A stretch of 33,473 nucleotides of DNA, the filler included, from an uncultured virus (IMG/VR IMGVR_UViG_2049941000_000069) (lineage: Duplodnaviria; Heunggongvirae; Uroviricota; Caudoviricetes). It is 7 parts of one record of this genome, joined end to end, with 100 filler letters (N's around TTAATTAATTAA, not from the genome) between each part and the next. Parts side by side here need not be neighbours in the genome. Positions count along the whole stretch, not along the records: positions 1 to 1,354 come from IMGVR_UViG_2049941000_000069; 6 more parts are not named here. One strand, given 5' to 3'. Below the pieces are notes generated by a model, which made no database searches, was not told where the DNA came from, and worked only from the letters and a program-made list of their open reading frames with translations. The position numbers and the translations under genes were made by a program. Positions 1 through 33,473 of this stretch are shown piece after piece (within the stretch, counting starts at the first letter, position 1; the number at the start of each line of letters is the position of its first letter).

Positions 1-314
1 GTTCGTCACCATACTTCTAAGCGTCTCGTTCTCTTTCTTGGTCTTCAGCAACTCCTTGACTGTCTCTCCTTGCTCTTTCCACACGATTGCTGCAGTCAAG
101 AAATTGCGAATCGTCTCGGCGTCGACAGCCCCGAGCTCTTCGAGACCGACGTGGTACATAAAGCCTTCGAGCAGTGCGGCTTTGCCGTAGTACATGTACT
201 CTTCTNNNNNNNNNNNNNNNNNNNNNNNNNNNNNNNNNNNNNNNNNNNNNNNNNTCCGAACTTCAGCACATAGCCGTTCGGCACTGGATATACATTGATT
301 TCTTTCTTTTCCAT
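1..314 (-). CDS. Hypothetical phage protein, spans an N gap and runs off the window edge
   Basis: Starts MEKKEINVYPVPNGYVLKFG. After the gap an open frame reads EEYMYYGKAALLEGFMYHVGLEELG...RSMVTN to base 1; the ORF-track frame after the gap is likely wrong. Confidence 0.7.
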
Positions 315-332
315 ATTGTTCCGTTTATGATA

Positions 333-467
333 TTAATACTCTATTTTGTCCAAGAACTCGTCGTCATCGTCGTCCTCGTTGCACAAGTCGCAGATGAAGT
401 GGTGGAACTTGTCACACCACCTGCATCCGTCGTCGTTTCTGTAGTGTTCACACTTGAAGTCTATCAT
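333..467 (-). CDS. Small Cys/His-rich acidic protein (44 aa)
   Basis: Manual translation MIDFKCEHYRNDDGCRWCDKFHHFICDLCNEDDDDDEFLDKIEY*, with CxxC motifs; fills the space between neighbouring genes. Confidence 0.6.
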   Translation of the reverse strand: MIDFKCEHYRNDDGCRWCDKFHHFICDLCNEDDDDDEFLDKIEY

Positions 468-482
468 ACCAAAGAATCTTTG

Positions 483-748
483 TCATTCTGCAGCATCGTT
501 CAGATAAGACACCAAGTCGTCACAGTCAAGATAGTCGATTAGCCCGTCGATTGAGACGTATGCGCTGTCCAGATTATCAACAGCTTGCTCTGTCATCTCA
601 TAGCGTTCAGAGCCCTGCAAGTTCTCTGGCATGTTGTCGAGCTTGTCCTGCTCTGCATCTCTCAGCTCGTCAATCTCGTCTCTGTACAACTCAAGCTTCT
701 CTCTTGCGTCAGCGATGACGTTCTCGATACCATNNNNNNNNNNCTCAT
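483..748 (-). CDS. Acidic coiled-coil phage hypothetical protein
   Basis: The frame extends upstream of 689 (GIENVIADAREKLELYRDEIDELRDAEQDKLDNMPENLQGSER) into the 10-N gap. An ATG at 748 overlaps the upstream stop (ATGA). Confidence 0.7.
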
Positions 749-921
749 CGTCTACGAACTCTAATCTTGAAGGTGGCTCCGTTGTTTGCAGGTGGTCGTC
801 CTTCTATACGTGGATAGCGCGCAGTGTCAGGCCTCGACACCCTCGTAGCGTCGTTCTTGTGCTTGAGTTCAACGTATTTCTTAATCCTTATCTTCCCTCT
901 CCTACGCTTTTTCCTTGCCAT
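745..921 (-). CDS. Small highly basic protein (58 aa)
   Basis: Manual translation MARKKRRRGKIRIKKYVELKHKNDATRVSRPDTARYPRIEGRPPANNGATFKIRVRRR*; overlaps both neighbours in a coupled fashion. Confidence 0.55.
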   Translation of the reverse strand: MARKKRRRGKIRIKKYVELKHKNDATRVSRPDTARYPRIEGRPPANNGATFKIRVRRR

Positions 922-1021
922 AGATGATGTTCAAAACTTTACTGTACTGTTCTCTTGTTATTGTTGCTCGTCCGTGCTCTTTTCCTGCGATGTACACGAA
1001 CCCAATCTTGTCTTCGTTCAT
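902..1021 (-). CDS. Small hypothetical protein (39 aa)
   Basis: MNEDKIGFVYIAGKEHGRATITREQYSKVLNIIYGKEKA*; the ATG directly follows the tRNA-like element. Confidence 0.5.
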   Translation of the reverse strand: MNEDKIGFVYIAGKEHGRATITREQYSKVLNIIYGKEKA

Positions 1022-1023
1022 AG

Positions 1024-1102
1024 AAGGGATGACGTGACTTGAACACGCGACCACCACAGAAGACTGCGTTCTGTGCGCTCTGACCAACTGAGCTACATCC
1101 CC
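1024..1102 (-). tRNA. tRNA-like gene with expanded anticodon arm (identity undetermined)
   Basis: GGGGATG TA GCTC AGTTGGTCA GAGC G CACAG AACGCAGTCTT CTGTG GTGGTC GCGTG TTCAAGT CACGT CATCCCT T. Acceptor, D and T arms are canonical; the anticodon loop is 11 nt; no encoded CCA. Confidence 0.8.
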
Positions 1103-1109
1103 ATAAAAA

Positions 1110-1199
1110 TAGGCTACCGACCCTCTCGGGCACTCACCTAAAAAAGTATCAATCTAAAACACTTATCATTATGAAAAACAATATTAACATGAACCTTTG
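1110..1199 (-). ncRNA. Candidate antisense sRNA (U-rich seed plus GNRA-capped hairpin) between two tRNA-like genes
   Basis: The minus strand reads TTTTTCATAATGATAAGTGTTTTAGATTGATACT, then hairpin TAGGT-GAGTG-CCC GAGA GGG-TCGGTA-GCCTA and a T-run. The seed is complementary to early-gene start regions. Confidence 0.5.
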
Positions 1200-1269
1200 T
1201 TGCGGCTGCAGTAGTCGAAACTGCGGAGTCTTGCTTATGAGACAAGATTGAATACCGATTCTCACCGCG
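1200..1269 (-). tRNA. Atypical tRNA with CAT anticodon (Met-like), shortened D arm
   Basis: CGCGGTG A GAAT CGGT ATTC AA TCTTGT CTCATAA GCAAGA CTCC GCAGT TTCGACT ACTGC AGCCGCA A. Canonical anticodon loop and T arm; C1:A72 mismatch. Confidence 0.7.
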
Positions 1270-1278
1270 ATTTTAAAA

Positions 1279-1310
1279 CAGCCTACCGACTTGTCGCAAG
1301 CACTCAGCTG
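1279..1310 (-). ncRNA. Second copy of the conserved internal-loop hairpin preceding a tRNA-like gene
   Basis: CAGCT-GAGTG-CTTGCGACAAG-TCGGTA-GGCTG then TTTT. Same internal loop as 1110-1140 with compensatory stem changes. Confidence 0.6.
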
Positions 1311-1398
1311 AAAGAGATTACAGTTTTATTCTAATCGACTTTTTATAGATATTTNNNNNNNNNNNNNNNNNNNNNNNNNNNNNNNNNNNNNNNNNNNN

Positions 1399-1410
1399 TT
1401 AATTAATTAA
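1399..1410. other. Artificial contig linker TTAATTAATTAA (also at 3664-3675, 5054-5065, 8672-8683, 32412-32423, 33225-33236)
   Basis: Identical 12-mer with stops in all six frames, centred in long N runs six times. Confidence 0.97.
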
Positions 1411-1454
1411 NNNNNNNNNNNNNNNNNNNNNNNNNNNNNNNNNNNNNNNNNNNN

Positions 1455-1636
1455 TTATCCAATCCATACTCGTTCATTAGGTCTGCAATCTCACAAGCAA
1501 TCTTGTCTGATGCGGTACTGATGTCGCAGCGGTAGTGGTCGATGTTGTCAAGAGCCACCTGCTCTTCAGCGTCACTCCATCCATGATTATCTCTGACGTA
1601 CTGGAGCGCTTTCTCGAAATGCTTTTTGTCTTTCAT
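1455..1636 (-). CDS. Acidic hypothetical protein, 3'-truncated by contig end
   Basis: ORF MKDKKHFEKALQYVRDNHGWSDAEEQ..., abutting the upstream gene. Confidence 0.75.
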
Positions 1637-1637
1637 A

Positions 1638-1976
1638 TTACTTCTTCTTTGGTTCTTTGTAGTAGCAAGTTACCTTATATCCGCTCTGAGCCATCGGCTT
1701 TACCAACTGCCTAGCTTCCTTGTAGTAGACGTTGAGCTTGACGCTGACGACGTCTTCCCCGAGCAGCGTCTTGTACTCTTTCATAATGTTCTTGATGTGC
1801 TGCGAGTCGTTGAGGAAGTTCCACAGCTGAACCATCTTTGTACCGTCCTCGCGCTGATAGTGATAGCAGAATGCGCAGAGGCAGTTTGCCCAATGGATTT
1901 TGACGTTGCATATACGACCGTCATGGTTCTTTACCTTAACTATACCGTAAGTTATTAAATAGTTTACCCTTAACAT
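1638..1976 (-). CDS. Hypothetical protein (112 aa); homologous copy at 33281-33473
   Basis: Complete ORF; protein-level conservation with the second copy (VVSVKLNVYYKEARQLVKPMA). Confidence 0.85.
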   Translation of the reverse strand: MLRVNYLITYGIVKVKNHDGRICNVKIHWANCLCAFCYHYQREDGTKMVQLWNFLNDSQHIKNIMKEYKTLLGEDVVSVKLNVYYKEARQLVKPMAQSGYKVTCYYKEPKKK

Positions 1977-1988
1977 AATTATAATGCT

Positions 1989-2354
1989 TTAAAGTGAATC
2001 AAATTCTTGTTCCATGTAGTTGTTGTCTCTGTCCATCCAACCATGAGTGAACATGATTGTCATGTTGTAGTCGCATACCTTGTCAGCCTCAATCTTCGCA
2101 ATAACGAGAGGATAACCAAGACCTTTGCAGCGTTCGATGCAGCGTGCTTTGTTTCCGCTCTCAGTGCCCATCTCACGAATTGCAATGTAGTAAGGTTCTT
2201 TGATACCAGTCCATGACTTGTCGTGAAGGTCTGACAATGAGTGAATCATATCAGAAGTAACGAGTCTGTAACCGCACACCGCAGACACTCCGAGAGCTGC
2301 CTGCATAAGAATCTCGCTGATTTGCGAGAAGTGAATCTGATTGTAAGTTTTCAT
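1989..2354 (-). CDS. Hypothetical protein (121 aa)
   Basis: Has its own ATG (MKTYNQIHFSQ) with an A-rich leader directly after a TAG at 2356-2358. The fusion to the recombinase in the ORF track is a gap artefact. Confidence 0.75.
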   Translation of the reverse strand: MKTYNQIHFSQISEILMQAALGVSAVCGYRLVTSDMIHSLSDLHDKSWTGIKEPYYIAIREMGTESGNKARCIERCKGLGYPLVIAKIEADKVCDYNMTIMFTHGWMDRDNNYMEQEFDSL

Positions 2355-2355
2355 A

Positions 2356-3305
2356 CTATACGTTTTTAAATTCGTTTGGTGTAAACTCGTCGTCATCGGT
2401 GTCTCGTTCGCTGATGCAGATTTGCTCGTAGCCTTTAATGAAGTCATCGAGAGTAACCGAATCGTCGTTGATTGCTCGCTCNNNNNNNNNNTCTTCTTGA
2501 ACTGCTGCAGGTGGGCACGCAGACGACGGGCAAGCAATGGGCTGTCAAATTGCCACTTAGAAAAGACACTGTTGTCGATGTCGTGGAAATCTTTCATGAC
2601 TTCGACAAGTTTCTCGAGCTTGCCGCAACGAAGTCGCAAGCCTAATTTCCACTCCCACTTCGTGAAGTCTTCGTCCTCGCAGTACTCTGGAAACGCTTTC
2701 TTCAGCGCCTTCAAGAACATCTGCGCTTCCTTCGACTCCATGTGCCTCTTGTTTTTCATTTTCCCTCTTTCCATATTCTCTTTATCTATAAGTTCTTTAC
2801 TCTTCTTTGATTTGTTGTATTTGTAGATGTCAGACGCAGCGCCCATCTTAATGCCCTGTTTCTTCTTCACTTCAAGCGCAGAGCGTGTTCGGCTGCTTAT
2901 AAGCTCTTTCTCCAACTGAGCGGCGAACGAGAAGTTCTGAAGAATAAGCTCGTCCAACGCAGTGATGTGGTCGCACCGCAAGTCTAATCCCATGCTTACC
3001 ACAACAAGACGAATCTTGCGTGGCTTAAGCTCCTCGTTGATAAGCTTGCTGAGGTCAAACATCGAACGTCCGAGACGCGAAATCTCTGATACGATGAGCA
3101 TGTCGCCAGCAATCATAATCGGAAGCAGCTCCTTGCCGAGCTTGCGTTCCTTGTACGACACACCGCCACTGATTCCCTCGTCGCTCACAACGTCTGTGAC
3201 TGACATATTGTTTCTGCCAAGCCACTCGTACACAGTCCTCTCCTGTTGAGCGAGGGACTGCTGGTCTGTACTGACGCGGCTGTAAAGATAAACCCTATTG
3301 TTCAT
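2356..3305 (-). CDS. Serine recombinase (resolvase/invertase family) with extended C-terminus
   Basis: YLYSRVSTDQQ catalytic Ser motif, DEGISG, GDMLIVSEISRLGRS, AQLEKELISSRTRSAL...GIKMG. The C-terminal end is uncertain because of the N gap at 2482-2491; an acidic frame ends at TAG 2356. Confidence 0.9.
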
Positions 3306-3307
3306 AC

Positions 3308-3556
3308 TCAGTCCTCAACAAGATAACCGTTCTCCACATACCACTTGACGTAGTTGTCAATCTCGCTCTCCCTGTCGGCTGATATTCTGACTCCGACCAA
3401 GCAGCTGTCCTTGAAATAGGACATAGCGTAGAGTGTTGACTGACCATAGATGTCATACTCGGTCGCACAGACGATATGGCTTATGTCTCTGCTGATGGAG
3501 TCGTCAGACAATCCGTTCTTGCGACCTTTCTCTGTAATGATAAATCTCTTTTCCAT
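3308..3556 (-). CDS. Hypothetical protein (82 aa)
   Basis: ATG at 3556 (MEKRFIITEKG) lies downstream of a promoter; the ORF-track TTG start lies inside the promoter. Confidence 0.8.
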   Translation of the reverse strand: MEKRFIITEKGRKNGLSDDSISRDISHIVCATEYDIYGQSTLYAMSYFKDSCLVGVRISADRESEIDNYVKWYVENGYLVED

Positions 3557-3580
3557 AATCCAATGTTTTAAATTGCGTTG

Positions 3581-3612
3581 CAAAGTTAAGAATTAAATTT
3601 GGTATAACAATA
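3581..3612 (-). promoter_or_regulatory. Bacteroidota housekeeping-sigma promoter
   Basis: TAACTTTG (TAnnTTTG -7 box) at 3581-3588 with an upstream TTG. Confidence 0.75.
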
Positions 3613-3719
3613 AGTTCTTNNNNNNNNNNNNNNNNNNNNNNNNNNNNNNNNNNNNNNNNNNNNTTAATTAATTAANNNNNNNNNNNNNNNNNNNNNNNNN
3701 NNNNNNNNNNNNNNNNNNN

Positions 3720-3956
3720 TGCGCTGTATTCTTGTGCGATTTTCTTTGCTTTGGCAGTAGTTAGAGAATCAAAATCTCCAGTCCATTCGTCAGATGAATT
3801 GTAGTCTCCGTCAACATACTCCTTGATGATAAGAGTGTCCTTACCAATGTAGTGGTACATTTTTGCAATGCGTACCAGTGTGAATCCGTCAGTAACCTCA
3901 AAGCAAGGCTCTTTGCAGCCTTCTACTTCGTAAGTTGTCTTTTTTACTGTAACCAT
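3720..3956 (-). CDS. Hypothetical protein, 3'-truncated
   Basis: ORF MVTVKKTTYEVEGCKEPCFEV... Confidence 0.75.
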
Positions 3957-3978
3957 AGTTGTGAACGTTTTTATGTTA

Positions 3979-4212
3979 TTACCAATTTCTCTCGTCGTTC
4001 ACGATGCGACCAATCTCAGCCTCAAGAGCGAGGTAGTATTCAAGACCGCCATTCAGTCCTTGCTTGCGAACCTTTCTGATTGCTCGCTCTGTCACGTTGA
4101 ACTTTCCGCAGATAGGAAACTTGTCTGACTCGTCCTCGTTGCGGAAGTGTCTGTTGATTTCTCTGATGTTCATCTCGTTGATGATTGCATCGGTAAGTTG
4201 AATCTTTGCCAT
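3979..4212 (-). CDS. Hypothetical protein (77 aa)
   Basis: Complete ORF, tightly packed with neighbours. Confidence 0.8.
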   Translation of the reverse strand: MAKIQLTDAIINEMNIREINRHFRNEDESDKFPICGKFNVTERAIRKVRKQGLNGGLEYYLALEAEIGRIVNDERNW

Positions 4213-4214
4213 AG

Positions 4215-4520
4215 TTAATACTGAATATTTTTCTCTTCAATTCTGATGTTCTCGTAATAGTCGTCGCAGAGGTTTCGGATGTAGAATCCATACTCGCTCT
4301 CGTCAATCTCATAACAGAAGTCATCCATTTCCTCTTCAGAAATCTTACCCTCAAAATATGGTAAAGCGTCTTTGTACTTTGGAGACTCGTTCAGGATGGT
4401 TTGCTCCTCGTCTCTCATAACTTGCATGGCGGTTTCCTTGCAAGCGCAAGGAGTGACGTTGAACATGAGAGCACCGTCAACCATACTTTCTTGTGTTACC
4501 AACCAAATCTTTTCAATCAT
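4215..4520 (-). CDS. Acidic hypothetical protein (101 aa)
   Basis: Complete ORF with an A-rich leader; D/E-rich. Confidence 0.8.
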   Translation of the reverse strand: MIEKIWLVTQESMVDGALMFNVTPCACKETAMQVMRDEEQTILNESPKYKDALPYFEGKISEEEMDDFCYEIDESEYGFYIRNLCDDYYENIRIEEKNIQY

Positions 4521-4559
4521 AATGTATATCGTTTTTAAAGTTAATATTCAATTCAAAAT

Positions 4560-4673
4560 GTCCGTCGGGTATCTCACGACAGCTGGCGGACTAACAATAG
4601 TATCAATCTAAAACATACGCAAATAAGTGGCTGCGACCACATCAAAAGTGCGGGCTCGAAGACCATCGCAGCC
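4560..4673 (-). ncRNA. Candidate structured RNA carrying a second copy of the antisense seed
   Basis: Multi-stem GGCTGCGAT...GTCGCAGCC, then TGTTTTAGATTGATACT (17/17 identical to 1145-1161), then a GTGA-capped hairpin closed by GTCCG/CGGAC. Confidence 0.5.
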
Positions 4674-4701
4674 GAACCGTGTAGATAGTGAACGTCTATC
4701 C
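4674..4701. repeat. 28-bp direct repeat, copy 1 (GAACCGTGTAGATAGTGAACGTCTATCC)
   Basis: Identical to 7567-7594; contains the inverted repeat GATAG-7nt-CTATC. Confidence 0.9.
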
Positions 4702-4968
4702 CTCCTCGTCCTCATCTTCCTCTTCGTCCCCGTACTCGTACTCATCCCAGTCTCTGTAGCCAAGATGCTGTGCAATGGTGTCGCGCTCGAACCAAAGGAA
4801 ATCGTTGATGCCAGTGTCATCCAAGGGTTCTTCGCCGCAAGACATCATTTCATCGATTAGACACTCGACTGCATCGCAATCACCATTCTCTCTCAAAGTG
4901 TCAAGCGTGTCCTTGCCGCCTGACCATGCCTCGAAATTATCAAGGCTCTCTTCTACTACGTACTTCAT
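4696..4968 (-). CDS. Very acidic small phage protein (90 aa)
   Basis: FEAWSGGKDTL...INDFLWFE core and a DEEEDEDEEG tail. Confidence 0.85.
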   Translation of the reverse strand: MKYVVEESLDNFEAWSGGKDTLDTLRENGDCDAVECLIDEMMSCGEEPLDDTGINDFLWFERDTIAQHLGYRDWDEYEYGDEEEDEDEEG

Positions 4969-5109
4969 AGTTTATAAATCGTATGTTTCCTGTAACCAAT
5001 TAGTAATCTNNNNNNNNNNNNNNNNNNNNNNNNNNNNNNNNNNNNNNNNNNNNTTAATTAATTAANNNNNNNNNNNNNNNNNNNNNNNNNNNNNNNNNNN
5101 NNNNNNNNN

Positions 5110-5297
5110 AAACATTCAAGCGTGCTCTCGTCAGGCTCATCCTCGCTTACCATAAGCCGACCATAGTCCGTGTGCTTGCTGCGCACGTCTGTATAGTCGA
5201 AATACTCGTTTGGATGCTTGTCTGCATACTCCATGATATCCATCGTGCCGACTGCGTATGAGTCGAGCACAATCTCCTTGCATCTGATTCGTTCCAT
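5110..5297 (-). CDS. Acidic hypothetical protein, 3'-truncated
   Basis: ORF MERIRCKEIVLDSYAVG... Confidence 0.7.
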
Positions 5298-5370
5298 AAT
5301 TTTGTCGATTGATGTCTGTCAGCGTGGCGGGCGTGTCGATTAGTGTCTGCGCCCACCTTTNNNNNNNNNN

Positions 5371-6892
5371 TCTTTGATGTCTCCACAGTGTCCTTGTTCA
5401 AGTTCATGCGCAGGAGGACGTTGCCACCCATGTAGAACAACTCATCGTCTTTGTCGTAGATGTCGTACAAGCCTTGCAGATGCTTGCGCCACAAGTCACG
5501 CTTTCCTTCGATACCACGAGACAGACACTCATCTATCTGCTCCTGCTTGACCTGCTCCATGTACTCGCGCTCCTTGCGCTCCTCTTCCTCTCTGCGGATG
5601 CGCTCAATCTCCTGAGCACGTTTGCGAGCTTCTTTGTCCGCATAGTGTTTGTTCTGTCTTGCGATGAACTCGTTGCACAAGGTCTTTTCCTCTTCCGTCA
5701 ATAGCTCGGCAACATATCCGATGTATATATCATCGTCATACTTGCTCGCTTTCTCCTTGAGCAATCCGTGCTCCTTCAGAAGCGTGATTGCCCTGCGGTT
5801 GTCCTGCACTTCCTTGCACATTGCGTAGAAGTCTGCAATCCACTGCTCCTTGTCCTCGCTCTTGCGGAATGAATCGTAGTCGAAGGATGTTCTTGTGTCG
5901 CACCAGTAGAACCCACTTATATACTCTCCGCTGCACTCGTAGACCTTTCCTGTGTCCTTGTTGACGCAGTTGTTGTGGACGTCTTTCTCGTAGCCACTCC
6001 ACCCCTTCTTCGGCTCGAATCCTACAATCCACTTGTAAGCATTGCGGAAGTTCTTATCGTACTTCTTCTTGCGCTCGCCCTCGTGCTCCTTGTGCTCCTT
6101 GTATGCAAGTGCCTTGAAATGCAACTCTACACGCTCCTTTGCACTCAACTTACGAATCTGGTCGGCTGTAAGACCTGTGCCCATACGTCCACGACTCCAA
6201 CTTTCATAAGGACTTGCAATACCAAGACGCTCACACAATACCTCGACCTTTGCACGCCTGTCAGCAGCCTTGCGGAATCGTGCACAGTAGTCCCAATATG
6301 TCTTGTATGTGCTTTCTCCGAAGAGTGCATCTGTCAGCACTTCAACGTTGCGCTCGCCAGCCTTCAGCAACTTGACAAGTTTCTTGTAGTCCTTGTTCTT
6401 AGTCCACTTGAGGTACTTTGCGATGCTTGTGTCCTTGTACAGGCTGCACAATTCTTCGATGTAACCCCATGCAGAGAAGTCCACGTTCTCCAATCCCTTC
6501 TTCTTGCCGTCCTTGATGGCTGCAAGAGAGTTGTATATATTGGTAACGTAGTAGTCTATGAGGATGCAGCGATGCTTGAACGTAAACTCACGCTCCCATC
6601 CCATAAGGTCGCATCCGTCATAGGAATACCAACCGCCACGATTGTCGTTGTATGGGAATACGTGTACATCGTCAGGAAAACACCACTTTCCCAACTTGTG
6701 CTTGCTGCTTGACGGACTTGTGCTGCCCTCAAAGACGATGCACACGTTCTTTTCAACGTCTGCCCACTGCCCGAAGACAGTGTTGTACGAATAATAGTTT
6801 CTACCCTCGTAACGTACATTTCCTGAGCTGATACGTCCGTTCTTGCCTGCCTGCTTGTTCGCAAATCTGTGCTGAATGTCTCTGTAATTCAT
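5371..6892 (-). CDS. Large phage protein of unknown function (>500 aa), 3' end lost in an N gap
   Basis: Long open frame with a charged coiled-coil segment, ending GGNVLLRMNLNKDTVETSK at the gap; the ORF-track sequence after the gap is unreliable. Confidence 0.85.
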
Positions 6893-6929
6893 AATGCTAA
6901 ATGTTTTAATTGTTAATACTATTTGTTAA

Positions 6930-7421
6930 TTAAAGATACTTTTGGTCGATGTCGTACTCGCTCACCTCGTCCTCATATTTTACTTCTCCGAGGCAGTCGT
7001 ACTTATGTCTTGTCTCAATTACATGCCACTTTCCAGTAGGTTCGTAGTCTTCCTCCACCTTCTCAAATCGTTTCTTTGTGGATATGTATGTACGATTATC
7101 TACTTTCTCTTCATTGCCACAACCGCACAATGTAATCGGGTTGCCAAGATAGTTATAGTTGCCTCCTTCGATATGCTTTGGCTGTAGGTTGTAGTGCTCC
7201 TGCAAATACGGAAGAACCAACTCAATCATCGTGCGCACGTCAATGCCAAGATTTACACGAACAGGGATGTCGTTCCGATGCCACTTGAAATCCTCTCCCT
7301 TGAAATCTGGCGTACTATAATCCTTGCGGTGAATATATGCCTGCCCGACAAAGTGACAAACTTCGNNNNNNNNNNACCACGTGCCCGCACCGCTACCAAA
7401 ATACAAACTATAATACTCCAT
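6930..7421 (-). CDS. Hypothetical protein (spans a 10-N gap; may be two genes)
   Basis: Open frame with a strong A-rich leader. Confidence 0.7.
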   Translation of the reverse strand: MEYYSLYFGSGAGTWXXXXEVCHFVGQAYIHRKDYSTPDFKGEDFKWHRNDIPVRVNLGIDVRTMIELVLPYLQEHYNLQPKHIEGGNYNYLGNPITLCGCGNEEKVDNRTYISTKKRFEKVEEDYEPTGKWHVIETRHKYDCLGEVKYEDEVSEYDIDQKYL

Positions 7422-7566
7422 TGCTTTTGATGTTTTAAATTAATACTTATTTGAATAGCTTTTGCAAACTACATTTGTGTAGCTTGTAAGCGTGTATGTG
7501 CGTACACTTGTGCCGCGCTTTTCCACAAACGTCTGACGTGTCGCAAAGCGTCGCGTCGTTGTGGAT

Positions 7567-7594
7567 GAACCGTGTAGATAGTGAACGTCTATCC
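7567..7594. repeat. 28-bp direct repeat, copy 2
   Basis: Identical to 4674-4701; abuts an assembly gap and a long hairpin (TCCACAA...TTGTGGA). Confidence 0.9.
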
Positions 7595-7604
7595 NNNNNN
7601 NNNN

Positions 7605-7844
7605 TTAAAAGAACCTTGCCAATACTTGTCCTTTTCTAAGACACACGATGCCGCTTACCTTGAAGCATCGCATAATGTCTGCGAACTCTTCGTTTTGGTA
7701 GAATGCCATGCCGTCGTTTTCGTCCGTCGGCTTAATCCACACGTTACTTCCATCCGACTCTGCCACCGTTCTTGTCGCAGCCGTGCTGCCTGCAAAGTTG
7801 TCGTTCCAGTGCTTTGCAATCTTTGTTGCTAAACTCTTTTCCAT
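7605..7844 (-). CDS. Hypothetical protein (79 aa)
   Basis: Complete ORF with an A-rich leader. Confidence 0.8.
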   Translation of the reverse strand: MEKSLATKIAKHWNDNFAGSTAATRTVAESDGSNVWIKPTDENDGMAFYQNEEFADIMRCFKVSGIVCLRKGQVLARFF

Positions 7845-7848
7845 AATG

Positions 7849-7947
7849 CTACTTGTTTTTTAATTGATACTCTGTTTTTGCGTCGCTATATATGCATGCA
7901 CCGCCTGCGACCATGACGATGCCCACGATGATAGATAATGTAATCAT
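7849..7947 (-). CDS. Small membrane peptide (32 aa)
   Basis: MITLSIIVGIVMVAGGACIYSDAKTEYQLKNK*; ATGA overlap with the upstream stop; hydrophobic N-terminus. Confidence 0.55.
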   Translation of the reverse strand: MITLSIIVGIVMVAGGACIYSDAKTEYQLKNK

Positions 7948-8114
7948 GCCTTTGCTATTAAATACAATTCGCTCCATGTATCGCAACCGAAATAACGAGG
8001 GTTGTTGTACTCTTCATCTGCTTGCTGCAACACGTTCCAATACTCACGGTTTGCCCAATACTGAGCCTCAAATATCTGCCATGCGATTTCGCACTCAATT
8101 TCCTTCTGTGTCAT
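7944..8114 (-). CDS. Hypothetical protein (56 aa)
   Basis: MTQKEIECEIAWQIFEAQYW... begins right after an N gap; probably separate from the upstream ORF. Confidence 0.6.
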   Translation of the reverse strand: MTQKEIECEIAWQIFEAQYWANREYWNVLQQADEEYNNPRYFGCDTWSELYLIAKA

Positions 8115-8124
8115 NNNNNNNNNN

Positions 8125-8513
8125 CAGCCGCTGCGGACTGCGTTGGCGTTGCTGAGTTGATACATCATGTCACGCAACTCCCTGCGGTCGCGTGCCTTAA
8201 TTTGCTCCATGACCCAGTCCGCGTGTTGCTGCTGCGTCGGATAGTCCATGTAATAGAACATTTCACGGTTGAACTCTTTGCGCCTTGCGTACTTGACGAT
8301 ATGCGCCACCAAGCGGTCGAACACCTTGCCGATGCGCTCGTTTTCCTTCTGCTTTGCCCAGAGCGTGCCTGCCTTTGTCGGGTTGGCCTTTGCCCATGCA
8401 CGGCAATACTGGTCTTTGTCGCCCTTAAAATGGTAGTACTCGCGCTCGATGGCTGCGTACTCCTCCGCTGTAGGCTGATAGCCCGTGCGGTCAATAAATT
8501 CTGATACTAACAT
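8125..8513 (-). CDS. Hypothetical phage protein (about 129 aa)
   Basis: MLVSEFIDRTGYQPTAEEYAAIEREYY...; ends GGC TG at the gap, likely TGA. Confidence 0.75.
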
Positions 8514-8613
8514 AATTCAGTCCTCCTATGCTTTTACTACCTCTGCGGGTACGTTCTTTAATCTCAGTGCGATGCACGCACCCTCACAATTCTGCTTAAC
8601 GTCACGCATAATC

Positions 8614-8627
8614 ATAGTGAACGTCTA
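8614..8627. repeat. Partial third copy of the early-region repeat
   Basis: ATAGTGAACGTCTA (14 bp identical), truncated by the contig end; overlaps the ATG of a possible 29-aa ORF (8526-8615). Confidence 0.7.
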
Positions 8628-9038
8628 NNNNNNNNNNNNNNNNNNNNNNNNNNNNNNNNNNNNNNNNNNNNTTAATTAATTAANNNNNNNNNNNNNNNNN
8701 NNNNNNNNNNNNNNNNNNNNNNNNNNNTATACAATATATTAAGTACTCCAAGAAAACAAGAAAACGGGAAAACTGATAAAAAGCCGAAATGCGGATAATG
8801 ATAATAAATGAACATATAAAAAACGTATTTTTTACCCTGAAAATGTGGTGGACAAAATAGGGACTAAAAAGGTACGAAAACAGACGAAAACAAATAGACG
8901 GGGCGGGAGGTGTGGGCAAAGCGAAATGATATGGTGCAAACAGTCCTTTTCTTAAAAAGAAAAAAATCGAAAAAAAAAAAATAAAAATTCCAGAGTGTGT
9001 GTGATTATGTAGAATCGTCGTAGATGCCGTTTCTTTTG

Positions 9039-9106
9039 TCTCTGACGTGTTTTTGTGCTCGATGTGGATAATTGTACCACCGAACCGAAATTCGTCGATT
9101 CTGAGC
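9039..9106 (-). promoter_or_regulatory. Conserved spaced motif GTGG-N9-CCACA-N16-GTCAGAGA, copy 1
   Basis: Same elements and spacing as 12700-12768, in opposite orientation. Confidence 0.55.
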
Positions 9107-9294
9107 GATTTTTGAAGGTTTGCCGTGTGTTTTATTTGCAGAGTAAATCCAAAAAAGAAGTAAGTTGCTGAAAATCAGCGTATTTTTATTTGCTTGTAAT
9201 TTGCTTTTGTTTTTTTTCTTCTGTTTTCCGCCATGAATTTCTGGAAAAGAGCTGATTTTNNNNNNNNNNAATACTATTAAATAGTGTTATATTA

Positions 9295-9327
9295 TTGTGA
9301 ATATTCCAAGAACTATGTTTATATTTG
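9295..9327 (+). promoter_or_regulatory. Bacteroidota promoter
   Basis: TATATTTG -7 box at 9320-9327 upstream of the ORF at 9372. Confidence 0.7.
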
Positions 9328-9371
9328 CAGCGAATTTCATTATTTACTTACGTTAAACAGATAGAAACATT

Positions 9372-9680
9372 ATGTATTTGACAAGAGAACAGAAATGGGA
9401 GCTGACTCGGAAGATTGGCTTGTTCGGTCTGGGTGACCTGCGCAAGCTTGCCCCGATTGGCGACATTGGTTACGAGAACGACTGGTATCCTCCTTTTTGG
9501 GGTAGTACTCACATGTGGCTGGACGTTATGCTTCCGCGTCTGATTATGAAGGCGTTCTGGGAGCAGAAGGACAAGTACGGATTTGAGGTTGAGGGATACA
9601 GCAATGGCTATGCGAAGACAGACCACCACTCGTGCTGCAAGTCGTTGAGTCTGTACTGGCACTGTGATTCAAGCGGATGA
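9372..9680 (+). CDS. Hypothetical protein (102 aa)
   Basis: Complete ORF downstream of a promoter, with an A-rich leader. Confidence 0.75.
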   Translation: MYLTREQKWELTRKIGLFGLGDLRKLAPIGDIGYENDWYPPFWGSTHMWLDVMLPRLIMKAFWEQKDKYGFEVEGYSNGYAKTDHHSCCKSLSLYWHCDSSG

Positions 9681-9924
9681 GGTTATGCCGAGTGATGAAT
9701 TTAGAGAGCGCGTCGTGTGCGCATTAGAGTCGGTTGCTCACAGCTTGTTTATTGTGTGNNNNNNNNNNNNNNNNNNNNNNNNNNNNNNNNNNNNNNNNNN
9801 NNNNNNNNNNNNNNNNNNNNNNNNNNNNNNNNNNNNNNNNNNNNNNNNNNNNNNNNNNNNNNNNNNNNNNNNNNNNNNNNNNNNNNNNNNNNNNNNNNNN
9901 NNNNNNNNNNNNNNNNNNNNNNNN

Positions 9925-10262
9925 GTACGAGCAGCAAAGGAGATTGGGAGAAGCATGCTTTTGTGGTGAGCTGGATGGACGGCCAGTACGAGCAGAAGCT
10001 GTGCCTTGATGTCATGGGCGCAGATAAATTTGAAAAAATGAAGAACGCCGTCGTGGTCGGAAACGAGGTGTTGGTCAAGTACAATGTCACGTCGAGAGAG
10101 TATCAGGGACGTTGGTTCACCACAGCGTCGTGCTACTATTGCTCGGCCATTGGTGGGTCGCAGCAGCCACAGCAGAGTGCAGTGCCGAATGCGAAGCCTT
10201 ATGTGCAGAATAATGCGCAGGACGACAATGCGCACGTGGACGATGGAGGCCTTCCTTTTTAG
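9925..10262 (+). CDS. DUF3127-like single-stranded DNA-binding protein, 5' end in gap
   Basis: SKGDWEK...QYEQKLCLDVMGADK...SREYQGRWFT, a Q-rich linker and an acidic DDGGLPF C-terminus typical of SSB tails. Confidence 0.85.
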
Positions 10263-10324
10263 GGATTACTTAATCGAGAGGCTTGATTGTGAGATAGTAT
10301 AATTATTAACGAAAACAGAGAATT

Positions 10325-10609
10325 ATGACTAAGAGAGAATTTTTGGAGAATGAAGTGTTCGCTGAATTGCCAGACGACGCTGAGATTGTGTTTGCGACAG
10401 GTAACAGGCTGAAGATGTGCGTACCGCTGAATCCGCTGAACGTGTCGCTCGTGAAGGAGTGCGTGAACGAAGACATGCTGAAAGAACTGCCTTCCAATGT
10501 CAGGGAGCACTTCAAGCCAGAGTATAAGGTTGCTTTGGTACTTGATGCCATTCCCTATTGGTATCTGAAAGAGAAGTACAACGTCAGTTTCGATACGCAT
10601 GAAGATTGA
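10325..10609 (+). CDS. Hypothetical protein (94 aa)
   Basis: Complete ORF with an A-rich leader. Confidence 0.75.
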   Translation: MTKREFLENEVFAELPDDAEIVFATGNRLKMCVPLNPLNVSLVKECVNEDMLKELPSNVREHFKPEYKVALVLDAIPYWYLKEKYNVSFDTHED

Positions 10610-10823
10610 CATCAGGGACGGAATACCCGACGCCATCGCTGTGGAATGTGTCTTGAACGTCGTAAAGAATGGAAAGATTAGCAAAGGGGAGCACGGCAAG
10701 AAATACTACTGCTGGATTACGGTACTTGAAACGCCCGTCGGAATGGTGGTCGTATCGACACGCCAATACAGAAAGGGCGACTGCTTCGTTGTCTATAAAT
10801 ACAGAGAAGATGACGAAGGATGA
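10599..10823 (+). CDS. Hypothetical protein (74 aa)
   Basis: Overlap-coupled ORF. Confidence 0.75.
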   Translation: MKIDIRDGIPDAIAVECVLNVVKNGKISKGEHGKKYYCWITVLETPVGMVVVSTRQYRKGDCFVVYKYREDDEG

Positions 10824-11154
10824 CACATTGCAGCGCATCTGCAGGCGCTATATGCTCAGGCTGATGCCGATTGCGAGGAAGTTTGGTCTCGGAGGCTTCA
10901 CGTACGACATGATACGCAGGAACTACAGACGCGAGTGCGCTGCGACAGAGTCTGAGGTGGAGCTTCTGAGCATGGCTTGCGACGACGAACGGCTGCACAG
11001 ACAGGACGTGCCTAAAGTGCTTGGAAAGTCGTACAGACGTGCGTACGAAGACGGTGACTTCGAGAGAATCAAGACTCTTAAACGAACTGGCATCTACTCA
11101 AAGATTAGCGCCATTCTGTTAGGTGAAGAGCTACGTGCAATAAGCGACGAATAA
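10810..11154 (+). CDS. Hypothetical basic protein (114 aa), possible DNA-binding
   Basis: Likely start MTKDDTLQRICRRY overlapping the upstream stop; HTH-like tail RQDVPKVLGKSYRR. Confidence 0.7.
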   Translation: MTKDDTLQRICRRYMLRLMPIARKFGLGGFTYDMIRRNYRRECAATESEVELLSMACDDERLHRQDVPKVLGKSYRRAYEDGDFERIKTLKRTGIYSKISAILLGEELRAISDE

Positions 11155-11174
11155 TCATAAAAATGCATAAAATA

Positions 11175-11206
11175 TTTGGAACATGAGCGGATAATTCGTA
11201 TCTTTG
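11175..11206 (+). promoter_or_regulatory. Bacteroidota promoter for the replication initiator
   Basis: TTTG (-33) at 11175-11178 and TATCTTTG (-7) at 11199-11206. Confidence 0.85.
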
Positions 11207-11209
11207 CAC

Positions 11210-11359
11210 CGTAGAAAGTTTGATTCGACGCGTTGTCAGCTACAATAAGCGCAGAGAACAAGGATATAAATGTTATAACAACTTGCCGATTCGGGCGACA
11301 TGAAGTTAGAGTAGCTGCTGACGGATTGTCGCTCGTAGGCTTTTTAAACAGCTACAATG
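11210..11359 (+). promoter_or_regulatory. Structured 5' leader / attenuator
   Basis: Stem CGGGCGACA/TGTCGCTCG followed by a T-run. Loop sequence GTAGCTG is complementary to CAGCTAC, present upstream and next to the ATG. Confidence 0.6.
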
Positions 11360-12106
11360 CCACAACGGAAATCATTTTTGTTCTACAAGGACTGGTACGA
11401 AGCAATATCGTCTCTCGATGCAGACGTCAGACTTGAGGTCTATGACGCCATTATGTCAAGGGTATGGAGAAGTGATAGCTGTACATTGTCTCCTATGGCA
11501 GAGCTTTCCATGCGCTTCATCTCGCCGCAGATTGACCGAGATGAAGCCAAGTATCGCGAAATATCAGACAAACGTTCAGAAGCAGGAAAAAAGCATCGTG
11601 GCAACCAATATTCTTTTTTGGAACAAATGGAACAAGACGGAACAAATGGAACAAGTGTTCCAAATTTGGAACAAAATGGAACAAATGGAACAGATGATGA
11701 TAATGATAATGATAATGTAGAGAATAATATTGTTCTCTATGAAGAAAGAAAAGATACTGACGTATCTGTTATAAAGAAAGAAAAACGGTTCGTAAAGCCA
11801 ACAGTTGATGAAATACGAGACTATATACAAGAGAAAGGCTATACGTTTGATGCTGAGGCCTTCTTTGCGTATTATGAGAGCAACGGGTGGAAGGTTGGTC
11901 GCAATCCGATGAAGAATTGGAGAATGGCCTGCACGACATGGTCTAAAAACAGAAACAATAATAATGGCAACAACTATGGAAGAGAGACAATCACCGACAA
12001 GATTAGGCGCACTGTTGAAGGCGCAAACGAGTTCAAGCAGCGAATTGACGCGAACATCGGAAGAGAAGCCGACATGGGTGACGGAGATTCTGACAAGGTA
12101 TGGTAG
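11357..12106 (+). CDS. Phage replication initiator-like protein (DUF6291-like N-terminus)
   Basis: RKSFLFYKDWYEAI N-terminus, KRSEAGKK, a low-complexity iteron-encoded linker, and C-terminal FVKPTVDEI...FFAYYESNGWKVGRNPMKNW. Confidence 0.8.
   Translation: MPQRKSFLFYKDWYEAISSLDADVRLEVYDAIMSRVWRSDSCTLSPMAELSMRFISPQIDRDEAKYREISDKRSEAGKKHRGNQYSFLEQMEQDGTNGTSVPNLEQNGTNGTDDDNDNDNVENNIVLYEERKDTDVSVIKKEKRFVKPTVDEIRDYIQEKGYTFDAEAFFAYYESNGWKVGRNPMKNWRMACTTWSKNRNNNNGNNYGRETITDKIRRTVEGANEFKQRIDANIGREADMGDGDSDKVW
11619..11730 (+). repeat. Iteron-like GGAACA repeats plus AT-rich tract (candidate origin)
   Basis: Seven direct GGAACA copies and one inverted copy; 18-bp palindrome TGTTCCAAATTTGGAACA at 11656-11673; followed by (GAT/AAT)n. 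Confidence 0.65.
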
Positions 12107-12632
12107 CTTCACTCAGCTTGAGAACAAGTTCTCGTACCTCAATAAGAACACGTTCGTGCAGAATCCGATAGATTGCTTCAGACGCGAGAGCCCGACGCTC
12201 GTCAGGCTTGACGTTACGTACGGACGCGGCTCGTCGGCTTCATGGCTGTTCTCCATACTGCAGGGAATGTTCGTGTTTCTTGGCGTCACGGACGACAGAT
12301 TCTCAAAAGAGCAAGTCTACAACCTCGCATGCAACATCGCTGCTAACTACAAGACACTGAAAGTCGTCGAGATTCTGCTGTTCGTGTCACGATTCGAGTC
12401 TGGAAAGTACGGGCGGTTCTATGGTGGAGACTCGTATGCCCTCGTCCTGACTGAGGCGATGAACAAGTTCATGGTCGAGCGCGAGCACTACTACGCAGAC
12501 ATCGAGCGGATGGAGACCGAGAGACGCATTGAGGAAGGCAAGAGGAACACCATATCGTATGCGGAGTACAAGAAACAGAAGGAAGCCGAAGGAAAGAGCG
12601 TGTCTGGCGCACTGGACGGCATTTTTGGTTAA
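11964..12632 (+). CDS. Replication-associated protein (possible helicase loader, DUF6633-like)
   Basis: Directly follows and overlaps the initiator; FVSRFESGKYGRFYG motif. Family assignment from memory only. Confidence 0.6.
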   Translation: MATTMEERQSPTRLGALLKAQTSSSSELTRTSEEKPTWVTEILTRYGSFTQLENKFSYLNKNTFVQNPIDCFRRESPTLVRLDVTYGRGSSASWLFSILQGMFVFLGVTDDRFSKEQVYNLACNIAANYKTLKVVEILLFVSRFESGKYGRFYGGDSYALVLTEAMNKFMVEREHYYADIERMETERRIEEGKRNTISYAEYKKQKEAEGKSVSGALDGIFG

Positions 12633-12646
12633 AAATCATTTAAATA

Positions 12647-12678
12647 CTTGGAATATTCCAAATTATGAGCTATATTTG
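12647..12678 (+). promoter_or_regulatory. Bacteroidota promoter with embedded palindrome
   Basis: TATATTTG at 12671-12678; palindrome TTGGAATATTCCAA at 12648-12661. Confidence 0.7.
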
Positions 12679-12699
12679 CAGCGAGAAAAGCGAAAAGAA

Positions 12700-12768
12700 G
12701 CTCTGTGAGCGCAGAAAATTTGTGAGGTGGGCAACTATACCACAGCGCGCGTTCGAAGCTGTCAGAGA
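12700..12768 (+). promoter_or_regulatory. Conserved spaced motif GTGG-N9-CCACA-N16-GTCAGAGA, copy 2
   Basis: Matches the reverse complement of 9039-9106 in elements and spacing. Confidence 0.55.
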
Positions 12769-12797
12769 GCTCGAAAAGCGACAAAAACGAGAAATAT

Positions 12798-12920
12798 ATG
12801 GCAGTATGGAAAGATATTGAACCGATAATAGACGAATACGAACGTCTTTTTGAGGAAGAAGCGAAGAAGGAAGAATACAGAATACAACAAACGCGACAAT
12901 GGCTGGCATCTCTATCATAG
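12798..12920 (+). CDS. Small hypothetical protein (40 aa)
   Basis: MAVWKDIEPIIDEYERLFEEEAKKEEYRIQQTRQWLASLS*, with an A-rich leader. Confidence 0.45.
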   Translation: MAVWKDIEPIIDEYERLFEEEAKKEEYRIQQTRQWLASLS

Positions 12921-13306
12921 GCATAATTGAATCAGTGAAATACCTGCCCAACGGCGGCGGATGCTTCGTTTTCTTGTCTGAGTACAGAAAAGGTTACAGA
13001 AAATCTGACGGTACACGGGTGGAAGACAAGTATCTGTCATGGAAGGTCATCTACAAGCAAGGGCTCGTGAACTACATCAACAACCACTTCAGCACTGGGA
13101 TGGTCGTCGAGGTGAAGGGAGAAGTCCTGCCGTACGCCATAGAGAACGGCGAGACGGTTGACGGATACTCAGTCATCGGGCAAACACTCAACATGTTCAG
13201 TGTGCCACGCTTGTACCAGCGGCAGGAAGCAAGAATGCAGAAGGACTCGCAGCTGCACTCAAGCGGCACGCCAGACTTGGAAGAGTACAACAGACCAGAC
13301 TTTTAA
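12899..13306 (+). CDS. ssb: Single-stranded DNA-binding protein (OB fold)
   Basis: ISIIGII, GYRKSDG...W, FSTGMVVEVKGEV pattern and a C-terminal PDF. Confidence 0.7.
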   Translation: MAGISIIGIIESVKYLPNGGGCFVFLSEYRKGYRKSDGTRVEDKYLSWKVIYKQGLVNYINNHFSTGMVVEVKGEVLPYAIENGETVDGYSVIGQTLNMFSVPRLYQRQEARMQKDSQLHSSGTPDLEEYNRPDF

Positions 13307-13332
13307 TTATAAACGTTTAAAATTGCAATTTT

Positions 13333-13731
13333 ATGAGTAAGAAGAAAGAAAACCGTTTCGAGAACATTGAAGAGGAAGTAGGATTCCTACGCAGGCAGAA
13401 CGCTGGCATGAGAGGACGAATCTCTCTGCTGCAGAAGGAGGTGATGAAGTACAAGGAGCTTGACTTGGAGGGAGAGCGGCTGAAGAAAGAGCTTTCTAAC
13501 GCACGCAGCGTAAAAGAGAATACCGTGCCGTTTGCCAAGTTCGCAGAGCTTGAACAGTCCATCGACACAAAGAACGCGTTTATAGAGTCTTTACAGGAAC
13601 GCGTACAGACGCTCATGCTCGAGAAGTCTAATCTAAAAGACGAAGTGGCATCGCTGACAGAAGAGCAGGTTGAGCTGAACAACACAATTGACGACTTGAG
13701 GACGCCTTGGTACAAGAAGCTGCTCAAGTAG
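13333..13731 (+). CDS. Coiled-coil protein (132 aa)
   Basis: Heptad-rich sequence ending PWYKKLLK. Confidence 0.8.
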   Translation: MSKKKENRFENIEEEVGFLRRQNAGMRGRISLLQKEVMKYKELDLEGERLKKELSNARSVKENTVPFAKFAELEQSIDTKNAFIESLQERVQTLMLEKSNLKDEVASLTEEQVELNNTIDDLRTPWYKKLLK

Positions 13732-13753
13732 AGCCGTCTTTCGTGTGACAAAC

Positions 13754-13796
13754 AAAAAAAGAGAGCTGCTATCATCACAGACTGCAGCCCCCTTTT
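13754..13796 (-). terminator. Intrinsic terminator between convergent operons (probably bidirectional)
   Basis: Minus strand GGGGGCTGC...GCAGCTCTC followed by T7; the plus strand has a T4 after the stem. Confidence 0.8.
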
Positions 13797-13892
13797 CTTG
13801 ACACCTCAAGACTCCTTTCAACTTAATTCTTCTCTTTTGAAAACATTAAAACTAAAAACACAAAACAAAAAGCATCATTACAATTTATCCTA

Positions 13893-14396
13893 TTATGTAG
13901 GCGCATCCAACGCGTGCAGCGTAATTGTTCCGATAATGTACGAGTTGTCTCCGCGCTGAAGTGCTACTGTCGTCGGCTTGTATTCTTTCAGGCATACGCA
14001 ATGAACGTACTTGTTCCCAAGATATACAGACTTCAGCCACACGTCGCTGTTAGTCATATATGCCACAAAGTTGTCATGCACCGTCTGTACGTCGAACGCA
14101 GACTGTGTCGACTGCGTCGGTGCAGTAGCGTATTTCTTTCGCACAGCGAACGTCAGCTCTATATCTACGTTCTTTCGTATGACGACTGGGTTGTCGTGCT
14201 CGTCAAGCGTGGTAATCAAGAAGTCTTCCTCTTGGTCGTCAACCCATTGAGCCGTGTAGATGTTCACTGGTTCTCCTTTGCCTATCAATCCAGTCATTTT
14301 CAATACCGCCACGCCGTCGTAGAGCGTCGTGATGTCCGTAAACGTCCCGTTCTCTGTATTCTTCACATAATATCTTCCTCTCGAATCGTTTGCCAT
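13893..14396 (-). CDS. Putative distal tail / tail-tip protein
   Basis: Beta-rich 167-aa ORF at the end of the tail operon; call from synteny only. Confidence 0.55.
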   Translation of the reverse strand: MANDSRGRYYVKNTENGTFTDITTLYDGVAVLKMTGLIGKGEPVNIYTAQWVDDQEEDFLITTLDEHDNPVVIRKNVDIELTFAVRKKYATAPTQSTQSAFDVQTVHDNFVAYMTNSDVWLKSVYLGNKYVHCVCLKEYKPTTVALQRGDNSYIIGTITLHALDAPT

Positions 14397-14401
14397 AACT
14401 G

Positions 14402-14995
14402 TTATATTTTAAGTTCTTTTTCAAATTCTTTTATTTTTTTCGACATACAGTAGTCGCCATATTCCACTTTTGCATCCTTGCTGTATCTGTATATCGTTAC
14501 ACTGGAGTCTTCGTCCACGTCTTCGAGCGTTACCCTTGACTCGTCAAACAGCATAATGACGACACTGTTGTACCCTCCGCACACTATATGCACGTCCGAC
14601 CAGCACGAGACGTATATCTTGACAGCTTTCGTAGCTTCAATCTCCATCGACGGCACGTCTGACCACATCGTCATAAAGACATCGCCAGAGACGCTTAAAT
14701 CGCCATTGTAGCCGACGTACAGTTCTGTCTTGTAGTCTCCATTGACTCCGTCAGCGTCAATAGCCGTATACTGTCCGTTGATGAAGTCCGAGAAGCTGTC
14801 CTTTATATACTCTTGCGTAAGACCGAGTCCTTTGTACGCGAACGTTGCCATGTGTGGGAAACTCTGTTGAGCCACAGCAAGCCTGAACAGCTTCTCTTTG
14901 TCGTCGTGGCACGAAGCCCACTTACCCTTATACTCTTGGCACAAGTCGGCAAGCAGGCTCTGTCTGTAATATTCTTGTAATCTGTCCATATACAT
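14402..14995 (-). CDS. Conserved hypothetical protein downstream of tape measure
   Basis: 197-aa ORF with repetitive beta-solenoid-like C-terminal strands. Confidence 0.75.
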   Translation of the reverse strand: MYMDRLQEYYRQSLLADLCQEYKGKWASCHDDKEKLFRLAVAQQSFPHMATFAYKGLGLTQEYIKDSFSDFINGQYTAIDADGVNGDYKTELYVGYNGDLSVSGDVFMTMWSDVPSMEIEATKAVKIYVSCWSDVHIVCGGYNSVVIMLFDESRVTLEDVDEDSSVTIYRYSKDAKVEYGDYCMSKKIKEFEKELKI

Positions 14996-15000
14996 ATCGT

Positions 15001-18000
15001 TTAACTCATAAGTTCTACGCGTATCCCCTGACCGCTCGGCACAGTCCAGTTCTCCATCATCGACTGCATCGACATCATGACTGTATAGTTTGTCTGCATC
15101 TGAAGTAGGAGCTGGGACATCGTTGCGACTTGCACGTCCAAGTCAAATCCGACGACCGCGTCGCGTATCTGTGTAAGCAAATCCGATTGCAGGTACACTT
15201 GCTGGCTGACTCCGTTCATATAGCCTTCCAACGCGCCTGCCGTGTCTTCGGTAATCCCCTGAATCCCCTGCTGTAGCGCCGACAGGTTCTGCTCGCTAGA
15301 TTCACCAAACTTGTAATACTCGCCAAGAATATTCTTTAGCCTTTCGCCAAGTTCTGGCATAATGTTTGTAATCTCCTCCATCACGTAGTCGATGTCGGAG
15401 TCGGTAAACGCTGATGCTGCGTCAAGACGTTTCTGTGCCGCTTTTTCTTCTTCTTCTGCAGCTTTTCTGTAAGCGTCTATTTCGTCATGTCTCTCAGATG
15501 TTAATGAGGCGACTTCTGACAAGAAATCGTTATAATTCCCAATTCCGCGCCCATATCGTTCAGTAGCCATTTGGATTGCAACCTCTTCGTCAGACATCTG
15601 TCGTATTTCGAGGTTTCTGTTCCTTGCTTTTGCCAATGCGTCTGCTTCATCTTTCGTCCTGTCGTTGATACGGGCATCCAAATCATCCCACAACGCATCC
15701 ATGTATTGCGATACGACGCGGCTCACGATAGACTTCATAATCATGTTGTCTATCATTTCGTCAAACTTGTCAGAGAACACCTTCATGTAGTCCTCACCTT
15801 GCTTGAACGCACTTATCATCGAAGACACAAGGTTCTCTGCAAAGCTCGCAACGTCGGTTCCCATAAGGTCGTCAATAATCTCTGTGTAGCCGTTCTGTAT
15901 CTCGTAGTACAGTTCTCTGTACTGCTTCTGCAAGTCGAGTATCTTGTCTTCGTCGCGGTTCTTTGCTTTGCGCGACTTCTCAAGCTGTATCTGTCGCTGT
16001 ATTTCTGCAAGCTGAAGTTCTTTATTTGCCAACGCTGCTTGTCTTGCTCCGATGACTGCGGTGCCATAAGCCCTGTCGATGGCTTGCTCCAAGTCGATAA
16101 ACGACATTTCAAGATGCTTGACTGCGTGTTCAGACTCTTGCACGCTTGCCGTTATTCCAGCATTACCGCTCCATTCGTCAGCAAATTCGCTTATTACTCC
16201 AGCTGCAGCACCTACGACAGCACCGATGATAGCTCCATAAGTACCAAAAGAAGCGCCTGCCTGTGCTCCTGTGCCAGCCTTATCGATGATTCCAAAGATT
16301 TTATCGACATCGCTGTTGCCTTTTACGCCGCCGATTGCCTTTGCCAAATCGTCGAAAAGACCAATCGCACCCTTGATAGCTCCGTATACGGACATAAGCG
16401 ATTCAACCCATTCGCCAGCAGATATTTCGCCTGTCTTGGAGAGTTGCACCAAACGTTCTTTTAACTCGTCAAGTTCTTTAATTTGCTCTTCGGTAGCTTC
16501 TCCAGTGCCGATTTCACTTTCAATTGCATCTATCTTTGATGCTATAGAAGCCATCTCTGGCAAAACATCAGCCATACGTTCCTTTGCCTTGTCGAGCATA
16601 TTGGCAATAGCACCGAAAGGATTGTTCTTGCGCTGCTCTTTATATAAATTCTTTAGTGCATTGTTTATGTTCTTAATCTGCTTCGGGTCAAGATTCTTGG
16701 AATTCTTCTTATATTCCTCAAGTCTCTTGATAAGTCCGCCAATAGCCTTGTCTGTCATTCCAGCCAAGTCACCAGTCGCGATAACCCATTCGGGCGACTT
16801 CTGGAACTCTTCAAACGCTGTCTTTGCACTTTCCTGAGCTTCTTTCGTGTCGATGGCGACTTTTAGCTGAATCTTGACCTTGTCGTCAGCCACCACTTGG
16901 TCTACAAGAGCCTTCAGTTGTTTCTTGAGCTCTTCGGCTTTTTGTGTGTCGTCTTCGACTTCGAGTTGTGCGTATATTTTTCTAGCACTTTCCTTTTGCT
17001 CTTCTGTGCCAAATTTCACCACAAGCGCCTTTCGCTCGTTGTCAGCTTCTTTTGCAATCTGAGTGAGCTTGTACTGATACTCAGAGTACTTCTGAAGAAG
17101 CTTCTCGTACTCCTTTACAGCGTCAGCAGCTTCTTTCTTGCGAGTTTCTTGCGTAGCTTCATATCCCTTCTGAATCATGTCGTAGTAAGGCTGCTGAAGC
17201 GTTCCTGCGTTCAATTGTTCAGTGAACGCCTCCATGTCGTCACGAGTCAGATTCAGCATGTTAGGAAGCTCGATGTTGGCGCCCATCTGCTTGAAGTACT
17301 TGTTCAGAGACTTCGTGTACACCTCTGCGTACTCTTTTGCAGTACGTGGCAGTGTGTCCAAGTCGATGTCGAACATGTCGGCGAACATATTGCCGAGCTC
17401 TGGATTGGCGTCAAGCTCCACAGCCAACTCGTATTCGTCCTTCAGACGTCCGAGCTCGTTGTCGAGACCCTTCTTTATCTTCGTTGCGTTATAAGACTTT
17501 GCGTCAACGTCAACATTGTCATACTTTATTCTTAACTCACTTATTTCCTCTGGCTTGACGTTTTTTGAAAGTTTTGCAGCGCTTATCTGCTCTTGCAGCA
17601 TTTCGAGAAGCTTGTTCGGGTCGTCAGTTCCAGCAAACTTACGTATGTCGAACTTCGGTATGTTGTTCTTTCCAAGAATCTTGTTGATATACTCTATTGA
17701 TTCGCCGAAGCGTGATGTGAGATATGAAAGCGCTGTCGTTCTGTTGATTCCAGAGTCAGTCATCTTCTTGTATGCAGACGATACTTCGTCTATAATCTTC
17801 AGTTCTTCCTTGAGAGCCTTTTGAAGCTCCGATTCTGCGGCTTTCTGAGCTTTGGTATTTGCAGTGTTTTCTTTCTTCGATTCTCCGCCTTCAGAAACGG
17901 CTTTATTGTAGTCTTTTTCAGCTGCAGCTCGTTCTTTTAGTGCCTTGGTAAGTTTTTGGTCGTCTTCTGAAGCAGTTATGTTGTTTTCGTCAACTTCTTT

Positions 18001-21000
18001 TGCTCCCTTTTTCCTTAATCTCGCAATCTCCTTGTCAAGGCGCTGCATATCTTTCCAAGCTTTGTCTGCTGCCGCATCAGCCTCTTCAAGTGTTTTCATG
18101 ACAGTCTTGTTTTCGTCTGTGCTTATCGTAAGAGGTATAAAGATGCTCCACTGGTTTGCGTTTGCAACCCAATTTTTCAGGTAGTTAAACGCTTCATCGT
18201 ACGACATCTTGTGGCTCTTCGCATAGTTAGTAACCATGCGTTTTACCCAATCCGCGTATTTGCCTTCTTGGAAGTTTAGCGACTTAATCTGTTTATCGTT
18301 CATACCTCTGAACATAGCAGTCATTTCAGACAGATGTTGCTCCTTGAGATATTTGGTAAATCGCTCCCACTCGACTTTTTGGCGACCGTTATAAAGATTC
18401 CAGTTGTTATATATCTCTGCCTCCTTCTCGTATTCTTTAGCTATCTCTTCTTTATGAAGACTGTCTTTTTCAGCCATATATGCATTTCTAAGGTCTTGCA
18501 GCCTTATATATTGAGCTTCTTTTGCAGCCTTCGAACGTGCTTCTTCCATCTCAATTTGAAGCATATACGCTTTTTCAGGGTCAAGTTGGTTCTGTTGTAT
18601 GAGATTGTCGGTAATCTGCTTGAACGTTTCATTAACCTTGTTTACGTTTCCACTCCACCCTTGCGCGTTTATAAAGTTTAGAACAGACTCTTTTGTTGAA
18701 TCAATGTCTTCTCTGAACTTTTTAAGTTCATTTTCGTAATTGTCAAGCCATCGCTCAGCGTCGTCTTGGTATTTCTTGTCTATACCCAATGGAGCTCTGT
18801 CTTCTCCAGAAGCAGCTCTCCTCGCTTTTTCGATTGAACCATATTTCTCTTCAATCTTTCCAAGCCACATGTGGGTGTCTTTGAGATTCCCTATCGTACC
18901 GTCTGGAAGAGTCCATAAGTTCCACCAAGCAGACCAGTCTCTTTCTAATTTTATTGCACCATCTCCAAGCTCCTTTATCGCAGCAGAAACAGACTGAATA
19001 TCGTCAATAACAGCAAAACTTTGCCTTAGCCTTTCACTGACATTTTTTATCTGCAAAAGACCTCCGATATATTTGTCGCTTGCGTGCGAAGAAAGCTCTA
19101 TTTGTTCTTTTACTGCTTCCCATGCTTTCTTTGCGTCGTCAACGTTAATGTCTTGAGGCGTTACAATGGTTTTTCCGTTGTTGTCTGTTATCGTCTTATA
19201 AAGGCTTTCTCGGAGCTCCTTGTACTGTTCCTTGAATTTCTCCAAGTCGTTGTAAGTGTTTTTGGCGTTTTCTCTTATTGTTCTATTGAACTCCTTCATG
19301 GCTTCGTTTCCACGAACAATTTCAACGACAGCAGCTGCTGCCATAGTTGCTATGCCAACCCATAGTGTAGAAGAAGCCATTTTTGCAGCATTCATTGAAG
19401 ATGTTAATGCACGCAATTTTTGAGACAATTTGTCACCAAGAACAGCTTCCAACGCAATAGCTTTATTTGTACCCATTACAACTCCATAATACAGAAGTTG
19501 AGCAGTCTTGACCAATCCCAATCCTATCGCAAGATTTTCAACAGCTTTACTAAGGTTCTTCCATTGTAAAAAGAATTCTTTGAGAAGATTGATGCCAGTA
19601 GTAAGAACACCCTGCTCAGACTTTCCAATGTCGTTAAGCATATTGTTCCATGCAAGCGTCAGGTTGGCAAGGCGTACTTTCAGGGTATCAGCCATCTTTG
19701 CTTGGAAATCAAAGAACTTACCGCCTTCGTCGGTCATCTTTGTTACAACAGACATGACATCGTTGTAGTCGATGGCTTTCTTCTTCATTCTGTCATATAC
19801 ATCACCGACGCTTACCATCTTCCCTTCAAGCTCAGTGTAGTACTTTGACAGCTCTCGGACGAGAGGAATACCAGCGTTGGCAAACATACGTGCATCACGG
19901 CTGTTTAGATAGCCGTAGGCTTTAATCTGACCAAGTGCGTATGTCAGACGTTCCATCGGGACACCAACAGCAGAAGCCATGTCTGCAAGACGGCGTGTTG
20001 TGTCTACCACTTCGTTTGCTGCAATGTCGTATGCAGTCAGTTGCTTTGCTGCGTTTGACAGTTCTATCAAGGTGTATGGAGAAACGAGAGCCATCTGAGA
20101 CAGCTCGTTGAATATCTGAGTTCCTCTCTCTGCGGAGTTGATGAGAATACCAAGCGCACGCTCGTTCATCTCGTATTGTGAGCGGACTTCTATAAGGTTC
20201 TTAATAAACTGAGTCGATGCACCTACTGTAAAGTAGAATGCAAGACGGTTCTTCATGTAGTTCCATGAACGACCGAGGGCGTTGTTTGAACCGACCATCT
20301 GCTGGTTCTTGTTCATCACCTCATCCATCTTTTTCTTCAGGCGCTCGTACTCTGCGTTGACTTGATTGATTTCATTCCGCTGAGCATTGACATCAAGCCC
20401 GGAACGATACGACGCAAGTCTCTGCATCTTATACGCGATGTCGTCAAGAGTCTTTTCGGAAAGACCGCCTCTTCCATTGATTCCAAGAATAGATTCAAGG
20501 GATACTGGGCGCGATGCTTGTAAACGTATTTTCTGTATCGCGCGCTCAACTTCTTGTATTGACGCAACAAGAGCTTTTCCTTGGTCGCTGTCTCTCTCTG
20601 ACGAGCTTAATCTGTCGTATGTCTGCTTTAACTGCCTTAGAGTTTTGTCTAAGTTGTTGTATGATGCAGTTTCAGAGTCAGCAAGTTTCACTTGTGACTG
20701 CTGCAAGCCTAATACATGAGCTATTGATTGCCTTAAATCGTCGTATGAGGCAAACGTCTTTGGCTGAGAGCGTTTTGCTTGTTCGTTTGTAATCTGAGTC
20801 TCAGTAGCCAATTGACGTTGTGCAGCCTGCTCAGCAGCAGCCTTTTCAGAAGCCTCTTGCCTCTCTGCACTTGCACGTCGTATTGCTTCAACTTCTTGTT
20901 CTTTCTGTGTGTTTAAAATCTGCTCTTCAAGAGAAAGTCTGTCTTTTGCTGGTAATGTGCTTCTTTCAGAGTCGTAATAAACTCTGTCTCCAACCATTGC

Positions 21001-21942
21001 GTAGCCTTTCTCTTTCCATTCTACGCTCTCTCTGATTGCTTGCGCTTGCCTGCGAACTTCTTCTGTATATTTCTGAGAACCTTGTGTTAGTTGTTGCTGC
21101 TCATGAACGCTGCTGCTTAGGATTTGCTGCAGCCTTCTGATTTCTGCTTCGGTAGATGCAATTTGAGAAGGATTCAGCAGTCCGCGTTCGCGCATATCAC
21201 GGAGCAATGCTTGCAATCGTTCAAGCTTGGCTTGGACAAGGTCGTATTGGTCTGTAGGAATTTTGTTTGCCCTCGAATAAGCAAGTCTATATTGCTCGTC
21301 TATCATTTTCTTCTGAGCAGCAGTTTCTTTTTCTTGAGCAGCGACACGTCTTTCTGATGCTCTTTTTGAAAGTTTCTCTTCTTCTGCATAATATTGATTG
21401 AGCTGTTTTAGCCTCTCGTCAACAGCAAAGAAATTCTTAACATCAGCTTTTGCATTATACGAATATGCTTTTTCGTTTGCTGTAGCCAATCCCAATGCAG
21501 AAACCCTCAGCTTTTCGTTATACTCGACGATACGAGCCAATGCGCGCTCATACTCGGCATAGTCTTGCTTTGATGGGTCGATGTGCTGCCTTAGCGTGTT
21601 GAAATTCGAAATTACACCCACTGCTTGTTTCAAGCCCTGAGCAAGTTGGTCAAAAGTCATGCTCTGCTCTTTTGCGGATTGCGTCGTCTTCTTTGTCTGT
21701 TCTTCAAGTGATTTCTGGTCGTTGACAACCTTTTTTGTCCCTCCACCTGACGACGTGCCGCCGAAGTCAATCTTGACGTTGCCAAGCTCGCCAAGCTTCT
21801 TTTTCATCTGCTCGACAGCAGAGTCCATAGACTGAGCCATCTTCTTTGTCGCTTCGTCTACGTGTTGGACGAGCTTGTCTATCGAGTTCTTTAAGTCTTG
21901 GTCGCTCAACGAGGCAGCGACTATCGTCGGTGAATTTGCCAT
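15001..21942 (-). CDS. Tail tape measure protein (2313 aa)
   Basis: Very long helical ORF after the chaperones. Tape-measure motif SPYTLIELSNAAKQL...RLADMASAVGVPMERLTYALGQI, hydrophobic segments, and C-terminal QGITEDTAGALEG. Confidence 0.95.
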   Translation of the reverse strand: MANSPTIVAASLSDQDLKNSIDKLVQHVDEATKKMAQSMDSAVEQMKKKLGELGNVKIDFGGTSSGGGTKKVVNDQKSLEEQTKKTTQSAKEQSMTFDQLAQGLKQAVGVISNFNTLRQHIDPSKQDYAEYERALARIVEYNEKLRVSALGLATANEKAYSYNAKADVKNFFAVDERLKQLNQYYAEEEKLSKRASERRVAAQEKETAAQKKMIDEQYRLAYSRANKIPTDQYDLVQAKLERLQALLRDMRERGLLNPSQIASTEAEIRRLQQILSSSVHEQQQLTQGSQKYTEEVRRQAQAIRESVEWKEKGYAMVGDRVYYDSERSTLPAKDRLSLEEQILNTQKEQEVEAIRRASAERQEASEKAAAEQAAQRQLATETQITNEQAKRSQPKTFASYDDLRQSIAHVLGLQQSQVKLADSETASYNNLDKTLRQLKQTYDRLSSSERDSDQGKALVASIQEVERAIQKIRLQASRPVSLESILGINGRGGLSEKTLDDIAYKMQRLASYRSGLDVNAQRNEINQVNAEYERLKKKMDEVMNKNQQMVGSNNALGRSWNYMKNRLAFYFTVGASTQFIKNLIEVRSQYEMNERALGILINSAERGTQIFNELSQMALVSPYTLIELSNAAKQLTAYDIAANEVVDTTRRLADMASAVGVPMERLTYALGQIKAYGYLNSRDARMFANAGIPLVRELSKYYTELEGKMVSVGDVYDRMKKKAIDYNDVMSVVTKMTDEGGKFFDFQAKMADTLKVRLANLTLAWNNMLNDIGKSEQGVLTTGINLLKEFFLQWKNLSKAVENLAIGLGLVKTAQLLYYGVVMGTNKAIALEAVLGDKLSQKLRALTSSMNAAKMASSTLWVGIATMAAAAVVEIVRGNEAMKEFNRTIRENAKNTYNDLEKFKEQYKELRESLYKTITDNNGKTIVTPQDINVDDAKKAWEAVKEQIELSSHASDKYIGGLLQIKNVSERLRQSFAVIDDIQSVSAAIKELGDGAIKLERDWSAWWNLWTLPDGTIGNLKDTHMWLGKIEEKYGSIEKARRAASGEDRAPLGIDKKYQDDAERWLDNYENELKKFREDIDSTKESVLNFINAQGWSGNVNKVNETFKQITDNLIQQNQLDPEKAYMLQIEMEEARSKAAKEAQYIRLQDLRNAYMAEKDSLHKEEIAKEYEKEAEIYNNWNLYNGRQKVEWERFTKYLKEQHLSEMTAMFRGMNDKQIKSLNFQEGKYADWVKRMVTNYAKSHKMSYDEAFNYLKNWVANANQWSIFIPLTISTDENKTVMKTLEEADAAADKAWKDMQRLDKEIARLRKKGAKEVDENNITASEDDQKLTKALKERAAAEKDYNKAVSEGGESKKENTANTKAQKAAESELQKALKEELKIIDEVSSAYKKMTDSGINRTTALSYLTSRFGESIEYINKILGKNNIPKFDIRKFAGTDDPNKLLEMLQEQISAAKLSKNVKPEEISELRIKYDNVDVDAKSYNATKIKKGLDNELGRLKDEYELAVELDANPELGNMFADMFDIDLDTLPRTAKEYAEVYTKSLNKYFKQMGANIELPNMLNLTRDDMEAFTEQLNAGTLQQPYYDMIQKGYEATQETRKKEAADAVKEYEKLLQKYSEYQYKLTQIAKEADNERKALVVKFGTEEQKESARKIYAQLEVEDDTQKAEELKKQLKALVDQVVADDKVKIQLKVAIDTKEAQESAKTAFEEFQKSPEWVIATGDLAGMTDKAIGGLIKRLEEYKKNSKNLDPKQIKNINNALKNLYKEQRKNNPFGAIANMLDKAKERMADVLPEMASIASKIDAIESEIGTGEATEEQIKELDELKERLVQLSKTGEISAGEWVESLMSVYGAIKGAIGLFDDLAKAIGGVKGNSDVDKIFGIIDKAGTGAQAGASFGTYGAIIGAVVGAAAGVISEFADEWSGNAGITASVQESEHAVKHLEMSFIDLEQAIDRAYGTAVIGARQAALANKELQLAEIQRQIQLEKSRKAKNRDEDKILDLQKQYRELYYEIQNGYTEIIDDLMGTDVASFAENLVSSMISAFKQGEDYMKVFSDKFDEMIDNMIMKSIVSRVVSQYMDALWDDLDARINDRTKDEADALAKARNRNLEIRQMSDEEVAIQMATERYGRGIGNYNDFLSEVASLTSERHDEIDAYRKAAEEEEKAAQKRLDAASAFTDSDIDYVMEEITNIMPELGERLKNILGEYYKFGESSEQNLSALQQGIQGITEDTAGALEGYMNGVSQQVYLQSDLLTQIRDAVVGFDLDVQVATMSQLLLQMQTNYTVMMSMQSMMENWTVPSGQGIRVELMS

Positions 21943-21963
21943 ATCTTTATCTTGTTTAAACAG

Positions 21964-22332
21964 TTATTTCTTTCCGTGAACTGGAATCTCGTACTCTTCA
22001 CCTGCTTTCAGGTTCTTAGCTCCGAGACTCTTGTAGAAGTCCTCCAACTTGTTCTGAGCCTCCAACGCTTCCTTGTAGTTATTCCAAGCTGCCTTGTCAG
22101 CTCCCTTCAAGTACTTCGTGTGCGTGTTGTCGACGGCCATGAACTGTATCTGTGCGCACGACAGACGGTAGAGGTAGTCGTCTAGTCGGTACTGGGGGTA
22201 GGCCTTGATGAAGTCTGCTGCGTCCGCAATGACAGTGCTTCCATAAACTGTGAGGCTGTCTCCATTGATTTCCTCTTGCGCGTCAGCAGTGAATCCGTAA
22301 GCATACTCACCGATTTTTTGAGTAAAAAAAAA
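21964..22332 (-). CDS. Tail assembly chaperone, -1 frameshift extension (gpT-like)
   Basis: The -1 frame opens through the T9 slippery run (FFFTQKIGEYAYG...) and ends just before the tape measure. Confidence 0.8.
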   Translation of the reverse strand, partial: FFFTQKIGEYAYGFTADAQEEINGDSLTVYGSTVIADAADFIKAYPQYRLDDYLYRLSCAQIQFMAVDNTHTKYLKGADKAAWNNYKEALEAQNKLEDFYKSLGAKNLKAGEEYEIPVHGKK

Positions 22333-22799
22333 GCGCTCAAGTCTACGGATTGTATCGCTCCAAGGATTATCGCAGCCCATTGGTTCGCGTCAAATGTCGA
22401 GTTCATCACCTTCATCTTCATCTGTCGAACCATTTCTTCGTTCTCGTCGTCAGCATTCTCTCTGTCTGGCGTGAAGCGATGGTTGCAGAGTATTACTGCC
22501 ATTATCTCGCACATGGCGTCCAAGTCGGTGCAAAGCGCTGTCATGACCTTCTGGTCTGTGTCCAATGTCTCGTCTGCTTTCTTCATGTCCATGACAAGTC
22601 TGCAGATTCTGAACACTGAGTAGTAGCGCATATTCTTCACTCTGTACTCTTTGTCTCCAAGTTTCACGAGCGACGGAGAATCGTTGATGATGTCTACAAT
22701 GTCTCGCTTGACTTCAACAGAGAACTCTGGCAACGAGAACTCTTCCTCGTCCTCTTTCTTCTCTTCAGTCTTCTTCTTGTTGTTGAACTTCTTCTTCAT
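22182..22799 (-). CDS. Tail assembly chaperone (gpG-like)
   Basis: Lies between tail tube and tape measure; contains the slippery sequence GCT TTT TTT TTA. Confidence 0.85.
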   Translation of the reverse strand: MKKKFNNKKKTEEKKEDEEEFSLPEFSVEVKRDIVDIINDSPSLVKLGDKEYRVKNMRYYSVFRICRLVMDMKKADETLDTDQKVMTALCTDLDAMCEIMAVILCNHRFTPDRENADDENEEMVRQMKMKVMNSTFDANQWAAIILGAIQSVDLSAFFLLKKSVSMLTDSLLTRKRKSMETASQFMEALSLRTQQTSSRPTPSTD

Positions 22800-22936
22800 T
22801 CTTCTGTGTTTCGTTTGCGTTTCTTTTTAATGCTTGCTCTGTATTCGATAATATGGGGATGCGCCTTCGGGATGAACCCTATGCACGCACCCCCACGCTT
22901 ACGAAAACAGAGAATTACCTCTTTCTTGTATCAAGA

Positions 22937-23464
22937 TTATGCAGACGGAGTGTCGCCGATAATCTTGTACATGTGGTCTACGTTCGGAGTCACAGATGTG
23001 TCCGTGTAGACGAGAGAAGTGATGGTCACTGAGTAGTTCAGAGCACCGTCTGCGTCCTTCTTCAGAGTGCCGACAGTCAGACCCTTGTAGATAACCAGAG
23101 AGCCGAAGCCGCGTCCGAAGTCGAGCTTCCACTCGTACTCCTTCGTGGTGGCTGCAGTAGCACCCTCGTAGACCTCTGCAGTAGTACCTGCAGTACCAGC
23201 GGTGTAAGTACCGCCGAACAAATCGTCAAGCTCGCTCAAGTCGTAGTTTGCAAGCTCGAATGTCATCGTCACAGGCTTGCCCTGATAGATGATGTCGAAC
23301 GGAGAGTCGTAGAACTCGGCCTCAATCTCAGTTGAGTCAGGCTCGTCCTGAGCGATTGCAAGACCCTTCAGCACACCCATAACCTGAGTGTAAGAGGTGG
23401 CAGCAGCTGCGCCTACTGCGCGATAGCTTAAGCTAATCGGCTTCAAAGTTGTTTTCTTTGCCAT
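22937..23464 (-). CDS. Major tail (tube) protein
   Basis: 175 aa, T/A/G-rich and beta-rich, with strong codon bias and canonical position. Confidence 0.85.
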   Translation of the reverse strand: MAKKTTLKPISLSYRAVGAAAATSYTQVMGVLKGLAIAQDEPDSTEIEAEFYDSPFDIIYQGKPVTMTFELANYDLSELDDLFGGTYTAGTAGTTAEVYEGATAATTKEYEWKLDFGRGFGSLVIYKGLTVGTLKKDADGALNYSVTITSLVYTDTSVTPNVDHMYKIIGDTPSA

Positions 23465-23482
23465 AATTTTACCCTTTCTAAA

Positions 23483-23983
23483 TTAGTTATTATTACTGTT
23501 GTTGTTTGTATTTTCTGAATCATCAGAGCTTTCGCTGCTGACTTCTTCCTTTACACCGTCTATGGTGACTATGAACGACTTGACAAACACGTTGTACTGG
23601 TTTCCCTTGTTCGTGTCCTCGTCGTCGTCCATCGAGAGAATGCCGTCGCTCTGTATGTAGTAGATGTCAGAAGTTGGATGCTCAATCTCAGAGCGTATGG
23701 CTGTGTTGATTCCGTCTTCAAATGCCGCGTACTTTTCCTTGTCGAGACGACCCCTGCTCTTCTGCGGAACGTATGCAATGACGCTGCACCGAACCCATCC
23801 GAACGTCTGTAGGTCGAACTCCGACTCGTCCCTGATGCTGCCGACTTCTATGACAATGAAGCCATTGCTCGTATCGTCAGTCGTGTTGTCGGTAGGGACG
23901 CGCATCGAATAGATATTCTGCGTCACCCCGCTGAACAGCGGCTTCAGGTAGTCGTATATCGCGATTCTTGACTCTTCAACCAT
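23483..23983 (-). CDS. Tail terminator protein
   Basis: Directly upstream of the tail tube gene; size and synteny. Confidence 0.65.
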   Translation of the reverse strand: MVEESRIAIYDYLKPLFSGVTQNIYSMRVPTDNTTDDTSNGFIVIEVGSIRDESEFDLQTFGWVRCSVIAYVPQKSRGRLDKEKYAAFEDGINTAIRSEIEHPTSDIYYIQSDGILSMDDDEDTNKGNQYNVFVKSFIVTIDGVKEEVSSESSDDSENTNNNSNNN

Positions 23984-23987
23984 AGCC

Positions 23988-24644
23988 CTATCGTATTAAA
24001 CCAATCTTCTTGACGCCGACTCTGTTCTTGTACTTTCTGCTTCTGTATGAATACTTCGGTCTGTAGACAGTAAGGTGTGTCTTTGCTGGCTTCAAGTCCA
24101 TCCTGACATCATCAAAGATGTGTGTCATCACTTGGAACTGCATTCTGCGACCACTCTTGACGTGAGTGAATCCACCTTCCCAATAGCCCCAATACGGAGC
24201 CAGTACTGCAAAAAACACAGTCCATTTGTTATTCTTGCCTTGCGCTTTCCCCAAATACTCTTCTGCAAGCTGTCTTCCGTTGACTTCTTCCATGTCGTTA
24301 GGAAAGTATTCATGCAAGTATGAACTAGTTCCACCAGAAACGCCCATGCCTCGTTCTTGCCCCCACTTGTTCGTATAACTGTGTGTTATCGCCTCCCTGT
24401 AGAAGCCGTTGCCTTTCATCTCTCCATTGTAAGTTACCCCCCAACAGAGAGAGTTCAGCAAGTTCCCTGTTCTGTCCATTCCATGAGCACCGCTGTAAGA
24501 AGCAATCATATCTCCTAGTTTCTTGATTTCAGTCTGAGCATAGTCTATGAGCTTTGCAGTCTGCTCTCCGACCCAATAGTCAGTGAGCTCTTTCTGCAAC
24601 TGCTTCGTGTAAGCACCCAATCCTATGACCTTCGACTTCTTCAT
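23988..24644 (-). CDS. Tail completion / neck protein (HK97 gp10-like)
   Basis: DRTGNLLNSL motif and APYWGYWEGG; likely start MKKSKVIG after the upstream stop. Confidence 0.7.
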   Translation of the reverse strand: MKKSKVIGLGAYTKQLQKELTDYWVGEQTAKLIDYAQTEIKKLGDMIASYSGAHGMDRTGNLLNSLCWGVTYNGEMKGNGFYREAITHSYTNKWGQERGMGVSGGTSSYLHEYFPNDMEEVNGRQLAEEYLGKAQGKNNKWTVFFAVLAPYWGYWEGGFTHVKSGRRMQFQVMTHIFDDVRMDLKPAKTHLTVYRPKYSYRSRKYKNRVGVKKIGLIR

Positions 24645-24645
24645 G

Positions 24646-24984
24646 CTAATCCCAGTCTTTGCGTGTACAATATACACTTATTCCCATCAGCTGAGAAGGT
24701 TCTGCGTTGTCCACCGTAAAGTTCAGCTCTTCGCCATAACGAGTCAAAGAAACGCTGTCTCCCTTTCGAGGAACGATGTAATCGCCCTCGTCATCTTTTG
24801 TGAGAGGTATGGATATGATGTAAGACGCAGTCTGCAGTATTCTGCCTTCGTCGTCACTGACCATGTGCTCGTCCATGACGCCTTCGTAGACAGTCAGCTC
24901 TTCGTCATCATTGTCACCATGCCCCTCGACGATTCGCGTGATGACGCCCTCGTACGGGTATTCAACAATCTCTTCTCTCGTCAT
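24646..24984 (-). CDS. Head closure (stopper) protein
   Basis: 112 aa, beta-rich; synteny. Confidence 0.6.
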   Translation of the reverse strand: MTREEIVEYPYEGVITRIVEGHGDNDDEELTVYEGVMDEHMVSDDEGRILQTASYIISIPLTKDDEGDYIVPRKGDSVSLTRYGEELNFTVDNAEPSQLMGISVYCTRKDWD

Positions 24985-25367
24985 AAGCTTGTCACGTCTT
25001 CAATTGGCACAAAACGTATCTTCTTCTGCATGTTCTCAAGAACGTCGGCTCTCTCGTCACCATAAATGCTGTATATGCCTATAGCGTACTTAATCTTGTC
25101 GTCTTGGTAAAAGTCTTGCTCACTTCCGATTGTCTTCTGATAACCGTTGTGAGACTGTTGCAAGGATGAGGTATTAGACGGACTCAACAGCACTGCGGCA
25201 AAGATGATGTCAGCCGTCATGAGTTCCTTCAGACGCTTAGTCACTTTTGTCTCGTCGTATGCGTCATCGTCTGGGTCTACGCCCCTGTCAAGCGCAATCT
25301 TTATGAGATTGTTGTCGTCGAAACGAGTGTACGTCGTCGATGCTTTGAGCCATTCTAATACCGTCAT
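24981..25367 (-). CDS. Head-tail connector (adaptor) protein
   Basis: 128 aa, helical; directly follows the capsid gene. Confidence 0.65.
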   Translation of the reverse strand: MTVLEWLKASTTYTRFDDNNLIKIALDRGVDPDDDAYDETKVTKRLKELMTADIIFAAVLLSPSNTSSLQQSHNGYQKTIGSEQDFYQDDKIKYAIGIYSIYGDERADVLENMQKKIRFVPIEDVTSL

Positions 25368-25413
25368 CTTACAAACACTTAAAAACCTAAACCTTAACTA
25401 ACCTATAAAGATT

Positions 25414-26697
25414 TTACGCGTCAGCCTGTGTCGTGTCAACGCAGACGTGATACATCGACTCGTCGAGCACGGTGGCGTAACGACCGATGACGTCCGTATG
25501 GTATGCCTTGAGCATGCCGTTCGGAACGACCTTGTTGATGACATAGAGGAATCCCTGCGTCTTTGCCACGGAAGCCTGAATGGTGTTGTTAATCTCGCCG
25601 CTCTGGATGAGGTCGACATCAGCGGGCTTTGCATGGACGATGACACCAGCCATACCGAGAGGACGCAGAACAGCGACACCAGCCTTCCAGCCCTTGACGG
25701 TGTGGTAAGTGGTGATGCCCTGTACGGTCTGCTGCTCGCGGACGATGTGGATGGGCGCAATCTTCGAGATGGGCGAACGGCTGTACTCGACAAGCTGCTG
25801 ATAGGTGATGCTGTCGACGGTAGTGCTCGACTGACCGCTTGTGACAACGATGACCTTGTCGGGAGCATAGAGCGAGATGTAGCGGTTCACTTCCTTGATG
25901 AAAGCCGTGTTCTTCAGAAGAACGTTAATCAGCATGTCCCAAGTGATGTCCCACTGGAAGCCAACGCTGTCAGGAATCTGGTTGGCAAGACGGAAGTCAA
26001 TCTCAATCTTGCGCATCTGCTCTGGGATGTCGCAGTCAGCAGCAGTCCAAACCTTTGCGCCTGCAGTCTTGAAGTTGGCGGTAGGAATGTAAGCAGCCTG
26101 CGAAGTGACAACGCCACTGAAGCCCTGAGTCGTGGCAGTACCGCCAGCGATGTTGGTCAGAGCGATGGTGTTACCATACTGACCACCACGAGACAGTGTC
26201 ATAGCTGCCATGTTGGATGCAGTAAGCATGTGAGACTTAATCAAGTCTGCAACGCCACGAACGTATCCCTCTACGAGAGACTGGTCTTGGCCGAGTTCCT
26301 CAAGACGAGCCTGAAGCTCCATCTTGGACATCGAAGTCTCGAACAAGCCCTTACCATACTGGTAGATAGAGCCAGTCTTAACATCGTAGCCCTCAGCGTC
26401 GAGCTGCATGGTCTCAGACAGAGGAGCCATTGCGTCGGCCATAGGAACGGTACGCTGAATCTTCTGACGTACAGACCAAGCTGGGTTCTGCTTCAGCTGA
26501 CCGCGCTCAATCTGATACTCCATGCCCTCGACACGGAAGCACTCCTGCCAGAAGAACTGATTCTCATCAAGTTCGATGGTGCGGTCGATGAGGGTCTGCA
26601 AGAAACCCTGATTGCTGCCGCCACCTAAGAAACCTCTCTGATAAAGCTTCTCGATAGCCTCATCGGAAGTCCACTGAAATTTTAGTGCATTTGCCAT
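25414..26697 (-). CDS. Major capsid protein
   Basis: 427 aa with strong codon bias, in the order scaffold-decoration-capsid; KVWTAADCDIPEQM resembles lambda gpE-type capsids. Confidence 0.85.
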   Translation of the reverse strand: MANALKFQWTSDEAIEKLYQRGFLGGGSNQGFLQTLIDRTIELDENQFFWQECFRVEGMEYQIERGQLKQNPAWSVRQKIQRTVPMADAMAPLSETMQLDAEGYDVKTGSIYQYGKGLFETSMSKMELQARLEELGQDQSLVEGYVRGVADLIKSHMLTASNMAAMTLSRGGQYGNTIALTNIAGGTATTQGFSGVVTSQAAYIPTANFKTAGAKVWTAADCDIPEQMRKIEIDFRLANQIPDSVGFQWDITWDMLINVLLKNTAFIKEVNRYISLYAPDKVIVVTSGQSSTTVDSITYQQLVEYSRSPISKIAPIHIVREQQTVQGITTYHTVKGWKAGVAVLRPLGMAGVIVHAKPADVDLIQSGEINNTIQASVAKTQGFLYVINKVVPNGMLKAYHTDVIGRYATVLDESMYHVCVDTTQADA

Positions 26698-26715
26698 AAT
26701 CTGTTCCTCCTTCTT

Positions 26716-27519
26716 TTAAATCCAGAAAATGCCGTCGATGTATGACTTGTTCTTTGCAAGAACGTAGTCGGGCAGTGGCTGCATGCGAGCAATCCAAGCC
26801 TGCTTGTTGTAAACGGCTGACATAGAATAGTTGGCTGTGCCAGTGATGCCGTATCCCTCAGTCGGAAGCAAATCGCGGTCTGCTTCAACGAATGTGTTGG
26901 GATTCGGAACGAGAACCTTACAAGAGCCAGTGGGCTCTGCAAGAGCTGCGTCTGCGGCTGCGTCGCCCTCAACCAGAATGGTATCGGTTGTGATGGCTGC
27001 ACCAAGAGCGTTCTCAAGCGTCAGCTGGAACTTCTTGTTTGTTTCATCAAACACCACTGCTGTCACCTTTGCATAAGTGCCAGTGTAGTCAGAGATGTCG
27101 CCAGTAGTCACAGTGAACGTTGCGTCTGCAAGGTCTACCTTGCTGTCTGCAACATTCAACTTGCTCGTTGAAGCGACAGAGATGGCTCCGCCAGACTTCA
27201 GCGTCTTGGGAGCAATCATCAGATACATTCCGACCTCTGGAGCATCGCTGTAACCGTCGCCCTCAACATAGATTGTGGTGGCGTTGTTGGCAGCGTTTGC
27301 CTGAACCTTGAACGAGCGGAAGATGAGACAACCCTGTGCGGGAGTGTACTGCACCAACTGAGCTGCATACAAGTGGTCGAAACCCTTCTTGGGATTAAGG
27401 ATAGTACCGCCAAGCAGTACGTTGCCGCGCTGCTCACCGTTGGAATCCTTTACCCACACCCATTTGCCGCCACGAACCTTGCGTGACGACTCATAGAAAT
27501 AAGCTAAGTTTGTTACCAT
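26716..27519 (-). CDS. Head decoration / minor capsid protein
   Basis: 267 aa, A/T/G-rich, between scaffold and capsid; ends RMQPLPDYVLAKNKSYIDGIFWI. Confidence 0.65.
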   Translation of the reverse strand: MVTNLAYFYESSRKVRGGKWVWVKDSNGEQRGNVLLGGTILNPKKGFDHLYAAQLVQYTPAQGCLIFRSFKVQANAANNATTIYVEGDGYSDAPEVGMYLMIAPKTLKSGGAISVASTSKLNVADSKVDLADATFTVTTGDISDYTGTYAKVTAVVFDETNKKFQLTLENALGAAITTDTILVEGDAAADAALAEPTGSCKVLVPNPNTFVEADRDLLPTEGYGITGTANYSMSAVYNKQAWIARMQPLPDYVLAKNKSYIDGIFWI

Positions 27520-27546
27520 AATCGTTAAACTTTTAGTTATTAAACA

Positions 27547-28194
27547 CTACTGTACCTTTACTTTAGGCAGTGCGTCGATAAACTCGTCTTCTTGCTTCTG
27601 AACCTGTTTCGGAGCAAGCGGCTTGATATCGCCAATCTTGCTCTTGAAGATTTCTTGGAAGCGCGAATGCAATCTCTTTGCTTGGTCTTCGGCGCTGACA
27701 TCGTCCTTGACTTCGTAGTCTCTGATGAAAACATCGAACTCTCCGTGCAAGTCTTGTCTGATGTCTTTTTTTGCCAATCCTACGATTTCATTGAACTTGT
27801 TCTTTTTGGCCTCTTCGTCCTTGAACTTCTTGAGCTCCGCAAGCTGCTCTTTGATTTCTTCAGGCATCTCAAACTGCTGCTGTTGCTGCTGTTGCTGCTG
27901 ATTCGGATGGGCAATTTTTTTGTTCAACTCTGCAATCTGATTCTTGTAGTCGTTCTCTTTCAACTCGAACGTTTTCTGCTTGGCTGCAAGTCCCTTCGTT
28001 GCTGCGCTCCGTGCTGTGTCAAGATTGAACTTGATTTCGTCAAGGATGCCGTCGTCGTCGATTCCTGCTGCCTCGTGCTTCTTTGCGAAGAACTCAGCAA
28101 ATTTGTCCTTAAAATCATCTGTCAAAGTCTCGCTGTCGTAGCTTCTCTCGCTACAGTAAGTGTTTGCTCTCTGCAAAACTTCTTCTTTTGTCAT
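27547..28194 (-). CDS. Capsid scaffolding protein
   Basis: Charged coiled-coil protein with a poly-Q linker; first gene of the head operon. Confidence 0.7.
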   Translation of the reverse strand: MTKEEVLQRANTYCSERSYDSETLTDDFKDKFAEFFAKKHEAAGIDDDGILDEIKFNLDTARSAATKGLAAKQKTFELKENDYKNQIAELNKKIAHPNQQQQQQQQQFEMPEEIKEQLAELKKFKDEEAKKNKFNEIVGLAKKDIRQDLHGEFDVFIRDYEVKDDVSAEDQAKRLHSRFQEIFKSKIGDIKPLAPKQVQKQEDEFIDALPKVKVQ

Positions 28195-28240
28195 AATAGT
28201 TCTCTCCTATTTTGGTTATGTGAACACGATTGTTCGGTTG

Positions 28241-28275
28241 CAAATATAACAACAAATATGCACGCGCAAAATATA
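28241..28275 (-). promoter_or_regulatory. Promoter of the head-tail operon
   Basis: TATATTTG at 28241-28248 with TTTG upstream. Confidence 0.75.
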
Positions 28276-28285
28276 NNNNNNNNNN

Positions 28286-28649
28286 CCCGCTCTGGATGAG
28301 GTCGACATCAGCGGGCTTTGCGTGGACGATGACACCAGCCATTCCGAGAGGACGCAGAACAGCGACACCAGCCTTCCAACCCTTGACGGTATGGTAAGTG
28401 GTGATGCCCTGTACAGTCTGCTGCTCGCGGACGATGTGGATGGGCGCAATCTTAGAGATGGGCGAACGGCTGTACTCGACAAGCTGCTGATAGGTGATAC
28501 TGTCGACGGTAGTGCTCGACTGACCGCTTGTGACAACGATGACTTTGTCGGGAGCATAGAGCGAGATGTAGCGGTTCACTTCCTTGATGAACGCAGCGTT
28601 CTTCAACAGTACGTTGATGAGCATGTCCCAAGTGATGTCCCACTGGAAC
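28286..28649 (-). other. Variant duplicate of an internal capsid-gene segment (about 25598-25959), gap-flanked
   Basis: About 95% identical by eye with almost all changes synonymous (one T>A amino-acid change); bounded by 10-N gaps on both sides. Confidence 0.85.
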
Positions 28650-28714
28650 NNNNNNNNNNACAAGTTCGTGATAAAGTGTATAATTTACATAAACTTTATT
28701 CTGAATGTATCTTC

Positions 28715-28741
28715 AACACATTGTATCAATGTGTATCTTTG
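28715..28741 (+). promoter_or_regulatory. Promoter of the terminase-portal operon
   Basis: TATCTTTG at 28734-28741, about 33 nt before the ATG. Confidence 0.65.
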
Positions 28742-28774
28742 CAACGAGAAATTAAAATTTCTGTTCCGTAAGAT

Positions 28775-29396
28775 ATGGCAAAGAAACGCAACGACATAGT
28801 GCTTGCTCCGTTGGAGGATGGAAACCAGAAGTACGCCATTCGCTCCAATGCTGACTTTGTTGTACTTGCTGGGCCGACTGGCTCTGGCAAGACAGTTGCG
28901 CTTTACTATGCTCCGATAGAGTATCTTGCAATGAACGACAATGCGAAAATTGTGTGCTTTATGCGTAATGTCTCAGATTTCTGGGGTGCTGGTAAAGTAA
29001 ACGACACGCTCAAGAAGATGTATCCTCTCGTAGACCGCGCTGTCAAGAAACAGCCGCATGACCCGATAGGAGAGATTATACACAAGCAAGAAGACATGGG
29101 CATGAAACTCTACAACGGCTCAGAGATTAAGTTTCAGCAGCTCGACAACGAGTCTCCAATAGTGCTTGACAAGATTGCAAAAGGTCTTCAGGCTAAGAAG
29201 CTGATATTTGACGAGGCCAACAAGTTCGAATGGAAGACAATCACGACGTTCATGCCACGTCTTCGTTCAGACAGTGCGGGAAAGGCACAGATATACTTGG
29301 CTCAGAATCCAGAGCGCGAATGCCCGCTTCGTAAGATTTGCGGTAAAGGAGAGCATGGGGGCGGTTGGATTAACGACGACGGAAGCGTCGATAAGT
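28775..29396 (+). CDS. terL: Terminase large subunit, 5' part (ATPase domain)
   Basis: Walker A GPTGSGKT, Walker B LIFDEA, coupling motif AQNP; interrupted after DK. Confidence 0.92.
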
Positions 29397-29429
29397 GAGC
29401 TTTGCAGTCTGCTCTCCGANNNNNNNNNN
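29397..29429 (+). mobile_element. Insertion interrupting terL (possible self-splicing intron), mostly unassembled
   Basis: Joining AAG T (29396) to CT ATG (29430) restores the frame as DK-S-MDG. The intervening 23 nt create a TGA stop and run into an N gap. Confidence 0.5.
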
Positions 29430-30586
29430 CTATGGACGGAGTCGTCATGTTCTTCTACATGCACGAGGGAGACTACAATAAGATGTATTGGGGGAGAACA
29501 AAGCGTGAAGTGTACGAGAAAGCAAAGGAGTTCATAGACTCTCGTTTGGCTATAGACCAAGACATGACGTACGAAGACTTCATACTCTCGATGGTGTTCT
29601 TCACGTTCGATATGCGAGACAACAAGAAGATGCTTGCAAAGAACAAGTCGTATCGCGGAATGACTGCTAACTCTGCAACTGCAGCGTCGTCTTTCGCAAA
29701 CAATTGGAACTACTCAATAACAGACGACGAAGAGAAGACAGAAGACTTGTCGAACGTACAGCTTTCACAGAACGACGTTGAGCGTATGTTCAGACCGATG
29801 GAGATTCCGCACGACAGCGTTCTCGAAGACGAGTTCATCACAGTCGATATGGCAACGACTGGATTTGACAACCTCGTCATGAAGTATTGGCAGAAATGGA
29901 GTAAGTTCGGATTTCTGTGCAAAGACATAAAATTCTCGACAAACAACACAAACCGTACTGCTGTGCTTATGATAAACGACTTTATGCAGAAGCATGGCGT
30001 ACCGCAGAAAAAGCTCATTCTTGACGTGCAGGGATTCGGATTCTTGCGCGAGTGTTATCCGCAAGCGCGATGCTTCGCTGGAGCTGGCACTGCCTCACAA
30101 CGCAGTAAAAGCCAATACAGAACAGCCAAGGATGAAGCAGGTCATGTTGCGATGGAGATGATACAGAGCGGACTCATACACTACGAGCCACGTCTTGCGC
30201 AGATGCACTACATGCACAAGAACATGAAGCGTGAGGGCGGTACTACGATTCTGCGCCACATGCTCTTCGAGTCGCGCGTCTTTCAGTTCTACAAGACTCC
30301 GAACGGACGTAATGCCATGCTTGACAAAGAGCGCATGAAGCCTATGCTGAAAGGCATGTCGCCAGACTTGATGGACAACGTTATACTGCTCTGCGGCGGC
30401 ACGATATACGACTGTTATAGAATGCTACGCGACGACGCTGGGATGGCCAAGAAGAACGCAGAAGCAAGCGACATGCTTGCACTGCTCAACATAAACGGAG
30501 AAGACAACATGGACACGCGTATTGCGCGCGTACGTCCGAAAATAAGGAACGCAAGTGAGATACTAAACATTTTAAGCACGATATGA
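29430..30586 (+). CDS. terL: Terminase large subunit, 3' part (nuclease domain)
   Basis: RNase H-like ITVDMATTGFD and SPDLMD motifs; ATGA overlap with the portal gene. Confidence 0.9.
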
Positions 30587-32091
30587 AGAGAGAGCACGAC
30601 ATCAAATGGTTCATGGAAGAACCGAAAAGGCTTACGATGATGAAGCCTTTTACACGCGGCGGTGTTATGAAAGAGCACGGATTCGAAAAAAATGTTGTAT
30701 TCAACAATACTGTGCTCAACACGGGATTCGCAAACCTTGAACTGCAGCCTATTTCGCAAGACACGTACATCACTGAGTACAGGCCAGACTTGCACTATAT
30801 CATTCTGAATCAGATAGTTCCGAAGATAAAGATTGTTCTTAACGGTGTTGAATTGCCTGGTCGACTGATGGAGATGACACAGACCGCTTCGTTCCAAAAG
30901 ATTATACACGCAGCTCACGTGAGAAGCCTTACTAGCAACCCGCTTGAGTTCACGCTGTGCAAGGGCGATACAGAGCAGGGTGGCGTCGACGCATTTGAGG
31001 ACGTGAAAGCAGAGTGGAACTGGAGAAACAACGACTGGTATCTGTCTCAAGCGATAAACACTTGCAAGCAGTTGGGAAACTGCGGTCTGCTGTTCTCGTA
31101 CAACAAGGGAATGGAGAGGTACGAGATTACGACGTATTCTTATGAAGACGGCTATCAGATTGTGCCGAACTACGACGAATATGGAATGGAGATTGCACGC
31201 TCTCTCGTATATCAAGTCGACAATTCGATTGTCATCGACACTTTCGACGCGAAGAATCACTATCACATCTCCCAAGGAACTAATGGTTGGAACATCGACA
31301 TAAGCAATCATGGATTCTCGAGATGTCCACTTCTTCACAGACGTGGCAAGGTGGCGTGGGAATACGCTGAGTCAACCATCGAGATATGGGAGCTGATGAC
31401 AAACATTCAGAACATTGCTCTGAAGCGTTTTGGAACATTTGCATTGGTGTTTACAGGAGAGATGGACACGAAGTCGTTCCAGCGAGATTCTTCTACGCTT
31501 ATCATCAACTTGTCGAGCGACACGACAAACGGAAAGCAAGACGCAAAAGTTCTTGACTTCCCAGAACCTCAGACGATGGATGCTTATCTGAAGACTCTCG
31601 AAGAGAAGATTTCTCTGTTCTCGAGCACGTCTTTCATCACGCCCAAAGACATCACTGCGACAAACAGCGGCGGTAACGGAATTGCGCTTGCGATGTCTAA
31701 CGACTATGCGTTGGCGACACAGAGCGCACTCGACTGGCGCAAGTTTGTCAACGACATGTTCTATCTGCACCAAGAAGGTCTTGACTTGGAGTCTAACGGT
31801 ACAGAAAAGTACGGAAAACTCAAGGTGAGTGCGAAGATTGTTCCTTGGTCACTCGAGACGAACAATACGAAAATTACAAACCTGCAGATGGAAGCAAAAT
31901 GGCTGTCCATGAAGACAGTCATCGAACGTTCGCCAGACGCAGCTCCAGACGAAGTTGAGCGCATTATATCAGAACGCGGCGCACTTGTGCCGCAAGACGC
32001 AGTCAGTGATGCCGACTCTGAAAAGGCTGCGCGCATCAGCAAGAACAACTCGAACGAGATTATTGACAACAAAGCTCAGGCTGGGCTTGAC
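30583..32091 (+). CDS. Portal protein (stop codon lost in gap)
   Basis: About 503 aa directly after terL; GNCGLLF and NSGGNGIALAM segments resemble SPP1-type portals. Confidence 0.85.
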
Positions 32092-32102
32092 NNNNNNNNN
32101 NG

Positions 32103-32367
32103 ATGGCTGAAGGAACTTTAGGAAGGAATCTTGCGTTCCCCATATTCAATAGCGACGGAACGCCCTTTAACGACTTGGTTCTCAACAAGGCGTCGTACGA
32201 TAGTATCGTTATGTCGCTCGGAGACAAGATAACGGGCGACGTGTATTATCGCGGTACGGGACTTGCCGTAACGATGAGCGAATACATAGAGTACAACGGC
32301 GTCAAATTCGTGCTTGTCAACCCGCCGACGATATTGCGCGAGGGTATGGTTTCGGACAACGGCGAAC
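32103..32367 (+). CDS. Putative tail/baseplate protein, N-terminal fragment
   Basis: Beta-rich start (SIVMSLGDKITGDVYY...YIEYNGVKFVLVNPP), truncated at the contig end. Confidence 0.55.
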
Positions 32368-32467
32368 NNNNNNNNNNNNNNNNNNNNNNNNNNNNNNNNN
32401 NNNNNNNNNNNTTAATTAATTAANNNNNNNNNNNNNNNNNNNNNNNNNNNNNNNNNNNNNNNNNNNN

Positions 32468-32619
32468 ATCTTTGTCAGGGTATGAATCTTGTTTATTGAA
32501 TAGTTACTCATCATAGACGAGCGTCCGAGACGTTGCTTGAGCAGAACTGCAATTGCCAGAGCTTTTTGGAGCTTTGGCTGTCCCTTGCATTCGTTCATTA
32601 TCTTTCGTCTTATCTGCAT
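32468..32619 (-). CDS. Basic hypothetical protein, N-terminal fragment
   Basis: Likely start MQIRRKIMNECKG after a long structured leader. Confidence 0.6.
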
Positions 32620-32806
32620 ACGTTCACACCTAAACAAAACTACCCATCGGAAATCCGACAGGTAGCTCTGAATAGGTTCGTCGCATTGTCGGATGCTGCT
32701 TTCGCAACAGTAGGAACACTCCGAAATCCGACGATTATGTATGAACGTATGTCCGTTGTCTCAACGTTCTCCGCAATGTCACTCAAAGGGTTCCTACTTC
32801 CTAAAA
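32617..32806 (-). promoter_or_regulatory. Structured 5' leader with terminator/antiterminator alternatives
   Basis: 12-bp terminator stem GCTACCTGTCGG/CCGATGGGTAGT, competing GTCGGAT/ATCCGAC pairings, and a 13-nt anti-start-codon tract. Confidence 0.6.
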
Positions 32807-32812
32807 GCACTG

Positions 32813-32844
32813 CAAAGATACGACTATATTTTATATATTCCAAA
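32813..32844 (-). promoter_or_regulatory. Bacteroidota promoter
   Basis: TTTG (-33) at 32841-32844 and TATCTTTG (-7) at 32813-32820. Confidence 0.85.
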
Positions 32845-32864
32845 TTTTATGGCAAAACTTTAAG

Positions 32865-33180
32865 TTATTTTAGCATTTGGACACCTTTCCAGCACAGCCA
32901 AGCGCAGACGACAATGTTGATAGTGACTATTACTGCCACTTGCTCAGGGTACAGCTCGACAGTTATTAGCCATTGTTTTAGCAAAAGTTGGACAAACAGA
33001 TAGCAGATTGCAAGACGATTCCACAGGCACGACTCGATTGCTGCACTGATTATTGCCAATATTAAAACAGTTGAGAAGTCGTATTCAAAATAATTGCCTA
33101 TAATCGTCGATAATCTGCAGTTCGGTATAATGTATCCATTCCACTCACAAAAGTCGCTTGTAAGCAACGAGAGGGCGCTT
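32865..33180 (-). CDS. Membrane protein, 5'-truncated
   Basis: Three hydrophobic segments; the frame is open to the contig edge. Confidence 0.65.
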
Positions 33181-33280
33181 NNNNNNNNNNNNNNNNNNNN
33201 NNNNNNNNNNNNNNNNNNNNNNNNTTAATTAATTAANNNNNNNNNNNNNNNNNNNNNNNNNNNNNNNNNNNNNNNNNNNN

Positions 33281-33473
33281 AGCCATCGGTTTCACCAACT
33301 GCCGAGCTTCCTTGTAGTAGACGTTCAACTTGACGCTGACTACAGACGTTCCGAGCAGCGTGTGGTCTGATGTATTCTTGATGATTCTCTTTGCGTGGTC
33401 GATGTCAACAAGGAAGTTCCATAGCTGAGCCATCTTCACGCCGTCCTCGCGCTGATAGCTGATAAAAGAATGC
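33281..33473 (-). CDS. Fragment homologous to the 1638-1976 gene
   Basis: Shares YQREDG.KM.QLWNFL and VVSVKLNVYYKEARQLVKPMA; apparent 1-nt insertion near 33459. Confidence 0.8.

Follow-up and report, generated by a model that had tools for sequence, protein, structure and literature searches.

A tRNA-like-punctuated cassette of a rumen phage carries a candidate antisense RNA to early-gene start regions

The c4 RNA serves immunity in temperate phage and acts on one operon. In P1 and P7 its precursor is itself a substrate of RNase P and is cut directly, rather than at a separate flanking tRNA (PMC11143913). In E. coli, the 3′ external transcribed spacer of glyW-cysT-leuZ (3′ETS-leuZ) is cut out of a tRNA precursor and acts by base pairing, sponging the sRNAs RyhB and RybB; it is cellular, and the same review states that reports of a stable internal spacer RNA were lacking (PMC8166272). 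The locus described here resembles c4 in that a phage-encoded antisense RNA, a candidate proposed from sequence, would occlude a translation start region (PMC11143913). Unlike c4, it has separate tRNA-shaped elements flanking the seed, and its predicted targets are a dozen genes with one consensus. As in 3′ETS-leuZ, the antisense block sits in the spacer of a tRNA(-like) unit; unlike 3′ETS-leuZ, it is encoded by a phage, as an internal spacer between tRNA-likes, and its complementarity is to the start regions of mRNAs.

Parallels to parts of the arrangement exist in other systems. Murine gammaherpesvirus 68 reportedly encodes tRNA-miRNA-encoding RNAs (TMERs), in which a viral, non-decoding tRNA-like is linked to regulatory hairpin RNAs that are released by tRNase Z; unlike the cassette, these are eukaryotic, made by Pol III and a source of miRNAs, and there is no sequence relation. 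The translational repressor RegA of T4 is said to silence many early mRNAs jointly by way of AU-rich stretches at the start codon, but it is a protein, whereas the candidate in the cassette is an RNA. In mitochondrial tRNA punctuation, tRNA-shaped elements act as separators, and an ORF lying directly after a tRNA 3′ end gives a leaderless mRNA. That system is organellar; the cassette shares with it the tRNA-shaped separators and an ORF abutting a tRNA 3′ end, with processing putative here. By analogy, we propose that the cassette may work like P1 c4 and tRNA-spacer RNAs of the 3′ETS-leuZ type. It matched no curated RNA family: an Rfam search of the whole window at E≤1 returned tRNA only and no antisense or sRNA family, the c4 type included, and a search of 1000–1354 at E≤10 returned tRNA and a chance-level match to SCARNA7 (10.4 bits, with the cut-off at 65). 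A search of the open-access literature found no paper on such a cassette.

The window, i.e., the whole stretch of DNA analysed (33,473 bases), was made up of seven or more contigs with N44-TTAATTAATTAA-N44 linkers between them, plus N10 gaps. The cassette lay on the first contig (1–1354), the upstream end of which was cut 44 nt before hairpin 1. Since the window is made of joined contigs, it does not itself give the relative strand of cassette and targets; this was supplied by G002, a single-contig relative (83,750 bp, IMG/VR; loci L076 and L093–L098) with which the window was syntenic and co-oriented over 27–68 kb of G002. The claim of the initial annotation that cassette and targets share a strand was thereby borne out. 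An ORF-end pattern search gave G002 as its only match. Scans against PHROGs and Pfam identified phage-like genes for a tape-measure protein (15001–21942) and a serine recombinase (1989–3305), the sole named matches, and assigned no family to the four target ORFs. The DNA runs containing the stretch were bovine gut metagenomes, and the cassette phage is a rumen phage with a probable Bacteroidota host; a 427-aa protein used as a query for the host had no relatives.

The cassette is a real, conserved and non-coding feature. Three further versions were found, namely L076 (the same as L133 and G002), L106 (the same as L120) and L129, and the order of elements was the same in all. On the minus strand, from 1310 to 1023, this order was hairpin 1, a tRNA-Met-like element (CAU), a linker, the block complementary to early-gene start regions (the anti-TIR block), hairpin 2 and tRNA-like 2, followed by a 39-aa ORF:

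1279..1310, minus strand: hairpin 1, with an outer stem, an asymmetric internal loop (5′ UGAGUG / 3′ UCGGUAG) and an inner stem CUUG/CAAG, then UUUU
1199..1269, minus strand: tRNA-Met-like element (tRNA-like 1), called by ARAGORN as tRNA-Met(cat)
1179..1198, minus strand: variable linker from tRNA-like 1 to the anti-TIR block, unalignable among the window, L076 and L129
1145..1178, minus strand: anti-TIR block (seed), UUUUUCAUAAUGAUAAGUGUUUUAGAUUGAUACU, the reverse complement of the early-gene start consensus with CAU opposite AUG
1110..1140, minus strand: hairpin 2, with the motif of hairpin 1, an inner stem CCC/GGG and the loop GAGA, then UAUUUUUAU (1109–1103)
1023..1102, minus strand: tRNA-like 2, found by ARAGORN and Rfam
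902..1021, minus strand: 39-aa ORF, conserved in 4/4 loci and without a TIR motif

The succession of hairpin, tRNA-like (CAT), spacer, hairpin and tRNA-like had been proposed before, and ARAGORN, Rfam (for the second tRNA only) and hairpin covariation agreed with it; the spacer sequence quoted at that time is identical in the window at 1178–1145. Over six instances of hairpins 1 and 2, 96.5% of cells were paired and 4 of 10 pairs had changed on both sides, a result equalled by 0 of 500 shuffles. Once the relatives were included, the asymmetric internal loop common to both hairpins (~31 nt each) read 5′ YGAGWG / 3′ UYRGUAG, and the stems covaried. Hairpin 2 may stabilise or terminate the seed RNA at its 3′ end; a simple consensus scan made no terminator call for either hairpin. 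In all four loci the AUG of the 39-aa ORF lay 1–3 nt past the 3′ end of tRNA-like 2.

Searches of IMG/VR with the hairpin pattern yielded 63 loci, of which only L076 was related, while metagenomes yielded 34 loci with four related (L106, L120, L129 and L133); genome contigs yielded none. Two of the metagenome loci, L112 and L132, look like eukaryotic exon-intron junctions. In the anti-TIR block, 25 of 32 columns were identical among the window, L076 and L129, directly after a linker that could not be aligned. Upstream of the cassette and on the same strand, L076, L106 and L129 had a promoter-like TTG-N19-TATCTTTG, which we take to be a putative host-type promoter; the promoter region of the window copy itself is absent, the contig ending at 1354. 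An extra hairpin with U5, a putative terminator, followed the block directly in L076 and L106.

The tRNA-shaped parts were the least constrained portion of the cassette across relatives. tRNA-like 2 matched Rfam RF00005 at 45.2 bits (gathering score 29) over the full model (1–71), with good acceptor, D and T arms and a 7-bp 'anticodon' stem, CACAGAA/UUCUGUG, closing the loop CGCAGUC. In a decoding tRNA the anticodon stem has 5 bp, and its 7-nt loop carries U33 together with a purine at position 37; tRNA-like 2 departs from this in its 7-bp stem, the missing U33 and a U at position 37. Its homologue in L129 had an 8-bp stem and a 6-nt loop, with compensatory changes in the stem relative to the window, and neither version had the features of an anticodon loop. 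In L076, neither ARAGORN nor Rfam called tRNA-like 2, and in L106 its slot was occupied by a true tRNA-Ala and another tRNA-like.

tRNA-like 1 had no match to RF00005 even at E≤10 in the 355-nt search (1000–1354), and a member of its family in L168 scored 27.7 bits, below the Rfam cut-off of 29. It belongs to a family of tRNA-Met with a short D arm found in crAss-like phages (10 of 21 pairs compensatory in six sequences), with 86% identity to the tRNA-Met of cr85_1 over 51 nt. The element had the anticodon loop CUCAUAA, a C1×A72 initiator-type acceptor end (followed by G2:C71, C3:G70 and G4:C69), a 4-nt D loop and a G7×A66 mismatch. Bacterial initiator tRNAs combine the C1×A72 mismatch with an anticodon stem containing three G:C pairs in a row; the stem of tRNA-like 1, CUUGU/GCAAG, lacks these three pairs. 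In L129, three loop bases had been lost from tRNA-like 1, the anticodon among them, and in L076 the acceptor ends and the CAU loop were kept while the remainder was barely alignable to the window. The earlier description of both elements as degenerate tRNAs was only partly right for the window. In relatives, the flanking tRNA-likes are non-decoding: L129 has lost the anticodon loop, and tRNA-like 2 has a stem of 7–8 bp.

The anti-TIR block was the reverse complement of a translation-initiation-region (TIR) consensus, (A)GTATTAAC-AATTAAAACA-N7-9-ATG, which precedes about a dozen early genes of the phage group. Four targets had been named for the spacer, and they pair with it because all are copies of one motif of which the spacer is the inverted copy. 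RNAduplex reproduced the four pairings, with all three AUG bases paired in each, so the spacer is antisense to true gene-start regions as had been claimed:

6888..6920, minus strand: sense TIR of ORF 5147–6892, predicted target; profile E=3e-06; −25.9 kcal/mol (6888–6912), 29 pairs
7837..7874, minus strand: sense TIR of ORF 7605–7844, predicted target; −26.4 kcal/mol (7837–7871), 30 pairs
7416..7451, minus strand: sense TIR of ORF 6930–7421, predicted target; seed 1 −18.5 kcal/mol (7431–7447), extended −20.6 kcal/mol; seed 2 −27.7 kcal/mol
3549..3579, minus strand: sense TIR of ORF 3308–3556, predicted target; −23.2 kcal/mol (3549–3575); 5 nt past a TAACTTTG −7 box

The consensus common to the multiple targets had been missed in the initial annotation. 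In G002 the motif stood before about a dozen genes in the minus-strand early region. It often overlapped the stop codon of the preceding gene, and on the early-gene strand of G002 an ATG followed within 16 nt in 9 of 13 relaxed-motif matches. At two places, 3588/3556 in the window and the G002 ORF starting at L093:8397, a TAACTTTG box was located 5–6 nt upstream of it. This box agrees with TAnnTTTG, the −7 promoter consensus of Bacteroidota. Being located just downstream of the −7 box, the motif is part of the mRNA leader (5′ UTR) and hence a TIR rather than a promoter.

Five duplexes together comprised 114 Watson-Crick and 14 G-U pairs. Wobble-preserving differences had been read as a signature of RNA-RNA pairing. 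This argument proved weak: U or G makes up 21 of the seed's 34 bases, and other phages also have the 'C variant' as a sense start region. All four inverted copies read AATCTAAAACA, where AATT(T)AAAACA stands in the sense copies of the window and of L093 (22–40 kb of G002). We discarded AATCTAAAACA as evidence of G:U wobble, since the four copies represent two paralogues in two genomes, L129 has an A at this place, and G008 and G009 carry the C form as a sense start region.

A second inverted copy was present, and the window and G002 each had two in orthologous places. In the window, the second unit comprised:

4629..4673, minus strand: 5′ structure of the second unit (45 nt), an 8–9 bp stem enclosing two small hairpins
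4599..4615, minus strand: second anti-TIR copy, a 17-mer identical to 1161–1145
4560..4591, minus strand: hairpin then AUUUUG, after the second seed and 3′ of copy 2

Neither ARAGORN nor Rfam reported the 5′ structure as a tRNA. At the orthologous site of G002, a tRNA-like with a canonical T arm preceded the seed (one base changed in the 17-mer), which was followed by a different hairpin with a U-run. A hairpin and U-run followed the seed in window copies 1 and 2, in L076 and in copy 2 of G002. Searching with the 17-mer returned 22 loci, consisting of five relatives of copy 2, two sense start regions (L006 and L012) and otherwise unrelated sequence. The copy-2 element was thus found in five IMG/VR contigs at ~89% identity with differing flanking genes, the identity of their seeds being selected by the 17-mer search pattern. 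In the four genomes behind these contigs, 6 of 6 matches to the strict TIR pattern were on the strand of the seed.

A gene with a weak TIR lies ~80 nt downstream of copy 2, an arrangement that would suit a cis-acting role, with the block folding onto a gene start within its own transcript and thereby controlling translation of that gene. We regard this as extremely improbable. Copy 2 pairs weakly with the TIR of the gene behind it (−9.0 kcal/mol) but at −18.0 to −27.7 kcal/mol with other TIRs, which argues against a cis role, and the ORF downstream of the cassette has no TIR motif and abuts tRNA-like 2. Conservation of the copy-2 element between differing flanks is the pattern of a mosaic boundary, and together with the serine recombinase gene and a 28-nt exact repeat nearby it would fit a DNA-level element, i.e., an orientation-independent site for protein binding or recombination such as the operator of a phage regulator or a module boundary, with the inverted copies being further instances of it. 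Such an element appears quite improbable, given that the spacing between motif and AUG is fixed with the motif in the 5′ UTR, that the motif has no dyad symmetry, and that recombination between an inverted and a sense copy would invert essential genes. The flanks of the inverted copies, a tRNA-like on the 5′ side and a hairpin with U-run on the 3′ side, are also strand-specific RNA features.

Comparison with chance gave a mixed answer overall. With RNAduplex, all 31 dinucleotide shuffles scored worse than the block at each of the five top ranks of distinct loci, by a margin of only 2–5 kcal/mol (at the best locus the shuffles had a mean of −21.6 and a best value of −24.5 kcal/mol). The proposal that pairing exceeds shuffled controls therefore stood for these duplex energies, with a modest margin, but not for the ungapped complementarity count over 34 nt, in which 98 of 500 shuffles reached the observed maximum. 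What counts in the question of chance is the location of the duplex matches at gene starts: the G002 seed had 14 of its 25 best duplex loci on ORF starts, compared with 13.8% of all windows, and a control leader RNA from the L076/G002 cassette placed 2 of its 15 best loci there. The 39-nt control leader reached −25.7 kcal/mol at random sites of G002. The leader before hairpin 1 of L076 had also been considered as a diverged second seed and was rejected, its best duplexes falling at random, with ORF starts hit in 2 of 15. A profile built on 17 sense TIRs matched 1144–1177 of the plus strand over nearly its whole length at a borderline E=0.079, and the inverted copies of G002 at E=2.1 and 5.3. 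The seed was not more open than the remaining RNA, with P(unpaired) of 0.41–0.59 and 0.39–0.55, respectively.

The core GUUUUAGAUUGAUA of the block was similar to the AU-rich trailers that this tRNA-Met family has in crAss-like phages; there, such a trailer is the sense leader of the next gene (e.g., L138). In G003, a 148-kb record, a promoter and tRNA-Met were accompanied by a similar block, for which no sense copy was found within 3 mismatches. Part of the block may therefore have been inherited rather than selected for pairing. Taken further, the block as a whole could serve the tRNA-like genes as a trailer or processing element and have come with the tRNA-Met family, being an AU-rich single strand for 3′ maturation or termination with incidental complementarity to TIRs and no regulatory pairing, owing to a partly palindromic TTTAAA core and shared composition. 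This explanation, which we consider unlikely, draws on the similar words in the crAss-like trailers, the G003 block, the small energy margin and failed ungapped test, and the unremarkable accessibility of the seed. It sits poorly with a match of ~34 nt that includes CAUNAUG and a U-run opposite the AAAA after the AUG, and with the different 5′ structure of copy 2 in the window, which nevertheless carries an identical 17-mer. The enrichment at start sites over the control (14/25 vs. 2/15) likewise speaks against it, and all three plus-strand profile matches spanning at least 25 positions (among five at E<10) were anti-TIR sites.

The near full-length profile match on the plus strand, together with an ATGAAAA kept in three loci, raised the question of whether the plus-strand copy is the functional one, either as the start of a micro-ORF (ATG 1171) or as the start of an antisense transcript across tRNA-like 1. 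A plus-strand translation start at ATG 1171 had been set out by the initial annotation as the reading opposed to its own, and it was not supported: the corresponding ORFs in the window, L076 and L129 (26, 44 and 50 aa) were unrelated and ran in different frames relative to the conserved tRNA-like. Upstream of the block, the plus strand had no TAnnTTTG −7 box, and copy 2 had no ATG after the motif on that strand. Taken together, these observations make a plus-strand gene unlikely, and since neighbouring genes and skew around the cassette were all minus-strand, we consider a functional plus-strand copy in either form highly improbable.

Our preferred reading, held tentatively and at a little less than even probability, is that a minus-strand precursor punctuated by tRNA-likes gives rise to an anti-TIR RNA that blocks translation of early genes. 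It is built from sequence comparison and predicted pairing. In outline, a host-type promoter would drive a transcript running from hairpin 1 through the tRNA-Met-like element, linker, anti-TIR block, hairpin 2 and tRNA-like 2 to the 39-aa ORF, a transcription that we infer for the window copy. The tRNA-shaped elements would be excised by tRNA-processing enzymes of the host, leaving an RNA of ~85–100 nt with a single-stranded 5′ part antisense to the early-gene TIR consensus and a 3′ end formed by hairpin 2 (window, L129) or by the added terminator (L076, L106). In vivo, this RNA would pair with a dozen early mRNAs over their A-rich leader and AUG, repressing them by blocking initiation, and the second unit (4673–4560) would contribute the same seed. 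The purpose may be early-gene shut-off or, because the phage carries a serine recombinase, prophage immunity.

A broader version of the anti-TIR reading, which we regard as doubtful, would have the phage group use a private translational code. The ~35-nt TIR consensus would mark the early genes, two tRNA-like-anchored anti-TIR RNAs would be the master switches that silence the whole set, transcripts would be punctuated by decayed tRNAs (and by a pistol ribozyme in a relative), and the ORF behind tRNA-like 2, being leaderless, would escape. If true, such switches would provide timing or an RNA-based immunity that also strikes incoming relatives with the same start regions. How Bacteroidota and their phages regulate genes after transcription has been little explored, and translation initiation in these hosts does not use Shine-Dalgarno pairing. 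A single phage RNA reading a common TIR consensus would, if confirmed, be a compact off-switch for a gene class and a natural counterpart of designed antisense tools. Decayed phage tRNA genes would then serve as processing signals, which suggests why tRNA-like relics persist in phage genomes.

Expression was assessed from assembled contigs. One metatranscriptome contig of 395 nt, which carries no information on strand or ends and may represent DNA carry-over, covered the cassette of a relative, taking in hairpin 2, a variant of tRNA-like 2 and the ORF together with 176 nt farther upstream; in the variant tRNA-like 2, 84 bases of the window were replaced by 92 others. In two further contigs tRNA-like 1 occurred at ~97% identity, and the inverted TIR-like trailer after it was a different one; this is another variant of the same theme. 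RNA runs X18 and X19 (a small share) covered tRNA-like 1 only, and their material is probably DNA.

The 39-aa ORF (MNEDKIGF...) that closes the tRNA-interspaced cassette was conserved and lacked the TIR motif, the start-region consensus of the early genes. Its AUG lay 1–3 nt past the 3' end of tRNA-like 2 at all four loci compared (window 1019–1024 and the equivalents in the related cassettes L076, L106, and L129). A cut at the end of tRNA-like 2 would leave the 39-aa ORF on a leaderless mRNA without a TIR motif. A second ORF follows on the same strand:

745–921, minus strand: strongly basic 58-aa ORF (MARKKRRRGKIRIKK...), overlapping the end of the 39-aa ORF.

This basic ORF was kept in L076, a locus of the related single-contig phage G002, and no Pfam family was found for it; its product could be a nucleic-acid-binding partner.

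Three early ORFs of G002 carried GGAGG-like sequences 7–9 nt upstream of the ATG in place of the TIR motif; start regions in the phage are therefore of two kinds or more. In G002, one 61-aa early ORF has a TIR motif that was immediately preceded by a pistol ribozyme (Rfam, 48.8 bits vs. a gathering score of 34.5); the corresponding site of the window falls inside the contig break at 8628–8727. The features in L093 (22–40 kb of G002) were:

around 17431, 17261, and 16983, minus strand: GGAGG-type start regions of early ORFs.
17652–17736 (G002 39651–39735), minus strand: pistol self-cleaving ribozyme.

In two other phage contigs, L006 (1194–1233) and L012, the exact 17-mer of the window seed was present in sense, as a gene start region (…ATTATGGAAAAT…), with which the predicted anti-TIR RNA of the window would, judging by sequence, pair perfectly. 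L168 (44.2–45.2 kb of the 148-kb record G003) combined a TATCTTTG promoter box with a tRNA-Met of the window tRNA-like 1 family, followed about 20 nt downstream by TTTGTTTTAGTTTGATAAT; no sense copy of TTTGTTTTAGTTTGATAAT was found in G003 at up to three mismatches.

Two kinds of repeat were present in the window:

4674–4701 and 7567–7594: exact 28-nt repeat with a small hairpin (GATAG...CTATC), at gene 3' ends.
11617–11696, both orientations: short tandem repeats of GGAACAAA-type words (family D5).

The 28-nt repeat adjoins the copy-2 element, the second anti-TIR unit, on its upstream side. Related forms occurred beside differing genes in L010, L011, L020, and L023, and the repeat sites may perhaps be mosaic boundaries. 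The family D5 repeats resemble iterons.

The window consists of contigs chained by six-frame-stop linkers and N gaps, in the same order and orientation as in G002:

206–254, 734–743, 1355–1454, 3620–3719, 5010–5109, 8628–8727, 9759–9924, 32368–32467, 33181–33280, and others: linkers or N gaps.

The stretch at 28287–28648 is probably a redundant piece of the assembly, since it repeats 25598–25897 at 97% identity and maps within a G002 region covered by other window sequence.
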